In this document: one piece after another, positions 1 through 64,000 of the stretch | How positions within the stretch are numbered: the first letter of the stretch is position 1 | Layout of the letters: each line of letters starts with the position of its first letter | Source: Escherichia phage naswa | Length of the DNA: 64,000 nucleotides | Direction: 5' to 3' (one strand) | Sequence record: MN850595.1 | Notes under the pieces: model-generated | The model's input: only the letters and a program-made list of their open reading frames with translations | What the model was told of the DNA's origin: nothing | Database searches by the model: none | Translations under genes and position numbers: made by a program

Positions 1-1
1 T

Positions 2-223
2 TTCTTCATTTATGTCAACGATAAGGCTGGATTCTTCCATGACGACGGAGAGTTGCCGTATGAAATCTATGAACTTGTAGAGGCTTGCCATCGTGGAGAT
101 GCGGAGTTGTTTGGCCTACGGCTGAAAAGCGGTAAATTCTTCTATCAAGATGAGTGCATGAATCTTCATAACTTTGTAGAGGGAACTTGCAACGATGGAG
201 AGATTTTGGCACACTACGATTAA
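2..223 (+). CDS. 3' end of a gene entering from upstream of the window (hypothetical protein, partial)
   Basis: Open frame without stops from window start to TAA at 221-223; followed by terminator hairpin. Confidence 0.4.
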   Translation, partial: FFIYVNDKAGFFHDDGELPYEIYELVEACHRGDAELFGLRLKSGKFFYQDECMNLHNFVEGTCNDGEILAHYD

Positions 224-235
224 TTTCTAAGACCT

Positions 236-262
236 CCCCCGCTTCGGCGGGGATTTTCTATT
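236..262 (+). terminator. Rho-independent terminator
   Basis: GC hairpin CCCCGC-ttcg-GCGGGG followed by T-rich run. Confidence 0.55.
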
Positions 263-272
263 TGGAGTCATT

Positions 273-773
273 GTGAAAATTAAGATCTTTGCTATTATTT
301 TGAGCGCACTTTTATCGCTGCCTGTTGTTGCAGCACCAAAACAAAAAGTATATCATACTTGCAAGCCCTCAGATACTAAGGAAAACATTCTGGCATGCAA
401 TATCTACAGGGAGGCTAGAGGGGATGGCACGATGGGTATGCTGGCATCAGGGTTTGCCACACTAAACAGGAAATCTCACCCCAAATACCCAGACACTATA
501 AGAAAGATTGTCTACCAACCTAACCAGTTTTCGTGGACAAACCACGGCAAAACTTTTAAGGTGACAGAAAAAGATTCATGGGATCACGCTAAAAGTCTTG
601 CAAAGATGCTTCTAAAGGTCTATAATAACAACCATGTTGCATACATGGCTATGGACATAACAGGTGGAGCAACACACTACCATACAACCAAAGTACGACC
701 GAAATGGGCAAAAAAGATGCAGAGGACAGCTCAATTCGGGAGTCATATCTACTACAAGGAGCGCAATAAATGA
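273..773 (+). CDS. Secreted cell wall hydrolase, SleB-like (Hydrolase_2 domain)
   Basis: N-terminal signal peptide; motif CNIYREARGDG...LNRKSHPKYPDTIRKIVYQPNQFSW typical of SleB-type hydrolases; GTG start with GGAG RBS. Confidence 0.7.
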   Translation: MKIKIFAIILSALLSLPVVAAPKQKVYHTCKPSDTKENILACNIYREARGDGTMGMLASGFATLNRKSHPKYPDTIRKIVYQPNQFSWTNHGKTFKVTEKDSWDHAKSLAKMLLKVYNNNHVAYMAMDITGGATHYHTTKVRPKWAKKMQRTAQFGSHIYYKERNK

Positions 774-2752
774 TTGTAAACAGTAATGAAACTAAAGCAG
801 TACTAACCGGAAATATGGAGGTCACCAGGGGCTCAATTTCTCTGAACAAAGAGACTTTTGGGCTAATCATTAAAGGGATTTACGAAGATAAGGTGCTGGC
901 AAGCTGCCGTGAACCAATCTTCAATGCTGTGGACTCCCATGTTGAGTCTGGACGGGGTGATGTACCGATCATCATTCACTCTCCTACAGACCTTGAACCA
1001 TACTTCTTTGTGCAGGACGTTGGATTGGGCATGTCGGAAGAGATGGTCCGCAACACTTTCATGAACCTCGGGGAGTCAACCAAGCGCAACAGCAACGCTC
1101 TGGTAGGTAATAAAGGTGTAGGTTCAAAGGCCCCGTTCAGCATGGTGGACACTTTCGATGTGATCAGTGTGCACAACGGTGTTGAAAGCACATATCTGTT
1201 GTTCTTGGATCAGGGTATCCCAAACGTTACCAAGATCCGCGAGCGAAAGACTGAAGAGCACAACGGGGTAAAAGTTCAGTTCCATGTTAAGAAAGAGCAT
1301 GTTCTGAAATATCGCACTGCTATTGCGTCATGCCTACGCTATGCAAAGTTTCCGTTTACCGTTACCGACCCTATGACCAGTAAGATGCTGGAAGGTGACA
1401 AGGTTGAGGCGCAGTATCGCTACGAGAAAGATGGTTGGAAAATGACTATCCTGAAAGGTTATACCAGCTCTGATGAGAGCCGTGTGGTGATGGGACACCA
1501 ACCTTACCGCTCTAAGTTTCTGGAAACATTGACAGACTACCCTGCAATCTGTGTAGAGATCCCTATCGGGGATTGCAATATTAACCCTGGGCGCGAATGG
1601 ACCATAGAGGGGCACGACGATGGTGGATTCCAGGATCGCCTGGAGGCCTTTGTCAAAGAAGGTATACGTCTTCGTGGGGCAGAAGTTGTTGCGGAATTGG
1701 AGACAGCAAAAACATCCTCAGAAGCACGTGAGATGATGAAGAACAGTGGAGTGTTCGGACACATCTTCGGCAAAAACTTTATGTGGAACCGTTGGGAAGA
1801 AACAGGGCTTGGCGACTTAGGCGATTGTGAAATTTTCGCTGGCGGCTTAAATAAAGGCCGCATAGGCTATGCTCGTTACGGAAAGTCGGAGTTCTTACGA
1901 GGTGTATACCTTGTATTTAACGACGGAGACGGCAAATATAACCGAAATAAGTGTAACTACTTAAGCGAGATCACCGGACGCAACGTTTTCTATTGCCGTA
2001 ACACGGATCTGATGGAAGAGTTTAAAGAAGCGGCACACCACCCGTTCTTTGCAGATACGGTCAAATTGTTATCAGAGCTCCCTCGCCGTCCTGTAAAGAA
2101 AGGTGAAACAAAAACTCACTATGAGCCAGGGTATTGGGTTAAAAAACTTGAGAAAGATGGTTACTTCCGTCGTGAGCGTATTACTAAGGCAGAGTTCAAG
2201 AAGATTAAGCACTGCATTCCTTATGAGGGTGATATCCAACGTGGAAGTTGTTGGCTGGGACAGCTAAGTAACATCTACCAGCAAAATTATGACCGTGTGC
2301 GTGCGGCACTCCAGATTCCTGAAGGGGAAGATCTGTACCTGGTATCAGAATCTCGTCTGCTTTGGACTGATCCTGATTGCCAGTATGTTACAGAGAAAAA
2401 TGTGGAACATTTGTTGAAAGAGGACGCCTGGAAATTCTTACTGACTCGCGCAGCAAATGAAACTTCATATGACAGCCTGTATAGACAATTAGGGAAAATT
2501 ATCCCCATGCAAGATTTTGGAAATTATCGGCCACATTTCCACAAGTGGGAAGGTAACACCGCGTGGAAGCACAGTGAGCTAAATCATCGTGCCAAAATCT
2601 TAATCGCCAACCGAGTCAAGTGCGGGAAGGCCTATATTGCAAGATTGGAAAAGAAATATCCACTTTTGAAGCATGTGGGCTTGAAATATTGGGACACTCC
2701 TGCTATGATTGAATACCGTGAACTGATCGACGCAAAGAATAACACCAAATAA
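770..2752 (+). CDS. rIIA: rIIA-like protein (GHKL/HATPase-like N-terminal domain)
   Basis: Motifs VQDVGLGMSEE and GNKGVGSKAPFSMVDTFDVISVHNG align with T4 rIIA N-terminal region; ATGA overlap with upstream gene. Confidence 0.8.
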   Translation: MIVNSNETKAVLTGNMEVTRGSISLNKETFGLIIKGIYEDKVLASCREPIFNAVDSHVESGRGDVPIIIHSPTDLEPYFFVQDVGLGMSEEMVRNTFMNLGESTKRNSNALVGNKGVGSKAPFSMVDTFDVISVHNGVESTYLLFLDQGIPNVTKIRERKTEEHNGVKVQFHVKKEHVLKYRTAIASCLRYAKFPFTVTDPMTSKMLEGDKVEAQYRYEKDGWKMTILKGYTSSDESRVVMGHQPYRSKFLETLTDYPAICVEIPIGDCNINPGREWTIEGHDDGGFQDRLEAFVKEGIRLRGAEVVAELETAKTSSEAREMMKNSGVFGHIFGKNFMWNRWEETGLGDLGDCEIFAGGLNKGRIGYARYGKSEFLRGVYLVFNDGDGKYNRNKCNYLSEITGRNVFYCRNTDLMEEFKEAAHHPFFADTVKLLSELPRRPVKKGETKTHYEPGYWVKKLEKDGYFRRERITKAEFKKIKHCIPYEGDIQRGSCWLGQLSNIYQQNYDRVRAALQIPEGEDLYLVSESRLLWTDPDCQYVTEKNVEHLLKEDAWKFLLTRAANETSYDSLYRQLGKIIPMQDFGNYRPHFHKWEGNTAWKHSELNHRAKILIANRVKCGKAYIARLEKKYPLLKHVGLKYWDTPAMIEYRELIDAKNNTK

Positions 2753-2762
2753 GGAGACAGCT

Positions 2763-3968
2763 ATGATTTTCATCTACGAACATTTCAAAACTCGTAAAGA
2801 AGCACGCGACCGCCGTGCAGAACTTGAGAAGAAGGGTTTCACATGTGCTATTGAGAAAGGTACTACAACATGGACACTGGCAGTAGGTGCCCCAGAGCTG
2901 TTTGATCCTGACCGAGACAGTGTCTGCTATACCCGTGAGGATTTTGAAACCCGCGAAGAGGCCCGTTTATTCCGCTACGGACTGGAAGACAACGGTAAGT
3001 ACGCCATGATCTTAGATTCAGGTGAAGGTTCCGTTAAACGTTGGGGCGTGGTATACCCACTGTGTGTTGTTCACGGTGTGGGGGTCACTGGGGTAGCAAT
3101 CAAGTCAGAAGAACCTTTAGTAGAAGTCAAAGATCCGGTGCTGGAAGTGGTGAGCAGTGTGTCTCAGCAACAGTCTCGAAGCATCGAGCCTTTGGTAGTT
3201 ATTTGCGGGGAACTCCTCCAGATCACCTGCAACGAAGGCATTTTTGAAATTCGCCGCAGCGAAAGTGAGGAAGTTTACCAGAAAGTCTTCGACCATATTT
3301 CTGTTCAGGAATATGATGAGGCAATTGGTGAAATCCTTGTCTGGCTGGAACGCAAGAATGAGTTCACCACACTTGCAGACAACCTGATCATGAAAGATGG
3401 TAAGCTCTACTACTACGGTGTAGAGATGCGATCCACCATTGCAAAGAAAATTGAGGAAGATTATGTAGATGGAACACTGGACGACCGATATGTTAAATTC
3501 CTTGTCCGTCTGCTACGCAACCCGTCTGCAAAATCTGTGAACATGCTCTACGATTTCATGCAGGCTAATGACATCCAGGTTGCAGAAGATGGTCGAATCA
3601 TTTGCTATAAGGGGGTTCAGTTTAACGGGAGCAGGTGGGTGGATTGGCACAGCGGTAAAGTTCCACAATACCAGGGTGCTTTTGTGTCCATGCCTCGTAA
3701 CTTTGTAGAAGATGATCCGGAAGCTGCGTGTTCTTATGGCCTGCACTGCGCCAGCAAAGAGTATGCAGCGGGCTATGGCACTGTAATGATGGTTATGGTT
3801 GACCCTGCGGATGTGGTTAGTGTGCCATACCAACACAACAGTGCTAAGTGCCGTGCATGCCGCTACGAAATAGTAGCAGCACCGGAATCACGCAAAGATG
3901 GCGATCCGATTGAATACGTAGTTGACCGTGATGGTAACATCATCGACATTATCTACGAGGAGGCGTAA
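2763..3968 (+). CDS. rIIB: rIIB-like protein
   Basis: C-terminal region NPSAKSVNMLYDFMQANDIQVAEDG...MPRNFVEDDPEAACSYGLHCASKEY...VDPADVVSVPYQHNSAKCRACRYEIV parallels T4 rIIB; AAGGAGA RBS. Confidence 0.75.
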   Translation: MIFIYEHFKTRKEARDRRAELEKKGFTCAIEKGTTTWTLAVGAPELFDPDRDSVCYTREDFETREEARLFRYGLEDNGKYAMILDSGEGSVKRWGVVYPLCVVHGVGVTGVAIKSEEPLVEVKDPVLEVVSSVSQQQSRSIEPLVVICGELLQITCNEGIFEIRRSESEEVYQKVFDHISVQEYDEAIGEILVWLERKNEFTTLADNLIMKDGKLYYYGVEMRSTIAKKIEEDYVDGTLDDRYVKFLVRLLRNPSAKSVNMLYDFMQANDIQVAEDGRIICYKGVQFNGSRWVDWHSGKVPQYQGAFVSMPRNFVEDDPEAACSYGLHCASKEYAAGYGTVMMVMVDPADVVSVPYQHNSAKCRACRYEIVAAPESRKDGDPIEYVVDRDGNIIDIIYEEA

Positions 3969-5338
3969 TGGAAAAAGGGCAGTATGACGTAGGCACAGAT
4001 GCTGCCCTCATTGCAATCATGAGTGGTGAGAATGTCTTCGTTTCAGGACCTGCAGGTTGTGGGAAGACGTATCTCATCAACATGATCCAGTCAATGTATG
4101 GAGACTCTTGCATAACGGTTGCCCCGACAGGGGTAGCCGCTTTAAACGTTAATGGAGCAACAGCACACCGAACATTCGATCTTGCAGCAGGTGTGAGCAT
4201 GGAGTCGGACTGGACCGCAATAAGGGCAAAAACAGCAAAGCCTTTGAAAAGCAAGGCATTTACCATCCTAATTATCGATGAAATCTCTATGATCCGTGCT
4301 GATAAGTTTATAGAGATGGATAGGAAACTCCGCTTCCTTCGAAAAAATGACAAACCTTTCGGAGGCATACAGGTCATATTGTTTGGCGATTTTTACCAGG
4401 CACCTCCTGTTGTCTCTTCTATGGAGAAGGAAGCCTACTTCAACTTCTACCATACGGACCTGTGTTGCTACACCGAATCTTGGAAAGAGCTTGACCTCCA
4501 CAACATAGCCCTAATAGATCAGTTCCGACAGGAGTCTATTCGATTTGCCACAATGCTTAACTGTGTTCGTGAGGGTCGTCGCATAAAAGAGGTTGTAGCA
4601 GAACTTAATGCTCGCTGTTACAAAGGTGGTGTACCAACAGATGCTCTCACAATTTGCGCCACCAACAAACAAGCAGAGGAAGTAAACAGAAGGTTCTATG
4701 ATGCCATCAACGCCCCAGAGAAGGTATACACTGGTGAAATGAAGGGTAAGTTTCCCTCCACCCTGCCAGTTGAGCAGGAGATGAAGTTGAAAATTGGCAT
4801 GAAAGTTATGATAACCGCCAACGATGTTGACCCGACGCACAAAGTACCTTATTATGTTAACGGAACACGTGCCACAATTGTTAAATTTAAGAACAAGGCG
4901 GTGGTGGTAGAGCTTGAAGATGGAACACAGGTTGACATAGAGCAGAGGTTGTGGGAGAATAACGAGTATAAGCCCTCTCAGAGATACAACATTGCAGAAA
5001 GGAAGATGGAGAAGTTTATAGAGAGGGTAGTGATTGGGTCATACAAGCAACTTCCTCTGAAATCTGGGTACGCCGTAACATCTCATAAAAGTCAAGGACT
5101 TACGCTAGATTGTTACAACCTAGACCTTGGAAAGAACGGAGCTTTCTCTCCTGGGATGACGTATGTCGCTTTGAGTAGAGTTAAGACAATACAAGGAATA
5201 AACTTGTTGCGTCCCCTAAGAGAAGTTGACATTATTGTTGACCCGCGAGTAGTAGAGTTTTACAATACAACATTCCCTGACTTAGACAAAATTGTCAGGA
5301 AAGATTTTGAAACCAGAGCAGAAGAGGGGGACGTATGA
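3968..5338 (+). CDS. Dda-like SF1B DNA helicase (RecD/Pif1-like)
   Basis: Walker A VSGPAGCGKT, Walker B IIDEISMI, C-terminal SHKSQGLTLD motif. Confidence 0.75.
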   Translation: MEKGQYDVGTDAALIAIMSGENVFVSGPAGCGKTYLINMIQSMYGDSCITVAPTGVAALNVNGATAHRTFDLAAGVSMESDWTAIRAKTAKPLKSKAFTILIIDEISMIRADKFIEMDRKLRFLRKNDKPFGGIQVILFGDFYQAPPVVSSMEKEAYFNFYHTDLCCYTESWKELDLHNIALIDQFRQESIRFATMLNCVREGRRIKEVVAELNARCYKGGVPTDALTICATNKQAEEVNRRFYDAINAPEKVYTGEMKGKFPSTLPVEQEMKLKIGMKVMITANDVDPTHKVPYYVNGTRATIVKFKNKAVVVELEDGTQVDIEQRLWENNEYKPSQRYNIAERKMEKFIERVVIGSYKQLPLKSGYAVTSHKSQGLTLDCYNLDLGKNGAFSPGMTYVALSRVKTIQGINLLRPLREVDIIVDPRVVEFYNTTFPDLDKIVRKDFETRAEEGDV

Positions 5339-5676
5339 GTTTGTGGAGAAATATCGTTAACTACGTGTGTGGCAATCCGACTCCTGAAGAGAAGGATGTT
5401 GTGATTCACGATTTTACTAAAAGATCTCGTGAAAAAGATCTACTGCTAACAAAGGTGACTGATAAAGATCCTGCAGTAGGGGACTGGGCAGGTTTTGCGT
5501 TTACATCGGACAAATACACCTTTAACAAAGGTGACTACCTTGTTGTGGATTTTAACGAAGACATTGAGGGTGCTGAACCTTACTATCAAACCCTTATTGT
5601 TGCAGGGTGTGTTAATCTCTCTGCAGGTATGCACAGTTTGATTCTTTTTGAGCTTGACTCTGAAGACCTTGAGTAG
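5335..5676 (+). CDS. Hypothetical protein
   Basis: 113 aa ORF overlapping helicase stop; no recognisable motif. Confidence 0.5.
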   Translation: MSLWRNIVNYVCGNPTPEEKDVVIHDFTKRSREKDLLLTKVTDKDPAVGDWAGFAFTSDKYTFNKGDYLVVDFNEDIEGAEPYYQTLIVAGCVNLSAGMHSLILFELDSEDLE

Positions 5677-5737
5677 TAAGATGTGAGTATAAAGGGGAGG
5701 CACTCCTCCCCACAAAAACTAAGGAGAGCACCAAACG

Positions 5738-7063
5738 ATGAGTAAAACCAAATTAGAACTAACCTGGATAGGTAAAAACGAGCGCAAAAAGTTAGAGCCG
5801 CACATTTTGTTAGAAGATTCTAGCAAGTCTTACCACAGCCAGAAAGTGACCGAAAACGATATTTTTGATAATAAACTGATTTTTGGAGATAACTTATTAG
5901 CATTGAAGGCGCTAGAGCAAGAGTATGCAGGCAAAGTGAAGTGTGTTTACATAGACCCGCCATTCAATACCGGGAGGGCTTTTGAGCACTACGATGATAG
6001 CCTGGAGCATTCCATTTGGCTGGGCTTAATGAGGGATAGGTTAGAAATAATTCGTAATCTTCTAAGTGATGATGGGGTAATATTCGTTCACTTAGATGAT
6101 TGCGAAATGGCGTATTTAAAAGTTTTGATGGACGAGATTTTTGGTCGTGCAAATCAGTTAAATACCATATCGATGACCACAAATTCCCCTTCGGGATTTA
6201 AGGCAACAGGAGCCACAGTTTTCTCCACAGCAAACTTTTTGCTTGTATATGCAAAAGATCGCACCCAGAAACCGCTTAATAAAATCTATATACCTAAAGG
6301 GTACGATACAGGATATAACAAATACCTATTAAACCCGGATGACCATTATAAAAATTGGACGTGGTGCAGTATTGCCGATGCGTTTGCAAAGGCCAATGGC
6401 TATAAGGATGCAAAAGAAGCCAAGAAAAAACTGCCTGACACATTCGATGATGAATTAGCACAATTCGCAATTGATAATGCAGAACGTGTATTTCAATCTG
6501 TTGCAATTGGTGGTGGTGCTAAAATAAAGAGAAAAGAAACTATCGAGAAGTCAAAGAAAGATAGGGATAAGGTTTATGTACATCCAAATGAGGATGTTGA
6601 AGGATTTTATATCGCAAATGGTAGGCAAATGGTCTTTTACTCCAATAGGCTTTTGGAAATTGACGGTGAGATGCAACCTGCGGAACTAATAACTGATGTT
6701 TGGACAGACATTAGTTGGAATGGAATAGCAAATGAAGGCGGCGTTAGTTTCAAAAATGGGAAAAAACCAGAAGCGCTTTTGAAGCGGATTTTCGAAATGT
6801 GTACGCGAGAAGGCGATTTGGTATTGGATTCATTCGGTGGTTCGGGAACTACTGCTGCTGTAGCTCACAAGATGAAAAGACGTTGGATCTCAATCGAGCT
6901 AGGTGATCATTGTCATACCCATATTATTCCGCGCTTGGAAAAAGTGATCGATGGCGAAGATCAAGGTGGTATTTCTAAGTCTGTAAGCTGGCAAGGTGGT
7001 GGTGGCTTCCGTTATTACAAACTCACCCCGGCCTTAGTTGCGAAAGATAAGTCTGATCAATAA
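5738..7063 (+). CDS. DNA methyltransferase, beta-class N6-adenine/N4-cytosine type (Mod-like, orphan)
   Basis: Motif IV DPPFNTG precedes motif I FGGSGTT; HSIWLGLMRDRL region typical of PF01555-type MTases; 5' hairpin plus CA-rich leader and AAGGAGA RBS. Confidence 0.75.
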   Translation: MSKTKLELTWIGKNERKKLEPHILLEDSSKSYHSQKVTENDIFDNKLIFGDNLLALKALEQEYAGKVKCVYIDPPFNTGRAFEHYDDSLEHSIWLGLMRDRLEIIRNLLSDDGVIFVHLDDCEMAYLKVLMDEIFGRANQLNTISMTTNSPSGFKATGATVFSTANFLLVYAKDRTQKPLNKIYIPKGYDTGYNKYLLNPDDHYKNWTWCSIADAFAKANGYKDAKEAKKKLPDTFDDELAQFAIDNAERVFQSVAIGGGAKIKRKETIEKSKKDRDKVYVHPNEDVEGFYIANGRQMVFYSNRLLEIDGEMQPAELITDVWTDISWNGIANEGGVSFKNGKKPEALLKRIFEMCTREGDLVLDSFGGSGTTAAVAHKMKRRWISIELGDHCHTHIIPRLEKVIDGEDQGGISKSVSWQGGGGFRYYKLTPALVAKDKSDQ

Positions 7064-7076
7064 AGAGTACAATCAA

Positions 7077-7382
7077 ATGATGAAACGTTATAAACCATAC
7101 ACTTTTGAAATCGATTTCGAACTTGACGATATGTTCACTGTGGAAGCTCAGGCAGTTGTCCAGTTGCCAGACCCAGAGTGTCGTGATTCTGATGTTGACT
7201 ATTATGGATTTAGACAGATCACTGATGTGCATGTTTACCACAACGGTGAAGAGGTGGACTTCCACCAATTGCCAAACGATATGCGCCACTCAATTTACAA
7301 ACGTGCAGCCCGTGAACTAGAGTCCTATCTGGATGCAGCGACGACAGCAGCTGCATTTGCTGAAGAAGTGGGAGGTTTCTGA
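7077..7382 (+). CDS. Hypothetical protein
   Basis: ORF; start moved to first ATG after MTase stop. Confidence 0.45.
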   Translation: MMKRYKPYTFEIDFELDDMFTVEAQAVVQLPDPECRDSDVDYYGFRQITDVHVYHNGEEVDFHQLPNDMRHSIYKRAARELESYLDAATTAAAFAEEVGGF

Positions 7383-7777
7383 TGATTACAGGTGTGAAGA
7401 TTATCCAATACCACTTAACCAAATTGGAAGATGCTGAAAAAGAGCTTGCAGAAGTTCTAAATAGTGGATATACTTTGCTATCATGCGCCTGCTCAGACAC
7501 CTACGCTGTGTGGACACTTATCCGGAAGGAGGAGCCTGCAGGGATCTTGGTGCCAAACCCTAAGATTATCAGTGAAGTGGATGACTGCTCTCAGGACGGC
7601 CTGTCAGAAGACTGGGAAGCATGGGAAGGTGGTGAAAACCCTGCACCAGGTAAGTGGGTAAAATACAAACTACGTAGCGGTGCACAGCACGCTGGATACT
7701 CTGATAACCTGGACTGGAGTCATTCTTCACCGGAATCATTGGTAAGTGCATATGATATCGTTGCTTTTCAGGAATAA
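7382..7777 (+). CDS. Hypothetical protein
   Basis: 131 aa ORF, start overlaps upstream stop. Confidence 0.5.
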   Translation: MITGVKIIQYHLTKLEDAEKELAEVLNSGYTLLSCACSDTYAVWTLIRKEEPAGILVPNPKIISEVDDCSQDGLSEDWEAWEGGENPAPGKWVKYKLRSGAQHAGYSDNLDWSHSSPESLVSAYDIVAFQE

Positions 7778-7789
7778 GGAGAGAGTGTT

Positions 7790-8272
7790 ATGTCAGATTT
7801 TATGTGGAAAGTAGGTTATGCCTCTCCTGAAATGTGCGAGGCTTGCTTTGTAAAAATAGGCCGCGAGGATATTGACAAAGTGATCTTTAAGTTTCGTGAT
7901 GTATCTGTGATCGGCAACCGAGTGCTTAAGCACTTAAAGAATCTGAAGCTCACCAAAAAGAAGTTCTTCGGACTTTTCGAAGAGAAAGTTGATGCTTGGA
8001 CCCATTGCATTCAGGAAGCTAAATCTCACTACAGTGCTATCGTTACCCCAGAACGGGTAGCCAAGATGGAAGGATTCATCAACAGCACAGAGTTTGAGTG
8101 CCTAAAGGCTGCCCTTAATAGTTATCCAAAGTGCCTCAAACACCTTGACAAGTATGTAGAAAAGGATGGGGAAATGTATCTCACCCTGGACGCATATTAT
8201 GAGATGCAAGAAATTTTAAATTTAGATTTGACATTGGTATCCACCGAGTATACAATAGGTATCCGGGTTTAA
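7790..8272 (+). CDS. Hypothetical protein
   Basis: 160 aa ORF with AAGGAGAGAG RBS. Confidence 0.55.
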   Translation: MSDFMWKVGYASPEMCEACFVKIGREDIDKVIFKFRDVSVIGNRVLKHLKNLKLTKKKFFGLFEEKVDAWTHCIQEAKSHYSAIVTPERVAKMEGFINSTEFECLKAALNSYPKCLKHLDKYVEKDGEMYLTLDAYYEMQEILNLDLTLVSTEYTIGIRV

Positions 8273-8277
8273 CACTA

Positions 8278-8305
8278 GGCCCTGCCCGAAAGGGTGGGGC
8301 TTTTT
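8278..8305 (+). terminator. Rho-independent terminator (hairpin GCCCTGCCC-gaaa-GGGTGGGGC + T5)
   Basis: Perfect GC hairpin followed by TTTTT; same 22-bp hairpin recurs at 18424. Confidence 0.65.
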
Positions 8306-8323
8306 GCATTAGGAGACAGCAAA

Positions 8324-9088
8324 TTGAAATTTATCTACAAAGAACACTACCACAAAGGTGTTGTGTGGAGTCTATTTGACGGGTCTGGTGGTGCAGTCAT
8401 TGACTGGGCAAAAGCTGGGTACCTGTGCCTGTGCTTTAATGCAGAAGGCGCTGATCACGGCAGTTATGCAGAGGTTATAACCGATCATCCCAACATTCAC
8501 TATGTGGATTATTGGATTGACCCATGGTTCCCTCAGGAAACTTTTTGCATGTACCCAGCTCCAGACTTTATTCTTGCATTTCCTCCGTGCACGCATTTAG
8601 CGGTATCAGGTGCTGCACATTTTAAGAAAAAGCTGGCTAAGGACCCTCTGATCCAAATTAATGCCGTAAAGGATGCTCGGGTTGCGGAAGAGCTGGGAGA
8701 GATTTACGATTGCCCGTGGCATGTAGAGAATCCTGTGGGTGTTATGTCCACACTGTGGCGCAAACCTGATTACCGTTTTCATCCTTCTGACTATGGTGGG
8801 TATTTACCGGAGGATGATGTAAACCCTTGGTTTCCTGAATTTATAGCTCCACGTGATGCCTATCCAAAAATAACTTGCGGCTGGATAGGTAATGGATTTA
8901 TAATCCCGCCCACAAAACCTGTCCCGCAAATAGTTGACGCGGTTAGCGGGTATTCTATGCAACACGCCAAGCTGGGTGGAAAGAGTGCAAGAACGAAGAT
9001 GATTCGAAGTCTCACACCACGTGGCTGGGCAAAAGCCGTATTCTTAGCAAACGAGCCTGTAGTAAGGAGCAGAATTAATGGGAAGTAA
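8324..9088 (+). CDS. Putative DNA (cytosine-5)-methyltransferase-like protein, short form
   Basis: Motifs in C5-MTase order: LFDGSGG (I), FPPCTHLAVSG (IV-like PC), HVENPVGV (VI ENV-like); start set to TTG after AGGAGA because track start lies inside terminator. Confidence 0.45.
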   Translation: MKFIYKEHYHKGVVWSLFDGSGGAVIDWAKAGYLCLCFNAEGADHGSYAEVITDHPNIHYVDYWIDPWFPQETFCMYPAPDFILAFPPCTHLAVSGAAHFKKKLAKDPLIQINAVKDARVAEELGEIYDCPWHVENPVGVMSTLWRKPDYRFHPSDYGGYLPEDDVNPWFPEFIAPRDAYPKITCGWIGNGFIIPPTKPVPQIVDAVSGYSMQHAKLGGKSARTKMIRSLTPRGWAKAVFLANEPVVRSRINGK

Positions 9089-11156
9089 ATTTATGGCATC
9101 TGCATACAACCGTTTCGGTGAGCCAAACCCGAAAGCAACTAAGTATAAAAGTGGGGGGAGTGTGAAACGAGACTATCGTGATGAAAAAGAAGTTGAAACT
9201 GTAGAGACTGTTTTAGAAAATACTAAAATTGTCCCTGTCCCACAACAAAATATCGGTCTGATGGCTGCACAATATTTTGGTGTGCGATCAGCATTGTCCC
9301 AAGAAGACGGTGTGACAGTCACTGCAACATATTTCCCATATTACGACCGCTACGGAAATCTGTCTGGTTTCAAAAAGCGTGACTGGACTATTCCTAAAGA
9401 GCAAAGGGGCCATTTCTCCGTTGTTGGCATCGTAAAGGCCAACTCCCAGATGTTTGGTCAAAAGCTGTGTGCATCTTCCAACAACCGTAAGCAGATTAAC
9501 GTTTGTGAGGGAGAAGGTGATGTTATTGCAGCATGGCAGGCTGCATATCAGATACAAGTAAAAGGGATTCTCACCAACGCTAAAGCCCCGGCAAAGGTGA
9601 AGCAGTGGGCTAAAGAGGTCCAGGACGGGATCGACGCAGTTATCAACGGTGGTGATCTGGCAGGAAAACCCTGCCTGCCTTTTGTTGGAATTAACTGTGG
9701 ATGTGCAAACGCAGTAGATACTTTTGCAAACAATGAGAAGTTTATCCGTAGCTATGGAACAGTTGTGCTGGCAATGGATAACGATGCAGCTAACGAGGTA
9801 GAGAAGCAAAAACACGTCATTAAAGGTGTTGAGGCCACGCACAATATCGCAGCATTTTTGATGTCTGATAACGTTTACCACGTAGAATACCCCGGTGAAG
9901 TAAATGACCCTGACGGTGTAAAAGATATCCGAGACATGCTGAAGGCTAAAAAGCTGGAAGATATTGTCAACATGTTCCGGCACCCTGTTAAATATGTGCC
10001 TGATGCTGTGTCGGATTTAGAAGACTTCTCTATCGAGTCTTTGCGGAAAAAGACTTCCAACGGGGTAGATATCAGTGCAGAGTTCCCAAAACTGCAAAAA
10101 ATGCTAAAAGGCTTGCACAAAGGGACACTTGTAATGCTTACAGGTCCATCAGGCGGCGGTAAAACAACCGTGGCTAAAAAACTGGAACACTGTATTGCAA
10201 GATACCTAATGGACCCGACATGCCCGAAGGCCGATGACTATGAAGAGGATGATCGTCTATGCATGATCCATCTTGAGGAGGATCCAGAGGAAGCAATTAA
10301 CTCCTTGTATGCAAACCAGTTAGGGTTTGATGTTAAAGAGTTTGTTGAAGATCCTAGCCAGTTTTTAACTGATCAAGAACACGCAGAGATTCACCAATCA
10401 TGGGCAAAAGCTGGAAAAATCAAAGTGTTCAAACATTTCGGGTCTATTCCGGTGGACGAGTTGATTACCAAGCTTAAGCAAATGGTTTGCCTGTACCATT
10501 GTCGTTATATTGTGCTGGATCACCTGTCCATGGTAATTTCAGGGCTTAATGTTAAGGATGAGCGAAAAGAACTGGACATGGCTATGACCCAACTGGCTGC
10601 GTTTTGTAAGCAGTTTAACGTGTTTATCTTGGTGATCGCTCACCTCAAACGTACAGAGATTGTGCCCCCTAAGGACAAGGATGGTAACCCATTACCTTTC
10701 TGGTATCCTGTGCGAAAAGAGAATTTGCGAGGATCGGCTGGGCTTGAACAGTTGAGTTGGGTAGTCATAGGTGTCGAGGCCGAAGAAATGGTGGATCGTT
10801 CTCGTGGACGTGTCCGTCTGGTAGGTCTTAAAAACCGTCCAGCAAAAACTTTAGGTATTGCTGACACTTTAGTTATGGATCCGCATACAGGTAAGTTCCA
10901 TGATGCCAGTAATTGGTACTGGGACAAAGAAATGCAGATGTTCACAGACGGAGAAGGTGGGGAGGTTGTTTGGAGACCTCAGGCTATGTTTGAGGATCAG
11001 GAGCATGCAGTTGTAGAAACACCTATGGGCAAGGTTGTGGCTGATAAGGTTGTAACACCCACTGTCAAGCCTATTGACACGCAGGAAGACCTCCAATACG
11101 ATGATCCATCCTCTGATCCGGTCCCTGGTTTTGAGGATGATGAAACACCTTTTTAA
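9078..11156 (+). CDS. Primase-helicase (TOPRIM primase domain fused to DnaB-like helicase)
   Basis: TOPRIM-like CEGEGD and MDNDAANE; Walker A LTGPSGGGKTT; DnaB-family helicase motifs; acidic C-terminal tail ending DDETPF. Confidence 0.8.
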   Translation: MGSKFMASAYNRFGEPNPKATKYKSGGSVKRDYRDEKEVETVETVLENTKIVPVPQQNIGLMAAQYFGVRSALSQEDGVTVTATYFPYYDRYGNLSGFKKRDWTIPKEQRGHFSVVGIVKANSQMFGQKLCASSNNRKQINVCEGEGDVIAAWQAAYQIQVKGILTNAKAPAKVKQWAKEVQDGIDAVINGGDLAGKPCLPFVGINCGCANAVDTFANNEKFIRSYGTVVLAMDNDAANEVEKQKHVIKGVEATHNIAAFLMSDNVYHVEYPGEVNDPDGVKDIRDMLKAKKLEDIVNMFRHPVKYVPDAVSDLEDFSIESLRKKTSNGVDISAEFPKLQKMLKGLHKGTLVMLTGPSGGGKTTVAKKLEHCIARYLMDPTCPKADDYEEDDRLCMIHLEEDPEEAINSLYANQLGFDVKEFVEDPSQFLTDQEHAEIHQSWAKAGKIKVFKHFGSIPVDELITKLKQMVCLYHCRYIVLDHLSMVISGLNVKDERKELDMAMTQLAAFCKQFNVFILVIAHLKRTEIVPPKDKDGNPLPFWYPVRKENLRGSAGLEQLSWVVIGVEAEEMVDRSRGRVRLVGLKNRPAKTLGIADTLVMDPHTGKFHDASNWYWDKEMQMFTDGEGGEVVWRPQAMFEDQEHAVVETPMGKVVADKVVTPTVKPIDTQEDLQYDDPSSDPVPGFEDDETPF

Positions 11157-11214
11157 TGTTTAACAAAGAGTGGGAGGGGTAGTACAACCGCCTCCCCTTT
11201 AAGGAGAACTGTAT

Positions 11215-13992
11215 ATGAGCATGTGGTCGTTCGATTTTGAGTCATCCGGTTTGCTGGAAGACCCAGATCTTTATTATCACTGCGGTCTGTTTAAAGAGCT
11301 GAATAAGAACCGTTTTATGCTGTTCCTTCCTCTAAATGACCGCACACACTACTCCGGGGAGGATATAGAAAAGGCTAAGAACTTCATTCTGGCAAAGAAA
11401 ACTCTTTATAAAGATTTTGAAGTTCGCATAGCAGATTTTTCGGAGTTGGAAGGTTGGCTTACAGGCAATTCTGACTGGTCACCAACAGCTTTGAACTGCC
11501 ATAACTGCTACAGTTATGACTTTATGCTGATGGAAAGATTATCCGGTATTCATTTTGATATGTTCCGTGATCCTAAATGCATGGGGACTATCAACGACCA
11601 CCAGGTTAACCTGTTTGATACGTTGGCGATGAGCAGAATCTTGTGGCCTGATCGCCCTTTACCAAAAGGTTGTCCGGACTCTGTATTCAACCCGGTTACT
11701 AAGAAAATGCAGCCTGTTGGTCCTCACGGCCTTATGGCATGGGGCTACGCCCTTGGTAACCAGAAAGTTCAAATTGATGACTGGCGCGATCTTCCGTTGT
11801 GGAAGTATGTGGATCGTGTATTCGAGGACGTTATCATCCAGGAGCTGCTCTGGAAAGAGCTGGTAGCGGAATCAAAAGGCGTATTCTACGGCAAATCTGA
11901 CATGCAGAACTTTATGTACGATCCAGCCAAAGAGAAGCCGAAAGGGTTCAAGAAAATCACCTGGAAGAACGCATTACGCCGAGGCATGCTGCAGCACTTC
12001 CTGATGGAGCTGCAGGCCCGTCAGGGTGTGTATTTCGACATAGATGGGGCTATTGCCTTACGTGACCGTTGCGATGCGTGGATGAAAGAGATCGCTGATC
12101 GTGTTGAACCTCAACTTCCTTTAAAAGAGTTGTCAATGTCTCAGCGGCCCAAGTTCCCTGAAAAGCCGTTTAACCAAGACGGGACAATCTCCAATAATGG
12201 TTGGAAATGGTTAAAAGATAAGCTTGGCTATCCTGTAGACATGAGCGCTTTAGAATTCAAAGCCCCGCCTAAGCGAGCATTTACCTCCACAGGAGATGTC
12301 AGCAAGATGGGGATAAAATGGTGCGAAGAGATGGGCTGCAAAGACCCCGACAAGATGGCTGATTTCTTGAGAGGTTATATTAAGGGCACCTCCACACCAC
12401 AACCTTTACCTAAAGAGCTGATGGATCAGGCAATAAGTGATCTGCAGCAGAAGCGAATGCCTGACTGCAAGATACCTATGAAAATCAGCAATCAGGACGA
12501 CATTAAGCGATACCTGATCAGTGCTGGTTGGCTTCCGACAATGTGGAGAACTAAGGATGTAACTAAGGACAGCAAGAAGAAAGCTCTACCTGATGCAGAT
12601 GTTGATGCACGAGTATATGCATACATGGACGAGCTTTTAGAGTCAGAGTATTGTGACCTAATTATCAACTTCTGGAACAAAACTGATGCTAAGTTTCAGA
12701 CAACAGTGCACAAGTTCCGAAGCTTTCCTAACTCCGAAAGGATTAAAAAGGAAGTGTTCGGGAAAATACGCAGAAAAGCCAGGGCACTTATTACTTCTCC
12801 GCAACTGAAAGATACGTTTGGACACCTATGTCCGAATCTTGAAAAATTGAACGGAGAGATGGCTAAAGATATCGTCTTGTGGTTATCATTGCGAAACCGC
12901 AGATCGGTCCTTGATCCAATCAAGGAGGATAAGGTTGATACTGGTCTTCTTAATCACCCACGTTTGAAGATTGACCATAAGCTTCCTGCTAAAAGCTCTG
13001 GATTAACAAACACTTCCCGACAGAAACACAGTATTTGTGCAAACATGCCTAAACCATCTCCTAAAGTGGTTATGGGTAAAGAGATGCGTAGCTTGTGGGG
13101 TGTTCCTCCTGGATACTTTGAGATCGGTATTGACGGGTCCAACTTAGAGCAGCTTATCGGGGCTTGGGGTGCCTTTGAGTTCGACAACGGCTTGTACTAT
13201 GATGTTGTAAGTAACGGAGACGCACACCAAAACAATGCTGAAGCATATACAAAAGTAGCAGGCAGAGAGGTGTCTCGTAACGACGGTAAACCTATCACGT
13301 ATGGGGTTATGTACGGGGCACAAAAAGATAAAGTTGCAGATATGCTGGATATCTCCCCAGAGTTGGGGCAAAGGGTGATCGATGCACTTTGGGATGCCAA
13401 CCCCGGTCTTAAGGGGCGCAAAGAGGATCTGGAGAAATTCTGGGAAGCAACAGGTAAGAAGTTTATCTACTCTTTTGATGGTCATGCTATCTGGACCCGA
13501 TCTAAACACTCTTTACTTAATGCATACCAACAAAATGGTGGTGCATCGCTGTGTGACTTAGTTGGGATACTCATGCACCACCAAATGGTGAAGCGTGGGT
13601 GGTACGATGAAGGTGTCCGTCGTATTATCTATTACCATGACGAATATCAGCTTCAAGTGCCTGACACACCGAAGTATAAGACTGTGTACACCTTCGACAC
13701 AATTGAAGAACTGGAAGCATTTAAGGCAGAGCAGGAAGCCAAACTTCATGTGTTCGACGGTCATAAGTACAAAAAGGTACGCAAGGATGAGGACGGAAAC
13801 GAAGTGGTTGACAGAGACGGAAACACGGTGTACGATCCTATCCTGAACGATGACGGAAAGCTTGAACTTATCTGGAGCCCTGTGGGTGAAATGGTGGTGC
13901 ATTGCTTCTGGCAAGCTTCTAAAATGATGGGAGTCCCGTTCCAGATCACAGGTGAATACTTGTGTGGTCGTAATTGGGGTGATTGTCACTAA
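11215..13992 (+). CDS. Family A DNA polymerase with 3'-5' exonuclease domain
   Basis: Exo motif FDFESSG near N-terminus; pol A motif B KPITYGVMYGAQ and motif C YYHDEYQ; AAGGAGA RBS. Confidence 0.85.
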   Translation: MSMWSFDFESSGLLEDPDLYYHCGLFKELNKNRFMLFLPLNDRTHYSGEDIEKAKNFILAKKTLYKDFEVRIADFSELEGWLTGNSDWSPTALNCHNCYSYDFMLMERLSGIHFDMFRDPKCMGTINDHQVNLFDTLAMSRILWPDRPLPKGCPDSVFNPVTKKMQPVGPHGLMAWGYALGNQKVQIDDWRDLPLWKYVDRVFEDVIIQELLWKELVAESKGVFYGKSDMQNFMYDPAKEKPKGFKKITWKNALRRGMLQHFLMELQARQGVYFDIDGAIALRDRCDAWMKEIADRVEPQLPLKELSMSQRPKFPEKPFNQDGTISNNGWKWLKDKLGYPVDMSALEFKAPPKRAFTSTGDVSKMGIKWCEEMGCKDPDKMADFLRGYIKGTSTPQPLPKELMDQAISDLQQKRMPDCKIPMKISNQDDIKRYLISAGWLPTMWRTKDVTKDSKKKALPDADVDARVYAYMDELLESEYCDLIINFWNKTDAKFQTTVHKFRSFPNSERIKKEVFGKIRRKARALITSPQLKDTFGHLCPNLEKLNGEMAKDIVLWLSLRNRRSVLDPIKEDKVDTGLLNHPRLKIDHKLPAKSSGLTNTSRQKHSICANMPKPSPKVVMGKEMRSLWGVPPGYFEIGIDGSNLEQLIGAWGAFEFDNGLYYDVVSNGDAHQNNAEAYTKVAGREVSRNDGKPITYGVMYGAQKDKVADMLDISPELGQRVIDALWDANPGLKGRKEDLEKFWEATGKKFIYSFDGHAIWTRSKHSLLNAYQQNGGASLCDLVGILMHHQMVKRGWYDEGVRRIIYYHDEYQLQVPDTPKYKTVYTFDTIEELEAFKAEQEAKLHVFDGHKYKKVRKDEDGNEVVDRDGNTVYDPILNDDGKLELIWSPVGEMVVHCFWQASKMMGVPFQITGEYLCGRNWGDCH

Positions 13993-14041
13993 TGTAAACT
14001 ATCAACACATGGAAGTGTTGTTGAGCAAAGAGGAGACTTTT

Positions 14042-14326
14042 ATGGTAGTAGAACCAACAAAAACATTTACATCCATGACTATTCCTGTTATTATGCAGGT
14101 GGAGTGTGTTCAGGTATCTCAAGTGTGGCCTGGCACCAAAATCCCGACAGGGCCTGATTTCTTTCAGGTTGGCAAAGTGTACAATGTCTGGAAGGCACCA
14201 GATTGTTACCCTTTCATCAAAGATGACCGTGGGATGCTGTGGTATCTTGGAAATGATTTGACACTGCACCTTGGGAATGCTATTATTGCAGTATTCAGAC
14301 TTAACAAGAAGGAGACTGATCAATGA
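14042..14326 (+). CDS. Hypothetical protein
   Basis: ORF; start set to ATG with AGAGGAGA RBS downstream of polymerase stop. Confidence 0.45.
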   Translation: MVVEPTKTFTSMTIPVIMQVECVQVSQVWPGTKIPTGPDFFQVGKVYNVWKAPDCYPFIKDDRGMLWYLGNDLTLHLGNAIIAVFRLNKKETDQ

Positions 14327-14550
14327 CGACTTTGGTTAAAGCTACCTTTGTAGAAGAAAAGATGACAGACCTGTCATTCTTTAAAGAAGGAAAGACCTAC
14401 GAGGTTTATTACGATAAAGCTCGTGCAAATAAAATGATTAAAGACGAGGAAGGGGTTGCCTGGTTTATCTCCCATCTGGCAAACGGTGAGTATCATATCT
14501 ACGGAACCACCCTGCTTGCCAAGTTTGTAGCTGTTGAAGAGGACCTATGA
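14323..14550 (+). CDS. Hypothetical protein
   Basis: 75 aa ORF, ATGA overlap with upstream gene. Confidence 0.5.
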   Translation: MTTLVKATFVEEKMTDLSFFKEGKTYEVYYDKARANKMIKDEEGVAWFISHLANGEYHIYGTTLLAKFVAVEEDL

Positions 14551-14741
14551 AAGTAAAGTATCTGGCTGAGGGTATGAGTAGGTATTTCACCCTTGGTGAA
14601 GAATATTGGCCATTTACAAGCAACGGCGATGTCTACGTGAAAGATAATTTCGGCACGCCATGGTTTTTGCACCCTAACGGGTTAGGGTATTCTATTTATC
14701 GCAGTGCAATGAGCGACACAACCCTTGCAGAGTTTGTATAG
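14547..14741 (+). CDS. Hypothetical protein
   Basis: 64 aa ORF, ATGA overlap. Confidence 0.5.
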   Translation: MKVKYLAEGMSRYFTLGEEYWPFTSNGDVYVKDNFGTPWFLHPNGLGYSIYRSAMSDTTLAEFV

Positions 14742-14751
14742 AGGAGGTAGA

Positions 14752-15123
14752 ATGTTAGTAAAAGGTACTCACACAGTCAAACAACGTATCGAAGTTGAGA
14801 TCGATGACTGCGAGCTGAAGCATATTTTACGGTCATGTTCCAACGTTTTGCTCCTTAGTATTCTCCAGGAGCGAGCGGAGAACGAGTTCTTAAATGCACT
14901 GGCAGGCCGCCCTGGTGATTTCTGTGTGCGTAAGCGTGGTGACAACAAGTCATGGCTGTGGGAGATAGACGCAGAATGGGATTACCATAAAAATGAGGGT
15001 ATAGATGAACCTATTCGTGAATTGACGGACAACGAGGTTCAGATGTACAATGAAGTTTGTCAGTGGGCAAAAAGTCAACAAACTTATCTTGATCCTTGGT
15101 GGATGATCGAAAATAGTCGTTGA
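14752..15123 (+). CDS. Hypothetical protein
   Basis: ATG preceded by GAGGAGG RBS; stop lies inside -35 of next promoter. Confidence 0.5.
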   Translation: MLVKGTHTVKQRIEVEIDDCELKHILRSCSNVLLLSILQERAENEFLNALAGRPGDFCVRKRGDNKSWLWEIDAEWDYHKNEGIDEPIRELTDNEVQMYNEVCQWAKSQQTYLDPWWMIENSR

Positions 15124-15199
15124 CAGGAAGTAAGATTAGATATAAGATGCTTCACACAAACAGAGCGTTGATTGTTTAACACTTAAGGAGACCGCTAAG

Positions 15200-15454
15200 A
15201 TGAAAATTACTCTGAAGCCAGAATGCGTTGAAAATGACCGAGCTTTTAAAGATTGCACAATCGGTGCAATTTATGAAGCAGAGTTTTGTGAGAACCCTTT
15301 GGTAAAAGCCCTTCTGGAAGAAGGAGCTCCTCTATCACAGGAAGAGCTTGATGAGTTGGAAAACTCAGCACAGTGCCTTACCTTTAAAGATGATGAAGGA
15401 GACTCTGTCTGGTGCACTGTTAATGAAGTAGTTTTTGTAAAACCTGAACATTAA
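15200..15454 (+). CDS. Hypothetical protein (paralog of 15518-15790)
   Basis: AAGGAGA RBS; shares KPxxxExDxAFxDCT and KDDxGD motifs with next gene. Confidence 0.55.
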   Translation: MKITLKPECVENDRAFKDCTIGAIYEAEFCENPLVKALLEEGAPLSQEELDELENSAQCLTFKDDEGDSVWCTVNEVVFVKPEH

Positions 15455-15457
15455 TGC

Positions 15458-15486
15458 TTGACAACAGTCATAGGGCCTACTATAAT
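15458..15486 (+). promoter_or_regulatory. Sigma70-like promoter (TTGACA-17-TATAAT)
   Basis: Perfect consensus hexamers with 17 nt spacer; -10 sits inside inverted repeat TAGGGCC/GGCCCTA. Confidence 0.6.
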
Positions 15487-15517
15487 GGCCCTATCAAAAC
15501 GAAAGGGGACCACAGCA

Positions 15518-15790
15518 ATGACCAAACAATATCAACGAATTAAAGCCAAGGTTAAGCCAGACTATCTGGAGAAGGACTCTGCTTTTCGGGACTGCACAGC
15601 TGACAAAGTTTACACAGGGGCCGTCCTGTTGAACGATGAACTTGAAGTAGATATTCTGGGTAAAGAGGCCACTATTAAGGACGACCAAGGCGATTATGTT
15701 TGCTGCACCACACGTGAGCTAGAAATCTTAGAATACTTCGGTGAAATCTTCACCTCTCTTGATGATTACTTAGATGATGAGGAAGCGTGA
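15518..15790 (+). CDS. Hypothetical protein (paralog of 15200-15454)
   Basis: Start moved to ATG downstream of promoter; RBS AAAGGGGA. Confidence 0.55.
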   Translation: MTKQYQRIKAKVKPDYLEKDSAFRDCTADKVYTGAVLLNDELEVDILGKEATIKDDQGDYVCCTTRELEILEYFGEIFTSLDDYLDDEEA

Positions 15791-16179
15791 TGAAAAATAT
15801 TTGGGATATCGATATCTTTGAAGCCTCTAAGCTTGATGGTGCTGATGGAGTGATTATGGTGTCTGATGGCAAAGCAACACTAACTTCCGGAGATATCATC
15901 TATGCCTTGGACGAGCTGGCGCTTCTGAAATCTACCGGTAACACTTTAGAGGAGCGTCTTCAAGGCTTCGCCTTCAAAGAAGGCACAAATACCGCCATGA
16001 TGTGCACCACACGGACAGTTCAAGTTGGTAACGGTGTCTATATGATCATTGCTGTGTGTCCTAAATTCAGCAACGTCAACAAAGATGATGCTGACGCTGT
16101 CAACGATGTGGTTGTTCTCTTCGTGGGTGACGCTATGGCAGATCTGATGAATGCAGGAGAAGCAGCAAATGAAGACTGA
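15787..16179 (+). CDS. Hypothetical protein
   Basis: 130 aa ORF, overlapping start/stop. Confidence 0.5.
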   Translation: MMKNIWDIDIFEASKLDGADGVIMVSDGKATLTSGDIIYALDELALLKSTGNTLEERLQGFAFKEGTNTAMMCTTRTVQVGNGVYMIIAVCPKFSNVNKDDADAVNDVVVLFVGDAMADLMNAGEAANED

Positions 16180-16471
16180 AAACATCACCCCCGCAGGGTT
16201 CTTAAAAGTATACCGTGAACTGCTATATACTACAGAGGACAGTGTTCTAGAGTATCCAGAATATCTTTTGCTGTATAAGTATCTGCAGGAGGCTGGTGAA
16301 AATCTGCCAGTTAGTGCAGAAGGTGGTCCGAACTGGATATACAGCGCATGGAGAAAGGTTGACATTCTCCCAGATCCAGGTAAAGATATGGTAGTTTGGC
16401 AGCTTATCAACAACATTGGGATTCCAATCTTTGATGAAGCTGTTAAAATCTATTTTGAACTTGACGATTAA
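16169..16471 (+). CDS. Hypothetical protein
   Basis: Start set to ATG after GCAGGAGA RBS. Confidence 0.45.
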   Translation: MKTENITPAGFLKVYRELLYTTEDSVLEYPEYLLLYKYLQEAGENLPVSAEGGPNWIYSAWRKVDILPDPGKDMVVWQLINNIGIPIFDEAVKIYFELDD

Positions 16472-16488
16472 TATCAGGAGACCTTAAG

Positions 16489-16734
16489 ATGACTGAAGTA
16501 GTTGCTCGCGCAGGACAGAAAGTACGTTGTGTTGAAGTAGGTTTTGGTGGCAAAGGGTGTCAAAACTTGACTCAAGGTAAGGAATACGCTGTTATTTCTG
16601 GTGGTGGCGACGAAAGTATTGTGTTCGAGGGCCACATCCTGGATGCTGAAAACTTTGAAATCTTTGACGACGATGGGGATCCGATCACCTGCCTGCTGGA
16701 CGGGAATTGGGGAACTTTCGAAGTGATTGGCTAA
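16489..16734 (+). CDS. Hypothetical protein
   Basis: 81 aa ORF with AGGAGA RBS. Confidence 0.5.
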   Translation: MTEVVARAGQKVRCVEVGFGGKGCQNLTQGKEYAVISGGGDESIVFEGHILDAENFEIFDDDGDPITCLLDGNWGTFEVIG

Positions 16735-16817
16735 CAAATACCTATTGTAATTTGCAGAAGGGGATGCTAAAATAGTGTCTCCTTCTATGTTGTTCAAATA
16801 AAATCGGAGATTCCATA

Positions 16818-17183
16818 ATGGAACAAATGAACGATCAAGCGTCGGTTGCGATGAACGAGCAAGAACAACCTCAAGAATTTTTCTTAGGGTTAAGTAAAGA
16901 TCAAGTGTCTCTTCTGCTAGTGCTTTCTTCTTTCATGGGAAGACTTCAGGAGCTCACACAACAACCAGAGGCTGAACAATTATTTCAAGCTCTGCGTGAA
17001 GAAGAAAAATATCGTCGTTTGGACTATGCCTTAGGTTGGGTAGCTCAACAACGAGATATGCTGATGGCCCTCTCTGGGACCACAAGTTTTGCAATGGGGC
17101 TGTTGGCTCAAGTTCAGGACAAATTAATTCAAGCAGGGTTTGCACACACGGCAAACACTAACGAAGAACAAGGAGACAAATAA
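16818..17183 (+). CDS. Hypothetical protein
   Basis: 121 aa ORF with GGAGA RBS. Confidence 0.5.
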   Translation: MEQMNDQASVAMNEQEQPQEFFLGLSKDQVSLLLVLSSFMGRLQELTQQPEAEQLFQALREEEKYRRLDYALGWVAQQRDMLMALSGTTSFAMGLLAQVQDKLIQAGFAHTANTNEEQGDK

Positions 17184-18409
17184 TGAGCGTTATTCAACAA
17201 TTCGCTAACCCGATGAATCCGCGTGAAACTGTTTTACTGGCTCACGGCATGATTAAACGTGTCAGCATCAAGCCTATCAAAGGTGCTGATCCTACAACAG
17301 GTATTAAAACCACTGTGTGGCAAGGTAAGAAAATTGAATCCAGCCACACCATCTCTTTACTGATTTCTGAACTGGATTCCTCTGATAACCTGCTTCAAGG
17401 TGGTGAAGAAGTTTGGATCAGCATGGGTGATAAGCTGCTTAAACCTGGTCATCAAGACTCTGTCTCTGTTAAAATTGATGACAAGTGGGAAACCGTAACG
17501 CCGGGATGGATCGTAAATATCCCTTTGAAGGCAAACGAGCATAACGGTAAGACCTATTACAAAGGCTCACTGGCTAAGATGGTCAAGCTGGGTGCAGGAG
17601 AGGCTCCAGCAGCGACTCAGCAGCAAAAACAGCAACAAGGTGCACAATCACAAGGCCAGAAGCAGAAACCTCAGCAGAATGCCAATCAGGACGTTTTACG
17701 CATCTATGGCGATGTGACTCAGATTGTTGGCAACGTGGTTACTGTTAATGACCACAAGATTGGCGAAGGTGCTATGGTTGTAACTGATGAGCAGCTTAAA
17801 GACCTGGTGGTAGGTGGTCGTGTTGCAGCCATTGTTGACAAAGACACCGGAAACATTATCAGTGGTTTCAAAGCCTACCCCCCTAAGGCAGAGAACGGCA
17901 CTCAAGGCTCCGGTGGCAAGCGTAAATCCTCTTACGACCCTATCGGTGTGGAAACGGGGCATAGCATCAATGCGTTGCAGATCATCCTGGATCGCGGGTT
18001 TAAGGTAGACGACCCACTGGGCGTGGCTAAAACACTGCACGTAGTCACCATTGAGCTTAAGAAAGAGTATGCTCAAGCCACCAACCGAACTGAAGATGAA
18101 GTAGGTGCCAGTGTCGGTAATGCGGTGTTGAACGCTTGTCGCCGTATTGACAAGAAAACGAAAGTTGATGATTTTGCAGCGGCAATTACTGCAGAAGCAA
18201 AAGATGTCTTGACTAATCTGGCTGAACCGTTGTACGATTGGATCAAGAACGGTGCTGGGTCAACTGACTATCAAGAACCCCAGGCTGCCAAACAGGAAGC
18301 AGCTCCACAGCAAAACACTGTAGACGCTCCTCCTGTAAATGATGAGGAAGATGACCCAATGGATCAGAATCCAGCACAGTATACCTTTGATGATGACATC
18401 CCTTTTTAA
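17183..18409 (+). CDS. SSB-like protein with Q-rich linker and acidic C-terminal tail (putative single-stranded DNA-binding protein)
   Basis: C-terminus DDDIPF matches the conserved SSB tail; Q/G-rich flexible linker; location in replication module; N-terminal fold not recognisable by eye. Confidence 0.45.
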   Translation: MSVIQQFANPMNPRETVLLAHGMIKRVSIKPIKGADPTTGIKTTVWQGKKIESSHTISLLISELDSSDNLLQGGEEVWISMGDKLLKPGHQDSVSVKIDDKWETVTPGWIVNIPLKANEHNGKTYYKGSLAKMVKLGAGEAPAATQQQKQQQGAQSQGQKQKPQQNANQDVLRIYGDVTQIVGNVVTVNDHKIGEGAMVVTDEQLKDLVVGGRVAAIVDKDTGNIISGFKAYPPKAENGTQGSGGKRKSSYDPIGVETGHSINALQIILDRGFKVDDPLGVAKTLHVVTIELKKEYAQATNRTEDEVGASVGNAVLNACRRIDKKTKVDDFAAAITAEAKDVLTNLAEPLYDWIKNGAGSTDYQEPQAAKQEAAPQQNTVDAPPVNDEEDDPMDQNPAQYTFDDDIPF

Positions 18410-18423
18410 CATCTAGTTAACAT

Positions 18424-18453
18424 AGCCCTGCCCGAAAGGGTGGGGCATTTTTG
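18424..18453 (+). terminator. Rho-independent terminator (same hairpin as 8278)
   Basis: GCCCTGCCC-gaaa-GGGTGGGGC followed by ATTTTT. Confidence 0.65.
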
Positions 18454-18471
18454 TATAAGGAGATCTGAAAA

Positions 18472-18888
18472 ATGACATTAGAAGATATCATTGTTAAGCC
18501 TGAGAACTATGACCAATACAACCTGTCAACTCAATCTGTAGACCTTGGATGCGCCACGGTCAGTGCGTGGCTGGTTAACGGAAAAGAGCTGGATAAATGC
18601 TTAGAAGCTCACATGTCTATTAACAAGTTTCTGGATGAAAATACTCACTGGCTTGAGGGTGCAGGCGTATATGCTTCATGGTTGGATAGTATGGGATTCG
18701 ACTACCAATCTGAAGAGGGGTGGTGGAGCTATTTAGCTATCTGTCCAGAGACGCTACAATGCTTCATGAAATATTCTGAAGATTTGGAGTACCGGGCGGT
18801 GGTTGATAGTGCTATTGCCCGTTATAGCCGTAAACCTTTTTCCCACGACATTAAAACTGTGGAAGAATTTGTTGAAGTTTTCTGTTGA
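18472..18888 (+). CDS. Hypothetical protein
   Basis: 138 aa ORF with AAGGAGA RBS. Confidence 0.5.
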   Translation: MTLEDIIVKPENYDQYNLSTQSVDLGCATVSAWLVNGKELDKCLEAHMSINKFLDENTHWLEGAGVYASWLDSMGFDYQSEEGWWSYLAICPETLQCFMKYSEDLEYRAVVDSAIARYSRKPFSHDIKTVEEFVEVFC

Positions 18889-18984
18889 CACAGATTGAAA
18901 GGTGTGCAATTATAACTTCATAGAACGGGAGGACGTGATGAACGAAGAAAACTGGGATGTATAACTAACAGGAGGCCACTGCCC

Positions 18985-19182
18985 ATGATTTATCGAATCC
19001 GTGTAAGAGAAGATGCACCAGGCTGTTACTTTGACTGGCGTGGGTGGTGGTTTATCCACCCAATGGATGGACTCACAGATAGAATGCTGGATGCTGCCCT
19101 TTACACAGATACCGACATAGAATATAATCTCTATCTGAAGGACGGTATAGATAACGGCCTGTTTGAAGCAATTCCTGTGTAA
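18985..19182 (+). CDS. Hypothetical protein
   Basis: 65 aa ORF with AGGAGG RBS; short uORF upstream. Confidence 0.45.
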   Translation: MIYRIRVREDAPGCYFDWRGWWFIHPMDGLTDRMLDAALYTDTDIEYNLYLKDGIDNGLFEAIPV

Positions 19183-19250
19183 GAGACTGTGATAGCTATG
19201 TTTTATGATCTTCCTGTAGCGCCACCACCTGTTGAACCAGGAGAACTAAG

Positions 19251-19676
19251 ATGATCTATGAAATGCCAAAACTGATTCGTGACGATGCCCAAAACGCTCA
19301 CACCATTATTATGGGCAAACGCATGGATATTATTTGTCATAAAGATTTCTGGGAAGGAAGTTACTTCACAGAGTATTTTGGTAAACTGGACAATGGTCTG
19401 CTGATCCAGTTCTACACCGATGCGGAAAACAACATTCCCTGGGAGTTCGAAACTGAAGATGTCCATAAACTTTTCACCTTCCTCGGTATTAAGGTTAAGG
19501 CCAAGTTTGAAGAAGGTGAGTGCGACGATTGTGGATTTTATGAGGTAACAGATTTCTACCTTCCTAGCGGTAAGAACCTTTACTATGAAAGCCACTTCGG
19601 TAACTCCAATATGCCACAGTGCTGGACTGAGTTTTTTGAAATTGCGGAAGAGGAGCTGGCTTACCGTGATTATTGA
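19251..19676 (+). CDS. Hypothetical protein
   Basis: 141 aa ORF with GGAGAA RBS. Confidence 0.5.
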   Translation: MIYEMPKLIRDDAQNAHTIIMGKRMDIICHKDFWEGSYFTEYFGKLDNGLLIQFYTDAENNIPWEFETEDVHKLFTFLGIKVKAKFEEGECDDCGFYEVTDFYLPSGKNLYYESHFGNSNMPQCWTEFFEIAEEELAYRDY

Positions 19677-20124
19677 TACTGTAGAGGGAGATTTAATCTC
19701 CCTTTTTAAGAGCGGTGCTGGTCACCTGATCCACGGTTGTAACTGCTTCCACACAATGGGCAAGGGTATAGCAAAACAGATTGCCCGTGAGTTTCCTCAA
19801 GCACTGTCAGCCGACAAAGAGACTAGATACGGTTGCCTAAGTAAACTGGGTGCGTTCTCCCGATGGGAGCACTTATCTCCGATAGGTATTGTCTACGGAA
19901 TCAATCTATATACCCAGTTCTACCCAGGACCTAATGCTGAGTATTTCTCAATCCTGAAAGGCTTTGAGCTAGTCAATGAAGTATTCAGCGGATCGACTTT
20001 ACCATTCTACATCCCTAAGATCGGGTGCGGCATAGGCGGTTTGAAGTGGGAACACGTAGAGGACGTTATTAACCTTGCCACTTTCGACATAGATATTGTC
20101 GTGGTGGAGTACAAAAAGTGTTGA
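19666..20124 (+). CDS. Macrodomain protein, TARG1/OARD1-like (putative ADP-ribose/O-acyl-ADP-ribose hydrolase)
   Basis: HGCNCFHTMGKGIAKQI and IPKIGCGIGGLKWEHV resemble TARG1 motifs HCISEDCRMGAGIAV and MPRIGCGLDRLQWENV; GTG start after GGAAGAGGAG RBS. Confidence 0.7.
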   Translation: MIIDTVEGDLISLFKSGAGHLIHGCNCFHTMGKGIAKQIAREFPQALSADKETRYGCLSKLGAFSRWEHLSPIGIVYGINLYTQFYPGPNAEYFSILKGFELVNEVFSGSTLPFYIPKIGCGIGGLKWEHVEDVINLATFDIDIVVVEYKKC

Positions 20125-20375
20125 CGACCATCTTCTGAGGTGATATAGTTTCCACGACAACTAAGAGAGGAGAGCACTGTGGAGACTAAAATCTTAATTC
20201 TTGCTGTGGTAGATACAACCGAAGGAGCTATATTCGAATCTGCAGGAGGGTATTTCTACCTACCATACGGAAAAAGAACTTCCGAGCCAAGTAAAGATTC
20301 AATCCTCAAAGTGTTCCCGTGTGCTTTCTGGCTGGAGATTTTGGTATAAGATTGCAGAGGATTTGGGAGAGAATT

Positions 20376-20570
20376 ATGAGAAACAAGAAAGAACTTTACT
20401 CCGGTGAGTGGATCAACGATCAACAGGTGGGAGAGGTAACCTGCTTCCGATGTTTTACCAGGTACAATCTTAAAACTGCACCAAAAAGTGTTCCAAAGAC
20501 TGACGGTTACTACATAAAAGAACCTCATTGCCCAAAATGTAAATGCCGATTGTACTGGAGCAATCTGTAA
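20376..20570 (+). CDS. Small zinc-ribbon protein
   Basis: CxxC...CxxC pattern (CFRCF...HCPKCKC); ATG with GGGAGAGA RBS. Confidence 0.45.
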   Translation: MRNKKELYSGEWINDQQVGEVTCFRCFTRYNLKTAPKSVPKTDGYYIKEPHCPKCKCRLYWSNL

Positions 20571-20574
20571 GAGG

Positions 20575-20602
20575 TTGACATCTGAAAACTGCAGTGTATA
20601 AT
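20575..20602 (+). promoter_or_regulatory. Sigma70-like promoter (TTGACA-16-TATAAT)
   Basis: Consensus hexamers upstream of 20634 ORF. Confidence 0.55.
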
Positions 20603-20633
20603 ATACGCATAAACTAACAGAGGGTGATGTATT

Positions 20634-20825
20634 ATGGTAATTTTTAACCGGGATGGTATCATAGTTAGACAGCACCCGTTCCTTGAATACTATCAAATTG
20701 AGCAATGGTGCTACGGGGATTGCAGTCACTCCTATGGGCAAAGTTGGGGATATCGTACAGTTTTTGAATCCACAGACCTTGACAAAGTAAAACAGAAAGT
20801 TTTAGAACTTCTTAACAACAAGTGA
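20634..20825 (+). CDS. Hypothetical protein
   Basis: 63 aa ORF downstream of consensus promoter. Confidence 0.4.
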   Translation: MVIFNRDGIIVRQHPFLEYYQIEQWCYGDCSHSYGQSWGYRTVFESTDLDKVKQKVLELLNNK

Positions 20826-20835
20826 GTATCGTGCC

Positions 20836-21168
20836 ATGGTAACATTGGAAAGACGTAAAGCTATTGCCGCCACACTGGCAGACATCTTTTGGGATTGTAA
20901 TTTAAAATCTACCCGAAATTGTGGTGCATCTGTAGATGTATTATTCCCACGGCCTACTATTGTTGCAATGGGCAACCTGCTCGATGTGGTATATGGAGCA
21001 TGGGACAAGGAAGGTGGATTCTATATCTGGCAACCTGACTACGGGACTTGGAAAGAGGTTAGTGGTTCTTCGGACTTCACTCCTGCAGTGGCTAAAATGG
21101 ATGGCTGGAAAATCTATGTCGGTAACGACATGGAACTGAAAGGCGAAATTGTTTACTGGTTACCTTAA
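20836..21168 (+). CDS. Hypothetical protein
   Basis: 110 aa ORF. Confidence 0.5.
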   Translation: MVTLERRKAIAATLADIFWDCNLKSTRNCGASVDVLFPRPTIVAMGNLLDVVYGAWDKEGGFYIWQPDYGTWKEVSGSSDFTPAVAKMDGWKIYVGNDMELKGEIVYWLP

Positions 21169-21189
21169 GAAAGTCCAGGAGATAAAGTT

Positions 21190-21435
21190 ATGAACAAAGG
21201 GTGGACATTTGTAGACGGCGTTAAAAACATGCCTCTAGGAAAGTATATTGTAGCCATGGCAGATGAGAATGGCAAGGTTGATTTCGGAGTTTGCGAGGTT
21301 GTTCTTGCAGGATCTGGTGACTATGCTCACAAAACTGGGATAATTAACGGTCATTTCTACTTTGATTACAACCCTGTTGTGGCGTATATGGCTATGCCAG
21401 AGTTCGAGCTCCCAAAGGAAGGTGCAGATGTTTAA
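21190..21435 (+). CDS. Hypothetical protein
   Basis: 81 aa ORF with AGGAGA RBS. Confidence 0.5.
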   Translation: MNKGWTFVDGVKNMPLGKYIVAMADENGKVDFGVCEVVLAGSGDYAHKTGIINGHFYFDYNPVVAYMAMPEFELPKEGADV

Positions 21436-21625
21436 GCTTAAATCTGCATGGAACATCGCTGTGGGGGACGAGATCCGTATCCCAGGTGGAAAGACCATTA
21501 TGAAAATATCTCGTATCGAGTACGAAGGTGATCGTGTATTTCATATCTTTGCAGAAGATGGTCGAGAAATTTATATACAGGCAGGCTCTCACATCTATAT
21601 TCGTAAGAAAGGGGAGGACAAATGA
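21428..21625 (+). CDS. Hypothetical protein
   Basis: Start set to ATG after GAAGGTG; overlaps upstream stop. Confidence 0.45.
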   Translation: MFKLKSAWNIAVGDEIRIPGGKTIMKISRIEYEGDRVFHIFAEDGREIYIQAGSHIYIRKKGEDK

Positions 21626-21951
21626 CAGAGATCATCATTTCAACTGCAGGGTATGTATTCCTGACAATCATTGCGCTGGCTATTCTGGTGGCGGTGTATG
21701 GATTTGTTATCCTTCCTATTCTTGAGACATTTAGTTTGTGTCGGTGTTGGAGAAAAGCTTACGGTCCACAACCATGGAAGGACTGGCCCCACCTGGTGCG
21801 CTTAGCGTTCTCTTATGCTTACGATCACTCCAGTAGTGCATGCATAACCGGATACCACGCCCACAACTGGAGCTGGGAAGGGTTGAGGAAATGGAATGTT
21901 ACAAAGACCATACCTCTGCGCATGTACAAACCTAAAAACAAAGACAACTGA
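21622..21951 (+). CDS. Hypothetical membrane protein
   Basis: N-terminal hydrophobic helix; ATGA overlap. Confidence 0.5.
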   Translation: MTEIIISTAGYVFLTIIALAILVAVYGFVILPILETFSLCRCWRKAYGPQPWKDWPHLVRLAFSYAYDHSSSACITGYHAHNWSWEGLRKWNVTKTIPLRMYKPKNKDN

Positions 21952-21984
21952 TACTTGAAAATTCCTGGCATATCAAGTATAAGG

Positions 21985-22450
21985 GGGATTTCTAAAATGG
22001 ATTTCCTCCTTTTGATATTTCACCGGGCTGGATATTTTAAAATTCTTAGAAAATCAGAAAATGGATCGAAAACTAAAATGGATTTTTCAGAGTAGGCGCG
22101 ACAAGCTGAATAGCTCATCCTATCGTTTGCACCATATTCCAGACCACCATTATAGATTTCCCACACATGCTAACCTCCCTCTACTAGAACTTCCTCCACT
22201 TACCCTTGACCTTCTATGGTAACAATCTAACCACTATCTTGAAGTTGCGGTGCAGCTTTCCAGGTACTCGATCTACTTTTCATTTCAGGGCTTGGATTTT
22301 CTGAAAATTTTTCTCGATAAATTTCTCAGTACTCGATCTGTTTTTCGTTTTCTGAATCGGATTTTCTGGAAATCGTTCCGGATCTCGACCTGAAATTTTT
22401 GGGGACGAAATCTATTTTTCGTTTTCAGAAATGGATTTTTAAAATTTCTA
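21985..22450. repeat. Iteron-like direct repeats (AAAATGGATTT units) plus ~55-bp tandem repeats
   Basis: At least four AAAATGGAT(T/C) units and two to three copies of a GTACTCGATCT...GGATTTTCTG unit. Confidence 0.6.
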
Positions 22451-22916
22451 TATGGGAATATTTTATGGGGCACTGTTTTATAGGAAATTGTTACGGAGGG
22501 TAATTAGCATGCTAATTAAATTTATTAAATGCGAGGGATTCTTATTTAGAATTTTGAATGATAATTATTCTCGTTTGCAGAATAACGGGCAGGCCCGGTG
22601 ATTGTCTCCCGGCCCCTGCTGCCCCGGCTTGTTATTATAGTATCACACAGGACAAAGAAGGCAAGGATTTTTTGCATAAATTTTTAAATGATAATGATAA
22701 CCGTTCTCATTTTATGAAGCGCCCATCCCCGGTGGTTGTCTCCCCCGTCACCGGTGCCTGCCGTCCTTTCGATAGGTATATTATGCCGCCTGGCGGGGCC
22801 GCTGTCAACACTTTTCAAAAAATTTTTCTAACCTGATGCGCTAACCGTTGCAACCTGGCGGGGCCAGCCTGGCAGGTCCGCACTATAAAGTAAACAGCTA
22901 CAGAAGAGGTACAAAA

Positions 22917-23075
22917 ATGAAAGGTAATGCTACTCGCCTGGGAAATGTAGTGATTAATGATACGGAAGCTATCGCCCTGGTTGAAAAGGTTATGGCGGGA
23001 GCGTTGGAACATAAAGAAGAGTACGAAAAAATGGTGGTTAACCTGGCGGGGGGCGGCAGGTGGATTCTATCATAA
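22917..23075 (+). CDS. Small hypothetical protein
   Basis: ATG with AGAAGAGG RBS downstream of TATAAAGTAAAC-type promoter element. Confidence 0.4.
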   Translation: MKGNATRLGNVVINDTEAIALVEKVMAGALEHKEEYEKMVVNLAGGGRWILS

Positions 23076-23094
23076 AAATAATTTAAAATAGTCG

Positions 23095-23123
23095 TTGACA
23101 ACAAGGTTAATCATGGTATTATT
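23095..23123 (+). promoter_or_regulatory. Sigma70-like promoter (TTGACA-17-ATTATT)
   Basis: Consensus -35, reasonable -10; track ORF start coincides with -35 so true start taken downstream. Confidence 0.45.
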
Positions 23124-23172
23124 ACCCTACAAGGTGAACAACACCGCACTAACCAGTAAAGAGGATAAATTT

Positions 23173-23370
23173 ATGAACGCATACGGGATCAAAGTACGTC
23201 GCAACACTCGCCAGGTGGTCACCAATCAAGTGATTTGCCGGGTGGATGTAACCATCAACAACGGGCAAGGCCTTTATAAATTTCGTCGCGGTCATAGCTA
23301 TACCCTGCAACAGCTTAATCGTTGCGCCCTGACAAAAGGTCAGATCAACCACTGGTTTAATAAAAAATAA
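23173..23370 (+). CDS. Small hypothetical protein
   Basis: ATG with AAAGAGGA RBS. Confidence 0.45.
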   Translation: MNAYGIKVRRNTRQVVTNQVICRVDVTINNGQGLYKFRRGHSYTLQQLNRCALTKGQINHWFNKK

Positions 23371-23373
23371 GTA

Positions 23374-23402
23374 TTGACATACAGTCCGACACCAAATACA
23401 CT
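23374..23402 (+). promoter_or_regulatory. Sigma70-like promoter (TTGACA-17-TACACT)
   Basis: Consensus -35 and spacing; followed by CA-rich leader. Confidence 0.5.
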
Positions 23403-23434
23403 AAAAGCACAAAAGACACTAAGAGGATAAAATC

Positions 23435-23833
23435 ATGAAAACCACTACCTTTAATTTTGATAATGCAGACTTTTCTTTTTCTGATGTCAAGAACTGCCGC
23501 CGTGATCGTGGATTTTACAAGGCTTATAATCTGGTGGGCCTGGACGATGACAATAATTTGCACGAAGTAGCTGAGATCCGGTATTATGCCGCCGCCAGCG
23601 GGAACACTCACTACTGCGTGTTTTGGATTCACGACAACAAGAACAATAAGTACGGTTATACTGGCGGCAAGGCGAGCGGTCACGGTTACGATAAAGCTAA
23701 CGCAGCACTTGAGAGCGCATTAAATGCTATGGGGATCACTGCCGACGGCTGGATCTACGAAGAAGAGTTTTTGTCGGCACTTGCTGACCACCTGGGCTAT
23801 AAAAAACACATTGTAACATGCGCCCACGAATAA
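23435..23833 (+). CDS. Hypothetical protein
   Basis: 132 aa ORF with AAGAGGA RBS and own promoter. Confidence 0.55.
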   Translation: MKTTTFNFDNADFSFSDVKNCRRDRGFYKAYNLVGLDDDNNLHEVAEIRYYAAASGNTHYCVFWIHDNKNNKYGYTGGKASGHGYDKANAALESALNAMGITADGWIYEEEFLSALADHLGYKKHIVTCAHE

Positions 23834-23915
23834 AAATCATTGACACGCTGCAAAATTTAAGTAAACTAGACACAAAAGGCGGGAATGTTTCCCGCCAGCA
23901 CAAAGGAAAAAGATC

Positions 23916-24311
23916 ATGAATAAGAACGTACGCCGCATCATGAACGAACTGGCAAACGATGAAAAAATTATTGATATGCATTTGGTCAACATTTGCCGCC
24001 GTTGTGTAACATATAACAACCGCGCCGCAAAAGCGCGTGAGATGAACGCAAAAGGCACCTTAAAGCCCTTTCAGGTGGTTGTAAAATCTATAACTAGCGC
24101 AGCAGGCCAGGCGCAGGACCACAACAACGAGAGCGCTAATATTGATCCGTCTTACGTAATGAAACGGATCCGGACTTGCAAGAATAAAGAGCAGGTATAT
24201 AACGTCATAGATTGGCTGGACTCCCTGGGCGATGTGGTTTACAATAGGTTTTCTGCAGCTATCGAGATCCAGCTTGACAGATTGGACGGGAAAGTACTAA
24301 AAACTTATTGA
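23916..24311 (+). CDS. Hypothetical protein
   Basis: 131 aa ORF; leader hairpin GGCGGGAA-TGT-TTCCCGCC then CA-rich tract and RBS. Confidence 0.55.
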   Translation: MNKNVRRIMNELANDEKIIDMHLVNICRRCVTYNNRAAKAREMNAKGTLKPFQVVVKSITSAAGQAQDHNNESANIDPSYVMKRIRTCKNKEQVYNVIDWLDSLGDVVYNRFSAAIEIQLDRLDGKVLKTY

Positions 24312-24315
24312 GTTT

Positions 24316-24358
24316 ATTTTTAGATGGCCTTGACACCAGGGCCATCAATAAAGTAAAC
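24316..24358 (+). promoter_or_regulatory. Conserved ~45-bp promoter module, copy 1
   Basis: TTATTTTTAGATGGCCTTGACACCAGGGCCATCAATAAAGTAAAC; -35 TTGACA inside 7-bp inverted repeat GATGGCC/GGCCATC. Confidence 0.55.
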
Positions 24359-24391
24359 TAACCACAGTTGAGCGGAAAAGGGGGCTTAAAG

Positions 24392-24511
24392 ATGAGCACT
24401 ACACGCCAGCACACAAAGGTAACCATCATCGTTTGCATCATTGGGTACATCCTGGCGCAAATGTTGATGGGTAGCGCCAACGGTGTCGCAAAATTTTTCT
24501 TAAACTTTTAA
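24392..24511 (+). CDS. Small membrane peptide (39 aa), not in ORF track
   Basis: ATG after GGGGG RBS downstream of module promoter; hydrophobic core VTIIVCIIGYILAQMLMG. Confidence 0.35.
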   Translation: MSTTRQHTKVTIIVCIIGYILAQMLMGSANGVAKFFLNF

Positions 24512-24512
24512 T

Positions 24513-24540
24513 TGACAAGCTAACTTAAATCGATATAATA
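24513..24540 (+). promoter_or_regulatory. Sigma70-like promoter (TTGACA-16-TATAAT)
   Basis: Consensus hexamers upstream of 24591 gene. Confidence 0.55.
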
Positions 24541-24590
24541 AGCACATAAACGGGAAAACTTCCCAGAACACACAAAAGGAGAAAAACACC

Positions 24591-24932
24591 ATGACTACTA
24601 TGACCGCCTCAGAAAAAGCTATGCAGATCGCTGAACTGAAAAAACAGATCGCAGACCTTGAGAATAAGATCGATAACTTTGAAATCGACGAGGACAAGTA
24701 CGACGAAAACTATGATGAATGGTTAGACGAGATCTACGGCGAAATTATGATCGGAAACATTTCTTTTCTTCCGTCGCGTATCCTCAAGGAGCTAGATCCT
24801 ATCGCTTACCGCTGCGGATTTAGCGACTACATCGACAGCCTGGATATTGAGGACGATGAAGAATACCAGGAATTACAGACAGAGTTAGAAGAAGCAAAAG
24901 AAGAGCTTGCGGAGCTGGAAGAAAACGAGTAA
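24591..24932 (+). CDS. Highly acidic small protein (possible DNA mimic)
   Basis: 113 aa, Asp/Glu-rich throughout; own promoter and AAGGAGA RBS. Confidence 0.55.
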   Translation: MTTMTASEKAMQIAELKKQIADLENKIDNFEIDEDKYDENYDEWLDEIYGEIMIGNISFLPSRILKELDPIAYRCGFSDYIDSLDIEDDEEYQELQTELEEAKEELAELEENE

Positions 24933-24933
24933 G

Positions 24934-24976
24934 CTTATTTTTAGATGGCCTTGACACCAGGGCCATCAATAAAGTA
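24934..24976 (+). promoter_or_regulatory. Conserved ~45-bp promoter module, copy 2
   Basis: Near-identical to 24316-24358. Confidence 0.55.
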
Positions 24977-25021
24977 AACTTTATACTGTTAACACTGAAC
25001 TAATGCATAGGAGTTAAAACC

Positions 25022-25267
25022 ATGGCAGCACTAATCACCAAATATTATGCCCCTACCAACACCAAAAGCGCCCGTATCATGGTAAAAGGCTTCGGACGTA
25101 AAAAGGTGTACACCTGGGATTATGCCTTAGACACGGAAGACAACTACACCAACGCAATGACCGATTTTATTAATGAACTAAATAAGCAGATCTTGACAAG
25201 TTATAAAGTGACCGATATTGCTTATATAGGTGAAGGCGGGATCTGTTTTGTAGGCATTGTGAAATAG
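25022..25267 (+). CDS. Hypothetical protein
   Basis: 81 aa ORF with AGGAG RBS. Confidence 0.5.
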   Translation: MAALITKYYAPTNTKSARIMVKGFGRKKVYTWDYALDTEDNYTNAMTDFINELNKQILTSYKVTDIAYIGEGGICFVGIVK

Positions 25268-25310
25268 TTATTTTTTCGGTGGTCCTGGTTGCAGGGCCAT
25301 CTATAAAGAT
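25268..25310 (+). promoter_or_regulatory. Promoter module, diverged copy
   Basis: T-run, GGTCCTG/CAGGGCC inverted repeat around TTGCAG, then CTATAAAGATAAT. Confidence 0.4.
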
Positions 25311-25341
25311 AATTTATTAACACCATGAAAGGAGAAAGTAC

Positions 25342-25695
25342 ATGATCAGCGGGGCAAGTTTTATTATTGGCGCTATTGCTACGGCTTTAATTGTAAATAA
25401 GATCCAGGATAAAAAGGAAAGAGGAAGTACCGCCCTTGCAGAATATCCATTTTGGGCATTCAACGATAACGAAGATTATATTATAAAGTATAAAAATAAA
25501 GAAGGTGACCAAGTAACACCGCGACCGATCCCGGCTTACAAAATGCAGGAAACACTATACCGCCTGGAGGCGGGAGGCGCAAAAATTGTAGACTTTTGGG
25601 GATACGACCACACAGATCAGGAAGTTATAAAGCGCCGTATCCGGGCTATTCAGGCCAATATTGAAGTTAGCAAGGGGGGAATATATGAAAATTAA
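25342..25695 (+). CDS. Hypothetical membrane-anchored protein
   Basis: N-terminal TM helix; GGAGA RBS. Confidence 0.5.
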   Translation: MISGASFIIGAIATALIVNKIQDKKERGSTALAEYPFWAFNDNEDYIIKYKNKEGDQVTPRPIPAYKMQETLYRLEAGGAKIVDFWGYDHTDQEVIKRRIRAIQANIEVSKGGIYEN

Positions 25696-25882
25696 TTTCG
25701 AGAAAATTGTAAAGCGCCCTCATGATTCCGAAGAGCTGCCAGAACGCCGCCAGCGTAACAATAAACTGAATAAGCCAAAAAGGTTTGGGAAGATCTGGCG
25801 TAATCATTATGATCGTAAATTGCCCGGCCTACTTTTGGAACGTGAACGACAGGCAGAACGATACCGCCATAAAGACAAATAA
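25685..25882 (+). CDS. Small basic protein
   Basis: Lys/Arg-rich 65 aa; GGGGGA RBS; followed by terminator. Confidence 0.4.
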   Translation: MKINFEKIVKRPHDSEELPERRQRNNKLNKPKRFGKIWRNHYDRKLPGLLLERERQAERYRHKDK

Positions 25883-25890
25883 CAACCAAC

Positions 25891-25918
25891 GCCCCGCCAT
25901 TGTGCGGGGCTTTTTATT
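25891..25918 (+). terminator. Rho-independent terminator
   Basis: GCCCCGC-cattgt-GCGGGGC followed by TTTTTATTT. Confidence 0.65.
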
Positions 25919-26063
25919 TCTATCCTACGAATAGCGCCCCTGGTTGGCCCCACAAACGCCACAAAAGCCCCTACCTATGCAATCCCCTTTCTTGACCTGA
26001 AAACAACGTCTAGGGCCGTTTTATGGCGTTAAAAATATTATTGACAGTGATTTTATTCAAAGC

Positions 26064-26092
26064 TTGACACCTTGGAATAGTCCGGATATACT
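26064..26092 (+). promoter_or_regulatory. Sigma70-like promoter (TTGACA-17-TATACT)
   Basis: Consensus hexamers; second TTGACA lies 20 bp upstream. Confidence 0.5.
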
Positions 26093-26123
26093 AACCACAT
26101 CAAAGCAAGAAGGAGTAAACGCC

Positions 26124-26384
26124 ATGCGTAAATTAAAAAATTTTGATAAAGTAGATGTTGTCCTGAATAATTTTTACTACTGCAATAATAAAGCCGTTTG
26201 GTGGCGTGATAGTTCCACCGATAAAGTTAAAGCGCGCTTTCTCCAGGGGCACTGGCAAGGCCGCCCAGTGATTAAAATCTTAGGGCAATTGGTAGCGTTT
26301 AAAAATTGCCACCGTGTTGACGACGTTGAAGATATTTTGAACATTTTACGCCACAATAATTTAAAAAATAGTGTTGACAAGTAA
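26124..26384 (+). CDS. Hypothetical protein
   Basis: ATG after AAGGAG RBS. Confidence 0.5.
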   Translation: MRKLKNFDKVDVVLNNFYYCNNKAVWWRDSSTDKVKARFLQGHWQGRPVIKILGQLVAFKNCHRVDDVEDILNILRHNNLKNSVDK

Positions 26385-26401
26385 GCCTCAATAAGTATAC
26401 T
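26374..26401 (+). promoter_or_regulatory. Sigma70-like promoter (TTGACA-16-TATACT)
   Basis: Consensus hexamers overlapping end of upstream gene. Confidence 0.5.
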
Positions 26402-26458
26402 TAAACACACAGGCGGGAAAACTTCCCGCCACTAACAAAGAAAATAGGAGAAAATATC

Positions 26459-27082
26459 ATGACCACCGTTAACATTACTACAGGTTACAATTTATCTTTC
26501 GACGTGCTGACCGACGAACAAAAAGAAAAAGCCGTTGAAATGGTCCGCGAAAGAGAAGAACACAGCGGGGATAATTTTTTTGCAGAAAGTGTAATTGAAT
26601 ACTATAAAGAATATGTTTTTCCAGAGTATGGCCTTGAAGATACCGAAGTACATTGGTCAGGCTTTTGGTGCCAGGGTGACGGCGCGTCAATCAGTGCGGA
26701 AAACGTGGATTTAGAAAAATTCTTGCGTAAAGTAAAGGCCCTGACCAAGTTCCGATCAATTCGTCACTTGTTCGGCACAATGCACGATGGCGAGCTATCC
26801 GCAAGTGTTGAGCGTGATCCATATAGCCGCTATAGTCACGAAAACACTGTAAGCGGGTACATCGATACTACATGGCTAGACCTGACCGCCAAACAAGAAA
26901 ATAAAGTGGAAGATCTGGAAGAGCTGATCACCGAGACGGTACGGGAGCTATCCCGCAAGGTTTACGTAGACCTGGAGGAGGCCTATCTTGAGCAATTTAC
27001 CGCCGAAAACTTGATCGGCCTTATCGAGGCAAATGATTGGCGGTTTGATGTGGATGAGCATGGCGAGATGAGTTTTTCATAA
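26459..27082 (+). CDS. Hypothetical protein (largest of the early small-gene array, 207 aa)
   Basis: Leader hairpin GGCGGGAA-AAC-TTCCCGCC then CA-rich tract and AGGAGA RBS; no recognisable motif. Confidence 0.55.
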   Translation: MTTVNITTGYNLSFDVLTDEQKEKAVEMVREREEHSGDNFFAESVIEYYKEYVFPEYGLEDTEVHWSGFWCQGDGASISAENVDLEKFLRKVKALTKFRSIRHLFGTMHDGELSASVERDPYSRYSHENTVSGYIDTTWLDLTAKQENKVEDLEELITETVRELSRKVYVDLEEAYLEQFTAENLIGLIEANDWRFDVDEHGEMSFS

Positions 27083-27171
27083 ATAAAGTGTTGCAATAAT
27101 CTAAAAACCTGCTATATTAAAACTCAAGGGGCAAGACGTTTGCCCCCACACAAAACAAAGAGGAAAACATC

Positions 27172-27552
27172 ATGAAAAACACTACTAAAGCTATTGACAC
27201 CGTCATGTTTAACCTGGTTACATTCCGTGAAGATATGAAAGATCTTCCTCGTGAAACAGTGTGCGACCATATCGAAAACTATCGCAAACTAATCAAAGAG
27301 TTGCCTTTAAAACGTGATCAATATGCGGCTAACGCCATGCTTAATGCCATGATCAAAAAGATGATCCAGTGTGATTTAACCCTGGCCTATGATTATGCAG
27401 GCGGTCGTTTTGCAGTATACAATCAGCCCGTGCCCGGTATGAGCACCACCGAAGAATTGCACGCGCTCAATCTAAAACAAGACGTGTGGGATAGTATGCC
27501 TCGCGTGGTGGTATGGGTAGAAAGCGGAAAGATTTACGGCGATAATTTTTAA
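27172..27552 (+). CDS. Hypothetical protein
   Basis: 126 aa ORF with own promoter, leader hairpin and AAGAGGA RBS. Confidence 0.55.
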   Translation: MKNTTKAIDTVMFNLVTFREDMKDLPRETVCDHIENYRKLIKELPLKRDQYAANAMLNAMIKKMIQCDLTLAYDYAGGRFAVYNQPVPGMSTTEELHALNLKQDVWDSMPRVVVWVESGKIYGDNF

Positions 27553-27616
27553 TCAGGTAGCAGGCGGCATATTTGCCGCCTTATTGTTAATCAGAACTGT
27601 AAAAGAGGTACATAGA

Positions 27617-27988
27617 ATGGAATTTATTATTTTGGCTGTATTTGTTGCCTTGTTCAACGCCTGGATCGCTGGCAAGATGGGTAGATCCGCCTTTTTATGG
27701 TTTATTATATCTATTTTCCTGGGGGTGGTTGCAACTATTGTACTTGTTATCCTTGCAATTGTTGACAAGGGGAATAATAGAAAGGGTAAAGTATTTTCAG
27801 ACCTGTACGACGCTCAAACGTTTGTCAACGCCTATTATAGTGATCTTCCAGTCTCCCTACGCTGCAGCCTGGCACAACAAGTTTTCGATGAGGCTAAAAC
27901 CAGAGATCAAGCCCATGAGATATGTTTAACTGAGGCGGATCGCCTATTTGAGAGGAATAGAAAATATGTGGGCCAACCGTTTAAATAA
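27617..27988 (+). CDS. Hypothetical membrane protein
   Basis: Two predicted TM helices; ATG after AAGAGG RBS. Confidence 0.5.
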   Translation: MEFIILAVFVALFNAWIAGKMGRSAFLWFIISIFLGVVATIVLVILAIVDKGNNRKGKVFSDLYDAQTFVNAYYSDLPVSLRCSLAQQVFDEAKTRDQAHEICLTEADRLFERNRKYVGQPFK

Positions 27989-28187
27989 TGCCACATTAAT
28001 TAATCCCTTTAGTGAAGATTTGAAGCCAGCCGCCTGGCGTGATGGATTCAATAACGAACGCTTTATTTTCAAGCCTGATCTTGAGGAATTTTATAACAAT
28101 GGATCGAACAACGACAGAGATAATTTTTCTTGTGGTGTGCGTAGTGATGGTACTCCTGGGGGCCATTGTAAACCACGTCACTACTAA
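27966..28187 (+). CDS. Hypothetical protein
   Basis: ATG after GAGAGGAA; overlaps upstream gene end. Confidence 0.4.
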   Translation: MWANRLNNATLINPFSEDLKPAAWRDGFNNERFIFKPDLEEFYNNGSNNDRDNFSCGVRSDGTPGGHCKPRHY

Positions 28188-28207
28188 CAGGGGGAAAGGG
28201 GGAGACG

Positions 28208-28327
28208 ATGACACCCAAGGATAAGCCCCGCACCGATAAGGCGCGCCGTGTTATGGTATGGCTTGAGATCATCGCCCTTGAAATATTGTTAGGGGTAGGG
28301 ATGTACTTTATCGCTGTAAGTAACTAA
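28208..28327 (+). CDS. Small membrane peptide (39 aa), not in ORF track
   Basis: ATG after GGGGGAG RBS; hydrophobic C-terminal half; followed by terminator. Confidence 0.35.
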   Translation: MTPKDKPRTDKARRVMVWLEIIALEILLGVGMYFIAVSN

Positions 28328-28330
28328 GAA

Positions 28331-28360
28331 CGGCCCCCCGATCATGGGGGCCTATCTTTT
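28331..28360 (+). terminator. Rho-independent terminator
   Basis: GGCCCCC-cgatcat-GGGGGCC followed by T-rich tract. Confidence 0.6.
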
Positions 28361-28464
28361 AAAAAAATTCTTCCGGGGTGTTGCAATCCGGTCCGGAATG
28401 TGGATAATAACAATCAACGGGGAGCTAATCCCCACCACCACAAAAACCAGAAAGGAGAAACAAA

Positions 28465-28665
28465 ATGAGCAACAATATCCGCGTTATTAACTTCAAAAAA
28501 GAAGAAAAAATTGCCGTGCTGATTGACGGTCAAGAAATCTTCAAGGGCGACTATGAAGATCATCAAACGGCGATTAGTATCACTCGCGTGATTGGTTACC
28601 ATAATTTTTACCCCCAAGGCGCTGAGGCAGCGGTTAAACGAATCAAAGAGATTGTAGGCCTGTAA
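28465..28665 (+). CDS. Hypothetical protein
   Basis: 66 aa ORF; leader hairpin, CA-rich tract, AAGGAGA RBS. Confidence 0.5.
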   Translation: MSNNIRVINFKKEEKIAVLIDGQEIFKGDYEDHQTAISITRVIGYHNFYPQGAEAAVKRIKEIVGL

Positions 28666-28667
28666 AA

Positions 28668-28710
28668 TTTATTTTTAGATGGCCTTGACTCCAGGGCCAT
28701 CAATAAAGTA
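28668..28710 (+). promoter_or_regulatory. Conserved ~45-bp promoter module, copy 3
   Basis: TTATTTTTAGATGGCCTTGACTCCAGGGCCATCAATAAAGTAAAT, one mismatch in -35. Confidence 0.5.
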
Positions 28711-28759
28711 AATTTAAACCCTGTTAAAAATACCACGCAGTTAACAAGGAGTGATAGAC

Positions 28760-29059
28760 ATGTTTATCCAGGCTAATAATCTTTATTTCTTTGATGGTCA
28801 GATCGTAGACGGCGTGGAGGTGGAAATCACCGGGTGCCCTGGCGGTCAGGTTATGACTTTTCGGAATAATGCCTTTGATGATTCTCATATCGTTATGAGA
28901 ATGGAAGTTAGTAAGCTGGATGACAAGAAAACACTTATCGACTATTCCGTCAAAGATCATCCAGACTACCACATGATCTATGGTGATTTGTGCATTGTTG
29001 ACCGTGACAAGGTTGGCGGCATTGTGATCGCTATTGTGAACGATGTTTTCTCAAACTAA
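28760..29059 (+). CDS. Hypothetical protein
   Basis: ATG after AAGGAG RBS. Confidence 0.5.
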   Translation: MFIQANNLYFFDGQIVDGVEVEITGCPGGQVMTFRNNAFDDSHIVMRMEVSKLDDKKTLIDYSVKDHPDYHMIYGDLCIVDRDKVGGIVIAIVNDVFSN

Positions 29060-29076
29060 TTTCAGCAGGTAATTTT

Positions 29077-29427
29077 ATGAAAGTAAAACTATATTACCTT
29101 AATGAGCTTAACCCCCTTGCCCAGGTCCGCGCCCTGGCTAATACCTTGATTTGTGAGAAATCTGTATATTGTGTTGAGCTTAACGCCATGCGTGAACGTC
29201 TCAAAGGTGGTTACTTTGACATCCATGCTGCAATCAACGGCCTGAATATAGAATTTATCCGCTTACGTAACAGCCGCCAGAATCTGGCAAGAATGGAACA
29301 AGATCCGGCCCACCTTCGTAAGCTGGTTATTGAAAATCATCTGATGTTTAATGCCGATGGTGATTATTACCATTTTCACCGTAAACGCTGGTACCGTAGC
29401 GGCAATATAGGAAAGAATGCAAAATAA
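29077..29427 (+). CDS. Hypothetical protein
   Basis: 116 aa ORF. Confidence 0.5.
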   Translation: MKVKLYYLNELNPLAQVRALANTLICEKSVYCVELNAMRERLKGGYFDIHAAINGLNIEFIRLRNSRQNLARMEQDPAHLRKLVIENHLMFNADGDYYHFHRKRWYRSGNIGKNAK

Positions 29428-29462
29428 GGCCCCTGGCAGGGCCTGCAGCGATATAATCACAT

Positions 29463-29496
29463 AAAGGCTATGCGGTTGCATAGCCTTTATTATTTT
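29463..29496 (+). terminator. Rho-independent terminator
   Basis: 11-bp stem AAAGGCTATGC-ggtt-GCATAGCCTTT followed by ATTATTTT. Confidence 0.65.
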
Positions 29497-29633
29497 GGCG
29501 TTACAGCGGCCCCCAAGGCGCTTAAAAAATTTTTAAAGAAGTACTTGCATCAAGTCCTACAATATGGATAATAAAGGGTGTCGGGGGGCGGTGAGGCCTC
29601 CAATCATTAACCGGATAGATAGGAGTTAAAACC

Positions 29634-29918
29634 ATGGCTATTGTTACCGTTGGCGATGTAGTGGAAATGGAAGCAAAATACTTAAAAGCGGGTATGCATA
29701 TCCTACGCAACGATCTTGAACTAGTCCTGACAATGGTTGACTATAACCCAGGGCAAGATTATCCAAGCATCGACTACTTTTTTGAGTATGTTGATGAAGA
29801 GTTGAAAGAGGATGAGGCCTATTGCGGTGAGTTCTGCAATTTCTTTTGTCCTGATGAGGTTGTAAAGGTTATCTATCAACCTGGCGTACCTTTCCCGCTG
29901 CACGCTATCAATAAATAA
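29634..29918 (+). CDS. Hypothetical protein
   Basis: 94 aa ORF with AGGAG RBS and upstream promoter-like TTGCAT/GATAAT. Confidence 0.5.
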   Translation: MAIVTVGDVVEMEAKYLKAGMHILRNDLELVLTMVDYNPGQDYPSIDYFFEYVDEELKEDEAYCGEFCNFFCPDEVVKVIYQPGVPFPLHAINK

Positions 29919-29981
29919 ACCTGGTGGGGCCGAAAAGGCCCCCTCCTGAAACTATGAAAAAATAAAGAGAGGTAAATCATC

Positions 29982-30215
29982 ATGATGGAACAAATTAAAC
30001 GCGCTGAGTCTATTAATGGCAATGTGATCTATTTTGTCAGCAAAAACGAAAAAGGCGTACCATATGCGGCGGTAATAGTACAACCTGACGGCGATTATTG
30101 GTTTACTGTATACGGATCTTATTCTTTCGGGCGTCCGGTTCATGATAGAATTTTGAAAGTAGCAAATCCGACCGGGAAAAATATCACAGCAGAAAAATTT
30201 TTTGAAAATAGTTGA
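29982..30215 (+). CDS. Hypothetical protein
   Basis: 77 aa ORF with AGAGAGG RBS. Confidence 0.5.
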   Translation: MMEQIKRAESINGNVIYFVSKNEKGVPYAAVIVQPDGDYWFTVYGSYSFGRPVHDRILKVANPTGKNITAEKFFENS

Positions 30216-30239
30216 CATGACCATATAAGACTGTAATAT
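30212..30239 (+). promoter_or_regulatory. Sigma70-like promoter (TTGACA-16-TAATAT)
   Basis: Consensus -35 overlapping upstream stop codon. Confidence 0.5.
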
Positions 30240-30291
30240 ATAAATCAAAGGGGGGCAACAAGCCCCACCAACCACAAAGAGGATAAAAATC

Positions 30292-30471
30292 ATGGCTATT
30301 ATTGCAAAGACTGAGATCGTAGGCTTAGATTCTATTCTCCTCGCATATGAGGAAGCTATAGAAATGTATGTGGTTTCCTATGGTGAGTATATTCGTGAAT
30401 ATAAATCTATTGATCTGGCTTTTGAATGTTATATTCGCCAGGTAAATAAAGCATATGATGATTATCGTTAA
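30292..30471 (+). CDS. Small hypothetical protein (59 aa), not in ORF track
   Basis: ATG after AAAGAGGA RBS, leader hairpin GGGGGC-aaca-GCCCC. Confidence 0.45.
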   Translation: MAIIAKTEIVGLDSILLAYEEAIEMYVVSYGEYIREYKSIDLAFECYIRQVNKAYDDYR

Positions 30472-30477
30472 AATAGT

Positions 30478-30505
30478 TTGACAACAATTACAAATCGGGT
30501 AGAAT
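30478..30505 (+). promoter_or_regulatory. Sigma70-like promoter (TTGACA-16-TAGAAT), paralogous module 1 of 3
   Basis: Consensus hexamers; downstream leader GTATTTCGTAGGGCGG shared with the 30970 module. Confidence 0.5.
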
Positions 30506-30556
30506 GTATTTCGTAGGGCGGCAATGATGCCGCTCACAACTAAAAGAGAGATCATC

Positions 30557-30751
30557 ATGGCGCTTAAAAAACTAACAAGCAATACTCGTTGGGATGAAAT
30601 CGACGGGGAAGTTTACATTTTTGCCCGTAAACCAGGGGATCAAAAATGGTCAAAGGCTTTTACTTGCCATCCTGCAACAATAGATCTGATAAAAAGTCAA
30701 GGACTACGTGAAGCAGTAGCAAGAAGTTTACTGATCCCTTGTAAAAATTAG
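30557..30751 (+). CDS. Small hypothetical protein
   Basis: ATG after AAAGAGAG RBS. Confidence 0.45.
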   Translation: MALKKLTSNTRWDEIDGEVYIFARKPGDQKWSKAFTCHPATIDLIKSQGLREAVARSLLIPCKN

Positions 30752-30752
30752 T

Positions 30753-30780
30753 TTGACAACAGTCAACAATCTGGTAAAGT
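30753..30780 (+). promoter_or_regulatory. Sigma70-like promoter (TTGACA-16-TAAAGT), paralogous module 2 of 3
   Basis: AGTTTGACAACA shared with module 1. Confidence 0.5.
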
Positions 30781-30828
30781 GTACTACATAGCGCGGGAAT
30801 ACTTCCCGCCATTAATGAGGGTAATTTA

Positions 30829-30966
30829 ATGAAAACTTTCAACGCAACAGCCTCGACAATTGGTTATATTATTACAGTACAAGCCGTGGATCTGGTAGCA
30901 GCAGCAAACAAGATTAAAAAGATGATTCCGCCAGGTAGTGAATTTTCCGTTTGGGAAGTAAAATAA
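30829..30966 (+). CDS. Small hypothetical protein (45 aa), not in ORF track
   Basis: ATG after TAATGAGGGTA RBS context shared with next gene. Confidence 0.4.
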   Translation: MKTFNATASTIGYIITVQAVDLVAAANKIKKMIPPGSEFSVWEVK

Positions 30967-30969
30967 ATC

Positions 30970-30997
30970 TTGACAATAGTTTATTACTTGATAGACT
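30970..30997 (+). promoter_or_regulatory. Sigma70-like promoter (TTGACA-16-TAGACT), paralogous module 3 of 3
   Basis: Consensus -35; leader duplicates that of module 1. Confidence 0.5.
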
Positions 30998-31049
30998 GTA
31001 TTTCGTAGGGCGGGGCAATAAGGCAACGCCCATTAATGAGGGTAGAATC

Positions 31050-31154
31050 ATGTTAGAGAAAATTTTCACGGTTGTAGTAGTTGGCCTGGCATTATCGGTT
31101 GGAGTGGTTGCAACTATGGCTAACATGATCCTATCTTCCCACGGTATCGGTTAA
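31050..31154 (+). CDS. Small membrane peptide (34 aa)
   Basis: ATG after AATGAGGGTAGAA RBS; single hydrophobic helix. Confidence 0.35.
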   Translation: MLEKIFTVVVVGLALSVGVVATMANMILSSHGIG

Positions 31155-31164
31155 GGTGAATCAA

Positions 31165-31380
31165 ATGATCACGAATAAGACAGGTAAAACAGAATTTTTA
31201 CGCGGCTTGCAAATAGGTAAGCCTGAGATCTGGCATTGCACTAAAACACCACGTGACGAAATGAAAGACTTCACCGCCACGCTGCAACGGGTAAAGATAT
31301 CCATCACGCAGAAAAAGGCCTTGATAGTGGTGGAAGGTGAGATCCCTCAAACCGTTGTTATAGTTGAGCGTACAGCATAG
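31165..31380 (+). CDS. Hypothetical protein
   Basis: ATG after AAGGTG RBS. Confidence 0.45.
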   Translation: MITNKTGKTEFLRGLQIGKPEIWHCTKTPRDEMKDFTATLQRVKISITQKKALIVVEGEIPQTVVIVERTA

Positions 31381-31471
31381 TTTAATTTATAGCGATACCT
31401 GAAAATTAACCAATAAATCATAAACAGGCGGTTACCGCCGCCTTAAACGTAGCAGAAAGAGGCTAGACACA

Positions 31472-31756
31472 ATGAAAAAGATGATCGCAGTAGTTGCCCT
31501 GGTTGTTGGACTTAATGCGCCTGTAATGGCTAAAGAGCTGGCAAAAGAGGTTAATCTAACGGATATCCATGCCGTCAATAAAATCGGGGTTACTTATCGC
31601 TTATGCCTTGCCGCTAAAACTTTTAATGACGGCACAACAGAGTACTACGGATTCGAGGGTATCCGGTGCGGTGAGCTTGCTCGCGACCTTAAGGAAGATC
31701 CAGACCTGGAAGATCTGCCCATCACCGTAAACGGTAAAGCTTACGTAAACCGTTAA
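31472..31756 (+). CDS. Small secreted protein (signal peptide)
   Basis: N-terminal MKKMIAVVALVVGLNAPVMA signal peptide; AGAGG RBS; leader hairpin GGCGG-tta-CCGCC. Confidence 0.55.
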   Translation: MKKMIAVVALVVGLNAPVMAKELAKEVNLTDIHAVNKIGVTYRLCLAAKTFNDGTTEYYGFEGIRCGELARDLKEDPDLEDLPITVNGKAYVNR

Positions 31757-31905
31757 CCGTGAAAAAGATAATCATTACCTTGGGGATTGTGGCGGGATCG
31801 CTGGCGCTCTTTCCCCTTATGGTTAGATATGTGCTGATCAGTATTGTCCTGGTGGTCAGTGATCTACTAGAAACGGTTGGCACCTTGTTTTAAAGAGCGA
31901 TAAAA

Positions 31906-32097
31906 ATGAATGTTGAACAAGTTAGAAAGGTATTGGCGGTACTGCGTTATCATAATCATAGAAAGGTCATAGACGATCCTGATTATGTTGATTCAAGTCT
32001 GGAAGAGGATACACTACAAGCCATAAGTAACATGCAAGAATTGCTAAAGCGCATGACAGAGAAAAACCGACCGGACTACATAGGCGAAAAAATATAA
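31906..32097 (+). CDS. Hypothetical protein
   Basis: 63 aa ORF, weak RBS. Confidence 0.4.
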   Translation: MNVEQVRKVLAVLRYHNHRKVIDDPDYVDSSLEEDTLQAISNMQELLKRMTEKNRPDYIGEKI

Positions 32098-32225
32098 TCC
32101 TTATTAACTAGAAAACAGGGCTTGCAATGGTCCTGTTTTTTGTTATACTTATTACACGGCAGGCACCTGGCGACGGGGGGAGACAATCACCGGGCCTGCC
32201 TGTCATATAAGAACTATAAAAACCG

Positions 32226-32254
32226 TTGACATCTGCCAGGTGGTGGGGTAACAT
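32226..32254 (+). promoter_or_regulatory. Sigma70-like promoter (TTGACA-17-TAACAT)
   Basis: Consensus -35 and spacing. Confidence 0.45.
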
Positions 32255-32308
32255 TTATCTTGAAGGGGCAAAAGTGCCCACACAACAACCAGAAGAGAGG
32301 AAAACATT

Positions 32309-32581
32309 ATGTCAAGCTGGATTAATCAAGAAGTCGAATCACGTTTTAATGCTATTTGGGATCTCATCGAAAAAGAGGACGGAACATCAAGCCCTTATCT
32401 CAATAATCTTGAATTCCATTTCGTGGAAGCGATGAACGCAGAACATGATCACGAAGGTGGTGCGGATGAGTTCGCTAAAGGGTATGGCTTCAACAATGCC
32501 AACGAAATGATCGAGGCGGTTGTACTCCAGGCTGAGGAAGATTATCAATTAAAAACGCTTGAATTCTGCCGCCGTAAGTAA
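32309..32581 (+). CDS. Hypothetical acidic protein
   Basis: 90 aa ORF; leader hairpin GGGGCA-aaag-TGCCC, CA-rich tract, AGAGAGGAAAA RBS. Confidence 0.5.
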   Translation: MSSWINQEVESRFNAIWDLIEKEDGTSSPYLNNLEFHFVEAMNAEHDHEGGADEFAKGYGFNNANEMIEAVVLQAEEDYQLKTLEFCRRK

Positions 32582-32641
32582 TAAGATAATGACACGGGCC
32601 AAAAGGCCCACTAATCAGAACCACACAAAGAGAGAAAGAAA

Positions 32642-32860
32642 ATGACAACCCGTAAAATTAAAGTTGTTTGCATTGAATCGACTGGGGGCGCTTTTGTAGT
32701 TGGTCAGGAATATAATGCGGTTTTAATGGGTACGGATTGGAAGGTTAAAGGCCTTAATGGTTACGAGTACGGCACTACTTGCGGCTTGCGTGGTCGAATC
32801 GGATACGTGAGTTTAGACAATAAAGAAAAATTTGTTTTCGACACCGTTGTGAGTAAATAG
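32642..32860 (+). CDS. Hypothetical protein
   Basis: 72 aa ORF; leader hairpin GGGCC-aaaa-GGCCC then CA-rich tract. Confidence 0.5.
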   Translation: MTTRKIKVVCIESTGGAFVVGQEYNAVLMGTDWKVKGLNGYEYGTTCGLRGRIGYVSLDNKEKFVFDTVVSK

Positions 32861-32938
32861 CATGAATTGCTAAAGACTGATCTGCGAACTGCTGTATTAT
32901 CAACTAATCAAAACGAACCGCATAAAGAGGAAAACATC

Positions 32939-33202
32939 ATGAAACGTCTGGATCAGCTTAAATTAGTTCAGTACATGGCCTACAGAATTCTTGAAGTCCA
33001 AAAAGGTAGCAAAAAAGAGGTTTGCGAGAAAGCTTATAAGATCTTTACTCGCAAAAAAGATGACTGGATGCTACGCCAGACCAAAAAATCCGATATCCTG
33101 GGGTACCTGGAAGAAGAGATCCGGCTTGAAGAACAAGAAGAGATCCGCCGCAGTGAGGCAGATTATCAGGCAGCTTGGGAAAACTGGATGAGCAACAAAT
33201 AA
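32939..33202 (+). CDS. Hypothetical protein
   Basis: ATG after AAAGAGGAAAA RBS. Confidence 0.5.
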   Translation: MKRLDQLKLVQYMAYRILEVQKGSKKEVCEKAYKIFTRKKDDWMLRQTKKSDILGYLEEEIRLEEQEEIRRSEADYQAAWENWMSNK

Positions 33203-33268
33203 TACAACAAGTTACGGTCAGGGGGGTAATAAAGCCCCTTGATCACATAAAAATTATGCTATCCCTGG

Positions 33269-33297
33269 TTGACAGGGATCGGCAGTTTTGCTATATT
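33269..33297 (+). promoter_or_regulatory. Sigma70-like promoter (TTGACA-17-TATATT)
   Basis: -35 embedded in inverted repeat ATCCCTG/CAGGGAT. Confidence 0.5.
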
Positions 33298-33346
33298 CTT
33301 TTTTGAAGGGGAGTTGTAAGAAAATTAACTAAGAGGTAAAAACACC

Positions 33347-33766
33347 ATGAACATTAAATCTAATAATCCGGCATATAGCTTTGATAACGCTTTTTGTCAC
33401 GGTCCGGCGGCGAAAGGATTCGAAATCGATGGTAAACTAATTATTGTCAATGTTGACGGGGAAGAGGTTGCAGTATATCCGGTGGCAGACGTTAAAAGCC
33501 GTCTACAATGCCGCATGGATGTTACCGCCTATCAGCTTGATCCGGTCCGCATAGTTGCCCTGGTCCTGGAAGAAGAAATTAAAGCCATGCACCATAGCAA
33601 CAGATTTATTGGTGACGCGCAGGATAATATGAAAGTATGCCGCCATAAAGTTAATGAAGTGCTTAAAGAGTACGGCTATAAAGATCTTATGATCAAACGC
33701 GAGGAAAAATTCCGCTACCGTAACGACCTGGCAAATCGGATTTTTGAAATATACGAATCATTATAA
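33347..33766 (+). CDS. Hypothetical protein
   Basis: 139 aa ORF with AAGAGG RBS; last gene of plus-strand block. Confidence 0.55.
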   Translation: MNIKSNNPAYSFDNAFCHGPAAKGFEIDGKLIIVNVDGEEVAVYPVADVKSRLQCRMDVTAYQLDPVRIVALVLEEEIKAMHHSNRFIGDAQDNMKVCRHKVNEVLKEYGYKDLMIKREEKFRYRNDLANRIFEIYESL

Positions 33767-33783
33767 TTTTTTAACTGAATTAT

Positions 33784-33810
33784 CAAGGGGCTTAGGCCCC
33801 TTTCTTTTTG
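33784..33810 (+). terminator. Rho-independent terminator
   Basis: AAGGGGC-tta-GCCCCTT followed by TCTTTTTG. Confidence 0.6.
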
Positions 33811-34429
33811 TCTGCTCTTCCCCCCCTACCATAAACGGCCCTACCTGGCAAGTGGAATAATTGACGAGCCATCAATCCCACACACTGTACAAATATACAT
33901 GGAAAATAACTATTGCATAATTTTTCATTGTGTGGTAGCAAGGCCATTTTTACCCGTTTTACCTTCCAAAATTGCACGTAATGCCGCTATTGCACAAATT
34001 TTAACCTGATGCACATCTCCAATATCTTGTCAACAACTAAAAATCTTTATAAGTCATGCACTTACATAACCACAAAAGCGTGTTCTACGTGAAAAATCGA
34101 GTATAACTATAGCCGCCAGATCTCAGAATTTACGTACGCTCACCAGTCTATAGCCTGCTAAGTATTTATTCCAACCATAGAATAACGGAATAGTCAATAC
34201 CTGCATAAAATAATTATTCGTGTAAACTGCATAACATAAATCGGCTAGGATGTCAACATTTTTCGTAAACAGCTCGAAATTATAACGGTGAGTTATAATA
34301 AACAGAGAAATCTTTAGTCGTCTAATGTTTACTGTACATTACTATACTGACTGGAATCATTAGATGACTAAGAGAAAGATAAGAAATCATTAACAATGCA
34401 ATTGTTTTATTCGTAACAATAAGGCAACT

Positions 34430-34680
34430 ATGCAAACGAATGGCATGGCGCGACGGAGTCGCGACATAATATAAAAGCAGTAACCATCACCCCCGTGATA
34501 GTTTGTCTGCAAACTATTAATCAGATCATAGTTGCCTTGTATTTAGTTAATCATGACATAACAAGCAGGGCAACTATAGATCTGCTAATAGTTGCCCTGC
34601 TTTTATATTATGTCATGCTAATTATAATCAGTGCGATTATTGTCATGTATAATTATTGTCATGCAAACGAATGGCATGGC
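34430..34680. repeat. 20-bp direct repeat ATGCAAACGAATGGCATGGC (34430-34449 and 34661-34680) flanking a nested ~64-bp palindrome (34553-34616)
   Basis: Exact 20-bp repeat 231 bp apart; ATGACATAA...GCAGGGCAACTAT-10 nt-ATAGTTGCCCTGC...TTATGTCAT; ATTATTGTCATG also repeated. Confidence 0.6.
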
Positions 34681-34692
34681 TGATTATCGGTG

Positions 34693-34788
34693 TGTAAACA
34701 GTCAATCATGTAAATGGTTAGCATGTGAACAATCAGGAATGTAAACAATCCAGTGTGTAAACTAATAGGTGTGTAAAAGTGTCATGTT
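34693..34788. repeat. Six tandem iterons with 16-bp periodicity (core TGTAAAC)
   Basis: TGTAAAC/TGTAAAT/TGTGAAC units starting at 34693, 34709, 34724, 34740, 34756, 34772. Confidence 0.65.
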
Positions 34789-36265
34789 GTGTCAGTTAGG
34801 TCACATTATGTCAGACAAGTTTTTCTCCTCTTTGTCAAGTGCTGCATGAAAAATTTACAAGCTTGTATGGTAGCATTTTTGCGGCCCTGTTTACATTCAG
34901 GAGTGTATGTATAATCCTTGGTGTGTGGGCGTTTAGACGTCTAGACGGTTGGAAGTATGCAGGTCAATATCTAATCTATTGGCTGCTAACTATATCCCAC
35001 ACAAATGATAAGAAATATAATTGTTATATGCGTAAACTGTAACTCATGTTATCAATCCCTGTATGTATCGCCAGTGGTGCGCATAATGGGTATTATGTTA
35101 AATTGCCCGTAATGATAACTATTCTCACAATGATAGGTATTCTCATTCACCCCCACAAGATAGGTTGCAAATGTTGTGCCACTGTGTGAACGGCCTAGCC
35201 TATTAATTTGCCTCACTGCCTTGATATTTGAGAATTGTTATAAGAATGAGAAGTATTCCCATTTCGTCCGCCTGGCAGCACTCCAGTCGCTACCGGCTCC
35301 TGACAGGGCAGCTCTCCTGTAGGTCAGGTCAAAATCGTGGTAGAATTGGGCCTATTCAGATATTTCTGGCTGACTCTTCAGGTCTGTGTGAGAAAAGCCA
35401 ACCTTTCCGGCGGCGGGGAGGGGTCAATTAAAAAATTTACGTGGTGTATGAAGCGCTCTTCAGGTAAGGCAGGTATTATGTGATGAAACCCTCTTCAGGC
35501 AATGATATTTGTGGGTGTGATATTTGCTGGAAAGCCAGATATGACGGGACTCCCGGCGGGGCAGGGGTAGTACAGACAGGGAAAATATGGGGGATGTAGT
35601 TGGGGAAATTGATCAGGCAGGTAGAGTATGGAATATGTTACAAGTATGTTAAATATGGAGGTTGAATATCTGCAGGATTTGTGTGTAAAATCAAAGACTT
35701 AAGTGGTGTTGTGGTATTTTCTATAAATAATTCAAGTTTAATAGGTAATATTTGTCTCTATCCACTTTGTGTGGTAAACAGATTCAGATGAAATTGGTTT
35801 ACAAGTGTATACATAATATACAAATTAAAGATACAAGAAACCCCCCTCCCCCTTCGGCTACCATTCACCTTTTCCTCTGACTGGTACTTAAACACTTATT
35901 CAGACTCTTCAGGTTATCACCCATATATCATATGGCAGTGACTGGTGTCCTCCGGCCCCTCTTTCGTCACCCGTCCGCTTCGCCATGCTAATGCCATAGC
36001 CAATGGTTCGGTTGTTCACCCTGTTCACTCAGGTGTATCTCCATACCCCTTCAAACCGAAGAGAACAGAAAACCCGAATTACTCGGTAAAAGAAAAGAGA
36101 AGAACTTAATTTTATCAGGATAGGCAAGAATGTCAAGGCATGACTGCTCACTAAACAAGCAAACAGTCATGTGTGGTAGGTAAGTGATTGTGGTGGTAGG
36201 AAATTTAGTTGAAAGATGTGTTATAGGTGCGCTTCCAGCACTTTAGCCGGGCAGCTAATTGTGTG

Positions 36266-36481
36266 TCAGTCTAGCGGTTCATCCTCTACTTCACTGAAAT
36301 CAATGTTCATGGTCTCTTCCCAACCATCGATCTCAGCACAAGAGTGGAGTTCTTTAGGGTTTACTCCCAAAGCCTCAGCAACAGAGTCTATATTTAACAC
36401 CTCTGGCAGGTATGATTCATCGAATTCAAGGTAAATCAGGCCACGAGTGTTGTCAGCTCCACCAAATATCTCTATCTTCAT
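36266..36481 (-). CDS. Small acidic protein
   Basis: 71 aa Asp/Glu-rich ORF; last gene of minus-strand block. Confidence 0.45.
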   Translation of the reverse strand: MKIEIFGGADNTRGLIYLEFDESYLPEVLNIDSVAEALGVNPKELHSCAEIDGWEETMNIDFSEVEDEPLD

Positions 36482-36602
36482 AAAATCTCCTCTGGGAATG
36501 AGAGTGTGAACAGGGTTTTATACGTTCCAATGCACAAGAATTATACACGTTTGCCTCTTCAGGCCATGCTTTAGCATGAGGAACCTGTGTGGGCTCGGTG
36601 CT

Positions 36603-36815
36603 TCATAGTCTACCACCTCTGAACTCTTCGTGCTCAGGCATAATAGAGAACCAGATATCTACGATGTCCTCCCACGTCAGGTCATCAGCCTCAGGATCTG
36701 TCTGGGACGAAGATGAAGAGTCCTCAGAATCTAAGTTTCCCTCTTTAACTGGCTCATCCAAGGGACATATGGTCACTCCTTCGGATGTCTCTTCAGATGC
36801 ATGTGTGTTGATCAT
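36603..36815 (-). CDS. Small acidic Ser/Asp/Glu-rich protein
   Basis: 70 aa ORF, ATGA overlap with upstream small ORF. Confidence 0.45.
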   Translation of the reverse strand: MINTHASEETSEGVTICPLDEPVKEGNLDSEDSSSSSQTDPEADDLTWEDIVDIWFSIMPEHEEFRGGRL

Positions 36816-36913
36816 GTTCCACCCGTGAGTATTCCGGCAACAGCCGCTATGGAAGTAATGATCATCAGGATCACCACTAAAACTTCAGACAATGTTCTCA
36901 TTGTGTATTCCAT
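36812..36913 (-). CDS. Small membrane peptide (33 aa), not in ORF track
   Basis: ATG after GGAGAA RBS and CA-rich leader downstream of consensus promoter; hydrophobic LVVILMIITSIAAVAGIL. Confidence 0.4.
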   Translation of the reverse strand: MEYTMRTLSEVLVVILMIITSIAAVAGILTGGT

Positions 36914-36933
36914 ATTCTCCAAACTGTGTGTGG

Positions 36934-36962
36934 ATACTATCACGGGAGCGGTAATGTGTCAA
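36934..36962 (-). promoter_or_regulatory. Sigma70-like promoter on minus strand (TTGACA-17-TAGTAT)
   Basis: Reverse-complement consensus hexamers upstream of small ORF at 36913. Confidence 0.5.
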
Positions 36963-37119
36963 CAGCAACGCCGCGAGGGTTTGGTTAAAATCCGAGCGTA
37001 TGGTGATTTGGGTCAAAACGGACGTGCGTTCTCGCTACGCTCGAAAGAGAGACTTGTTTGTAGAAAGCTCTTAAACGCTCTGTAACGAGATTATCTGTCC
37101 AAGGTATGCAATCGTGCAC

Positions 37120-37150
37120 CAAATAAAGAAAAGGACGCCACAGAGCGTCC
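37120..37150 (-). terminator. Rho-independent terminator (minus strand)
   Basis: GGACGC-loop-GCGTCC hairpin followed on minus strand by TTTTCTTTATTT. Confidence 0.55.
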
Positions 37151-37175
37151 TAGGTGTCTTAAATTTGATATTTTG

Positions 37176-37487
37176 CTATACCCATGAGGGCTTATCAAGG
37201 TTGGAGTAGCTGAAAGGTGTCAAAAGGTGACTGTCAAAATCCCTCAAACTATCCAAATCTTTTTCCTCGTCCTGACACCATCTGTGCCTACATTTATTGT
37301 TGTAGTGCATAGAATGCATAGCGTTCTGCAACTTAACAGGTACAAGTGATTCAGGAGTAGATAGTATTGTTGGGTATGCCAGAACCACCTCAAACAGTGG
37401 AAACACATCGAAACTAAAGTCTACCTCTGCAGAGGTTGATGGCATGTAGGAGTATTTAGCCGCCTTTGTAGACATAATCCACCTCAC
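37176..37487 (-). CDS. Hypothetical protein
   Basis: 103 aa ORF. Confidence 0.5.
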   Translation of the reverse strand: MRWIMSTKAAKYSYMPSTSAEVDFSFDVFPLFEVVLAYPTILSTPESLVPVKLQNAMHSMHYNNKCRHRWCQDEEKDLDSLRDFDSHLLTPFSYSNLDKPSWV

Positions 37488-37810
37488 ACAGGTTTGATAA
37501 TACCTTTACCGAATAACTCTTCGTATCTAATCTTATCCGGATCCCACTCCTGGATAATTTCGAAGACAATATCCAACCCAGGGATAATCACTTCTCCAGT
37601 GTCAAGTTTGGCAAGAACAAAACCAGAAGGTTGAATGGTTTCCCAGTTACGACGATTGGAATAGAAGACCTCAAAAATATCACCGACCTTGATCTGTTGA
37701 TCAAGATGTTCAAGATTCTCTTTCATATAGACGCAGCGGATTTTTCGTGCAGGCCATAGACCGCCTGCATCACGCTCATTCAATTCTTTTACAGTGATTG
37801 GTATACCCAT
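37484..37810 (-). CDS. Hypothetical protein
   Basis: 108 aa ORF with GAAGGAGA RBS. Confidence 0.5.
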   Translation of the reverse strand: MGIPITVKELNERDAGGLWPARKIRCVYMKENLEHLDQQIKVGDIFEVFYSNRRNWETIQPSGFVLAKLDTGEVIIPGLDIVFEIIQEWDPDKIRYEELFGKGIIKPV

Positions 37811-37830
37811 CTCAAATCTCCTTCATAGAT

Positions 37831-37857
37831 AGTAAAAAGAGGGGCCCAAGCCCCTCT
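37831..37857 (-). terminator. Rho-independent terminator (minus strand)
   Basis: AGAGGGGC-ttgg-GCCCCTCT hairpin followed on minus strand by TTTTACT. Confidence 0.55.
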
Positions 37858-37865
37858 CTTTGTCA

Positions 37866-38171
37866 TTATTCTACAGAGCGTTTGAACAGAATGTCTGCCT
37901 CAGACATGTGCTCAACCTCTTCTTCGATTTTAGCGCGACGTTTTTCAGCCTCATAGCGAATATCGAACTCGGTAGCCACCAGAGATTTGATGAATTTAGG
38001 AGAATACAGGTGATCCTGCTTCTCAACGAGAATGATATCCTTAATGGCATCTTTCAGATCTTTAATCTGAAGTTGGAGTTCTACCAGTTCTTCGATTGTT
38101 TTGCGAAGGCGATCACGCTCTGCAGTGTCAGAAGGAAGAGAGGTGAACAGTTCAACTTTAGATTTAGCCAT
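37866..38171 (-). CDS. Hypothetical coiled-coil protein
   Basis: 101 aa, heptad-like charged repeats; AAGGAGA RBS. Confidence 0.5.
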   Translation of the reverse strand: MAKSKVELFTSLPSDTAERDRLRKTIEELVELQLQIKDLKDAIKDIILVEKQDHLYSPKFIKSLVATEFDIRYEAEKRRAKIEEEVEHMSEADILFKRSVE

Positions 38172-38199
38172 CGTAAGAGTCTCCTTATGTTGTTTTAAA

Positions 38200-38451
38200 T
38201 TAACGTTCTACAAAAATACCGTTCAGTTCAATAACCAGGAATTTCTGGTCTTCACTATCGTCTCGTGCCAGCACCTCACAGACGTATCGGTCATCCCCAT
38301 CATCATCGCAGTCAAATACAAGACTGAGGACTTTATCATGGTAAACCTTCGCCACTACCGCCTCGTAAGTATTGCCGATTGTGAATCCAAGATAATCTCC
38401 GATGCATTTGACAACAACATGGTCTCCAGCATTTAAGTCAATCTTCGTCAT
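38200..38451 (-). CDS. Hypothetical protein
   Basis: Start set to ATG (MTKIDL) after AAGGAG RBS. Confidence 0.5.
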   Translation of the reverse strand: MTKIDLNAGDHVVVKCIGDYLGFTIGNTYEAVVAKVYHDKVLSLVFDCDDDGDDRYVCEVLARDDSEDQKFLVIELNGIFVER

Positions 38452-38578
38452 TACTGCGCTCCTTGGGTAATAATACTGTATGTAAAACTTTAACCAGAGA
38501 TGTGAATAACGCCCCAAAACACACCGATAGCGCTAAAACAGACAAGGCCATCATTAAAGCTTCAGTAAAATCAGTCAT
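38438..38578 (-). CDS. Small membrane peptide (46 aa), not in ORF track
   Basis: ATG after AGAGGTGAGG; TM-like ALMMALSVLALSVCFGALF; overlaps next gene start. Confidence 0.3.
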   Translation of the reverse strand: MTDFTEALMMALSVLALSVCFGALFTSLVKVLHTVLLPKERSNDED

Positions 38579-38606
38579 TCCTCACCTCTTGTTAGTCACT
38601 ATACTA

Positions 38607-38870
38607 TCATTTATCCTTGTCGTCAAGAACTTTTTTAAATCTTTCAGGGATATCTCCCGTTCTTAGATAGTTCATGACCTCGCAAGGTTCCCACTTGAAT
38701 TTCTTACAGAGCAGGGCGGCTGAGATTGTTTCATTGCGAAAAGAAAGGATATTAATATCCCATTCTGAGAACCCCAACTTCCGAAGGGTAGCTACAGAAA
38801 TCCTCACCGCAACCCAGCAGCAAAAACATGCAACAAACGCCACTGCTATAACCCACATCAGGATGTTCAT
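38607..38870 (-). CDS. Hypothetical membrane protein
   Basis: N-terminal TM helix; GAGGTG RBS. Confidence 0.5.
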   Translation of the reverse strand: MNILMWVIAVAFVACFCCWVAVRISVATLRKLGFSEWDINILSFRNETISAALLCKKFKWEPCEVMNYLRTGDIPERFKKVLDDKDK

Positions 38871-38959
38871 ACAAGCACCTCACTGAAATACAAGACACAG
38901 TGTTAAGGTTACTGACCAGCAAATAATTAGCAGGACCATTGCAACCTTGGCAAGATTTA

Positions 38960-39247
38960 TCATAGTGCCTCTAAGATTTCATATCCTTCAGGTCGAAATA
39001 CAAGCCACTCCGTGGCTCCGTTTGGTCGATACGCTTTATACAGAACAACCTGATCTCGGCACATGCACATGGCTACATAGTTTTCATCCACACCTGCAGC
39101 CTGCATTGCAGCTTCTTCTCCGGCAACTGCTTTGCTTACAACCTCCTTAGTAGGCAGGTGTGCGATCAGCTCGTCACCATCATTAATTCCAAAATGGCTG
39201 AGTTCTCCATTGGTATCTTTAATCTTAATCTTAACCAGATCTTTCAT
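38960..39247 (-). CDS. Hypothetical protein (possible divergent member of paralog family A)
   Basis: 95 aa; C-terminal EGYEILEAL resembles family A C-termini. Confidence 0.5.
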   Translation of the reverse strand: MKDLVKIKIKDTNGELSHFGINDGDELIAHLPTKEVVSKAVAGEEAAMQAAGVDENYVAMCMCRDQVVLYKAYRPNGATEWLVFRPEGYEILEAL

Positions 39248-39576
39248 TAGTCTTCCTCCAGGTTCAAAGGCCCTAAGATTTCATATGCCAGATTAGAAGT
39301 TACCAGAGGGTCTTCTGCATCTTTAGTATTATACCACCCGTGAATAACCAGAGTCCCACTCTGTTTCATATCTAACTGGAACTGTTCTGCAGTTTCCTCA
39401 TCCATCTCTAAGATCTCCATAAGGTACTTGATGTTAGGAAGGTATGCAGCTGTTACAGTTCCCTCCACCAAACCTTCGGGCCAACCTACATCCGGATGAC
39501 AAGTAGGAACCAGATTAGTCAGCTTAATAGTGTACGCTTTTTCTGCACGAGCCTTCAGTAACGGGTCAATCTTCAT
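39247..39576 (-). CDS. Hypothetical protein (possible family A member)
   Basis: 109 aa; MKI N-terminus, VIHG core, AYEILG C-terminal motif. Confidence 0.5.
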   Translation of the reverse strand: MKIDPLLKARAEKAYTIKLTNLVPTCHPDVGWPEGLVEGTVTAAYLPNIKYLMEILEMDEETAEQFQLDMKQSGTLVIHGWYNTKDAEDPLVTSNLAYEILGPLNLEED

Positions 39577-39926
39577 TATTCGTCCTCCTCTTCGGTGCCT
39601 GCTTCCAGTAATAAGTTAAGAATATCTTCTGCACAAGGTTCATAGAACTCTTGGCCTTCATTATCGATGATTTTGTAGTCATCTCCACGAATAATCAGGG
39701 GATCACTCTCAAAATTATCGAGACCTTTAACAACGACAACACGATCGATTGCCATCATTGTAAGAACTTTATCGACATCTTCCTCTGCTACACCATACTG
39801 CAGCAGAATGTCTTTGGTAGGAGGAACAGCATCCACCACAACGCCGTTACCAAAACCTTCTGGAAGTTTAGCTAAAATATCTTCCGGAACCACATTCACA
39901 TCAAAACCGGTAATTTCTACTTTCAT
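39576..39926 (-). CDS. Paralog family A small protein
   Basis: MKVEITG N-terminus, VVVVKGLD core, acidic C-terminus. Confidence 0.5.
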   Translation of the reverse strand: MKVEITGFDVNVVPEDILAKLPEGFGNGVVVDAVPPTKDILLQYGVAEEDVDKVLTMMAIDRVVVVKGLDNFESDPLIIRGDDYKIIDNEGQEFYEPCAEDILNLLLEAGTEEEDE

Positions 39927-40187
39927 TTACAGCACCTCTTCGTCAACTACTTCATAAAAATGGCCTGGGATTGCAATAGCGTTCTCACCTTCACCTACAA
40001 ACACAGTTCCGTCAAGAATCAACATCATAAGAATTTCTGTAATATCCTCTTCCGGAACGTTGCCAAAACCTTTAATCAGCTCGTAGGTTGGAATATTTAC
40101 CTCTAAGATGTCACCATCTTTAGAACGGAAATCAACACCGTCCTGAATCTCTGCCGTTTCAAGGTTTTTCAACTTAATCTTCATCAA
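39927..40187 (-). CDS. Paralog family A small protein
   Basis: MMKIKL N-terminus; C-terminal FYEVVDEEV. Confidence 0.5.
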   Translation of the reverse strand: MMKIKLKNLETAEIQDGVDFRSKDGDILEVNIPTYELIKGFGNVPEEDITEILMMLILDGTVFVGEGENAIAIPGHFYEVVDEEVL

Positions 40188-40263
40188 TCGGTCTCCTGTC
40201 TTGTTAAGATGAAGGTATTATTTCACACAGGGTTGGCGTTGTCAACACCTGTGTGCAAGAAAA

Positions 40264-40659
40264 TTACTGAAACAGTGCGGATAAATTACCTTCTGGTGGG
40301 AACTTATCTGCCAAAAACGGTGTTAGCACAGTAGCCTTCTGAAGATCTGGGGTCCACTCGTTGTTCAGAACATCCCAGTAGTACGCAATGTTGCTGTGTG
40401 GGTGCCGCATTACGAACTTTTTCCCTTCGTAGTCATCTGAAACCTCTACAGAAGAAATAACAACAGAATCTTCAAGGGTTTCTTCATAGAAAGATCCGCC
40501 TTCAAATTTCCAACGAGATGCAAGAGCCCCTGCCTTGAACGCTGCAGATAACGGACTGTCGGCAAGAACATACATTTCTTGCACTCTGTCGCTGCGATCT
40601 TTGCTTCTTACGTTGTATACAGTATCTGAGCTATACTCAACACGGTATAGGCTTACCAT
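40264..40659 (-). CDS. Paralog family B protein
   Basis: Shares FVMRHPHSNIAYYWDVLNNEWTP with 42471-42869 (FVIVHPDSRVKHYWNARTKTWTP). Confidence 0.55.
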   Translation of the reverse strand: MVSLYRVEYSSDTVYNVRSKDRSDRVQEMYVLADSPLSAAFKAGALASRWKFEGGSFYEETLEDSVVISSVEVSDDYEGKKFVMRHPHSNIAYYWDVLNNEWTPDLQKATVLTPFLADKFPPEGNLSALFQ

Positions 40660-40991
40660 TACCGCACCTCCTCAATAACTTCCACATCTGAACCCACCAC
40701 AAATGCAAAAGGACAGGTTTCATGAAAGACATCCGGATCTCCGCCAAGCTTGCTAACAATTTCTCCACCACTAATAAACACAAGCTCACCGATATTCATC
40801 AGATTGCTGAAATAGTACCCATAATGATTAAAGAATGCAGCAGGGTCAGGTAGACTAGTAGCCTCAAGCACTACATCGGTTGAGGTTACTTTCTTATCAT
40901 AACCTCTCGCCTTTTGAGATGCAAGATCTGCAGAATCCTCAGGAGACCGGAGATGCACAGGAATTGTTTCACCAATAAAGCGTACTTTCAT
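40659..40991 (-). CDS. Paralog family A small protein
   Basis: Start taken at MKVRFIGE; core LVFISGGE; C-terminal DVEVIEEVR. Confidence 0.5.
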   Translation of the reverse strand: MKVRFIGETIPVHLRSPEDSADLASQKARGYDKKVTSTDVVLEATSLPDPAAFFNHYGYYFSNLMNIGELVFISGGEIVSKLGGDPDVFHETCPFAFVVGSDVEVIEEVR

Positions 40992-40995
40992 ATTA

Positions 40996-41259
40996 TCACC
41001 CAACAACCATAGCTTCAAAAGGAGTCATGAACGAATAAACGGCATCATCATCTGCTTCAGGGAATGCTCCCAAAGACTTCATGTCTGAGCCCTTGACAAA
41101 TACAAGGTTTTGATCAAAAGCTTCTTGGGGGTCAATCCGATACATATTTCGTAGAATATTACTTACCTCCTCATCAAGAGGTGAGTATGCTGTGCACGTT
41201 TTTCCGATCAAGCTTTGAGAATCAGGGTATCCACCTGAAGTTTTAAAATAAACAATCAT
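40996..41259 (-). CDS. Paralog family A small protein
   Basis: Core LVFVKGSDMKSLGA matches family motif. Confidence 0.5.
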   Translation of the reverse strand: MIVYFKTSGGYPDSQSLIGKTCTAYSPLDEEVSNILRNMYRIDPQEAFDQNLVFVKGSDMKSLGAFPEADDDAVYSFMTPFEAMVVG

Positions 41260-41350
41260 ATAATATCACCTCTGGTAAGAGATTGGGATTCCTTTCCCAC
41301 AAATAATTACAAATCTTACTTAGCGAGGAAGTATGCTAATCCAAGCAGGA

Positions 41351-41620
41351 TTATTCCTCTACAATCTCATACACATCAGGAGTTACAATCAACTCTTCTC
41401 CATTACCAGGTGCAACAAACACCACCAAACCCTCAGGTGTGTGCTTTTTAGCCATCTCGATAACATCTTCTCGCAGAGCTGGCTCCATCAGATCAAAACC
41501 TTCACCCAGGGCATCACGAACCACCTTCATATAGTCCACTGGTTGTGCTTCAACAATCATGCCTTCAACCAGACCACAATTTTTGTCTGCCAGCTCAGTT
41601 TTGAATAATTTAATTTTCAT
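41351..41620 (-). CDS. Paralog family A small protein
   Basis: MKIKLF N-terminus; C-terminal DVYEIVEE. Confidence 0.5.
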   Translation of the reverse strand: MKIKLFKTELADKNCGLVEGMIVEAQPVDYMKVVRDALGEGFDLMEPALREDVIEMAKKHTPEGLVVFVAPGNGEELIVTPDVYEIVEE

Positions 41621-41646
41621 TTAGAGGTCTCCTCAATTATTTGATA

Positions 41647-41748
41647 TTAATAGCCGTAACCTAACACATTAACTACAACTGCGATTGCAAACATAATTTC
41701 AAAGCATGCAATCTCTACATTTGGGACTAATTTCTTAATCACACCCAT
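41647..41748 (-). CDS. Small membrane peptide (33 aa), not in ORF track
   Basis: ATG after GAGGTG RBS just downstream of hpf; hydrophobic FEIMFAIAVVVNVLGYGY. Confidence 0.35.
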   Translation of the reverse strand: MGVIKKLVPNVEIACFEIMFAIAVVVNVLGYGY

Positions 41749-41757
41749 TGTAGCACC

Positions 41758-42078
41758 TCATTCTCCAAAGTCAATCTTTACTTTGCCTTTCCCCTTACCT
41801 TTCTTTCCACCGCATTTAGCCAGCTGACGTGCTGCAACATCTACCATACGGTCAGTTGCCTCGTAAGCATCACTGCCTTTAGCCTTGGCAATAACTTCTT
41901 TTCCAGAATTGTCAAAAATGAACGCCATAACTTCCTGGTGATCATTTTCAACTTTTACACTCACACGTGCATAGTTAACAGAGGGATGTAAACGCTCCAG
42001 CTTGGACATTTTGCGGGAAATAAAAGATACCATACCTTCTGTGATTTCTACATTGTTGCCAGTGATTTCAATTTGCAT
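41758..42078 (-). CDS. hpf: Ribosome hibernation-promoting factor homolog (HPF/RaiA family)
   Basis: MQIEITGNNVEITEGM...LERLHPSVNYARVSVKVE parallels bacterial HPF N-terminus MQLNITGHNVEIT; AAGGA RBS. Confidence 0.8.
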   Translation of the reverse strand: MQIEITGNNVEITEGMVSFISRKMSKLERLHPSVNYARVSVKVENDHQEVMAFIFDNSGKEVIAKAKGSDAYEATDRMVDVAARQLAKCGGKKGKGKGKVKIDFGE

Positions 42079-42162
42079 AACGTGTTCCTTTTAAGGAAGA
42101 GGGAATAACTATCTCTCTTTGAAAACAATGATACTAAATCTGAAGCGTTGTGTCAACAGTTT

Positions 42163-42453
42163 TTACAGCTTGTTGTCGATAGTTTTTAAAATATCCACAG
42201 CAAGATCTGCCATTTTTCGAACATACTCTGCAAACTCAACAGGATCCTTGATCAAAGAATTCACAGGGTCGTACCCTAGAGCGTTTAAAATGGCTGCAGC
42301 ATCTACAACCTTCTCATCATTTGCGAAGATCTCTCCGTCAAACTTGTAGGTCCATTTTGAGTCAACCTTAGCAGAGCAGGGTTTGTCCATGCTTGTTACA
42401 CCATCGTCTTTAAACTCTCCTGCGTTATCAATATTTAGAATTAAATCCATCAT
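42163..42453 (-). CDS. Hypothetical protein
   Basis: 96 aa ORF. Confidence 0.5.
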   Translation of the reverse strand: MMDLILNIDNAGEFKDDGVTSMDKPCSAKVDSKWTYKFDGEIFANDEKVVDAAAILNALGYDPVNSLIKDPVEFAEYVRKMADLAVDILKTIDNKL

Positions 42454-42470
42454 GGTGACACCTCACTGTT

Positions 42471-42869
42471 TCAGTTTAGCTTTTCTTCAACAACCCCATA
42501 ACTTGGGGCAGAGTCAAGAGCTTTCTGGTTTAAAAGTGGCGTAGCAGAATCTGCAAACGGTGTCCAAGTTTTTGTTCTGGCATTCCAGTAATGCTTCACT
42601 CTGGAATCTGGATGCACTATAACAAAAACTTTTTCACTTGTCAACACATTAATTTCTTCTACACCCTTGCTGATAATTTCTCCGTCATAGCCCCCAGTCT
42701 GGTATCCTTCGTACCAGGTTCTTGCATAGGCATAGCCAGCCTGCCAGCATGCAGCCTCCTCCGAGGTGGAGACTACGTAGAAGTCTTTCTCAAATTCCGG
42801 AATACGCCCTTGCTTTACGCTCCAAGCTCCGCGAATTTTCATTGTTACTTTGAAAAGCTTGTTCTTCAT
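42471..42869 (-). CDS. Paralog family B protein
   Basis: Shares conserved C-terminal block with 40264-40659. Confidence 0.55.
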   Translation of the reverse strand: MKNKLFKVTMKIRGAWSVKQGRIPEFEKDFYVVSTSEEAACWQAGYAYARTWYEGYQTGGYDGEIISKGVEEINVLTSEKVFVIVHPDSRVKHYWNARTKTWTPFADSATPLLNQKALDSAPSYGVVEEKLN

Positions 42870-42870
42870 A

Positions 42871-43125
42871 CTACCGCTCTACAATCTCTACATCTGTTCC
42901 TACACCGAAGGCATAGTAATGTTCTTCCCCAAAGTAATACTTGGGGACACCCGCTTTGATCAGATCTAACCCGCGAATAAATACCACACCGTGTGATACA
43001 GTGGAATGCTTCTGACGCACAGGATCGTTGTCAGGCAACCATTCAAAGTACACCGCAGGTACAACCTTTCCCTTCAGGAAGGATTGTCCCAAGTAGACGT
43101 TAGAATCAAGAATTTTAACCTTCAT
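42871..43125 (-). CDS. Paralog family A small protein
   Basis: MKVKIL N-terminus, VVFIRGLDLIKAG core, DVEIVER C-terminus. Confidence 0.55.
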   Translation of the reverse strand: MKVKILDSNVYLGQSFLKGKVVPAVYFEWLPDNDPVRQKHSTVSHGVVFIRGLDLIKAGVPKYYFGEEHYYAFGVGTDVEIVER

Positions 43126-43342
43126 TCTCGTCCTCCACTATCTCTACATCCTCACCAAGGGCAAAGTTGTAGGTCCACTGGCTGTCAAAGCAGTCCTGAG
43201 ATGCACCAGCGGCAATAAGATCTGCACCTTTTATTTTTAAAAGGTCAGGATAATCTTCGTTAGGGATAGCGGTAAACACTTTCCCCACTAAGGGCTCCTG
43301 ACCAATATAGAAGCTTGAATCTAAAACTTTAACTTTCATCAA
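43115..43342 (-). CDS. Paralog family A small protein
   Basis: MKVKVL N-terminus, LLKIKGADLIAAG core, DVEIVED C-terminus. Confidence 0.55.
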   Translation of the reverse strand: MMKVKVLDSSFYIGQEPLVGKVFTAIPNEDYPDLLKIKGADLIAAGASQDCFDSQWTYNFALGEDVEIVEDENEG

Positions 43343-43626
43343 CGGTCTCCCTCAGGCGGTTGTGGGACGTAAACACTGTTACGAATATCGTCAGCAGTGT
43401 AGTAATAAGTGGTTCCAACCCTATCTCGGGCTGCAATGTACTCTGCTATACCAGCAAGTGCCATTGATTTGGTGGCGTATCTTCCCCACTCGTTAGCTCC
43501 CCAGTAGAATTTAGACCAGTAGGGAATAAGACCGAACAAATATACCTTTTGACGAACTTCCCAGTAAGTGCCTTTTCCGACAAGTTTAAACTCTACTTCA
43601 CTACTGTTAATCTTTTTCATTATCAA
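43339..43626 (-). CDS. Hypothetical protein
   Basis: 95 aa ORF, ATGA overlap. Confidence 0.5.
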   Translation of the reverse strand: MIMKKINSSEVEFKLVGKGTYWEVRQKVYLFGLIPYWSKFYWGANEWGRYATKSMALAGIAEYIAARDRVGTTYYYTADDIRNSVYVPQPPEGDR

Positions 43627-43919
43627 TCTCCCTCTACCGTGGTCGGATTGTCAGTAAGAAATTGAGCATTGGCTGGAGGCACGCCTGACATTTTCCACAC
43701 AACCATAAGTTTATAACCAGGCACTCTATTAAGTGCAGATCGAGTAGAGTTTGTGCACGTATACTTTCGCTTTCCAAACCCGTTCTCCATCATAATCCAG
43801 TACCCAGTATCTTTGTCACCAGGTATCGGTAGACCACCTTCATCAACCCACTGAATTGACCACGGCACGATGGCTACAGCTTTATATTTAAACTTTTTAA
43901 ACCACTCAAAAAGTTTCAT
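43623..43919 (-). CDS. Hypothetical protein
   Basis: 98 aa ORF. Confidence 0.5.
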   Translation of the reverse strand: MKLFEWFKKFKYKAVAIVPWSIQWVDEGGLPIPGDKDTGYWIMMENGFGKRKYTCTNSTRSALNRVPGYKLMVVWKMSGVPPANAQFLTDNPTTVEGD

Positions 43920-44014
43920 AATTCAGCCCCGCATAGACATAATCACTATAAACAGGCAAACAATGAATCCGAATGCCACGCCACCCATAAACGTTAATAT
44001 TGATGCAATCATAG

Positions 44015-44200
44015 TCAATCAGCCTCGCCTGGCAACTCTTCTACCTTAACATGCCGAAAAGTGTTACCGTAATGGTTGATCCATGACATCAGCTCACTTT
44101 CTTGCTCTTCCTCTGGGATGAACTCTCGAATACTGACAAGTTTTAAGAAAACCCAATCACAATCTGCACCCATTCTACCAGACAGACAATAGTGCTTCAT
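44015..44200 (-). CDS. Hypothetical protein
   Basis: Start set to ATG after GGGAGGG RBS. Confidence 0.4.
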   Translation of the reverse strand: MKHYCLSGRMGADCDWVFLKLVSIREFIPEEEQESELMSWINHYGNTFRHVKVEELPGEAD

Positions 44201-44219
44201 AAAAACCCTCCCGCCCGGT

Positions 44220-44414
44220 TTAGAATATTGCTTCTTCCATTGCGCCTGAGAGCAACAAAGAGGTGATCTGGCTAACATTCATCTCAGACTCTACTTCCTC
44301 CCCTTTGAAAGGTTCGCGGCAGAATAGGACTGTTTCAGGACTTTTACTTCGAACAATATAATACAAATCATTCAATGTGTTGTAGTAATAAGTGTTAAAA
44401 CGTAAGTTTTTCAT
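44220..44414 (-). CDS. Hypothetical protein
   Basis: 64 aa ORF. Confidence 0.4.
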   Translation of the reverse strand: MKNLRFNTYYYNTLNDLYYIVRSKSPETVLFCREPFKGEEVESEMNVSQITSLLLSGAMEEAIF

Positions 44415-44698
44415 TTTCTAGTCCTCTTCTTAGATTTTTGGGGAGAAACGCTTTCTGCAATACGAGACAGACGTTCTTCTGAAGCCTTACCTACTCCAGG
44501 TTTTTTGAGTGGATTATCTTTATGACCACAATCCAACTGGATATTGGATACCTCTCCAACTTTGTAAGTCAATTCTAGCAAAAGGTTGTCGTCCTTGTCA
44601 AATGTTTTTACGATAAATTTTTTATCGTTCTCCTGAACTTCATATCTGGTACCTGCAGTATACAGCATGGTGCCATCAGCATAGGATATCCAAATCAT
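44411..44698 (-). CDS. Hypothetical protein
   Basis: 95 aa ORF, ATGA overlap. Confidence 0.5.
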   Translation of the reverse strand: MIWISYADGTMLYTAGTRYEVQENDKKFIVKTFDKDDNLLLELTYKVGEVSNIQLDCGHKDNPLKKPGVGKASEERLSRIAESVSPQKSKKRTRK

Positions 44699-45042
44699 TG
44701 AGCCTCCTTTTGCTGCAACAGCATTAACTCTTTGTTAGAAATCTTTACTGCTGTTTTTATTGTTCCATCTTCACGAAACCACGACCAGAACTCTACAGTG
44801 TCACCACTATCAAGTAAAGCATGCCCATGGTAAAAATCTTTGTCCTTAGACAGTTTCTCATCTATATCTGCATCAACACATTCGTGATCCATAGCATTTT
44901 GCCTGAACGCATCGGTTATGCCAATGCACGCCTTGCTCTCAAGACTGGTATATCCGATATCTTTTAATTCAGTTTCCCAAGTCCAGTACCCTATAAAAGC
45001 TAAAACAGCTACCCACAGTAATAACGTTTTAATCTTTGGCAT
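44695..45042 (-). CDS. Hypothetical exported or membrane-anchored protein
   Basis: N-terminal hydrophobic signal-anchor LLLWVAVLAFIGYW. Confidence 0.5.
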   Translation of the reverse strand: MPKIKTLLLWVAVLAFIGYWTWETELKDIGYTSLESKACIGITDAFRQNAMDHECVDADIDEKLSKDKDFYHGHALLDSGDTVEFWSWFREDGTIKTAVKISNKELMLLQQKEAQ

Positions 45043-45104
45043 TCTCTCTACCTCTTTCTTAGTTTATTTCACTATGGCACATCCTTTGTGCCATATCTCA
45101 ACTA

Positions 45105-45575
45105 CTACTTAAATAGTAGTTCAAAATAGTGCAAAATTAACAGAAGTTGAACTACACCTAGTGCAACGGCGAGTATGTTAATCTTAGAATCGAAAAACTT
45201 CTTAACTTTTACTCTAAAAGGTTCCTTAATGTCCTTTACGATCCTATCTATAGATGACCTCATATCTCTGATTACCATCCTGAACATTAAAGACGGATGC
45301 TCCCCCATCTCTGTAACGGAATCGAAAACATACTCTCTTCGGTCATAAGGGCCGCCAGCTCTGCGTATTAACCTCTCCACAGAGACCTCGAACGTCACAC
45401 CTGTAACGTAATCATCTATAACAAGTCGTGACGGGTCTTTACCTTTACTATCAAGAGGTATCAAAGTTATCTTTCCAGATTTTGTTAAAATTTCCCCTTT
45501 TTCAAGCAAGGTGTACCAATGCTCTCTGCCAAGACTGTTGAGGCACGTTTTTACATATTTAACAAACATCGTCAC
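45105..45575 (-). CDS. Hypothetical protein with C-terminal TM helix
   Basis: 156 aa; hydrophobic C-terminus ILAVALGVVQLLLIL. Confidence 0.5.
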   Translation of the reverse strand: MTMFVKYVKTCLNSLGREHWYTLLEKGEILTKSGKITLIPLDSKGKDPSRLVIDDYVTGVTFEVSVERLIRRAGGPYDRREYVFDSVTEMGEHPSLMFRMVIRDMRSSIDRIVKDIKEPFRVKVKKFFDSKINILAVALGVVQLLLILHYFELLFK

Positions 45576-45757
45576 CCCTCATCGCACGTCTGATATAACC
45601 ACTCTATAAAATCTTGATACCATTCGCCCTCTGAGCGCTCCGTAGGCCAATAATCTTCACCCTCTCGTGCATTAAAATCTGAGTATTCAACTTTCCACTC
45701 CTTTACCAGCTCGTGGAGAAGGTTTTCAGCCTGCTCTAAAGATTTATTTTTTACCAT
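45572..45757 (-). CDS. Hypothetical protein
   Basis: Start set to ATG after AAGGAGA RBS. Confidence 0.45.
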   Translation of the reverse strand: MVKNKSLEQAENLLHELVKEWKVEYSDFNAREGEDYWPTERSEGEWYQDFIEWLYQTCDEG

Positions 45758-45976
45758 TGCTGTCTCCTTTTTCAAGATAGTTATACATCAGAACTGCACC
45801 ACCTAAGATGGCTACCAGTAACAATACCCCAGATAGCATCTCAATAAACATGGCTTGAAACACTGGAAGGCCTCCCTAAATTAACGCACCATTTTAAATA
45901 CATGCTCTTTTCCCATAAAGGTGCCTGGCTAAGATCTGCGTAGAACGCAATCTCTTTAAGAACAGTATAAACAGTT

Positions 45977-46213
45977 TTAGGTGCGGTCTCCATCCCTACC
46001 CTCCTTTTTCTCCTTACGGATATTCTTGTAGTAATCAACCAGGCACATTATCACGATGAAGATAACAACAGGCCAAAAAGGTGCAGCAGTGATGATGGTG
46101 ATAAAATCATCAAACTTCACCCTTCGTCTGGACACGATGCATACACCTGTCAAGAATACCGCTGTTATAACGGACATTACCAGGTAACCTATTAGCACAA
46201 CATTTATACTCAT
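45977..46213 (-). CDS. Hypothetical membrane protein
   Basis: Two TM-like segments; AAGGGAGGA RBS. Confidence 0.5.
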   Translation of the reverse strand: MSINVVLIGYLVMSVITAVFLTGVCIVSRRRVKFDDFITIITAAPFWPVVIFIVIMCLVDYYKNIRKEKKEGRDGDRT

Positions 46214-46243
46214 TGGTCCTCCCTTTGTAGGTTAAATTGTATA

Positions 46244-46777
46244 CTACAAATGGCAACTGAGGGTGTCAAGAAAATTATCCCGTTCTTTCTCAGAGTTTTC
46301 ATGGGTGTAGCTGAAAAACATATCGAGAATAACCTTATTGATATATTCCAGCTCCTCTGTGTTCAGATGCTTAGCAGGATCTACAATGACATCCCAAATA
46401 TCATACAGACCACACTCATGATACCCATAACGCCACTCAATTGTCAAGCTGAGCGGCAAATCTTTACCGTCACAAACAACCTTCCATCTACATATGTTGG
46501 TATCTGGTCGTATCTGTGCACGGTACACCTGTACAAAATCCAATTTGAATTTGAGGTACTCGTCATACAATTTAAGCACAAAGCTCTCGATTTGTGGAGA
46601 CACTTTTGCAGCAAACTGTGCGTATTTGTACTTGCACTGGATGATCTTTCTGCGTTTTGCAGTTAAATTTTTTGCCGCCAGTTGTTCTTCAGTGTATCTC
46701 CACCTACGATCAACAAACGCAACAGGGTCTTTGTCCCCATAGAGGTCTTCCCAGTTAATCAGAAGCATACCTGTCAC
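46244..46777 (-). CDS. Hypothetical protein
   Basis: 177 aa ORF. Confidence 0.55.
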   Translation of the reverse strand: MTGMLLINWEDLYGDKDPVAFVDRRWRYTEEQLAAKNLTAKRRKIIQCKYKYAQFAAKVSPQIESFVLKLYDEYLKFKLDFVQVYRAQIRPDTNICRWKVVCDGKDLPLSLTIEWRYGYHECGLYDIWDVIVDPAKHLNTEELEYINKVILDMFFSYTHENSEKERDNFLDTLSCHL

Positions 46778-47007
46778 TCCTCCACAACTTCAAGGCCTTT
46801 ACCGCCTCGCTCTGGCAGATTACTTAAAGATAGGTAATACATATAATCAGGAGAGATCCTGCCAGACTCTGCACCTGCAGCTAGTAAATCCTTCCCTTTA
46901 ACCAGGACAACATTCTCGTTTGCAGATAGCCGTTTTGCTTCCACAATTTTACCAACACAGTCAACCAAGGAAGGGTACCCTAAATCTGTAAGAAATTTAA
47001 CTTTCAT
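46774..47007 (-). CDS. Paralog family A small protein
   Basis: MKVKFL N-terminus, VVLVKGKDLLAAG core, GLEVVEE C-terminus. Confidence 0.55.
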   Translation of the reverse strand: MKVKFLTDLGYPSLVDCVGKIVEAKRLSANENVVLVKGKDLLAAGAESGRISPDYMYYLSLSNLPERGGKGLEVVEE

Positions 47008-47046
47008 GCTACCTCCTGCTTCTACCGTCCCTGGTAAGATAAATTA

Positions 47047-47448
47047 TTACTGAACAGAGCGCGGGGCTAGGAAGGATAACTCTTCTAAAGAGAAGATTTC
47101 ATTTCCTACCACCCAAGTTGCTGGATCATCTGGGTCAACAGGCTGGATAATCATTACCTCATCCGCCTCGCACACACGTTTCCCACCTATAGTAGCGGAG
47201 TCAGCCACTAGCATACGAGGCTCTTCAGAAATGCACAGGTAACCTCCTCGGCCCACTGTTCCTTCCACAGGATCCTGCCCTTTGACCACAATGAATACCT
47301 TCTCTCCTGTGGCGATATTACTTTGCACACTAACAGTTTGACCAACTTTAGATGTACCGATCTTGGTGGCTTCAAACATTAAATCCCGAATTACTGTTGC
47401 ATAGTTGCCGGACACTTTCTTACCTTCTTTAGTAATCTCAATCTTCAT
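47047..47448 (-). CDS. Hypothetical protein (possible extended family A member)
   Basis: MKIEIT N-terminus and KVFIVVKGQD core. Confidence 0.5.
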   Translation of the reverse strand: MKIEITKEGKKVSGNYATVIRDLMFEATKIGTSKVGQTVSVQSNIATGEKVFIVVKGQDPVEGTVGRGGYLCISEEPRMLVADSATIGGKRVCEADEVMIIQPVDPDDPATWVVGNEIFSLEELSFLAPRSVQ

Positions 47449-47720
47449 AATCTAGGCTCCTTAAATGAATCTATGTAATCAATTAAATCCCAAGCATCGC
47501 GATGGGCTGTCAGAGGGTATACTTCTCCGAGAGGGATCATAGCAATAAGTCTATCAAAAACCCAGTCTGGACGCAACATTTTATGGTGATATTCCCACTC
47601 ACCTTCCACAGATTTTTTCTGAGTGATCAGGATCTCTGTGTAGTGTTTCGACTGTCTTGAGTAGATTGAAAATGACTTGTACATAAATGACCCCCTCTTG
47701 TTGAAAACAACAATACACAA
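47445..47720 (-). CDS. Hypothetical protein
   Basis: 91 aa ORF. Confidence 0.5.
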   Translation of the reverse strand: MCIVVFNKRGSFMYKSFSIYSRQSKHYTEILITQKKSVEGEWEYHHKMLRPDWVFDRLIAMIPLGEVYPLTAHRDAWDLIDYIDSFKEPRL

Positions 47721-48005
47721 CTACCAGGTTACTGTCAAGTAGGCAACCGTATTATTTTTCTCTGGGGAGATGCCAACAACATCTACCTGCAGACCTCCTG
47801 CCCTTAAATCTCCAACAATGTGCGGGAAGTAATCTGAGAGATGCGATGGTAGATTTATCGAAAATCCGCACCCCAGAAAGCCTGCTAACGCTTTATTTTG
47901 TATCTCCCCTACAATCGCATCATAAATAGAGTTAAGCTCGTCAGGAAGCGTTACAGGACGTTTTAGCGCTAACTGGTGTAATTTGTCCTTAGCACTCATT
48001 TTCAT
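47721..48005 (-). CDS. Hypothetical protein
   Basis: Start set to ATG with ATGA overlap on methyltransferase stop. Confidence 0.45.
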   Translation of the reverse strand: MKMSAKDKLHQLALKRPVTLPDELNSIYDAIVGEIQNKALAGFLGCGFSINLPSHLSDYFPHIVGDLRAGGLQVDVVGISPEKNNTVAYLTVTW

Positions 48006-48535
48006 TTCAGGTCTACCTCTGGAGGTGCCAACCACATAAATGGCGGCAAGTCTAAACGGTTTTTCTTATCCCAGACAAAATATGCATATGCTTGCCCGTC
48101 AGTTCTGCCATTTGATTGAAAAGATGGACGCTTAGATATTGTGATCACAGTGGTAGGTGCATTATCAAGCCACCATTCAAATCTGGCTTTGCTTTCCAGA
48201 AAATTAAGACGCAAAAGCATAATAACTACGTCAGCATCTTTCAACGCCTTGTCTACAAACTCACGAGCCAAACTGTATGGTGGGTTGGTGATAATACAGT
48301 CAACATGGTTGTATTCTGTATTCAGATAGTCAACACCTTCTTGGATTTCTCCCCATGCAGATCCTAACGGCATACGTGAGTAGAACACACCTGAGGCACT
48401 ATTCCTGCAAGGCTCTAAATAGGTCCAGTCTTCTGGGAACGGAATAAGGTCATACAGCCCTTCTGCACACCACTCCGGTGTCACATACTCATCGTAAGCG
48501 TTACGTTGTTCATCAGGTTTTCTAGCACAAGTCAT
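48002..48535 (-). CDS. Small DNA N6-adenine methyltransferase-like protein (NPPY motif)
   Basis: Catalytic-type motif IITNPPY; GGAGA RBS; follows ClpP-like terminator. Confidence 0.6.
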   Translation of the reverse strand: MTCARKPDEQRNAYDEYVTPEWCAEGLYDLIPFPEDWTYLEPCRNSASGVFYSRMPLGSAWGEIQEGVDYLNTEYNHVDCIITNPPYSLAREFVDKALKDADVVIMLLRLNFLESKARFEWWLDNAPTTVITISKRPSFQSNGRTDGQAYAYFVWDKKNRLDLPPFMWLAPPEVDLK

Positions 48536-48550
48536 GCAAATCTCCAGATC

Positions 48551-48576
48551 ATAAAAGCCCTCCGAAGAGGGCTTTA
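48551..48576 (-). terminator. Rho-independent terminator (minus strand)
   Basis: AAAGCCCTC-ttcg-GAGGGCTTT hairpin followed by TTTTAT on minus strand. Confidence 0.6.
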
Positions 48577-48586
48577 GAATTAATGT

Positions 48587-49636
48587 TTAAGCTTCTTCGA
48601 CAATTCCTGCACCCAGGATTTTTTCATTGAGCTCTTTTGCTGTTTTAATAATATTGTCCACCAGACGCTTGCGAGTCTTATCTTTTACCTTAACCTCTTC
48701 ACCGCCGTTCAGGGTTGTCTTCAATTGGGACAGAATGTCTTGAAGTTCAACGACAGAGAATCGCTGCAGATCTTCTGAAGTAATCTCACTCAGGGCAATT
48801 CTGACGGTCTCGCCACTTTCCATCTGCAGATTCAGGAACACAGTGTGAACATCACCTTTCGAACCACCCGCTTTTGCAGATTCAACAGCATGAACTAACT
48901 CATCTAAAGATGTGCACTGGTGAATCTCCGGAAGACCTGCTTCACCTAACACGCCTTCTTCATCACCTTTTGCCAGAAGCTTTTTCGGTTTTTGTCCGTT
49001 CTGGATGCGTTGTATGTTGCCTTCATCCAGAATAATAGCTCCAGTGCGTGCTGCCAGCTCTTCTCCGTCCAACCACACTTCGCCACCAGCTGTGATGGAT
49101 GCGATCTCATCTTCTGTCAGCACCCCACCGTAGTATTTTTCGATCAGGCGTTCAAAACGTTTTTTCCAGTAGCTGACCTGAGTATTCATGTTCACACCGT
49201 TACCATAAGTGCCACCTTGATAGTAGTGGAACATAAACTCTGTGTCCGGAGCCACAGTACGTTCTTTACAACCAAGCCATAAGATTGTTCCAGCAGAGCA
49301 GCACATCCCTTCAGCATGTGCAACAACGCTTGCCTGAGACTCTCGGAATGCCTGCAGATAAGCCATTGCAATGTGCACGCAACCCCCAGGGCTATTGATG
49401 ATCACCCGAATGCTTTCTTCCGGCTGAGCCATACGGATCGTCTGCAGACGAGACATATGATCTTGTAAGTCTTCCAAATCGTCGATATAAAGAACGTGGT
49501 CAACAACAGGTGTTGGGTAGCTGTATGTTTCCATGATACCGCCCGGCATACCAAACATTTTATTACTCATAGGTTCGAAACCGTTCTGTTTTTCTTTCAT
49601 GCCGTGTACCATGGTTCTGCGAGGTGTTAAATTCAT
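48587..49636 (-). CDS. ClpP-like serine protease with ~150 aa C-terminal extension
   Basis: INSPGG motif, Ser in GMCCSAG, His in FMFHYY; AAGGA RBS. Confidence 0.7.
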   Translation of the reverse strand: MNLTPRRTMVHGMKEKQNGFEPMSNKMFGMPGGIMETYSYPTPVVDHVLYIDDLEDLQDHMSRLQTIRMAQPEESIRVIINSPGGCVHIAMAYLQAFRESQASVVAHAEGMCCSAGTILWLGCKERTVAPDTEFMFHYYQGGTYGNGVNMNTQVSYWKKRFERLIEKYYGGVLTEDEIASITAGGEVWLDGEELAARTGAIILDEGNIQRIQNGQKPKKLLAKGDEEGVLGEAGLPEIHQCTSLDELVHAVESAKAGGSKGDVHTVFLNLQMESGETVRIALSEITSEDLQRFSVVELQDILSQLKTTLNGGEEVKVKDKTRKRLVDNIIKTAKELNEKILGAGIVEEA

Positions 49637-49696
49637 GAGAAATCCTTAATATTGGAAGTTGAAAGCTATTTATTTAAACCTGATTCACATTTACCT

Positions 49697-50008
49697 TTAT
49701 TTAGCAATCACTATGGAATACTTACGATTGTCAGAAGCATCACAACTCAATGATTGCCAGTCTACCACATACCACGTATCATTGTCAACAATTACTTTAT
49801 CGCCTGTTCTGTAGCAAGTGCTGCTTTCAATAATTCGAGACTCGATAAAGAATCTGTGTCGGCGCTCACGTAGCAACGCTAAGTTAATTATATTACCACC
49901 GCTGTCCTTGGTCCACACATTCTTGGATCCCTTATTTGCCAAAATTGTCTCGCCGTTATAGACAAACAGGCAGTATATTTTATTCAGTTTCTCTTGTATT
50001 GTAGCCAT
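49697..50008 (-). CDS. Hypothetical protein
   Basis: 103 aa ORF downstream of minus-strand consensus promoter. Confidence 0.5.
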   Translation of the reverse strand: MATIQEKLNKIYCLFVYNGETILANKGSKNVWTKDSGGNIINLALLRERRHRFFIESRIIESSTCYRTGDKVIVDNDTWYVVDWQSLSCDASDNRKYSIVIAK

Positions 50009-50036
50009 ACTGTCCTTCTCTCTGTTTTGTCCGATA

Positions 50037-50065
50037 ATAATATCTAAAGCTTACCTATTTGTCAA
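50037..50065 (-). promoter_or_regulatory. Sigma70-like promoter on minus strand (TTGACA-17-TATTAT)
   Basis: Reverse-complement consensus hexamers. Confidence 0.55.
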
Positions 50066-50109
50066 CAACTGTTTTAGATATTTAAGGGTGGAATAACCAC
50101 CCTTCTGTA

Positions 50110-50898
50110 TTACTCGGAAACAGGGGTCCAAATATGATTTGCACGATCCTCAATAAGATTGAGTGCGATTTGACGACCCAACCCGGAACGAACGACATCG
50201 TCTGGACTATCAAAGCTGATCATTCCAACCTCAGGATCTGGATGACGAGTAAAGAAATCCGTCACCCATGCAAGGCCAGATTTACCAGGGATGTCACGTT
50301 GGCTATTATCACCCATAATTACAAGGGTGGCTTGATCAGAGATCCTTGTGATAATTGACAACATTTCTTCAGGGTTAGTTTGCTGTGCCTCGTCAATCAG
50401 GACAAAGCATCGCTCATCGAAACTACGACCACGAATGCTTTCAACTTCACAAATCTCGATACGACTGTTCTGACCGTCTCCCAGCATTGCGGCAAAAGCA
50501 CCTTTGCCAACACGACGACAAATCGTGTCCATCATGCTTCGAAGATAGGGCCACAGTTTCTGCATTGCATTTCCGGGTTTAAATCCTGAAGTCTTTCCTG
50601 TCTGGACGTAAGGACGTGCAACAATGATCTTATCAATCTCGTTCTTACGCAGAAGATCACCTGCATATGCAGATGCCATAAATGTCTTACCGGATCCAAA
50701 CACACCGTTTACAATAATAATCTTACGTGACCCTAGATAATCAAGATACTTTTGCTGCTTCTTATTCATTGGTCGGAGAGCTGGAGCGGTGTGCTCTCTT
50801 TCGTCAGCAAATTTCTCAGCAGCCTTACGCAGGCGATCAGATTTGCGAGCCTCTCTAGCTTCATCACGCATGCGTTTTGTTTCTTTAGCTCGACCCAT
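50110..50898 (-). CDS. phoH: PhoH-like ATPase
   Basis: Walker A GVFGSGKT, VLIDEAQQ, MGDNSQRDIP motifs; AAGGAG RBS. Confidence 0.8.
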   Translation of the reverse strand: MGRAKETKRMRDEAREARKSDRLRKAAEKFADEREHTAPALRPMNKKQQKYLDYLGSRKIIIVNGVFGSGKTFMASAYAGDLLRKNEIDKIIVARPYVQTGKTSGFKPGNAMQKLWPYLRSMMDTICRRVGKGAFAAMLGDGQNSRIEICEVESIRGRSFDERCFVLIDEAQQTNPEEMLSIITRISDQATLVIMGDNSQRDIPGKSGLAWVTDFFTRHPDPEVGMISFDSPDDVVRSGLGRQIALNLIEDRANHIWTPVSE

Positions 50899-50936
50899 GT
50901 TGGGACTCCTTTCAGATTGAGATGTGCCAAGTACTT

Positions 50937-51287
50937 TTACTGCAACAGTTTTTCAATAGCCGCTTCCATGCTGCTTGCAACAGCCTGAACTCGGATATTC
51001 ATCTCTTCTTGGTGGATCAGCTCCTTAAGCTCTTTAATGGTAAATTCTTTAGAGAAACCTTCCACCATAATCTTGTGCAAGGCTTCTTGCGTGTCTACTT
51101 GCAAGAACTTTTCCAGTTTGTTGGCAGAGGCTTCTAAATCAGCCCGAATACGAGGGTCATCTGTGCGATTCAGCATTAGGCGTAAGCCATCAAGATTAGT
51201 AGAAATAGCATCTGCATGTTGAGTAACTAACCGTGGCAAAATGAGATCTACAAACTTATTAGCCAAATCGATACGTTCTTGTGTCAC
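50937..51287 (-). CDS. Hypothetical alpha-helical protein
   Basis: 116 aa ORF, GTG start overlapping upstream small ORF stop. Confidence 0.5.
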   Translation of the reverse strand: MTQERIDLANKFVDLILPRLVTQHADAISTNLDGLRLMLNRTDDPRIRADLEASANKLEKFLQVDTQEALHKIMVEGFSKEFTIKELKELIHQEEMNIRVQAVASSMEAAIEKLLQ

Positions 51288-51397
51288 TGTTGCACCCCCT
51301 CTTCATCTTCATGATGTTTCTTTTCACGCTTGTGTTTTTTCTTAAGCTCAAGCGCAATCTCTTTCTTGTACGCCTTCTTCAAGGCTTTTTTAGCCAT
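51284..51397 (-). CDS. Small lysine-rich basic peptide (37 aa), not in ORF track
   Basis: ATG 5 nt after GAGGAGGTG RBS, downstream of consensus promoter; MAKKALKKAYKKEIALELKKKHKREKKHHEDEEGVQQ. Confidence 0.4.
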   Translation of the reverse strand: MAKKALKKAYKKEIALELKKKHKREKKHHEDEEGVQQ

Positions 51398-51426
51398 TTG
51401 GCACCTCCTCTGCTTTCATTACGACA

Positions 51427-51456
51427 ATTATAACCGACTTAACAAAGCTTTGTCAA
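51427..51456 (-). promoter_or_regulatory. Sigma70-like promoter on minus strand (TTGACA-18-TATAAT)
   Basis: Reverse-complement consensus hexamers just downstream of nrdG. Confidence 0.55.
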
Positions 51457-51459
51457 CGA

Positions 51460-51933
51460 TTAGTCAACCTGAACCCAACCATCTGCTACCTTTTTAAACA
51501 TTCTTTGGTTATCACTGCCTCTAAAGGGTTTTTTGGTGGGGTTATCTTTTTCGTACTTACCGTCCATAATGTAATCAACACTATCTTTAATGTAATCGGG
51601 GACTTCTTCAAACAAATACCCTGTGTACACCCAGATAGTTTTTGTGTTGCCGAAGTGTTCACGGATAGCGCGAATGATCGAGTACATACCATCAATATTG
51701 TAAGGCGCTAAAGGTTCGCCACCGCATAATGTAACGCCAGTAATGTGTTTCGGCTCTATAGAGTGAAGTATACTCTCAATAGTGTCATTTGTTAACGGTT
51801 CCCCTTTAGCTGGTGACCAAACACTTTTGTTTTGGCAACCGACGCAGTGATGTGGGCAACCAGAACAGAACACCGTTGTCCTAATGCCTGGGCCGTCAAC
51901 CATGCTACACTCTATAATATTAACAACATTCAT
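51460..51933 (-). CDS. nrdG: Anaerobic ribonucleotide reductase activating protein (radical SAM)
   Basis: DGPGIRTTVFCSGCPHHCVGCQN motif. Confidence 0.8.
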   Translation of the reverse strand: MNVVNIIECSMVDGPGIRTTVFCSGCPHHCVGCQNKSVWSPAKGEPLTNDTIESILHSIEPKHITGVTLCGGEPLAPYNIDGMYSIIRAIREHFGNTKTIWVYTGYLFEEVPDYIKDSVDYIMDGKYEKDNPTKKPFRGSDNQRMFKKVADGWVQVD

Positions 51934-52166
51934 TCCTTATCCTCTTTTAGGTAAGGATATTCAGGCCCACAATAAGCTCTATCCAAGAAAACAGCTTCTT
52001 CCCCTCTGGAATCAGTAGATCTATAATACCCATCACCATGGTAACTAACGAACCAGTGGCACCCATCATCGCTTTCTACTGTTGTGGCTCTGTCCGAATG
52101 AAAGATAATTTCGTAATCCTTACCGAATGTAAACCATCTGTTAGCTTTTACACAGACACCTATCAT
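51930..52166 (-). CDS. Hypothetical protein
   Basis: 78 aa ORF, ATGA overlap with nrdG. Confidence 0.45.
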   Translation of the reverse strand: MIGVCVKANRWFTFGKDYEIIFHSDRATTVESDDGCHWFVSYHGDGYYRSTDSRGEEAVFLDRAYCGPEYPYLKEDKE

Positions 52167-52317
52167 AAGGAACCTCTCTTCTGTGATGTGCTTCTATTCA
52201 AGATAAACCTATAAAAGTCCATTTGATGAAGCCGTATAACTTTTTATACTTACGCTTCAGTGCTAACAATTTTATCTTGATTTTCTTGATAGATTTCCGC
52301 ATTTCGACCCCTTATGC

Positions 52318-52434
52318 TTATAAGTACTCCGCATCGCATTCAGGGCAATGCCAAATAAAATCGTCCAGTGCCTTGCACCAACGAAGATTGCAACGACAAC
52401 CACACTTGCAAATTTTATAAATACCTGATGACAT
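52318..52434 (-). CDS. Small Cys-rich zinc-ribbon peptide (38 aa), not in ORF track
   Basis: ATG after GGAGG RBS; CKCGCRCN...CPEC pattern. Confidence 0.35.
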   Translation of the reverse strand: MSSGIYKICKCGCRCNLRWCKALDDFIWHCPECDAEYL

Positions 52435-52486
52435 ACTGCACCTCCTTAGTTAATAGCATGTTTAAGATATGCATATCTTTCTACAA

Positions 52487-53419
52487 TCATTTACCACAAA
52501 TCTTCTTGTATACCTCTTCTACCGTGTCAAACACTTCAGGCCTGTAGTAGAAAAACTCAGTGCTACCGTCAAATTTTACAGGAAAGTTTATTTTATACTT
52601 GCTCAAGGCCTTATGCACAGATTTTTCTAAATCTACCATGTTTTGAGTTGATCCGCTCCATGTTTTTACTACGTGAAGAGTGTGGACACCTGCGCCAGAT
52701 TTACGAGCACTGTTAAGCACCTCATTTTTCCTCCTGTGCATTTTAACGCATACACCGATTTTCATAAGTGTTGGCACTTCTAAGTCATCAACCATAATGT
52801 AGAGTTTACCGTACTCATGAGATAAGAATCCATTTTGTGCGCATTTACAGCAGCCACGACCACTTTTTAGGTTATTAGGTTTAGCAGACCACTTATACCT
52901 ACAAATTTTGCACCTACATTGCACTTTTGTGTTATCATTGGCAATTTTCTCTAATATTTCTATGTCTGGGTTGGCTTTGTGGATAATTGCAGCGTGCTCC
53001 TTATGGGTTAACGCTTGACTTTTCCCACGTCTTAAGTCATAGCACTCTGGGCAGCCGTTTCTTTGGTATAAGTGGTTTTCAGGGTATTGTTCAAACACAC
53101 CGTGTTCAGGGCAAACAATTTTTACAGGCGTTCTCATGTTCGCATATTTGACTAATGAGTAATCGTACTTGTCCCCATGAACAGCCATAGCCTCTTTTAT
53201 GAACTCTTCAGTGTTCTTTTTCGCTGACCCACCACACCTTGGACAACCATGATTCTTGAAAGCATGTGCCACAGGGGTTTGCCAGAACTCACCGTGCTCA
53301 GGACAAATTATACACACAGGTGTCTTGTTGTTTTTATACTCCACTTTGAAGTAATCATATTTGTCACCATGTATAGTCTGAGCTTTTTCTATAAACTCTT
53401 CGGTTGTTAGTCTTCTCAT
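52487..53419 (-). CDS. Putative homing endonuclease-like protein (tandem zinc-binding modules + T5orf172-like C-terminal domain)
   Basis: Three repeats of IHGDKYDY...CPEHGxFxQxP..H....GCPxC; C-terminal KIGVCVK...GSTEFF resembles T5orf172 domain; sits between nrdD and nrdG. Confidence 0.5.
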   Translation of the reverse strand: MRRLTTEEFIEKAQTIHGDKYDYFKVEYKNNKTPVCIICPEHGEFWQTPVAHAFKNHGCPRCGGSAKKNTEEFIKEAMAVHGDKYDYSLVKYANMRTPVKIVCPEHGVFEQYPENHLYQRNGCPECYDLRRGKSQALTHKEHAAIIHKANPDIEILEKIANDNTKVQCRCKICRYKWSAKPNNLKSGRGCCKCAQNGFLSHEYGKLYIMVDDLEVPTLMKIGVCVKMHRRKNEVLNSARKSGAGVHTLHVVKTWSGSTQNMVDLEKSVHKALSKYKINFPVKFDGSTEFFYYRPEVFDTVEEVYKKICGK

Positions 53420-53532
53420 TACCAGACCAGACCCTTCCGCTATTCACTTTATATTGCATACTATAGAAAAGAGGAATAGAAGTCAATAAAAACAAAAAAA
53501 AATGAGAGCATCCTTGCTCTCCACCTCTTTCC

Positions 53533-55671
53533 TTATTTACTCAACGGACAACAGTCTACATTCCCAACATGTTTAACACGTTCGATAACCTCTGCTTGTT
53601 TACCTGTGTTATACGGCCTACTGTTCGGGCTGGAGAGATAGCCAGACACTCTTCGGATCACTGAGATATATTGTTCATCGTGGCATCCGCACGCAGGGCA
53701 GCAGAACCCTTTAGCTGTTGCACTGAACTCACCAGAGAAACCACACTTGAGACATTTATCCACAGGTTGGTTAATACCAAAATACATAATGTGTTTATAC
53801 CCGAAGTCAACAAGAGCCTCTAAAGCATCAAGGTTGTTTTTCAGGTTAGGTGTCTCTACGTATCCGATGTTGCCACCGGAGGAGATCATAGCAAAACCTT
53901 CCTCATACTCCCACTTATCAAAAGGAGAGCTATTGATCCATACTGGCTGATGGAAACTGTTGGTGAGATATTCATGCTCGTGCTTTAACACTTCTGGATA
54001 TTCACGATCCAGACAGGTTGCAGCTTTATAGCATAGACTCTCAGAAGGAGTGCCGTACAAGCTAAATGCTAGTCTACTTTCCTTCTTGTATCGCTCACAA
54101 GCATCTCTCATGTGCTGAAGGATTCCAAGAGCTAAAGCCTTGTCACCTTCTCTGCCCAAAATCTGACAGGTTTCATACACACCAATGTACCCAATGCTGA
54201 TGGAAGCGTACCCGTCATAGAAGAGTTTATCAATACTTTCTTCAGGATCCAGGCGAGCAAGAGCGCCTTCACACCACATGATGGGGTTCTGCCCTGCCTT
54301 TGTTCCTTTTAGACGGTTAACCCTTACAAGGTGAGCCTCGTATGCAAGATCCAAGTATTCGTCAAGAACTGCAAAGAAATCAACACCTTCCGTCTTAGCT
54401 TTTGCCGCAATCATTGGCAGGTTAAGGCTAACAACGCCTAAGTTAAATCTGCCAAGGTATTTCTCCTCGCCTGTTTCCAAGTCATTGTATTTGCTAAGAA
54501 AACTCCTGCAACCCATGCTAGTTACTTTGCCATCTGTCGAGCCTGTCACTTTTCTATTTAGTGGTACAGATACGAAGTCAGGATAGATACGTTCTGCACA
54601 GCATTCCAGAGCTAATCGTTTCAAATCATAGTTAGGATCCCCAGGGTTCATGTTGACACCCTCTTCCAGGAAGAACAGCACTTTAGGGAACACAGGTGTG
54701 ATACGTTCTTCACCAAGACCCATTTTGTGGACTTTCAGGTAGTTTTTGGTAATCATTCTACCAAAGACCGAGGTATCCAGTCCTAAACTCAATGTGATGA
54801 ATGGAGTTTGCCCGTTGACAGAAGTTAACGTGTTGATTTGATAGAGCAAAGTCTGCATGCTGTCAAATACGTCTTTATCTGTCATTTGCATTGCAACAGT
54901 TTCAGCATCCGGCAACCAATGTTCCTGGCAAAATTTAAGGTTCTTCTCATAGGTTGCTTCAGCATACTGTGCCAGATAATGATCAATATGGCTCATAGTC
55001 TGACCACCATATTGAGCACTAGCTACCGCACTAGAGATTTGGCTAAGGATTGTTGTTGCAACCCCTATTGACTTCGGCTTACTGACATGGGCGTTACCAA
55101 TGTTGAATCCGTTTTCCAACATATCTGGATAATTTACCAAACAACAGTTTGTTAACGGACTGATCAAGTAGTCAAGATCATGCACATGGATGAATCCTTT
55201 ATTGTGCTCTTCGGAGACACGGTCTGGCAGGATCTGTGTTGATGCAAGGTGTTTGCTAAGAATACCTGCAAGCAGGTCGCGATGAGTGTGTACATGATTA
55301 GTAGGCTTATTTGCGTTTTCTTTTGTAAATTCATCACAAGTTCGATCCAAGAAGCCACTAATATCTGCAAGCAGTTTTCCACCTGCCTCTCTGTTATTAT
55401 CTCTTGTCTGTCTATACTGGATGTATTCTCTGGCTGCACATTTTAAACCCATATCCATAAGAGCATCTTCAACAAGGATATGGATATTTTTTACAGAGAT
55501 CGTGCACTGGTCGGTTGGTAGATTGTTAGCAACAACTTCATTAACCGCGCAGGCGATCCGGTAAGCTTCTTCTTCAGTATGTCCAGACTCAAGTAAGGCG
55601 GACTCTGCCGCCTTGATCACCTTAATTCCGTTATAGAACTCTTCTCTACCGTCCCGTTTTACAACTTTCAC
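53533..55671 (-). CDS. nrdD: Anaerobic ribonucleoside-triphosphate reductase (class III)
   Basis: N-terminal ATP-cone MKVVKRDGREE; C-terminal Cys cluster CLKCG...CCPACGC and glycyl-radical region RRVSGY. Confidence 0.85.
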   Translation of the reverse strand: MKVVKRDGREEFYNGIKVIKAAESALLESGHTEEEAYRIACAVNEVVANNLPTDQCTISVKNIHILVEDALMDMGLKCAAREYIQYRQTRDNNREAGGKLLADISGFLDRTCDEFTKENANKPTNHVHTHRDLLAGILSKHLASTQILPDRVSEEHNKGFIHVHDLDYLISPLTNCCLVNYPDMLENGFNIGNAHVSKPKSIGVATTILSQISSAVASAQYGGQTMSHIDHYLAQYAEATYEKNLKFCQEHWLPDAETVAMQMTDKDVFDSMQTLLYQINTLTSVNGQTPFITLSLGLDTSVFGRMITKNYLKVHKMGLGEERITPVFPKVLFFLEEGVNMNPGDPNYDLKRLALECCAERIYPDFVSVPLNRKVTGSTDGKVTSMGCRSFLSKYNDLETGEEKYLGRFNLGVVSLNLPMIAAKAKTEGVDFFAVLDEYLDLAYEAHLVRVNRLKGTKAGQNPIMWCEGALARLDPEESIDKLFYDGYASISIGYIGVYETCQILGREGDKALALGILQHMRDACERYKKESRLAFSLYGTPSESLCYKAATCLDREYPEVLKHEHEYLTNSFHQPVWINSSPFDKWEYEEGFAMISSGGNIGYVETPNLKNNLDALEALVDFGYKHIMYFGINQPVDKCLKCGFSGEFSATAKGFCCPACGCHDEQYISVIRRVSGYLSSPNSRPYNTGKQAEVIERVKHVGNVDCCPLSK

Positions 55672-55946
55672 TTTTTCTCTCCAAAACCATTCTTAACAAA
55701 AGAGATGAAATCGTCGGCACCGCCTATATGGACACTGTCAAGATCGCTTTCTAAGAAGATCTGCGGCAACGTTCTGGGGACAATTGGACTGCACTTCTCA
55801 ATAAGCTCTTCTTTTGTGTAGCCCTCGCCAAGTGTCTTATATACAAAAGGCAGACCTTTGCTGATTGCAAATTCTTTTGCTCTGACACAATGTGGGCAGT
55901 TATCCTTACCGTAAATGATGATGAAAAAAGATTTTTCGCAGCTCAT
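55668..55946 (-). CDS. Glutaredoxin-like protein
   Basis: CPHC active-site motif in IIIYGKDNCPHCVRAKEF; GGGAG RBS. Confidence 0.7.
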   Translation of the reverse strand: MSCEKSFFIIIYGKDNCPHCVRAKEFAISKGLPFVYKTLGEGYTKEELIEKCSPIVPRTLPQIFLESDLDSVHIGGADDFISFVKNGFGEKK

Positions 55947-55949
55947 ATA

Positions 55950-57038
55950 TTAAAACTCCCAAATTTCTTCTTCAGCGTCGTTAACAGTTGTGTTGACGCG
56001 GTAGTCAGTGTTCGACATTTCTTGGTTCGCCGTCTGTTGTAATGAAGGTTTCATCCACACCTGCATAAACGGTAGCGGGTCCTTTGTTGGCGGCACAAAG
56101 TCTTTGTCGATGTCGTAGTAATCATAAATCGGTGAGCAGTTATAGTCAACCCACTCTTTAAGCAACGGTGAGTTAAGACCTATAATCGCTCTTCCTTCGC
56201 TGAAAATATAGTCACTCCAACCGTACTCTTTGGTTCGTACTTCATCAAGAATCTCTTTTAACTCCCCCTTTATCTCAAGGAAGCTTTTCTCCCATGCGGG
56301 ATCATTAAGCAAGATATCAATGATGGCAAAATCACCTTTCGAATGTAGCATTTCGTCAAGCATGATTTTTTGAACAAGCTGCGCCACCTGAACAAAGATA
56401 CCCTGTTCAGCTACTGCGAAAGTGCATGCAAAACTTGCAATAAACTCAATACTTTCCAGAGCTAAAAGCGCAAAAAGCGCTCTAAGAATGCATTTCCGCA
56501 CAATATCTTCTTCAACACTAGAAGGATCCAGGCGGTATTTTGCACCAATAACCTCAAGCTCTTGCATGTATTTGACAATAACGCCGGATCTGCTCAGAAC
56601 GTTTTGGTTTTCCTGAATCTCTTCTATAATCTCACGGGCATTGGGGAGGCATTGTCTAACAATCTCTGAGTAAGTTAGTGCGTGAAGAACTTCAATCTCT
56701 GACTGTTTCATCAATAGAGTGAAAAGCTCACTATTAGTGATGAATGGTGAAAAGAGGCAGATGATCGATCTTGCCGCAACGCTATCAGCCTCCCATTGCC
56801 ACATCAAGGTCTGCACCATCACGTCATAAGTTGACTTTGAGCATGTTACAAAATCTGAAATAGATTGCGACAAATCCACTTCATCCTCTGCCCAATCTTG
56901 CTCTTTTTGTTTTTTGTATAGTTCAAACAGTTGTGGATATTTTTTGTTGATAGAGTCGTACATACCCATTTGCTGTCCCAGAAACAGCGGATAGTCACCA
57001 GTTTTATGAGCGGTGTTCTCAGCATTAAATACAGCCAT
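55950..57038 (-). CDS. nrdB: Ribonucleotide reductase small (beta) subunit, class I
   Basis: Length and ferritin-like fold signature; start set to ATG after AGAGG RBS downstream of nrdA hairpin. Confidence 0.8.
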   Translation of the reverse strand: MAVFNAENTAHKTGDYPLFLGQQMGMYDSINKKYPQLFELYKKQKEQDWAEDEVDLSQSISDFVTCSKSTYDVMVQTLMWQWEADSVAARSIICLFSPFITNSELFTLLMKQSEIEVLHALTYSEIVRQCLPNAREIIEEIQENQNVLSRSGVIVKYMQELEVIGAKYRLDPSSVEEDIVRKCILRALFALLALESIEFIASFACTFAVAEQGIFVQVAQLVQKIMLDEMLHSKGDFAIIDILLNDPAWEKSFLEIKGELKEILDEVRTKEYGWSDYIFSEGRAIIGLNSPLLKEWVDYNCSPIYDYYDIDKDFVPPTKDPLPFMQVWMKPSLQQTANQEMSNTDYRVNTTVNDAEEEIWEF

Positions 57039-57049
57039 TATTCTACCTC

Positions 57050-57070
57050 TAAAATGGGGCCGAAGCCCCT
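57050..57070 (-). terminator. Intercistronic hairpin or attenuator between nrdA and nrdB (minus strand)
   Basis: GGGGC-ttcg-GCCCC followed by ATTTT on minus strand. Confidence 0.45.
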
Positions 57071-57076
57071 TTAAAA

Positions 57077-59392
57077 TTATAGTGCACAGCTTTCGCAATA
57101 CGGATCTTCAACTGAACTATCTGCAATCAAAGGATAGTTCTTTCTGGTTTCATCTTCAGCCTGTTTCTTGGCATGAAGTTCCTCTGCCAAGGAGTCACCA
57201 GCACCAACCCTAGAGTTTAAATAATACCATGTCTTCATCCCGAATTTAGTGGCACGGATAAGGTACCCTAACTGCTCCTTCATTGAAATTTTACCATCTT
57301 TCAACTTGGTGTAGTCTATGTATAAATCCGCGCTGATTGCCTGACCTGTGAATTTTTGAATCACGGCATACATATCGATCATGTCGTTAGTATCAACGTC
57401 CCAAGCCGAGGTGTAATACTCTTTCAACTCATCATAGTCAGGAACGATAAACAGCACCTGCCCTTGTGGCGACTTTTTAAAGATAATGTGCTCACGGACA
57501 GGATAAACCCCGTTAGTGGTGTTTGTTGCCAGCGAAGAGCTTTCATTAGGCATATATGCTTCAAGAACGCTATTACGTAGCCCACCATTCTCAATGATTT
57601 CTTTACGTAACCCTTCCCAATCCTGTTTAAGAGAAGGATCTTTCACCACGCTATCGACCTCTTTGTTATAGGTGTCGATTGGTAACCAACCTTCTGGATA
57701 TTTTGTTTTATGCATCCACTCGCAGACACCACGCTCTTTTGCCAACCGTAAACTTGCCTTATGCAAGCTGTAGCTGTGAAGTTCTGCAAGATCGTGAACA
57801 AGCTGTTTACTTTCAGGAGACCCGTAAGTAACCTTATGGCTGGCAATAAAATGTGCAACATTGGTAAGGCCAACCCCGATGGATCTGCGTTTTTTAACTG
57901 TGCTTTCCATATTTTCATACGGATATGTCATGATTTCCATAACATTGTCAATCATAAGCACCGTATAGTATGCAACATCCTCATACTCCTCTGGAGTAAC
58001 CCTCCCAGCTACAAGAGATGACAGGAAGCACAATGCAACCTCACCATCATCAACATCGTACTTGAAGATATTACGCATATCTGAATAGCCTTTTGTCGGG
58101 AGGGCTATTTCTGCACACAGGTTGCTTGAATAGATCACATCTTTAAAAGGTGTATGTCTATTCATCTCATCTGTCCAGTATACGTACAGCCTTCCCACCT
58201 CAGTACGCTGCGTGATCAGCTCAACAGCAAGATCTCTAGCCCGGATCCATGTCTTAGGAATACTGTCATCTTTAGCAATACGCTCAACCTCTGCATCGAA
58301 CTCCTCCATAGACATGGTGAAGATACCCTCATGCAGTTGAGGAGCGTGCTTATAAGAAACAAGCATCCAATCTAAATTCTTAGCCACACGGTTGATAAAC
58401 GACCTATTAATACCGATGGAGTAGTCCATGGTGTTGATTCTTTTTGAAGCAACAGTCATAGGGTTTCTCAAACGGATTAGCTCATCAATCTGCGGGTCCA
58501 GTGCAAGGAATGATACTGTTGCAGAACCGCCACGTGATTGTTGTCTGTTCTCCTTAACACCAGCATCAATACCTCGATAATATGGAATCTTACCCATGTG
58601 TTTAATAGTGTTACCGCGAACACCATCACCTGCAGATCTTGATGATAAATAGTAGCCGATACCTGCTTGGTTAACCGTCATTGTGTACGCAACTTCACGT
58701 GCCACACCAATAGATTTTGCTGTATCGTCAGCTTTTATTACACAACAAGATGCATACCCTGTCTTACCTGTGCGCAGCCCGTTTAAGTACGGTGTCGGGG
58801 CATTGATCTTTAAGTCGGACAGATAAGTGTATAATTTTACAACATCGTTGATACGACGTTCTTTCGGCATATTCTTCATGACAGCCATTGCTATCCCCAT
58901 AAACATCATCTGGGGAGATTCAAACAAGGTGTCTTTAAGAGTATCCTTGATCCCGTATTTGTCGCGAAACTGTTTAAGGACTGCATAGCCATAACCGAGA
59001 TCTTTACTGTGGTCAATAACAGCGTCTAAAGTGTTTAGCTCGGTAAAGCTATATCCCATATCCTCCCAATACCCTTTCTCAACCATGTCGTTGTAAAATG
59101 ATGGTAAGGAAGGGATCTTTGTAAACCCTCCAAAAGCCTCTTTATAAATCTGACCAATAAGAACACGACCAGCCATACGGGAATGTGCTTCGTCTTTACG
59201 GCTAACACAGGAGTCTATGATAGCTTGGTTAACTTCTTTGGTTGTACATCCATCATACAGTCGTTTGTATGCATCCAGTGCAATATGTGACCAATTGCCG
59301 TTACCGTCGTCACCGAAAATAGCTGCCTTATTTAAACGTTCTGGATCGAATGCCACTTCACATCCGTTGCTTTTAATTACCTTGGTGATCAA
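57077..59392 (-). CDS. nrdA: Ribonucleotide reductase large (alpha) subunit, class I
   Basis: ATP-cone start ITKVIKSNG; active-site region SSNLCAEIALPT; C-terminal CESCAL; TTG start after GGAGGAAG RBS. Confidence 0.85.
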   Translation of the reverse strand: MITKVIKSNGCEVAFDPERLNKAAIFGDDGNGNWSHIALDAYKRLYDGCTTKEVNQAIIDSCVSRKDEAHSRMAGRVLIGQIYKEAFGGFTKIPSLPSFYNDMVEKGYWEDMGYSFTELNTLDAVIDHSKDLGYGYAVLKQFRDKYGIKDTLKDTLFESPQMMFMGIAMAVMKNMPKERRINDVVKLYTYLSDLKINAPTPYLNGLRTGKTGYASCCVIKADDTAKSIGVAREVAYTMTVNQAGIGYYLSSRSAGDGVRGNTIKHMGKIPYYRGIDAGVKENRQQSRGGSATVSFLALDPQIDELIRLRNPMTVASKRINTMDYSIGINRSFINRVAKNLDWMLVSYKHAPQLHEGIFTMSMEEFDAEVERIAKDDSIPKTWIRARDLAVELITQRTEVGRLYVYWTDEMNRHTPFKDVIYSSNLCAEIALPTKGYSDMRNIFKYDVDDGEVALCFLSSLVAGRVTPEEYEDVAYYTVLMIDNVMEIMTYPYENMESTVKKRRSIGVGLTNVAHFIASHKVTYGSPESKQLVHDLAELHSYSLHKASLRLAKERGVCEWMHKTKYPEGWLPIDTYNKEVDSVVKDPSLKQDWEGLRKEIIENGGLRNSVLEAYMPNESSSLATNTTNGVYPVREHIIFKKSPQGQVLFIVPDYDELKEYYTSAWDVDTNDMIDMYAVIQKFTGQAISADLYIDYTKLKDGKISMKEQLGYLIRATKFGMKTWYYLNSRVGAGDSLAEELHAKKQAEDETRKNYPLIADSSVEDPYCESCAL

Positions 59393-59619
59393 TTTGCTTC
59401 CTCCACTTCATCAACGTATTTATCAAGGCAGGTATCAGTATCTTGCTGGATAAAGGTATCCTCTTCTACAGAGATATTTATAATTTTGCCTGTATACTCG
59501 TCATAATAAACATCATCATACATTTTAATATCGTTTGTCAGGCCGTTGAACCAAAGCCAACCAACATACTCTGACCGACTTGCAAAACCAAGATCCTTCC
59601 ACTTGGAGTTATGACTCAT
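59389..59619 (-). CDS. Hypothetical protein
   Basis: Start set to ATG after AAGGTGGTGA RBS. Confidence 0.45.
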   Translation of the reverse strand: MSHNSKWKDLGFASRSEYVGWLWFNGLTNDIKMYDDVYYDEYTGKIINISVEEDTFIQQDTDTCLDKYVDEVEEAN

Positions 59620-59629
59620 CTTCACCACC

Positions 59630-60130
59630 TTAGCTTTCAATACCGAATAATTTTTCCAGGCGATGCAGATCTTCAAAATTGAAAGGTTCATCAACAATAT
59701 GAATATCTTCAGCCTTTTCAGATTGTTTTGTATACTTTCTTACATTAACACGATCCTCTACAGGAATATCATACGGAAGATCTTGAACAAGCATTGCCTC
59801 ACCAGGTGCTTTATCCACATCTAAAATATCTACACCGTTATACATTTGCGGGTATCTAAAGTCTGCACGCATGACACCAGCAAATACATCTGCCTTTCGA
59901 TAATGTGTTGGCTTATTTTTGCATCGAACGTTTTTTCCACGAAGAACATCAATACTTTTTAAATCAAACCCTACGGCAAAGAGTGCAGCTCGGAGACCGT
60001 TTCGTGTGCGAACGTTAAACCCGGGAACGGTAGATAGGAAATCCAAAGTAACTGAAATAAATGTCTTTTTAGGAATCATAACATTACTCATATCTGTCTC
60101 CATTTCTGGCTCACCAACAAAGTGAGCCAT
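59630..60130 (-). CDS. Hypothetical protein
   Basis: 166 aa ORF. Confidence 0.5.
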   Translation of the reverse strand: MAHFVGEPEMETDMSNVMIPKKTFISVTLDFLSTVPGFNVRTRNGLRAALFAVGFDLKSIDVLRGKNVRCKNKPTHYRKADVFAGVMRADFRYPQMYNGVDILDVDKAPGEAMLVQDLPYDIPVEDRVNVRKYTKQSEKAEDIHIVDEPFNFEDLHRLEKLFGIES

Positions 60131-60189
60131 TATTATAGATTATCTAATACTATTAGTCAACACAAAAGTTACCTATCGCTGTGATAGGA

Positions 60190-61173
60190 TTAACCTTTTA
60201 CGAAGTGGTTATTAAGCAGTTGTCTGTGCTGAACCCACCCACAAAAGTTGGCAGACCAGAATTTACCATCACGGTCTTGATGGGTTACACCTTCCTGCCA
60301 AGTACTGATGTCTTGTGTGATTTCACATGAAGACAGGTAGTAGTTTAAACGTTCCATTGCGTTATCGTGATCCATAGGTGTTGCCTGGTGCTCGTAAGGG
60401 CTTGCATGAATACGATCCCCACCAATCAATTTTTTAGCCACACTGTCTGCCTTTTCAAACGTGCTGTCAATATTTCGATAAGATACTTGTGCACAGCAAC
60501 TAGCACTGATAGACAGAGCTTCTTTAGTATCGAGAATGCAGAGCTTTCCTTCTGTGTCACGTACAGCGTAGTTAAACTCCCCGTCCAAATAAACGTGCTC
60601 TACATATGGAGTGTGCCATTGACCCGGTTTAAGGATTTCAGGAGTGCTATTCACAAGAGCCTCCCACATACAATTAGCTAACATCTGAATCGTAGGATCC
60701 GCATCGTGCCAGCAACGGAGGTGGAAAAAATTATTCCACTCGGTGCTTGTTACAACTGTTTTCATGCGCTGAAAAGGCTCCACTAAGCGGTTACATACTT
60801 GCTTATGGTAACCAGCAAGGGCAAACTTCTCTGCATGCCAAGCGGCGTTTTTTGCAGCTTCTTTCCAAAACTCTTCCGGAGTTAGCTCCATATCAGTGTA
60901 CTCTACACGGATCTTTTGATCGTGTTCCCCACCATCTTCCATTCCTCGCTTATTTACACCGAAGCGAACTGGCATTGCCGGATTCTCCACAATCTGTTGC
61001 AGCATCTTTCCGACAGGCACTGCACGGGAAGACATGGCGTTTCGGCTGAACACTCGGTGCGTCATAAGCTCTGAGTGAATAATTCGAGGATACTCTAGCT
61101 CAAAAGTGGTGATGCGCTTACCTTTCTCGGAAATGCTGTCAGCAATGATCTTTGCAGTGCACAGTTTTAGCAT
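60190..61173 (-). CDS. ThyX-family (flavin-dependent thymidylate synthase-like) protein with C-terminal extension
   Basis: FELEYPRIIHSELMTHRVFSRNAMSSRA aligns with the ThyX RHR...S.R signature (first Arg replaced by Thr); AAGGAGAG RBS. Confidence 0.6.
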   Translation of the reverse strand: MLKLCTAKIIADSISEKGKRITTFELEYPRIIHSELMTHRVFSRNAMSSRAVPVGKMLQQIVENPAMPVRFGVNKRGMEDGGEHDQKIRVEYTDMELTPEEFWKEAAKNAAWHAEKFALAGYHKQVCNRLVEPFQRMKTVVTSTEWNNFFHLRCWHDADPTIQMLANCMWEALVNSTPEILKPGQWHTPYVEHVYLDGEFNYAVRDTEGKLCILDTKEALSISASCCAQVSYRNIDSTFEKADSVAKKLIGGDRIHASPYEHQATPMDHDNAMERLNYYLSSCEITQDISTWQEGVTHQDRDGKFWSANFCGWVQHRQLLNNHFVKG

Positions 61174-61373
61174 TATTTAGCTCTCCTTGTCTTAATTTTG
61201 GAAATTTCGTCTGGGTTTATGTTGGCCTTAAATGCAAGGTATCTGTTGAACATATCGGAGCACATGTCTTGGGTGATCCTGGAGGCATACACCAGCTTAC
61301 CTCCCAGATCATACACCTCTAGCCAGTCACCGTATCTGACTACAGGATCGCCACCTTTAGAACATCTGCCCAT
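61173..61373 (-). CDS. Hypothetical protein
   Basis: 66 aa ORF. Confidence 0.45.
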   Translation of the reverse strand: MGRCSKGGDPVVRYGDWLEVYDLGGKLVYASRITQDMCSDMFNRYLAFKANINPDEISKIKTRRAK

Positions 61374-61374
61374 T

Positions 61375-61968
61375 TCAAATACCTTCTAAAAACTTTCCTA
61401 TTTTATACCAGCTATTAGCGGTATAGTCAACACTGACCTTTAACTCCTCAAATTGCTCATAAGGCGTATCTTTTAGGATTTTAATAACTTCAGGGCGTGA
61501 AGCGAATTGGTTCAGGTATTCATGCCTGTCGTCAATTATAACATCTACAGCCACATTTCCCTTGAAATGCGTGGCGTAGAAGCCGTGACCCTGGGTGTGA
61601 TCGTCCAGATCCATAAAATCACTAGTCCAACGCTTTAAGAACCTTGATTTAGATGCAAGGTGACCTTTCTTGCATACCGAGATAAATGCAAGCTTGTGAC
61701 CACGAGCCACCAAATCTTTCATAACCTCAATAGCCCCATCTTCAGGCTTAAGAAAGTCGTAGAGGAACGGGTCACTCCAGAAATCAAAAGGCCCTATGAT
61801 GTTTTCTTTGGGGCGATCAGGCCAATACTTTGACAGATCGTAATACATTAACCCATTAGAAGGTTTAGTGACTGTCTTACTGGCTGGACCATATAAACGC
61901 TCCAACCACTCCCACCATGCTGTTCCTGAATCTACCAGTGTCAAATCTACATCAATACCGATTAACAT
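61375..61968 (-). CDS. HAD-superfamily hydrolase, putative 5'(3')-deoxyribonucleotidase
   Basis: N-terminal DxDxT motif IGIDVDLTLVD. Confidence 0.45.
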   Translation of the reverse strand: MLIGIDVDLTLVDSGTAWWEWLERLYGPASKTVTKPSNGLMYYDLSKYWPDRPKENIIGPFDFWSDPFLYDFLKPEDGAIEVMKDLVARGHKLAFISVCKKGHLASKSRFLKRWTSDFMDLDDHTQGHGFYATHFKGNVAVDVIIDDRHEYLNQFASRPEVIKILKDTPYEQFEELKVSVDYTANSWYKIGKFLEGI

Positions 61969-62579
61969 TCTTCTTGGGCCTCTTTAGCATCAATATACTT
62001 GCACACAATCTCCGATGCACATTCCCAAGGTGCACCTTCAGGGTTTACAACATCGAACTCAATTCCTTTTATTCCGTTCTTTTCCAGACTTAGATAGGTT
62101 CTGGAATCATTTCCCCAGTCATATCCGACACGGTGAATACGGAACAACAACAGATCTCCACCTGTGCTGTACGCGTACTCGCTAAGGCATGCCAGCTCCT
62201 CTTTGAATCCACCATCGGAGTAAACAACAACCCCTTTACCTTTAGGGAAATCTTTCTTCAAAGATGCGACTGCGGCTTTACCGAAAGCATCTTCACCAAA
62301 GATAGGTTTAATCAGATTTTCACTACAATGGATCATCCATTCTCGCGGAGAAACATGCTTACCGTCTATCATTAAGAAAGGGCAAGGCTCTTCTTTGTAG
62401 TGGCGGTCATAAAGTGCATTCCAGAGTTGAGGAGTTACACCAGCTGCCTTAATTGCCACACTGAAGAGCATCTCCTTAACCTCACGGTGGTGTGAGTTAG
62501 GAATAGCTTCCAACAAGAGATCTGCAATGTGATCCTTACCACTGCTGGGTGGGGCGTTAAGAACAATAATATCCATCAA
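61962..62579 (-). CDS. Deoxynucleoside monophosphate kinase-like protein
   Basis: P-loop-like APPSSGKDHIADLL resembles T4 gene 1 dNMP kinase GVKRSGKDTTADFI. Confidence 0.55.
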   Translation of the reverse strand: MMDIIVLNAPPSSGKDHIADLLLEAIPNSHHREVKEMLFSVAIKAAGVTPQLWNALYDRHYKEEPCPFLMIDGKHVSPREWMIHCSENLIKPIFGEDAFGKAAVASLKKDFPKGKGVVVYSDGGFKEELACLSEYAYSTGGDLLLFRIHRVGYDWGNDSRTYLSLEKNGIKGIEFDVVNPEGAPWECASEIVCKYIDAKEAQEEC

Positions 62580-62779
62580 AAACCTCCGTGGTATTCTTCA
62601 ACTGCATCAATAATACTTTTACACTTATCTACCAGCTCGTTAGCCACTACAGCATCGTCTTCCCAAACAGCTTCCTCGATCTGATCAAGCAATGATCGCA
62701 TCTTACCCATCATTTCTGGGATAAAGTCTTCTGAAAAGCTGTCTGGAATTGTTAACTTTAGTGTCATTGCGTTCTCCAA
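62576..62779 (-). CDS. Hypothetical acidic protein
   Basis: 67 aa ORF, ATGA overlap. Confidence 0.45.
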   Translation of the reverse strand: MENAMTLKLTIPDSFSEDFIPEMMGKMRSLLDQIEEAVWEDDAVVANELVDKCKSIIDAVEEYHGGF

Positions 62780-62794
62780 TCATACTATGCGTTA

Positions 62795-63253
62795 TTAGAA
62801 GTTTGTTTTTACACGTCCCTTTTCATCAACCTCGTTGTTGGCTAGAAGCGTTACAAAGTCTGTGAAACGGACATGAAGAACTCTTTTCTTATCAAGGTAT
62901 CCTAAAGCCACCCCTGAGAAATTTAGCATCAAAGGGGCTAAAGAAGCTCTGGCACTGAAATGCTGTTGTTCTACCCTTCCAACACCCTTAGTGTAGGATG
63001 GGTTAAGATTGTAAGTTCTGAATCCCAGTTTTGTTGGAGCTTTAGAATTAAAAACAACTTTATAGCGTTTCTTACTCAACTTATGCTCCAGGATAAGCAT
63101 TCCCTTATCACCCTTGATAAGTTGAAAATCTGTAAAGTGCTCTTTTAATACGAAAGGTAGTGCCAGTCCCATCGCCTGCCCCCTTTGTACCGCTGTCTCA
63201 CCAAAAGCTTTTGCATCAGTAAGTTCTTTGGTCAAGTCTATGCTTTTGATCAT
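62795..63253 (-). CDS. Hypothetical protein
   Basis: 152 aa ORF overlapping methyltransferase 3' end. Confidence 0.45.
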   Translation of the reverse strand: MIKSIDLTKELTDAKAFGETAVQRGQAMGLALPFVLKEHFTDFQLIKGDKGMLILEHKLSKKRYKVVFNSKAPTKLGFRTYNLNPSYTKGVGRVEQQHFSARASLAPLMLNFSGVALGYLDKKRVLHVRFTDFVTLLANNEVDEKGRVKTNF

Positions 63254-64000
63254 ACCTAGTCTCCAAAATGTATTGTAGTTCTTTCTTACCTATACTCTTC
63301 ATTCCGGCAGTCTTACCTGCTTCTTCTTGAAAAGAAGAATAGCATTCAGCAAACACTCTGTCAACACCGTCAACTAAAGATTTTATGAAATATGTTGATT
63401 CTTCAGATTTTGGGTCATCCTCCCCCAATACTTTTCCAGCATTATACCCAACACGTCTTACACAGAAGTCGTAGTCATCTGGAGTGCTAAAAGAAAATAA
63501 CTTATTCTCCCCAATCTCTACAGGATCCCTGTTGCACGCCTTTTTCTCCCAAATTTGGAAAACACACGGCACGTCATAAGGTTTGCCATTAAGTAGAAAC
63601 GAGTTCTTAGGGCACCTTTCACTGTAGACAAGGTGCATAGACATGTCCAGTTTGTTTGCAAAAAATATTTTTTCAAATGTCCGTGGCAAGATGAAGGCTA
63701 TAGCCCCTCCAAGCTCTAGCAATGATGCACAATGGTTAAAGAATTTGCAAGCTAAAGATGAATTCTTGCCAAATGGTGGGTTACCTATGAAGACATCTGC
63801 CTTGGGATGCACCTCCAAGAAGTTTGCCTGAATGCACGGTGTTGGTCCTTCAAATTCAGGATCTGGTACCAGATCGTAAGACAATATCTCTGAAAATAGT
63901 TTTGAAAAAGAACCCCTTCCAGCAGAAGGCTCAACGTATGCACAATTTCCATACTTATCTTTTACTTTACCAACAAGATATTCTGCATACTCAGGGTTTG
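63216..64000 (-). CDS. DNA N6-adenine methyltransferase (gamma-class), 5' end beyond window
   Basis: Open frame continues without stop to window edge; motif I EPSAGRGSF lies upstream of track start and precedes motif IV NPPF. Confidence 0.6.
   Translation of the reverse strand, partial: NPEYAEYLVGKVKDKYGNCAYVEPSAGRGSFSKLFSEILSYDLVPDPEFEGPTPCIQANFLEVHPKADVFIGNPPFGKNSSLACKFFNHCASLLELGGAIAFILPRTFEKIFFANKLDMSMHLVYSERCPKNSFLLNGKPYDVPCVFQIWEKKACNRDPVEIGENKLFSFSTPDDYDFCVRRVGYNAGKVLGEDDPKSEESTYFIKSLVDGVDRVFAECYSSFQEEAGKTAGMKSIGKKELQYILETRYDQKHRLDQRTY

Follow-up and report, generated by a model that had tools for sequence, protein, structure and literature searches.

A ClpP-like serine protease of rV5-type coliphages encoded among nucleotide-metabolism genes, apart from the head module

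Described relatives and the locus in phage naswa

The ClpP-like gene of rV5-type phages is already known and has been annotated since 2013, when Table S3 of the genome paper on Escherichia phage rV5 (PMC3606486) gave gp122 (349 aa, 38.5 kDa) the name 'ClpP (ATP-dependent) protease subunit'. No experiment on the rV5-type protein was found in the searchable literature, nor anything specific on the function of phage ClpP-like proteins. The best-scoring characterised relatives by profile are the ClpP-related head-maturation proteases (NCBIfam NF045542; PHROGs 1684, 94, 2976 and 133), which are likewise phage-encoded ClpP-fold proteins of the Ser/His type and often bear non-catalytic C-terminal extensions. 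Cellular ClpP (MEROPS S14; TIGR00493; E. coli ClpP, PDB accession no. 1tyf) shares with the phage protein its fold, the INSPGG motif, the positions of the catalytic Ser and His, the Gly-rich handle segment and helices E-G. A homologous ClpP-like core is also found in the 'ATP-dependent protease' proteins of phrog_1827 (ICP1 gp211, phiMK gp127 and a protein of a T5-like Klebsiella phage), whose genes lie, like that of the rV5 type, in early or middle gene regions and not in head modules.

In the window analysed here (the whole stretch of 64,000 nucleotides from Escherichia phage naswa, MN850595.1), the gene is a genuine ORF with an ATG start, and the 3.5 kb surrounding it match Escherichia phage inoa (an rV5-like myovirus of Vequintavirus; MN850593.1) at 100% identity; in inoa the corresponding gene is labelled 'ATP-dependent protease subunit' (VOG4573). 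More than 100 GenBank records carry the protein at at least 95% identity under ClpP-type names, and the phrog_5410 profile is matched over almost its entire length (E=2e-155; protein residues 24-345 against profile positions 4-322 of 323). With the rV5 gp122 annotation, these matches show the protein to be already catalogued, and the gene belongs to the core set of Vequintavirinae-type phages. A search of the PADLOC defence and anti-defence families gave no match for it. The original prediction placed the gene between PhoH and a methyltransferase, and outside any visible head cluster. Both statements hold, with one further ORF intervening on the PhoH side:

50110-50898: PhoH gene, upstream of the protease gene (phrog_170, E=4e-75)
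49697..50008, minus strand: 103-aa ORF of unassigned function (phrog_5456), between PhoH and the protease gene; no Pfam match
48587..49636, minus strand: coding sequence of the 349-aa (38.5 kDa) ClpP-like protease (inoa_76, rV5 gp122), with a full-length phrog_5410 match
48002-48535: DNA methyltransferase gene, downstream of the protease gene (phrog_799, E=8e-67)

The 103-aa ORF, whose copy in inoa bears the wrong label 'PhoH-like protein', was considered as a conserved partner or adaptor of the whole family and rejected: tblastn located it in only 119 records, all of Vequintavirus type and all at least 90% identical, and a protein confined to Vequintavirus is not a family-wide partner. The order of the surrounding genes is repeated in Certrevirus phage PBES 02 (PhoH, small ORFs, ClpP-like gene, methyltransferase), with one to four small ORFs separating PhoH from the ClpP-like gene across phages, while in ICP1 RNR and PhoH are followed by two ORFs, then by the gene of the 326-aa ClpP-like protein and that of DNA ligase. 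Short ClpP-like forms are encoded in the early regions of Pakpunavirus phage phiMK (gp127, 182 aa) and the T5-like Klebsiella phage Roth50 ('Clp protease', 203 aa). PhoH was also rejected as a dedicated ATPase partner, its adjacency being loose (1-4 intervening genes) and no PhoH gene being located nearby in Pakpunavirus or T5-like phages; the two genes seem to be neighbours through a common arrangement of modules and not through a joint function.

Alignment of the core of ICP1 gp211 with that of the rV5-type protein (hhalign probability 99.6%, approximately 33-36% identity, residues 44-212) contrasts with their extensions, between which no homology was detected. None of the phrog_1827 proteins carries the rV5-type C-terminal domain, with phiMK gp127 and the Roth50 protein having no extension.

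The ClpP-fold core and its C-terminal domain

Residues 59-168 match Pfam CLP_protease (PF00574) with an E-value of 2.1e-12 and 47.7 bits, above the gathering cut-off of 20.2 bits. An AlphaFold2 monomer model, built from 21 homologs and read without inspection of its coordinates, divides the protein into four parts, namely a low-confidence N-terminus (1-44), a confident core (45-215, pLDDT of approximately 90), a disordered linker (approximately 216-240) and an alpha/beta domain (approximately 241-343). Foldseek against the PDB returned ClpP structures only, with target-normalised TM-scores of 0.6-0.7 that cover the core alone (approximately 170 residues). The features of the protein are as follows:

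49505..49636, minus strand: N-terminal region, residues 1-44; pLDDT below 50, poorly conserved in the alignment, basic (pI 9.4)
48992..49504, minus strand: ClpP-fold core, residues 45-215, from alignments, the AlphaFold2 model and Foldseek
Residues 81-85 of the ClpP-like core: INSPGG motif
49295-49297, minus strand: codon of Ser114
49226-49228, minus strand: codon of His137
49079-49081, minus strand: codon of Glu186
Residues 203-216, minus strand: family-specific helix with the motif LDExNIxRxQxGQxP, from the alignment and the model
48917..48991, minus strand: linker, residues 216-240; pLDDT approximately 48-52, varying in length and sequence across homologs
48608..48916, minus strand: family-restricted C-terminal alpha/beta domain, residues 241-343, from models and alignment

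The E. coli ClpP query sequence carried Ser97, His122 and Asp171 at the expected positions. Ser114 of the phage protein (GMCCSAG) aligns with ClpP Ser97 and His137 (FMFHYY) with ClpP His122, and both residues are invariant in the 21 long-form homologs. The motifs INSPGG, G-x-x-C-S-A-G-T and M-F-H-x-Y-Q-G-G are likewise invariant among homologs that are only 40-70% identical overall, and the Gly-rich handle segment reads GGTYG here against GGYQG in ClpP. The third position of the triad is different. ClpP Asp171 aligns with position 186 in both the HMMER and the MAFFT alignments. The present protein and the rest of the rV5 clade have Glu there, 17 of the 21 long-form homologs have Gln, and ICP1 gp211 has retained the Asp of ClpP. 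On the evidence of these alignments, the acidic member of the triad is not conserved, and where it is Gln activity could be low or absent.

The ClpP Ser and His contexts had been recognised in the original prediction, together with a length about 150 aa in excess of ClpP, and each of these observations is borne out by the above: the core ends at approximately residue 202-215, leaving a C-terminal extension of approximately 135-147 aa, to which are added approximately 25-30 residues at the N-terminus, where the low-confidence region takes the place of the axial-loop region of ClpP.

The resemblance to ClpP does not extend to the surface on which its unfoldases dock. E. coli Y60, F82, I90, M92, F112 and L114, which we take from ClpP-ADEP and ClpXP IGF/IGL-loop structures to belong to the hydrophobic docking pocket, align with R77, E99, H107, E109, T127 and A/S129, respectively, in an alignment of approximately 20% identity. 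These replacements lie in ungapped stretches adjoining the INSPGG, Ser and His anchors and do not vary among 12 long-form sequences, and the L48-F49 segment of the ClpP pocket is deleted in the family. P0040, a 204-aa protein that looks like a canonical ClpP, retains hydrophobic residues at the pocket positions. As judged from these alignments, the hydrophobic ClpX/ClpA-docking pocket is lost and replaced by invariant charged residues. Canonical ClpP models of NCBIfam scored only 17-39 bits against cut-offs of 228-361 bits (for TIGR00493, NF001368 and NF009205, 33-39 bits against 228-309 bits). Because the docking pocket is replaced and the canonical models are far below cut-off, the label 'ATP-dependent' is unsupported by the sequence and the common database name is probably misleading. 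Compared with cellular ClpP, the phage protein is thus only approximately 20% identical, has Glu or Gln in place of Asp171, carries a charged and partly deleted docking pocket and a different N-terminal axial-loop region, and adds the conserved helix at 203-216, the linker and a C-terminal domain of approximately 100 aa.

This C-terminal domain is composed of a helix (in the rV5 clade only), a beta-hairpin and two long helices, the latter containing the invariant residues F293, E297 and R322. A profile search of 1.84 billion representative proteins returned only 6 representative clusters, the matches being members of the family itself, fragments, and a leucine-rich-repeat protein that aligns over a single strand-helix unit. 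Searches for structural relatives of the domain gave none that was convincing, the one significant match in BFVD (303 aa) being probably a family member. In most members the domain is acidic (pI 4.1-4.5, net charge -9 to -23). A helix-extended loop-helix motif of the HeH, SAP or Rho_N type was considered for it; a basic surface suited to nucleic-acid binding was not found, only the last two helices of the domain in the rV5 clade being weakly basic.

Head module, capsid protease and expression context

No head genes were found in the 64-kb window. Its genes are early or middle ones, including rIIA/B, helicases, DNA polymerase, nrdA/B/D/G, thyA, PhoH, methyltransferases and many small ORFs. A complete head module is located approximately 35 kb from the ClpP-like gene in the inoa genome, in the order split TerL, portal (inoa_21), protease (inoa_20), scaffold-like protein (inoa_19; 325 aa, acidic), decoration protein and major capsid protein of the lambda E type. 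The protease inoa_20, encoded directly after the portal, was identified by Pfam as Peptidase_S78_2 (XkdF-type putative phage serine protease, E=7e-17), and His72 (DAHGEW), His103 and Ser161 (GGLSIQ) are invariant in its family; a sequence search against the PDB gave no meaningful match for it. Homologues of inoa_20 are annotated as 'prohead protease' beside 'portal protein' in BASEL Vequintavirus records and as 'capsid protease' in ICP1, where gp125, within the late capsid operon gp122-126, is the predicted maturation protease (PMC7567579). In Certrevirus phage CB7, the virions contain the post-portal 'prohead core protein protease' CB7_5 as well as the homologue of inoa_19 (PMC7344957). The XkdF-type protease and the ClpP-like protein are both phage proteases of the Ser/His type, but they belong to unrelated fold families, and the former, unlike the latter, is encoded directly after the portal, late, virion-associated (CB7_5) and annotated as a prohead or capsid protease.

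The ClpP-like protein was absent from the published virion proteomes consulted: gp122 is not among the 19 proteins of the rV5 MudPIT list, and no ClpP-like protein is among the 26 of the CB7 MS list, in which the sole protein encoded outside the structural modules, CB7_55, differs from it in size and VOG. Prohead proteases often leave the capsid, and absence from mature virions is for this reason weak evidence when taken alone. Taken together with the complete and conserved head module, it makes a relocated prohead protease unlikely.

Profile scores nevertheless show where the sequence has its closest affinities. The best NCBIfam match was NF045542, 'head maturation protease, ClpP-related', at 60.3 bits (E=2e-16), below its cut-off of 120 bits, and a model of ClpP-like prohead protease/MCP fusions scored 52 bits against a cut-off of 475. 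After two self-families, the PHROG ranking consisted of head-maturation proteases throughout (phrog_1684, phrog_94, phrog_2976, phrog_133). Judged by these profiles, the protein has more in common with phage head-maturation proteases of the ClpP type than with cellular ClpP, and by curated thresholds it belongs to neither. From the head-maturation enzymes it differs in reaching half of the cut-off score, in the location of its gene outside the head module, in the presence of a separate capsid protease, in not being found in virions, and in the expression of its ICP1 homologue before the capsid genes.

The expression context was examined through predicted signals on the coding strand:

50037..50065, minus strand: predicted sigma-70-type promoter-like site (TTGACA-N17-TATTAT, 11/12) in the gap between PhoH and the 103-aa ORF, equal to rV5 P121
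49643..49647, minus strand: Shine-Dalgarno sequence AAGGA, with a 6-nt spacer to the ATG of the protease gene
48551..48572, minus strand: predicted intrinsic terminator hairpin (GCCCTC-TTCG-GAGGGC-TTTTAT), 15 nt past the stop codon, equal to rV5 t122

A second promoter-like site (12/12, intergenic, 51456-51427) coincides with the predicted rV5 promoter P118. These two sites, the strongest sigma-70-type matches on this strand, are both intergenic. Promoter-like matches are, however, no more numerous in the region than expected from shuffled sequence, and the sites are for this reason leads only. Promoters P118 and P121, as well as terminator t122 directly after gene 122, have been predicted for rV5 (Table S4, PMC3606486). 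The automatic scan missed the terminator hairpin, the T-run of which is short. The predicted transcription unit consists of the sigma-70-type promoter, the 103-aa ORF and protease gene, and the terminator. In rV5, the T4-like late-promoter motif occurs upstream of structural genes 27-66 only (PMC3606486). Timing comes from a distant homologue only, ICP1 gp211, whose extension is non-homologous: this 'ClpP ATP-dependent protease subunit' is classed as 'Middle-late', as are nrdB (gp204) and PhoH (gp208), whereas the genes of the capsid operon gp122-126 are in the late class (PMC7567579). The protease gene sits, and is probably expressed, with the genes for enzymes of DNA-precursor synthesis rather than with the capsid genes.

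Proposed role and alternatives

The reading preferred here, at a probability of roughly 55%, is that of a ClpP-fold serine peptidase with an accessory function, not part of the virion, that acts in mid-infection and independently of an unfoldase and whose acidic C-terminal domain recruits a partner or substrate or gates the active site. The peptidase would be made together with the nucleotide-metabolism block and, going by the altered pocket, would need no host AAA+ unfoldase (ClpX or ClpA). It would presumably oligomerise as other ClpP-fold enzymes do and cleave peptides, unfolded proteins or specifically recruited proteins in the cytoplasm. The acidic domain, on its flexible tether, may bring in a protein substrate or partner or control access to the active site, and the invariant R77/E99/H107/E109 surface in place of the docking pocket perhaps contributes to this recruitment or access control. 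As its sequence is closer to head-maturation proteases than to cellular ClpP, the family may descend from an ancient protease of the prohead type that has since taken on a task inside the cell. A more specific form of this idea, in which such a redeployed enzyme acts free in the cytoplasm during mid-infection, without an unfoldase, and recruits specific host proteins (e.g. defence or nucleoid-associated) or phage proteins through its acidic C-domain, is put forward tentatively and is on balance doubtful.

The two functions suggested in the original prediction, a relocated prohead protease and a hijack of host proteostasis, have both been weakened. In the former, which would make the protein a relocated or second prohead protease, the core would work within the prohead, cleaving scaffold or capsid proteins there, and the helical domain at the C-terminus would serve in capsid targeting or as a scaffold-like part. 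The layout of protease, linker and helical C-terminal domain does resemble that of protease-scaffold fusions, the best non-self profiles are all of the head-maturation kind, and a protease that leaves the capsid would likewise be missing from mature virions. A search for portal, scaffold and capsid genes elsewhere in the genome, as had been proposed, upheld the location of the gene outside a head cluster and at the same time told against the prohead reading: the slot after the portal, with the scaffold-like protein next to it, is filled by the XkdF-type protease with its conserved His and Ser, its capsid or prohead annotation in ICP1 and BASEL phages and its CB7 homologue in virions. The ClpP-like gene, by contrast, is in the nucleotide-metabolism arm behind a predicted sigma-70-type promoter and not a late motif, its ICP1 homologue is middle-late and not late, every head-maturation model stays below its cut-off and neither virion list contains the protein. 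A role in proheads is accordingly considered unlikely. Also unlikely, and somewhat more so, is a catalytically weak or dead ClpP-fold protein that binds or sequesters its targets, or acts as a decoy or assembly factor, through the C-terminal domain. The prevalence of Gln at the third triad position speaks for it, as does the strongly acidic and family-specific character of the domain, which is what would be expected of a binding module; however, the invariance of Ser114, His137 and their surrounding motifs against such a divergent background is hard to explain without catalysis, and the third position is acidic both in ICP1 and in the rV5 clade.

The hijack of host proteostasis, by which the protein would serve as an alternative proteolytic core on host ClpX or ClpA, or form mixed rings with host ClpP, and so redirect ATP-dependent degradation, is very unlikely. 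It draws on the ClpP fold with its intact Ser and His and Gly-rich handle segment, on the CLP_protease match above cut-off and on the name 'ATP-dependent protease subunit' in more than 100 records. Against these stand the invariant Arg, Glu, His, Glu and Thr at docking-pocket positions together with the deleted pocket segment, the unconserved N-terminal axial-loop region of low model confidence, and the canonical ClpP equivalog and subfamily models, none of which exceeds 39 bits. Furthermore, no phage unfoldase of the ClpX/ClpA type is encoded adjacent to the gene, and PhoH, at variable spacing, belongs to a different ATPase family. Host-protein degradation of some other kind may occur, although nothing found here speaks for it directly.

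As an uncharacterised but ordinary accessory protease, the ClpP-like protein is in itself not surprising. Its gene is, however, a conserved core gene in coliphages that are candidates for therapy (rV5, BASEL phages Bas48-59 and relatives), with related genes in ICP1, Pakpunavirus and T5-like phages. From the name 'ATP-dependent Clp protease subunit' one would expect host ClpX or ClpA as partners, for which the sequence lends no support, and dropping this expectation directs attention to a stand-alone protease with a recruitment domain of its own.

According to a 2026 preprint, some CBASS systems are activated when phage proteases cut a loop of the CD-NTase (PMC12991175). The EcCdnG operon restricts Vequintavirinae phages Bas48-59 with a specificity different from T4 gp21, and the Vequintavirinae protease was not named (PMC12991175). 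Phages of the rV5 type would offer at least two candidates for the EcCdnG trigger, the XkdF-type capsid protease and the ClpP-like protein, as a testable link and not a result; the ClpP-like protein, if it is a cytoplasmic protease, could be the Vequintavirinae activity that trips this protease-sensing system. Since phage proteases trigger some CBASS systems that restrict exactly these Vequintavirinae, Bas48-59, the question of which proteases such phages express, and when, is of practical relevance.

Small ORFs and a predicted promoter around the ClpP-like protease gene

The minus-strand region around the gene for the 349-aa ClpP-like protein contains the following features:

45105-45575 (-), 156-aa ORF, homologue of rV5 gp133, one predicted transmembrane segment
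49697-50008 (-), 103-aa ORF, phrog_5456 (unknown function), upstream of the ClpP-like protease gene
51427-51456 (-), predicted promoter, sigma-70 consensus TTGACA-N18-TATAAT (12/12), counterpart of rV5 promoter P118
52487-53419 (-), 310-aa homing-endonuclease-like ORF, flanked by nrdD and nrdG

The predicted promoter is located in the gap 5' of the small ORFs ahead of PhoH. No Pfam match was found for the 103-aa ORF. Escherichia phage inoa, like several relatives, has it as 'PhoH-like protein', and in other relatives it is named 'ClpP ATP-dependent protease subunit'; both labels look like errors carried over from the adjacent genes. In the product of the 310-aa ORF, DUF723 occurs as two repeats, together with a T5orf172 domain and a zinc finger of the treble-clef type (CapR/DUF4379), and on account of these domains the ORF is identified as a homing-endonuclease-like mobile gene. 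Adjoining this ORF, the inoa record has a 38-aa fragment labelled 'anaerobic RNR'. The 156-aa ORF, also with no Pfam match, is encoded in the early/middle arm, despite the reported detection of its rV5 counterpart in virions by mass spectrometry (two peptides).

Head genes and annotation of related records

Two genes of the inoa record (L003, MN850593.1), with positions in that record, lie outside the window:

L003 20966-21541, XkdF-type prohead protease gene
L003 23110-25540, large terminase gene, in two annotated pieces

The XkdF-type protease is labelled 'hypothetical protein' with an annotated length of only 134 aa. Its ORF can be extended to 191 aa, where it overlaps the 3' end of the portal gene; homologues are mostly of ~208 aa. 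The best PHROG of this protein, phrog_1530, is labelled 'DNA methyltransferase', which appears to be a mislabel of fusion origin, since propagated to some records. An endonuclease gene inserted into the large terminase gene divides it into its two annotated pieces, in agreement with the section on terminase-gene introns in the rV5 paper.

Approximately 19 GenBank records (MG0656xx) are titled 'Campylobacter phage', with Campylobacter jejuni as the stated host. They share 98-100% identity with E. coli phages of the rV5 type over the ClpP-like protease locus, and this host assignment looks doubtful.

Gene-free stretch at the convergence of the gene arms

The plus- and minus-strand gene arms converge at a stretch without genes, where GC skew also flips:

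~33763-36281, gene-free stretch of ~2.5 kb
34414-34680, dense cluster of direct and inverted repeats within it

The direct repeats comprise a 34-nt pair and an exact 20-nt pair spaced 231 nt, while the inverted repeats have exact 18-nt arms (34463-34480 and 34597-34614). No Rfam match to the stretch was found. It is a candidate replication or regulatory region.

Follow-up and report, generated by a model that had tools for sequence, protein, structure and literature searches.

In an rV5-like E. coli phage of the Vequintavirus group (Escherichia phage naswa, MN850595.1; the analyzed stretch of 64,000 nucleotides is referred to as the window), the nrdD-nrdG interval probably contains a mobile cassette that has spread by homing and has a free-standing putative homing endonuclease gene at its core. 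As judged from alignments with related genomes, this mobile unit is the segment 52452-53707 (~1.26 kb), which runs from a foreign 3' tail of nrdD through a terminator and a promoter to the endonuclease gene with its 3' untranslated end. Domain matches support the encoded 310-aa protein as a putative homing endonuclease of the T5orf172/GIY-YIG type. The gene belongs to an already described phage family, and the find is real but fairly ordinary.

Gene Layout Between nrdD and nrdG

All ORFs named in the original prediction were confirmed in position and strand, and a 34-aa ORF was added to them, resulting in the following layout:

53533-55671, minus strand: nrdD, 712 aa, with Pfam matches to NRDD, Gly_radical and ATP-cone
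52487-53419, minus strand: free-standing endonuclease gene of the putative homing type, 310 aa, intact in the window
52318-52434, minus strand: 38-aa Cys-rich ORF, from the ORF list
52198-52302, minus strand: 34-aa ORF, absent from the original prediction
51930-52166, minus strand: 78-aa ORF, from the ORF list
51930-52302, minus strand: separate accessory segment with the 34- and 78-aa ORFs, outside the cassette, co-varying with the 5' part of nrdG, which is divergent
51460-51933, minus strand: nrdG, with Pfam matches to Fer4_12 and Radical_SAM

The endonuclease gene starts 113 nt past the stop codon of nrdD, and no Rfam match was obtained in 51300-55800 at E<=1. Because of this position and the lack of an Rfam match or intron, we regard the gene as free-standing and rule out a group I intron-encoded ORF. 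No paralogue of it is present within the 64-kb window. Its Shine-Dalgarno sequence is weak and badly spaced, which renders its expression uncertain.

Domain Structure of the 310-aa Protein

Three zinc-binding modules and a T5orf172-like C-terminus had originally been recognized by eye in the 310-aa protein, and this reading turned out to be correct in HMM searches, where T5orf172 and zinc-finger profiles matched above their cut-offs. Pfam recorded two DUF723 stretches (E 4e-13, 49.5 bits, cut-off 20.9), a CapR homology domain (8e-10, 39.3 bits, cut-off 24.2), a DUF4379 treble-clef zinc finger (3e-9, 37.5 bits, cut-off 24.5) and T5orf172 (PF10544; E 1.6e-7, 32.2 bits, curated cut-off 20), the latter spanning aa 207-307 and matching positions 4-100 of the 101-position profile. 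PHROGs agreed by assigning the protein to phrog_681 'endonuclease' (E 9e-64). The protein is thus divided as follows:

53234-53419, minus strand: zinc module 1, DUF723 type, aa 1-62, with Cys36/Cys39 and Cys59/Cys62 (Pfam, two DUF723 stretches; module dissection)
53042-53233, minus strand: zinc module 2, DUF723 type, aa 63-126, with the best Pfam DUF723 stretch at aa 86-126
52841-53041, minus strand: zinc module 3, CapR/DUF4379 type, aa 127-193, CRCKIC...CCKC, with Pfam CapR at aa 157-194 and DUF4379 at aa 150-195
52490-52834, minus strand: T5orf172 nuclease domain with GIY-YIG fold, aa 196-310, motif residues GKLY207I, MK220IG222, R230, H269 and E288

Modules 1 and 2 share 53% identity, and each of the three contains paired Cys ligands in a CxxC-type knuckle and a C-x2-C knuckle. 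By their profile matches, they are putative DNA-binding modules of the CapR/DUF723/DUF4379 type; the cysteines of this zinc-finger type in CapR are required for DNA binding (PMC8096241). The C-terminal domain shows the alpha/beta fold of GIY-YIG proteins, and the AlphaFold model of the full-length protein reached a pLDDT of 85.6. Residues R230, H269 and E288 are invariant across 34 homologues. Both I-TevI and Odn, a T5orf172 nuclease, require an Arg and a Glu (PMC8263062), and R230 and E288 are the putative counterparts, by motif position only, of these residues (R27/E75 in I-TevI, E180 in Odn). Searching with the C-terminal domain alone retrieved 20 proteins, the search being limited by the word index. 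A dN/dS value of 0.14 was obtained for the gene against the 75%-identical orthologue of the uncultured phage L022. GenBank records label the gene or its alleles as 'T5 ORF172 domain protein' or 'putative homing endonuclease'.

Presence, Absence and Alleles Among Relatives

We compared the interval in about 121 related phages, 21 of which were examined base by base. The relatives proved polymorphic at this exact site: 18 contain the allele of the window (98-100% identity), about 92 are empty, and about 8 contain other alleles with different zinc-finger arrays. The junctions between filled and empty sites are resolved to the base. The empty sites are contiguous, and a promoter (TTGACA-17-TATTGT) spans the junction.

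The distribution of the cassette conflicts with the similarity of the flanks. Phages ime and Phage203 lack the endonuclease, yet their flanks are 98-99.6% identical to the window, whereas the carriers VB-EcoM-WM, navn and D1 are just 92-97% identical in the flanks and 98-99% in the cassette. By flank identity, the carriers are not each other's closest relatives. Two of them contain decayed copies, with a +1 frameshift in CM1 and an 11-nt deletion in PMBT16. Orthologues of 75% and 59% identity are located between nrdD and nrdG in two uncultured phages of ~135-141 kb, which also share the nrdD C-terminus and the terminator/promoter layout with the window. The direction of change between the two states of the site, insertion versus deletion, is one that we infer.

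Extent of the Cassette and the Foreign nrdD Tail

The interval initially taken as inserted, 51930-53419, does not coincide with the mobile unit, the endonuclease gene being the part of it that belongs to this unit. According to the junction alignments, the cassette enters nrdD by ~175 nt and leaves 51930-52451 outside. In addition to the endonuclease gene, it comprises these parts:

53533-53707, minus strand: foreign 3' tail of nrdD, left arm of the cassette, codons ~655-712, recognized by a mismatch jump against empty-site phages
53495-53521, minus strand: intrinsic-terminator-like hairpin GAGAGCA-AGGA-TGCTCTC with T-run, directly 3' of the nrdD stop (scan and RNA fold)
53458-53486, minus strand: predicted sigma-70-like promoter preceding the endonuclease gene, TTGACT-17 nt-TAGTAT (scan)
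52452-52486, minus strand: 3' untranslated stretch that closes the cassette and contains the palindrome AGATATGCATATCT (junction alignments)

On the right side, homology to empty-site phages restarts at ~52451, a short distance before the Shine-Dalgarno sequence of the 38-aa mini-ORF, and this junction is common to the alleles of JEP1, ECML-10 and phiWec189. On the left side, the breakpoint is located at nrdD nt ~1965 (window 53707), where mismatches to empty-site phages rise from 0-3 to 4-10 per 20 nt and the identity of 95-99% upstream falls to only 60-70% downstream. The foreign tail encodes the second CxxC of the zinc ribbon, the glycyl-radical motif RRVSGY and the C-terminus ...KHVGNVDCCPLSK. 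It is complete in all 18 carriers of this allele and in none of the phages without it. The uncultured relatives L022 and L025, both with endonuclease, have the same nrdD C-terminal peptide, a hairpin and T-run at the same place and a TTGACT -35 element at the promoter position. The length of the T-run differs among carriers, and the leader RNA showed no unusual overall structure (z -0.86).

Over 46 diagnostic sites in the nrdD tail, the haplotypes switch cleanly. JEP1 is of the window type at 40 of them, and SophiaRose, nom and the endonuclease-less Murica only at the first 26, yielding mosaic tails with breakpoints at about nt 2030 and 2072. Such variable switch points are the pattern expected of gene-conversion tracts of variable length. 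We found no donor of the full foreign tail among isolated phages outside the 18 carriers, and L022 and L025 were rejected as donors because their tails are 63-82% identical to that of the window, as distant as rV5. The donor therefore appears to be unsampled. Alternatively, the tail could go back to a single old exchange with a divergent relative and have been reshuffled since by ordinary recombination, without any endonuclease.

Small ORFs Adjoining the Cassette

Initially, the 38- and 78-aa ORFs had been counted as parts of the insertion, and neither assignment held. The 38-aa ORF occurs in 121/121 related records including every empty-site phage, where it has the same ATG and its own Shine-Dalgarno sequence, and its dN/dS value is about 0.075. 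In phages without the 78-aa ORF, its stop codon overlaps the nrdG start by 4 nt. According to an exhaustive HMMER search, the peptide is nearly confined to this phage group. Because it is present in all relatives and under purifying selection, the 38-aa Cys-rich ORF is a resident mini-gene of the vequintavirus nrd operon outside the cassette, and its presence at empty sites, together with its ubiquity and dN/dS value, led us to reject the idea that it is cargo of the endonuclease or a remnant of it. About 32 vequintavirus records contain the 78-aa ORF, some together with the endonuclease and others without it, and Rtp-like siphophages also have it; it is a separate accessory gene varying independently of the endonuclease. 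The segment with the 34- and 78-aa ORFs is absent from I29, navn, CM1, D1, VB-EcoM-WM, JEP1, ECML-10, phiWec189 and SophiaRose, and present regardless of the endonuclease in rV5, APCEc02, ime and others. Pfam searches at E<=10 returned nothing credible for the 38-, 34- and 78-aa ORFs.

We therefore give practically no credence to the idea that all of 51930-53419, with the endonuclease, 38- and 78-aa ORFs, is one mobile insertion: adjacency is its sole support, and it is contradicted by the universal 38-aa ORF, by the 78-aa ORF without endonuclease in rV5, APCEc02 and ime, and by the endonuclease without 78-aa ORF in I29, navn, CM1 and D1. The proposed invasion of the nrd operon by a mobile element is supported for the polymorphic endonuclease gene, but not for the two small ORFs as its cargo.

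Proposed Homing and Alternative Explanations

To account for the cassette by homing, we assume that the 310-aa protein would bind DNA via its three tandem zinc-finger modules (DUF723, DUF723, CapR-like) and cut it with its C-terminal T5orf172 domain of the GIY-YIG superfamily. During co-infection with an empty-site relative, the cut would fall within or close to the nrdD 3' end or in the spacer between nrdD and the mini-ORF, and repair of the break from the carrier genome would copy in the endonuclease gene, the terminator and the promoter along with a stretch of the neighbouring nrdD tail that varies in length. The nrdD tail of the carrier, being 30-40% different, would protect it from self-cleavage. 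We infer cleavage activity, target location, immunity by the tail and homing itself. The recombinant nrdD tails, the two frameshifted copies and the discord between distribution and flanks all fit homing by gene conversion. The other alleles at the site retain an rV5-type nrdD tail, and a target inside this tail therefore cannot hold for all alleles.

A further-reaching version, which we consider only tentatively, is that the nrdD/mini-ORF junction might be an arena of at least seven diverged competing T5orf172 alleles, each with its own target variant. The orders of their zinc modules are AAB, AAB, ABA, AAA, AAAA and ABBB, with A for a DUF723-type and B for a CapR-type module; the allele in the window is AAB and that of JEP1 ABA. 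In this version, a window-type patch of ~70 nt at nrdD nt ~1965-2030, which encodes the CxxC of the zinc ribbon shortly before the glycyl-radical motif, would represent a target-immunity allele and may spread without the endonuclease, as in Murica.

Instead of actively homing, the protein may have been domesticated or re-purposed as a nuclease or DNA-binding protein, acting as a repressor or tuner of the nrd operon promoter or as a nuclease against competitors or satellites, which we regard as unlikely. Repression of the nrd promoter would have a parallel in I-TevI, which autorepresses. Re-purposed relatives are documented: CapR acts as a repressor (PMC8096241), and Odn is a nuclease directed against satellites (PMC8263062). 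The authors of PMC10448857 state that homing is not inferable from sequence alone. Moreover, the gene overlies the region from which the mini-ORF/nrdG unit has its promoter, and it has been retained at this position in distant relatives under purifying selection. However, about three quarters of the close relatives lack it, two carriers contain frameshifted copies, linked mosaic nrdD tails are unexpected for a mere regulator, and the full conservation of the nuclease-type residues disfavours a pure DNA-binding role; nothing in this analysis points to a satellite-related role. It is also rather improbable that the gene was an ancestral resident between nrdD and nrdG which was deleted in most vequintaviruses, the polymorphism reflecting loss and ordinary homologous recombination. 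Because the same position, nrdD tail, terminator and promoter recur in two distant uncultured lineages, the arrangement must be old somewhere in the wider group. Yet the attached nrdD tail is 30-40% diverged from the other ~100 genomes on an otherwise 95-99% identical nrdD, which indicates that a foreign segment was imported and not that an old one was retained; the empty sites show a clean, conserved promoter without deletion scars, and the carriers are not mutually closest by flank identity.

Implications

The endonuclease family and its preference for ribonucleotide reductase loci have been published before; the gain here is that about 120 closely related genomes allowed defining the mobile unit to the base. 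The cassette seems to drag along the part of nrdD coding for the zinc ribbon and glycyl-radical motif, the recombinant tails point to a candidate target or immunity region of ~70 nt, and alleles with re-ordered zinc modules form a series at this one site. This renders the locus a convenient system for a first direct homing test of a T5orf172 enzyme and for studying how modular fingers read DNA. If the alleles indeed compete, the series with its matched targets would be usable for working out a CapR/DUF723 DNA-recognition code. As a caution, nrdD is better avoided in vequintavirus phylogenies. The annotation of the small ORFs has been corrected.

Comparison with Known Systems

Genes that combine T5orf172 with repeated CapR/DUF723/DUF4379 zinc fingers are known as putative phage homing endonuclease genes that are often located beside ribonucleotide reductase genes (PMC10448857). 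In the papers cited here, nuclease activity is reported for one T5orf172 protein, Odn (PMC8263062), the family's members being treated as putative homing endonucleases (PMC10448857). The 310-aa gene resembles the gp165/gp174 type of ICP1 (Barth, Dunham & Seed 2023, PMC10448857) in its N-terminal repeated zinc fingers and C-terminal T5orf172 domain, its free-standing position beside ribonucleotide reductase genes and the variation of module number and order between alleles. It differs in its host group, the E. coli vequintaviruses, which are not mentioned in PMC10448857, and in the base-level resolution obtained here for the empty site, the foreign nrdD tail linked to the gene and the recombinant forms of this tail. 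Only in the zinc modules is the 310-aa protein similar in sequence to the ICP1 genes (~31% over aa 10-136). Two further relatives have been re-purposed: the capsid operon repressor CapR of PLE, with which module 3 shares the zinc-finger type, has lost its nuclease domain, and the origin-directed nuclease Odn of ICP1 has the same T5orf172-type nuclease domain combined with a RepA_N DNA-binding domain.

The original prediction had called the nrdD-nrdG interval a classic insertion site for endonuclease genes, which agrees with the literature on T4-type phages, where it contains mobC (HNH) or, in some relatives, segH (GIY-YIG) instead, and mobE is located between nrdA and nrdB (PMC2988022). The common features are a selfish nuclease gene between anaerobic reductase genes, variable presence and co-conversion of flanks (PMC2988022). 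In contrast, the nuclease family and architecture of the 310-aa protein differ from those of the T4-type endonucleases, and T4 Seg proteins have the reverse order, with an N-terminal GIY-YIG and a C-terminal DNA-binding part. Seven free-standing endonuclease genes of T4, including mobC and mobE, lack their own promoter (PMC2988022), whereas the cassette in the window brings along a terminator and a predicted promoter. Compared to I-TevI and the GIY-YIG superfamily (Slx1, UvrC-N, Eco29kI, T4 EndoII), sequence identity amounts to only 8-13%, and the second motif is K-I-G, as is typical of T5orf172, rather than Y-I-G. Finally, unlike I-TevI, the gene in the window is not intron-encoded.

Gene layout of the nrd region

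All genes in 51460-55671 are oriented on the minus strand. Matches to the region were found in 121 rV5-like phage records (genus Vequintavirus), and its identity to Escherichia phages A51.2 and inoa is 99.9%.

Features of the nrd region, in the order of transcription
53533-55671, minus strand: nrdD, 712 aa (Pfam NRDD, Gly_radical, ATP-cone)
53495-53521, minus strand: terminator-like hairpin and T-run 3' of the nrdD stop (sequence scan)
53458-53486, minus strand: promoter-like site TTGACT-17-TAGTAT between the terminator-like hairpin and the endonuclease gene (sequence scan)
52487-53419, minus strand: putative endonuclease ORF, 310 aa
52318-52434, minus strand: Cys-rich mini-ORF, 38 aa
52198-52302, minus strand: small ORF, 34 aa
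51930-52166, minus strand: orf78, 78 aa
51460-51933, minus strand: nrdG (Pfam Fer4_12, Radical_SAM)

The nrdD gene of the window is uninterrupted. In several relatives (loci L004, L005, L009, L010, L019 and the uncultured L022), it is split by insertions with HNH endonuclease ORFs, one after nrdD nt ~860 and another further downstream, and phage navn carries two interruptions. The nrd locus is a hot spot for multiple elements. About 19 matching GenBank records (MG0656xx) are named "UNVERIFIED: Campylobacter phage" with Campylobacter jejuni as the stated host; they show 97-98% identity with E. coli vequintaviruses across the nrd region and are assigned to Vequintavirus in the NCBI taxonomy, and their host labels look doubtful.

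The 310-aa protein is a putative GIY-YIG nuclease

Profile searches with the 310-aa protein yielded Pfam matches, each exceeding its curated cut-off, to two stretches of DUF723, to a CapR homology domain that overlaps the treble-clef zinc finger DUF4379, and to T5orf172 at the C-terminus. PHROGs assigned it to an "endonuclease" family (E 9e-64). The original prediction of three zinc-binding modules joined to a T5orf172-like C-terminus was therefore correct. AlphaFold models reached a pLDDT of 85.6 for the full-length protein and 93.5 for the C-terminal domain alone. The structure matches of this domain were GIY-YIG nucleases, save for a few interspersed mitoribosomal, glutaredoxin and CRISPR-protein chains, with PD-T4-3, Eco29kI, T4 EndoII and UvrC-N at lower ranks. 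Residues K220, G222, R230, H269 and E288 are invariant in 34 homologues, and the first nuclease motif reads GKLY207I. The catalytic Arg and Glu are conserved in the related T5orf172 nuclease Odn, for which an E180A mutant of that Glu was used (PMC8263062), and CapR loses DNA binding after mutation of all four zinc-finger cysteines (PMC8096241). Single-module relatives (CapR plus T5orf172, ~175 aa), 60-68% identical across the nuclease domain, occur in phages mEp013 and mEp021 and in E. coli genome assemblies.

Filled and empty sites and a probable mobile cassette

Comparing the nrdD-nrdG interval among relatives revealed both filled and empty sites: 67 nt of rV5 stand where the window has 1118 nt (52452-53569). 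In the phage collection, the window allele is present at 98-100% identity in 18 records, and ~92 show a contiguous empty site, in which the nrdD stop is followed by TTGACA, a small hairpin (GCCACAAGGATGTGGC), TATTGT or TATTAT, a Shine-Dalgarno sequence and the ATG of the 38-aa ORF. About eight further vequintaviruses (JEP1, Mangalyan, ECML-10, phiWec189, O157 typing phage 14, SophiaRose, WalterGehring and nom) carry related yet clearly different genes at the same site.

The boundaries were determined by comparing 19 loci in 20-nt windows. Up to nrdD nt ~1960, the window differs from empty-site phages by 0-3 mismatches per 20 nt, and from there to the gene end by 4-10, with the first diagnostic difference at 53707. 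The divergent tail was 98-100% identical in every window-allele carrier examined base by base, and searching the phage collection with it retrieved the 18 records already counted as carriers, with none of the endonuclease-less phages having the tail in full. It codes for the second CxxC of the NrdD zinc ribbon, the glycyl-radical motif and an altered C-terminus (...KHVGNVDCCPLSK vs. ...KHYGSCGC). On the other side, 35 nt containing a palindrome separate the endonuclease gene from the cassette end. Because of the divergent nrdD tail and the layout after the nrdD stop, the predicted mobile cassette is 52452-53707 (~1256 nt). The proposed mobile insertion is thus upheld for the 310-aa gene by the filled and empty sites, but not with boundaries at 51930-53419.

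Two tracts vary in length among carriers, namely the T-run of the terminator (53495-53503; ~5 to 14 T) and a GGTCTG repeat (53420-53440) separating a weak Shine-Dalgarno sequence from the endonuclease ATG; A147 has an additional, imperfect copy of the repeat, GGTATG. These differences could tune endonuclease expression.

The small ORFs are not part of the cassette

The 38-aa and 78-aa ORFs had been regarded as belonging to the same invasion, which the comparison contradicts for both. The 38-aa ORF is present in 121 of 121 related records, empty sites included, its start codon and Shine-Dalgarno sequence are identical in filled and empty phages, and its dN/dS is ~0.075 (13 distinct sequences). 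It is a small resident gene of the nrd operon under selection. In phages without orf78, the stop of this mini-gene and the start of nrdG share 4 nt, and the two genes are translationally coupled. The protein contains 7 Cys and 1 His (MSSGIYKICKCGCRCNLRWCKALDDFIWHCPECDAEYL), belongs to no detectable family and is nearly restricted to the vequintavirus group; it may bind metal as a partner of the anaerobic reductase or its activase. In rV5, the annotated gp109 (75 aa; 2373-2600 of the rV5 locus L001) overlaps the nrdD end, and the conserved mini-ORF ATG with its AGGAGG Shine-Dalgarno sequence lies downstream of the annotated start. Gp109 appears to be the mini-ORF called too long.

Only ~32 vequintavirus records contain the 78-aa ORF, which also has homologues in Rtp-like siphophages (55-67% identity). 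It is found without the endonuclease in rV5, APCEc02 and ime, and the endonuclease without it in I29, navn, CM1 and D1. It co-travels with the 34-aa ORF and the divergent 5' three quarters of nrdG, and these parts together constitute a separate alternative segment. The corresponding second, independent dimorphism at 51460-52302 was seen in loci L003, L005-L011 and L014: one haplotype has both ORFs and the window-type nrdG, and the other lacks both, the first ~75% of its nrdG being unalignable to that of the window and the last quarter 82-87% identical.

Alleles at the site and signs of movement

The nuclease domains of the alleles at the site share 55-76% aa identity, and their zinc modules vary in count and order. 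Coding DUF723-type modules as A and CapR-type modules as B, the order is AAB in the window and WalterGehring, ABA in JEP1, AAA in phiWec189, AAAA in SophiaRose and ABBB in ECML-10. The module subtype "KTCKDKVEIICNTCG" takes position 1, 2 or 3 depending on the allele. In the other alleles, the insertion falls within the mini-ORF promoter, with the -35 box and hairpin on one side and the -10 box on the other, and the rV5-type nrdD end is retained. A further "GIY-YIG nuclease family" gene is present in SophiaRose just past phoH (1-414 of its locus, L008), where the window has none.

Scoring nrdD tails at 46 sites separating the window (W) from the rV5 (r) type revealed clean W/r switches: JEP1 is W at 40 sites and then r-type, and SophiaRose and nom are W at the first 26 and then r-type. 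Murica, an empty-site phage, shows the latter pattern as well. In roughly a dozen further phages with an empty site, the window-type tail is limited to its first ~70 nt, covering 26 of the 46 diagnostic sites. This patch may stem from conversion during a past cassette encounter or may represent a resistant target variant. The left edge and first ~70 nt are common to all W-bearing haplotypes; because this segment is shared by all converted haplotypes, we hypothesise nrdD nt ~1965-2030 as the candidate target/immunity region. DNA cleavage, the location of the target, immunity conferred by the tail and homing itself are what we infer here.

Presence of the cassette does not follow similarity in the flanks. 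Flanks of ime and Phage203, which lack the endonuclease, are 98-99.6% identical to the window, and the carriers VB-EcoM-WM, navn and D1 have flanks of just 92-97% identity around a cassette of 98-99%. Two of nine carriers examined (the window and eight relatives) have broken endonuclease copies, CM1 by an extra A at nt 794, 5' of the E288 codon, and PMBT16 by deletion of nt 34-44 (11 nt). The nrdD-nrdG interval of two uncultured phage contigs (135-141 kb) contains orthologues with 75% and 59% aa identity. These contigs are only ~69-75% identical to vequintaviruses and share the nrdD C-terminal peptide and the terminator and TTGACT layout with the window. Compared to the 75%-identical orthologue, the endonuclease gene shows a dN/dS of 0.14. 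Because the window nrdD tail is about as distant from these contigs as from rV5, its direct donor is unsampled.

Comparison with known systems

In GenBank, the 310-aa gene is labelled "phage T5, ORF172 domain containing protein" and a sister allele "putative homing endonuclease". The nrdG/nrdD interval of T4 contains mobC, which is replaced by segH in some relatives (PMC2988022). One study (PMC10448857), which does not mention vequintaviruses, describes T5orf172 genes with repeated CapR, DUF723 and DUF4379 fingers as putative homing endonuclease genes of phages; these have shuffled modules and are enriched near essential genes, ribonucleotide reductase genes among them. The 310-aa gene belongs to this already known kind of gene.

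Follow-up and report, generated by a model that had tools for sequence, protein, structure and literature searches.

Canonical flavin-dependent thymidylate synthases (ThyX; PF02511/TIGR02170) are built from an N-terminal strand, two helices containing Ser30 and the motif H53-x-T-P-x-E-H, and then the core. They are homotetramers with bound FAD, each active site being made up by three subunits, and convert dUMP to dTMP with CH2-H4folate and NAD(P)H; His53 stacks on flavin/folate. The helix/His module precedes the core in TM0449 of T. maritima (Tm; 1O26), PBCV-1 A674R (2CFA/4FZB) and the enzymes of M. tuberculosis (Mtb; 2AF6) and H. pylori (3AH5), whereas in the type of enzyme found in phage rV5 and its relatives it follows the core. 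Among the residues of known importance in ThyX, R78 of the Tm enzyme stabilises the reduced flavin at N1/C2=O, mutation of Y91 makes flavin oxidation 1000-fold slower, and R165 (R190 in Mtb) contacts the FAD phosphates (PMC11940539; PMC6514825). Where the canonical enzymes possess the first arginine of the RHR signature, R165 and Y91, the rV5 type has threonine, threonine and alanine, and a basic residue replaces Y84. It is also longer, with 327 aa as against about 190-250 aa, and contains a tail with the sequence GNxxGWxQHR and a variable hairpin insert.

Several other enzymes invite comparison. In PolB of Streptomyces cacaoi (4P5A), a ThyX-like protein that methylates UMP/dUMP at C5 during polyoxin biosynthesis, the segments follow the canonical order and the RHR motif is complete (LMRHRTWSFNEESARY); PolB acts on UMP in secondary metabolism, whereas the rV5 type is located in a phage dNTP-supply cluster. 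With the collinear ThyX proteins of mycobacteriophages, cyanophages, and Streptomyces and Thermus phages the rV5 type would share the role of a phage-borne auxiliary dTMP synthase, and inteins occur in both. The collinear proteins align end to end with T. maritima ThyX at 27-47% identity, and 2,142 phage records match that enzyme. The rV5 type, in contrast, gives no single-sequence match to a solved ThyX and forms a group of its own, with 1,035 phage records distributed across many phage groups. ThyA and the Td protein of T4 presumably carry out the same net reaction and serve large lytic phages in the same way, but their fold and mechanism are unrelated.

The gene and its signals

The window analysed here is a stretch of 64,000 nucleotides from Escherichia phage naswa (MN850595.1), and the features discussed below are collected in Table 1. 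The open reading frame that an earlier note, made from the letters of this DNA, had assigned to the ThyX family is genuine: it runs from ATG to TAA on the minus strand (60190-61173), specifies 327 aa, and is preceded by the Shine-Dalgarno sequence AAGGAG. Since the stop codon of an upstream 66-aa ORF overlaps its start as TAATG, translational coupling of the two is suggested. A terminator-like hairpin, CCTATCACAGCGATAGG, was located beyond the stop codon by a pattern scan and direct reading. The protein is 99.9-100% identical to the products of Vequintavirus genes annotated as (FAD-dependent) thymidylate synthase, and matches PHROG_85 (1.6e-112). Its rV5 orthologue is gp106, for which over 100 Vequintavirus genomes, all near-identical, give the name "thymidylate synthase".

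Table 1. Features of the ThyX-type gene of phage naswa and of its neighbours, in window coordinates
Feature	Residues	Position	Strand	Basis
dNMP-kinase-like P-loop protein, 205 aa, upstream		61962..62579	-	PHROG_139 deoxynucleoside monophosphate kinase, 9.3e-45
HAD / NT5C-type 5'(3')-deoxyribonucleotidase-like protein, 197 aa, upstream		61375..61968	-	Pfam NT5C 26.3 bits vs cut-off 24.8; PHROG_420
Shine-Dalgarno AAGGAG		61183..61188	-	9 nt ahead of ATG; direct sequence reading
ThyX-family gene, whole (rV5 gp106 orthologue)		60190..61173	-	ORF list; stop codon 60190-60192
N-terminal beta strand (model E6-15)	1-19	61117..61173	-	AlphaFold2 secondary structure; alignment
ThyX core in usual order: strand, THR...SSR loop, helical region, NR129, N148...R153	20-182	60628..61116	-	
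Active-site loop T38-H39-R40-V-F-S43-R44-N45-A-M-S48-S49-R50	38-50	61024..61062	-	Gapless alignment to T. maritima ThyX and PolB
Variable beta-hairpin insert, past conserved W186-H187-x-P189 strand	194-214	60532..60594	-	Length-variable alignment columns
Relocated ThyX N-terminal module, two helices	215-262	60388..60531	-	Pfam gain on reordering
Family-specific conserved tail, ~65 aa	263-327	60193..60387	-	Conservation
Terminator-like hairpin, then T-rich run		60172..60188	-	2 nt past stop codon; consensus match only
Class Ia ribonucleotide reductase alpha, downstream		57077-59392	-	ORFs; annotation of identical phages
Class Ia ribonucleotide reductase beta, downstream		55950-57098	-	ORFs; annotation of identical phages

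Family membership and predicted fold

Pfam analysis agreed with the earlier proposal that the N-terminal half aligns with the ThyX core: residues 23-178 match positions 60-190 of the 191 in Thy1 (PF02511), scoring 37.4 bits where the gathering threshold is 24.8. The NCBIfam thyX equivalog model (TIGR02170) was missed, the 40 bits obtained for residues 22-180 (profile positions 60-207) lying below its cut-off of 87.9. Screened as a single sequence against the PDB sequences, the native protein gave no match at E <= 1, and a profile of its close relatives in native order reached an E of only 0.57. Because these results were weak, a rearrangement test was undertaken.

The AlphaFold2 monomer model of the 327-aa protein (pLDDT 86.4, pTM 0.86) possesses the three-dimensional fold of ThyX, and of the BFVD matches at E <= 0.001, all 16 for which UniProt gives a name are called thymidylate synthase or ThyX-like. 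Judged from the alignments, the protein belongs to a very large, phage-typical ThyX lineage with a rearranged chain order. To call it "atypical", as had been done, is misleading, since the family, which numbers 5,031 cluster representatives at 50% identity, normally reads THR at this place. The residue frequencies given below were derived from 134 diverse representatives of this family.

Order of the segments

Profile comparisons identify residues from about 215 to 262 as the usual N-terminal two-helix module of ThyX, with its HxSPxEH flavin/folate motif, moved to a position behind the core. The module carries CAQVS231Y, corresponding to ...ARVS30F in Tm, and H256-A-S-P-Y-E-H262, corresponding to H53-E-T-P-F-E-H59. 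When this segment was put in front of the core, the Pfam match extended over positions 15-190 with 54.3-54.7 bits (54.3 for residues 183-262 placed ahead of residues 20-182), as against 37.4 bits over positions 60-190 for the native order. Two controls brought no such gain: a wrong rearrangement scored 36.9 bits, and 38.1 bits were obtained for the core by itself. A rearranged profile of 30 family sequences matched T. maritima ThyX with an E-value of 2.4e-11 in one stretch that crosses the join with no gap. It matched every solved ThyX, the H. pylori, PolB, PBCV-1 and Mtb proteins being found at 2e-7 to 1e-4. The same columns in native order gave 28.5 bits (E 9e-6) against the Tm protein, and the pieces were out of order, with 191-232 aligning to Tm 20-59 and 3-31 to Tm 62-90.

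On this alignment the rearrangement falls short of a clean circular permutation, because the first strand has kept its N-terminal place. In the model it pairs as a hairpin with the opening strand of the core, and the chain enters the core directly, the helices that normally intervene being absent. The rearrangement of the segments is the reason why standard models align with no more than half of the chain and why the equivalog model fails to recognise the protein. It also changes how the remainder is to be understood. The earlier note had proposed a ThyX core with an added C-terminal domain, an extension of ~100 aa. There are in fact 149 residues beyond the Pfam match, and those from about 215 to 262 are, by homology, the canonical N-terminal helices and not extra material, so that the added-domain description is wrong and the additional length hides a rearranged ThyX segment order. 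No description of such a rearrangement was found in the literature searched, which lay mostly outside the subscription journals.

The truly additional parts are two, the variable hairpin insert (about 194-214; model strands E192-196, E199-205 and E211-214) and the conserved tail (263-327). The latter, modelled with a pLDDT of 80-93, ends in the motif GN309-x-x-G-W313-x-Q315-H-R317, in which R317 is present in 134/134 representatives, W/F313 in 132, Q315 in 130 and N309 in 127. A homologue from a Caulobacter phage retains the motif even with a tail that is ~40 aa shorter. Its W-x-Q-H-R resembles W-F-R-H-R, and the tail was examined as a possible decayed second copy of ThyX; this was rejected, hhalign of residues 263-327 against the N-terminal core giving a probability of 0.3%.

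Active-site residues

The signature was correctly read in the earlier note as THR...S.R and not RHR...S.R: T38-H39-R40 ... S48-S49-R50 are the counterparts of R78-H79-R80 ... S88-x-R90 in the T. maritima enzyme. Among the 134 representatives T38 occurs in 128, H39 in 133, R40 in 110 (with lysine in a further 8), R/K44 in 127, S48 in 132, and R50 and A51 in 133 each, which gives the consensus THRxxS(R/K)NxxSSRA. The Thr-for-Arg exchange is therefore a family signature across the lineage and not a one-off. The threonine goes together with a basic side chain at position 44: R or K is found there in 126/128 sequences with T38 as against 1/5 with K/R38 (Fisher p = 6e-6, counting sequences as independent of phylogeny). 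Residue 44, six past Thr38, falls at the position of Tm Y84.

Both of the arginines that contact flavin in the canonical enzymes are threonine here. The first is that of RHR; the other, Tm R165 (= Mtb R190), corresponds to T144, found in 131/134 representatives. The position of Tm Y91 is occupied by the A51 already mentioned. R44 probably takes over part of the role of the flavin-contacting arginines.

The remaining catalytic residues have been kept. In the core, Tm H79, R80, N85, S88 and R90 are represented by H39, R40, N45, S48 and R50, and R147, N169 and R174 by R129, N148 and R153; in the relocated module the equivalents of S30, H53 and E58 are S231, H256 and E261. The arginines that bind dUMP, assigned by alignment to T. 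maritima ThyX, include R129 (133/134) and R153 (134/134) besides R40 and R50. S231 and H256 are invariant (134/134), and H262 is invariant or nearly so. Altogether ~60 positions are near-invariant across the 134 representatives, which are at 50% identity or less. Inteins typically sit at essential active sites, and several homologues possess inteins inserted in the THR...SSR loop.

Genomic context

The gene is part of a dNTP-supply cluster which also holds the genes for NrdAB, NrdDG and glutaredoxin, together with the dNMP-kinase-like and nucleotidase-like genes. The earlier assignment of the last two was confirmed by profile searches (PHROG_139, 9e-45; Pfam NT5C, 26.3 bits). Distant family members are found near nrdA in ICP1, nrdZ in Pakpunavirus and dcd in N4-like phages; in the N4-like phages the distance to the dCTP deaminase gene, which feeds dUMP, is 2 kb.

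No ThyA-like sequence was detected in the window or in the complete genome of CarlMeissner, a 99.9%-identical phage (tblastn, best E 1.9), and E. coli ThyA and T. maritima ThyX gave chance matches only (tblastn, E > 1) against the window and the related complete genome. The CarlMeissner genome has no annotated second ThyX, DHFR or hypermodification gene, and no annotated 5-hmdU DNA kinase or aGPT-Pplase; the surroundings of the ICP1, Pakpunavirus and N4-like homologues show no annotated defence or hypermodification genes either. A 166-aa ORF (59630-60130), designated "putative thymidylate synthase" in one GenBank record, was considered as a second thymidylate synthase and rejected because it has no Pfam/NCBIfam match and its PHROG is of unknown function.

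Members of the Vequintavirinae have been described as "exceptionally susceptible" to restriction-modification systems (PMC8594841), and XbaI cuts rV5 DNA (PMC3606486). Genes for N6-adenine and C5-cytosine methyltransferases are present in the genome, and the corresponding methylated bases are to be expected in the DNA. Restriction sensitivity as such is compatible with a small base change such as 5-hydroxymethyl-dU.

Probable function

We propose, with a probability of about 80%, that the gene specifies the phage's own flavin-dependent thymidylate synthase, a member of the rearranged ThyX lineage. This is favoured because the dUMP-binding arginines are kept in what is the sole thymidylate synthase of the genome, because the gene lies in a dNTP-supply cluster and the same type of enzyme recurs in 1,035 phage records, and because rV5-like phages are restricted by restriction-modification systems. 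The enzyme would produce dTMP from dUMP using methylene-tetrahydrofolate and reduced flavin, would work alongside the products of the adjacent ribonucleotide reductase, dNMP-kinase-like and nucleotidase-like genes, and most likely tops up dTTP for the replication of a 43% GC genome. What R44 and the tail do, and what activity, cofactor and oligomeric state the enzyme has, we infer from these comparisons; the searchable literature yielded no report of biochemical or genetic work on the THR-type lineage.

The earlier note had placed an ordinary synthase and a pyrimidine-modifying variant side by side. The former has gained from the lineage-wide threonine, the retained dUMP residues, the dNTP context and the restriction sensitivity, whereas we found nothing in support of the latter. 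Such a variant would transfer the methylene group to dUMP and leave the intermediate unreduced, or allow water to capture it, and 5-hydroxymethyl-dUMP or another C5-substituted nucleotide would enter the DNA. ThyX chemistry does proceed via an exocyclic methylene intermediate (PMC8989533), the flavin-facing first arginine of RHR and Y91 are both replaced family-wide (T38, A51), and dNMP-kinase-like and nucleotidase-like neighbours are seen in some modified-base pathways. Methylene transfer itself, however, needs reduced flavin, so the loss of R78 alone does not predict a different product. Moreover, the phage would be left without a thymidylate synthase of its own, yet this type of enzyme is present in 1,035 records from many groups; the Vequintavirinae are sensitive to restriction and rV5 DNA is cut by XbaI; and the known routes to 5-hmdU rely on hydroxymethylases of the ThyA family, acting together with 5-hmdU DNA kinases and aGPT-Pplases (PMC8989533), none of which is annotated in the genome. 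We consider this variant quite unlikely. Because both flavin-contacting arginines and Tyr91 have been replaced and a new conserved tail is present, it is conceivable, if distinctly improbable, that the THR-type lineage uses flavin differently (in cofactor form, reductant or methylene handling) and in some phages releases a C5-modified deoxyuridylate other than thymine. A ThyX-fold methylase acting not on dUMP but on another substrate, for example UMP, as PolB does in polyoxin biosynthesis, or dCMP, is very hard to reconcile with uracil/phosphate-binding arginines (R40, R50, R129 and R153) that vary little or not at all, a pattern shared with dUMP-specific enzymes, with a context of deoxynucleotide supply for replication in lytic phages, where N4-like members lie near dCTP deaminase, and with the lack of any other thymidylate synthase.

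Two further explanations concern the protein itself. It might consist of a ThyX core and an unrelated C-terminal domain, the segments never having been rearranged; chance or convergence would then account for the motifs resembling HxSPxEH and CAQVSY in residues 225-262. In keeping with this, the segment profile alone scores just 15.8 bits against Tm ThyX (E 0.12 at a PDB-sized search), model confidence is lowest in the relocated module (pLDDT 56-69 at residues 221-260), and the N-terminal position of the first strand precludes a clean circular permutation. A protein of this kind, with only 19 residues before the core, would nevertheless be without the equivalents of Ser30 and His53 that every ThyX uses. 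In addition, the segment contributes ~16 bits (Pfam) and ~27 bits (family profile against Tm) only in the canonical position, the alignment passes the join gap-free, S231, H256 and H262 show little or no variation among the 134 members, and the model shows two helices followed by a loop, as in ThyX; an unrelated domain is thus unlikely. A non-catalytic ThyX-like protein, perhaps one that binds nucleotides or flavin and regulates the dNTP machinery of host or phage, would agree with a score under the thyX equivalog threshold and with the change of three mechanistically important residues. We regard it as very improbable in view of the ~60 near-invariant positions, among them all of the substrate-binding arginines, which indicate selection on the active site, of the inteins that target the loop, and of the genomes of the carrier phages, which show no other thymidylate synthase.

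For the rV5-like phage naswa, then, sequence evidence points to a gene that is most likely a thymidylate synthase, with no sign of exotic DNA. An enzyme very common in phages is labelled ThyX, yet differs in segment order, in three mechanistically important residues and in its conserved tail. If active, it would represent a natural experiment on which residues of ThyX are dispensable and on the rebuilding of the flavin site, with a bearing on both ThyX mechanism and inhibitor design. The THR-type rearranged form accounts for roughly a third of the ThyX-like genes in sequenced phage isolates.

Gene and genomic context

The window comes from an rV5-like E. coli myovirus, a Vequintavirus. Between nucleotides 59000 and 63000 it shows 99.9% identity to phages HdK5, rV5_ev168, pangalan, CarlMeissner and others; coverage of this interval reaches 80% or more in 117 phage records. 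Among the relatives are about 20 "Campylobacter phage" records (e.g. A140, MG065674; host C. jejuni) which share at least 99% identity with rV5-like coliphages over the same interval; this host assignment looks doubtful. The GC skew flips from positive to negative at about 36000-38000, with the cumulative maximum near 36 kb; this is probably where the genes change from the plus to the minus strand.

The gene studied and its label are already known: its orthologue, rV5 gp106, is given as thymidylate synthase in the rV5 genome paper (PMC3606486), and near-identical genes are labelled "(FAD-dependent) thymidylate synthase" in GenBank. It sits among nucleotide-supply genes, in the order NrdD/G, glutaredoxin, NrdB, NrdA, two small unknowns, the gp106 orthologue, one small unknown, an NT5C-like nucleotidase and a dNMP-kinase-like protein. 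From its overlap with the synthase start, the 66-aa ORF appears to be translationally coupled to this gene.

Features at and around the gp106 orthologue
Feature	Position	Strand	Remarks
DNA methyltransferase gene	63216-63884	-	starts just upstream of the nucleotide-supply cluster
66-aa conserved ORF, unknown-function PHROG_4903	61173-61373	-	stop overlaps synthase start as TAATG
Shine-Dalgarno AAGGAG	9 nt upstream of the gp106-orthologue ATG	-	sequence read
gp106-orthologue ORF, ATG to TAA, 327 aa	60190-61173	-	ORF list
Equivalent of the intein-bearing THR...SSR loop	61024-61062		
Terminator-like hairpin	60188-60172	-	2 bases past the gp106-orthologue stop
Sigma-70-like promoter, 11/12 consensus match	60160-60132	-	after the hairpin, ahead of the next gene
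166-aa ORF	59630-60130	-	"putative thymidylate synthase" in GenBank record OK272482

The downstream 166-aa ORF has no match in Pfam or NCBIfam and falls in PHROG_5557, a group of unknown function. Its true start is probably further in, since the listed ATG lies 1 nt past the -10 box of the promoter and the PHROG match covers nothing before residue 14. In Escherichia phage vB_EcoM-ECP26 the gp106 orthologue is annotated as two adjoining proteins (BFVD A0A4Y5TVX3, 245 aa, and A0A4Y5TVY4, 97 aa), each 96% identical to portions of ours, probably through a frameshift or sequencing error.

ThyX family membership

The earlier note had recognized a ThyX-like N-terminal half, and this is borne out. Pfam Thy1 scores 37.4 bits (gathering score 24.8), with the match limited to residues 23-178 (profile positions 60-190 of 191), and PHROG_85 "thymidylate synthase" matches at 1.6e-112. 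An AlphaFold2 model from 71 homologues (mean pLDDT 86.4, pTM 0.86) agrees: all 16 UniProt-named Foldseek hits among viral predicted structures at E <= 0.001 bear a thymidylate synthase or ThyX-like annotation. Against the NCBIfam thyX equivalog model the protein reaches 40 bits, under the cut-off of 87.9, and NCBIfam has no model for the lineage described here, which we call the THR-type family. Its membership is very large, with 5,031 clusters (50% identity) at E <= 0.001 and 1,987 at E <= 1e-30 in a full HMMER scan over 1.84 billion representatives. Of 50,697 phage records, 1,035 carry this enzyme type, among them rV5-like, Phapecoctavirus, ICP1, Pakpunavirus, N4-like and phiCbK-like phages, compared with 2,142 records for ThyX of the usual, collinear segment order.

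Segment order

The first core strand begins after only 19 residues, and the canonical N-terminal helices, with Ser30 and H53-x-T-P-x-E-H59 in Thermotoga maritima ThyX (Tm), are seemingly absent there. Their counterparts were located behind the core (residues 20-182): S-C-C-A-Q-V-S231-Y-R corresponds to Tm A-A-R-V-S30-F, and H256-A-S-P-Y-E-H262 to H53-E-T-P-F-E-H59. S231 and H256 are present in 134/134 aligned family sequences and H262 in 133. When residues 183-262 were moved in silico ahead of 20-182, the Thy1 score rose from 37.4 to 54.3 bits and coverage widened from profile positions 60-190 to 15-190; a wrong rearrangement (tail in front) gave 36.9 bits and the core alone 38.1. The native sequence found nothing in the PDB at E <= 1, whereas the rearranged single sequence found ThyX chains only, aligning without gaps over the artificial join (IHASPYEH followed by RITTFELEYPRIIHSELMTHR, against 29 letters of the match). 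A rearranged-order profile built from 30 diverse family members matched every solved ThyX: Tm (E 2.4e-11, in one stretch over the join), 6j61 (1e-8), H. pylori (2e-7), the polyoxin-pathway C5-methylase PolB (2.5e-6), PBCV-1 (4e-5) and M. tuberculosis (7e-5). With identical columns, the score against Tm was 28.5 bits in native order versus 46.9 rearranged, and the native-order profile aligned out of order (191-232 to Tm 20-59, 3-31 to Tm 62-90).

At residues 216-262 the AlphaFold2 model has two helices followed by a loop; in canonical ThyX the matching elements precede the first core strand. This module is the weakest region of the model (pLDDT 56-69, residues 221-260), and its three-dimensional position is inferred. 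The C-terminal extension of some 100 residues noted earlier is no simple add-on, since it holds the relocated helix-helix-His module, as four tests support. Strictly, the change is a transposition of this module and no clean circular permutation, for the N-terminal strand (residues 6-15) keeps its place; duplication followed by partial deletions could hypothetically have produced this order.

What is truly extra is a length-variable beta-hairpin insert (about residues 194-214) and the tail (263-327), variable in its middle and conserved at its end. The tail-end motif, G-N309-x-x-G-W313-x-Q315-H-R317 (R317 in 134/134), is retained in a homologue from a Caulobacter phage, in which the tail has lost about 40 residues relative to ours. 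By hhalign, tail and core do not resemble each other (probability 0.3%); for the tail our guess would be a role in a rebuilt flavin or phosphate site, or at an oligomer interface.

Active-site loop

The loop T38-H39-R40-V-F-S-R44-N45-A-M-S48-S49-R50-A51 aligns without gaps to Tm R78-H79-R80-I-A-S-Y-N85-E-L-S88-G-R90-Y91. The substitution of THR for RHR reported earlier stands, although not as an atypical one-off: among 134 aligned sequences (the query and 133 normal-length representatives) T38 occurs in 128 and is a family signature. Neighbouring positions are H39 (133/134), R40 (110), R or K at 44 (127), N45 (124), S48 (132), R50 (133) and A51 (133). Because R/K44 tracks T38 (126/128 T38 sequences versus 1/5 with K/R38; Fisher p = 6e-6, uncorrected for shared ancestry), we read the loop as having its positive charge shifted by six residues.

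In Tm the first Arg of RHR faces N1/C2=O of the reduced flavin, and Tyr91 hydrogen-bonds His53, its mutation slowing flavin oxidation 1000-fold (PMC11940539); in M. tuberculosis and H. pylori ThyX the first Arg and Arg190/Arg165 touch the flavin and its phosphates (PMC6514825). The THR-type family has instead T38, A51 and T144 (the last in 131/134), which suggests a consistent rebuilding of the flavin site throughout the lineage.

Inteins sit within this loop in several homologues of 520-650 aa (P0126, P0154, P0147, P0201, P0216 and P0236), with a splicing domain and an HNH or LAGLIDADG nuclease, at no fewer than two insertion points, directly after "THR" and after "NSSS". An intein inside an active-site segment is a usual mark of indispensability.

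Predicted function

The earlier note had left open an ordinary synthase or a pyrimidine-modifying variant. The substrate-binding set is intact (R40, S48, R50, R129, N148 and R153, equal to Tm R80, S88, R90, R147, N169 and R174), as are the flavin/folate residues S231, N45 and H256. In the annotation of the complete CarlMeissner genome (99.9% identical to the window over 59000-63000) there is no ThyA, second ThyX, DHFR, hydroxymethylase, 5-hmdU kinase or amino-acid:DNA transferase, and tblastn queries with ThyA from E. coli and ThyX from T. maritima gave chance matches only (E > 1) in the window and that genome. Elsewhere the THR-type gene lies near nrdA (ICP1), nrdZ (a Pakpunavirus) and dcd (an N4-like phage). 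Vequintavirinae are "exceptionally susceptible" to restriction-modification systems (PMC8594841), and XbaI cuts rV5 DNA (PMC3606486), although a small base modification would escape detection in this way. Given the retained residues, the lack of another synthase, the nucleotide-supply context, the 1,035 records and this restriction sensitivity, an ordinary dTMP synthase is by far the likeliest prediction (probability about 0.8), and the modifying variant is disfavoured. The gp106 orthologue is a ThyX-superfamily member that lacks several defining canonical features yet most probably works like a canonical ThyX.

The full-text literature covered, which excludes most subscription journals, yielded no description of the lineage-wide motif change, relocated charge, out-of-order topology or conserved tail. 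This phage has an ordinary biology; what bears on structural evolution concerns a very common phage enzyme.

Several DNA methyltransferases are encoded (three putative N6-adenine and two C5-cytosine enzymes in the related genome MZ501054), and therefore virion DNA may hold methylated bases even with unmodified thymidine.
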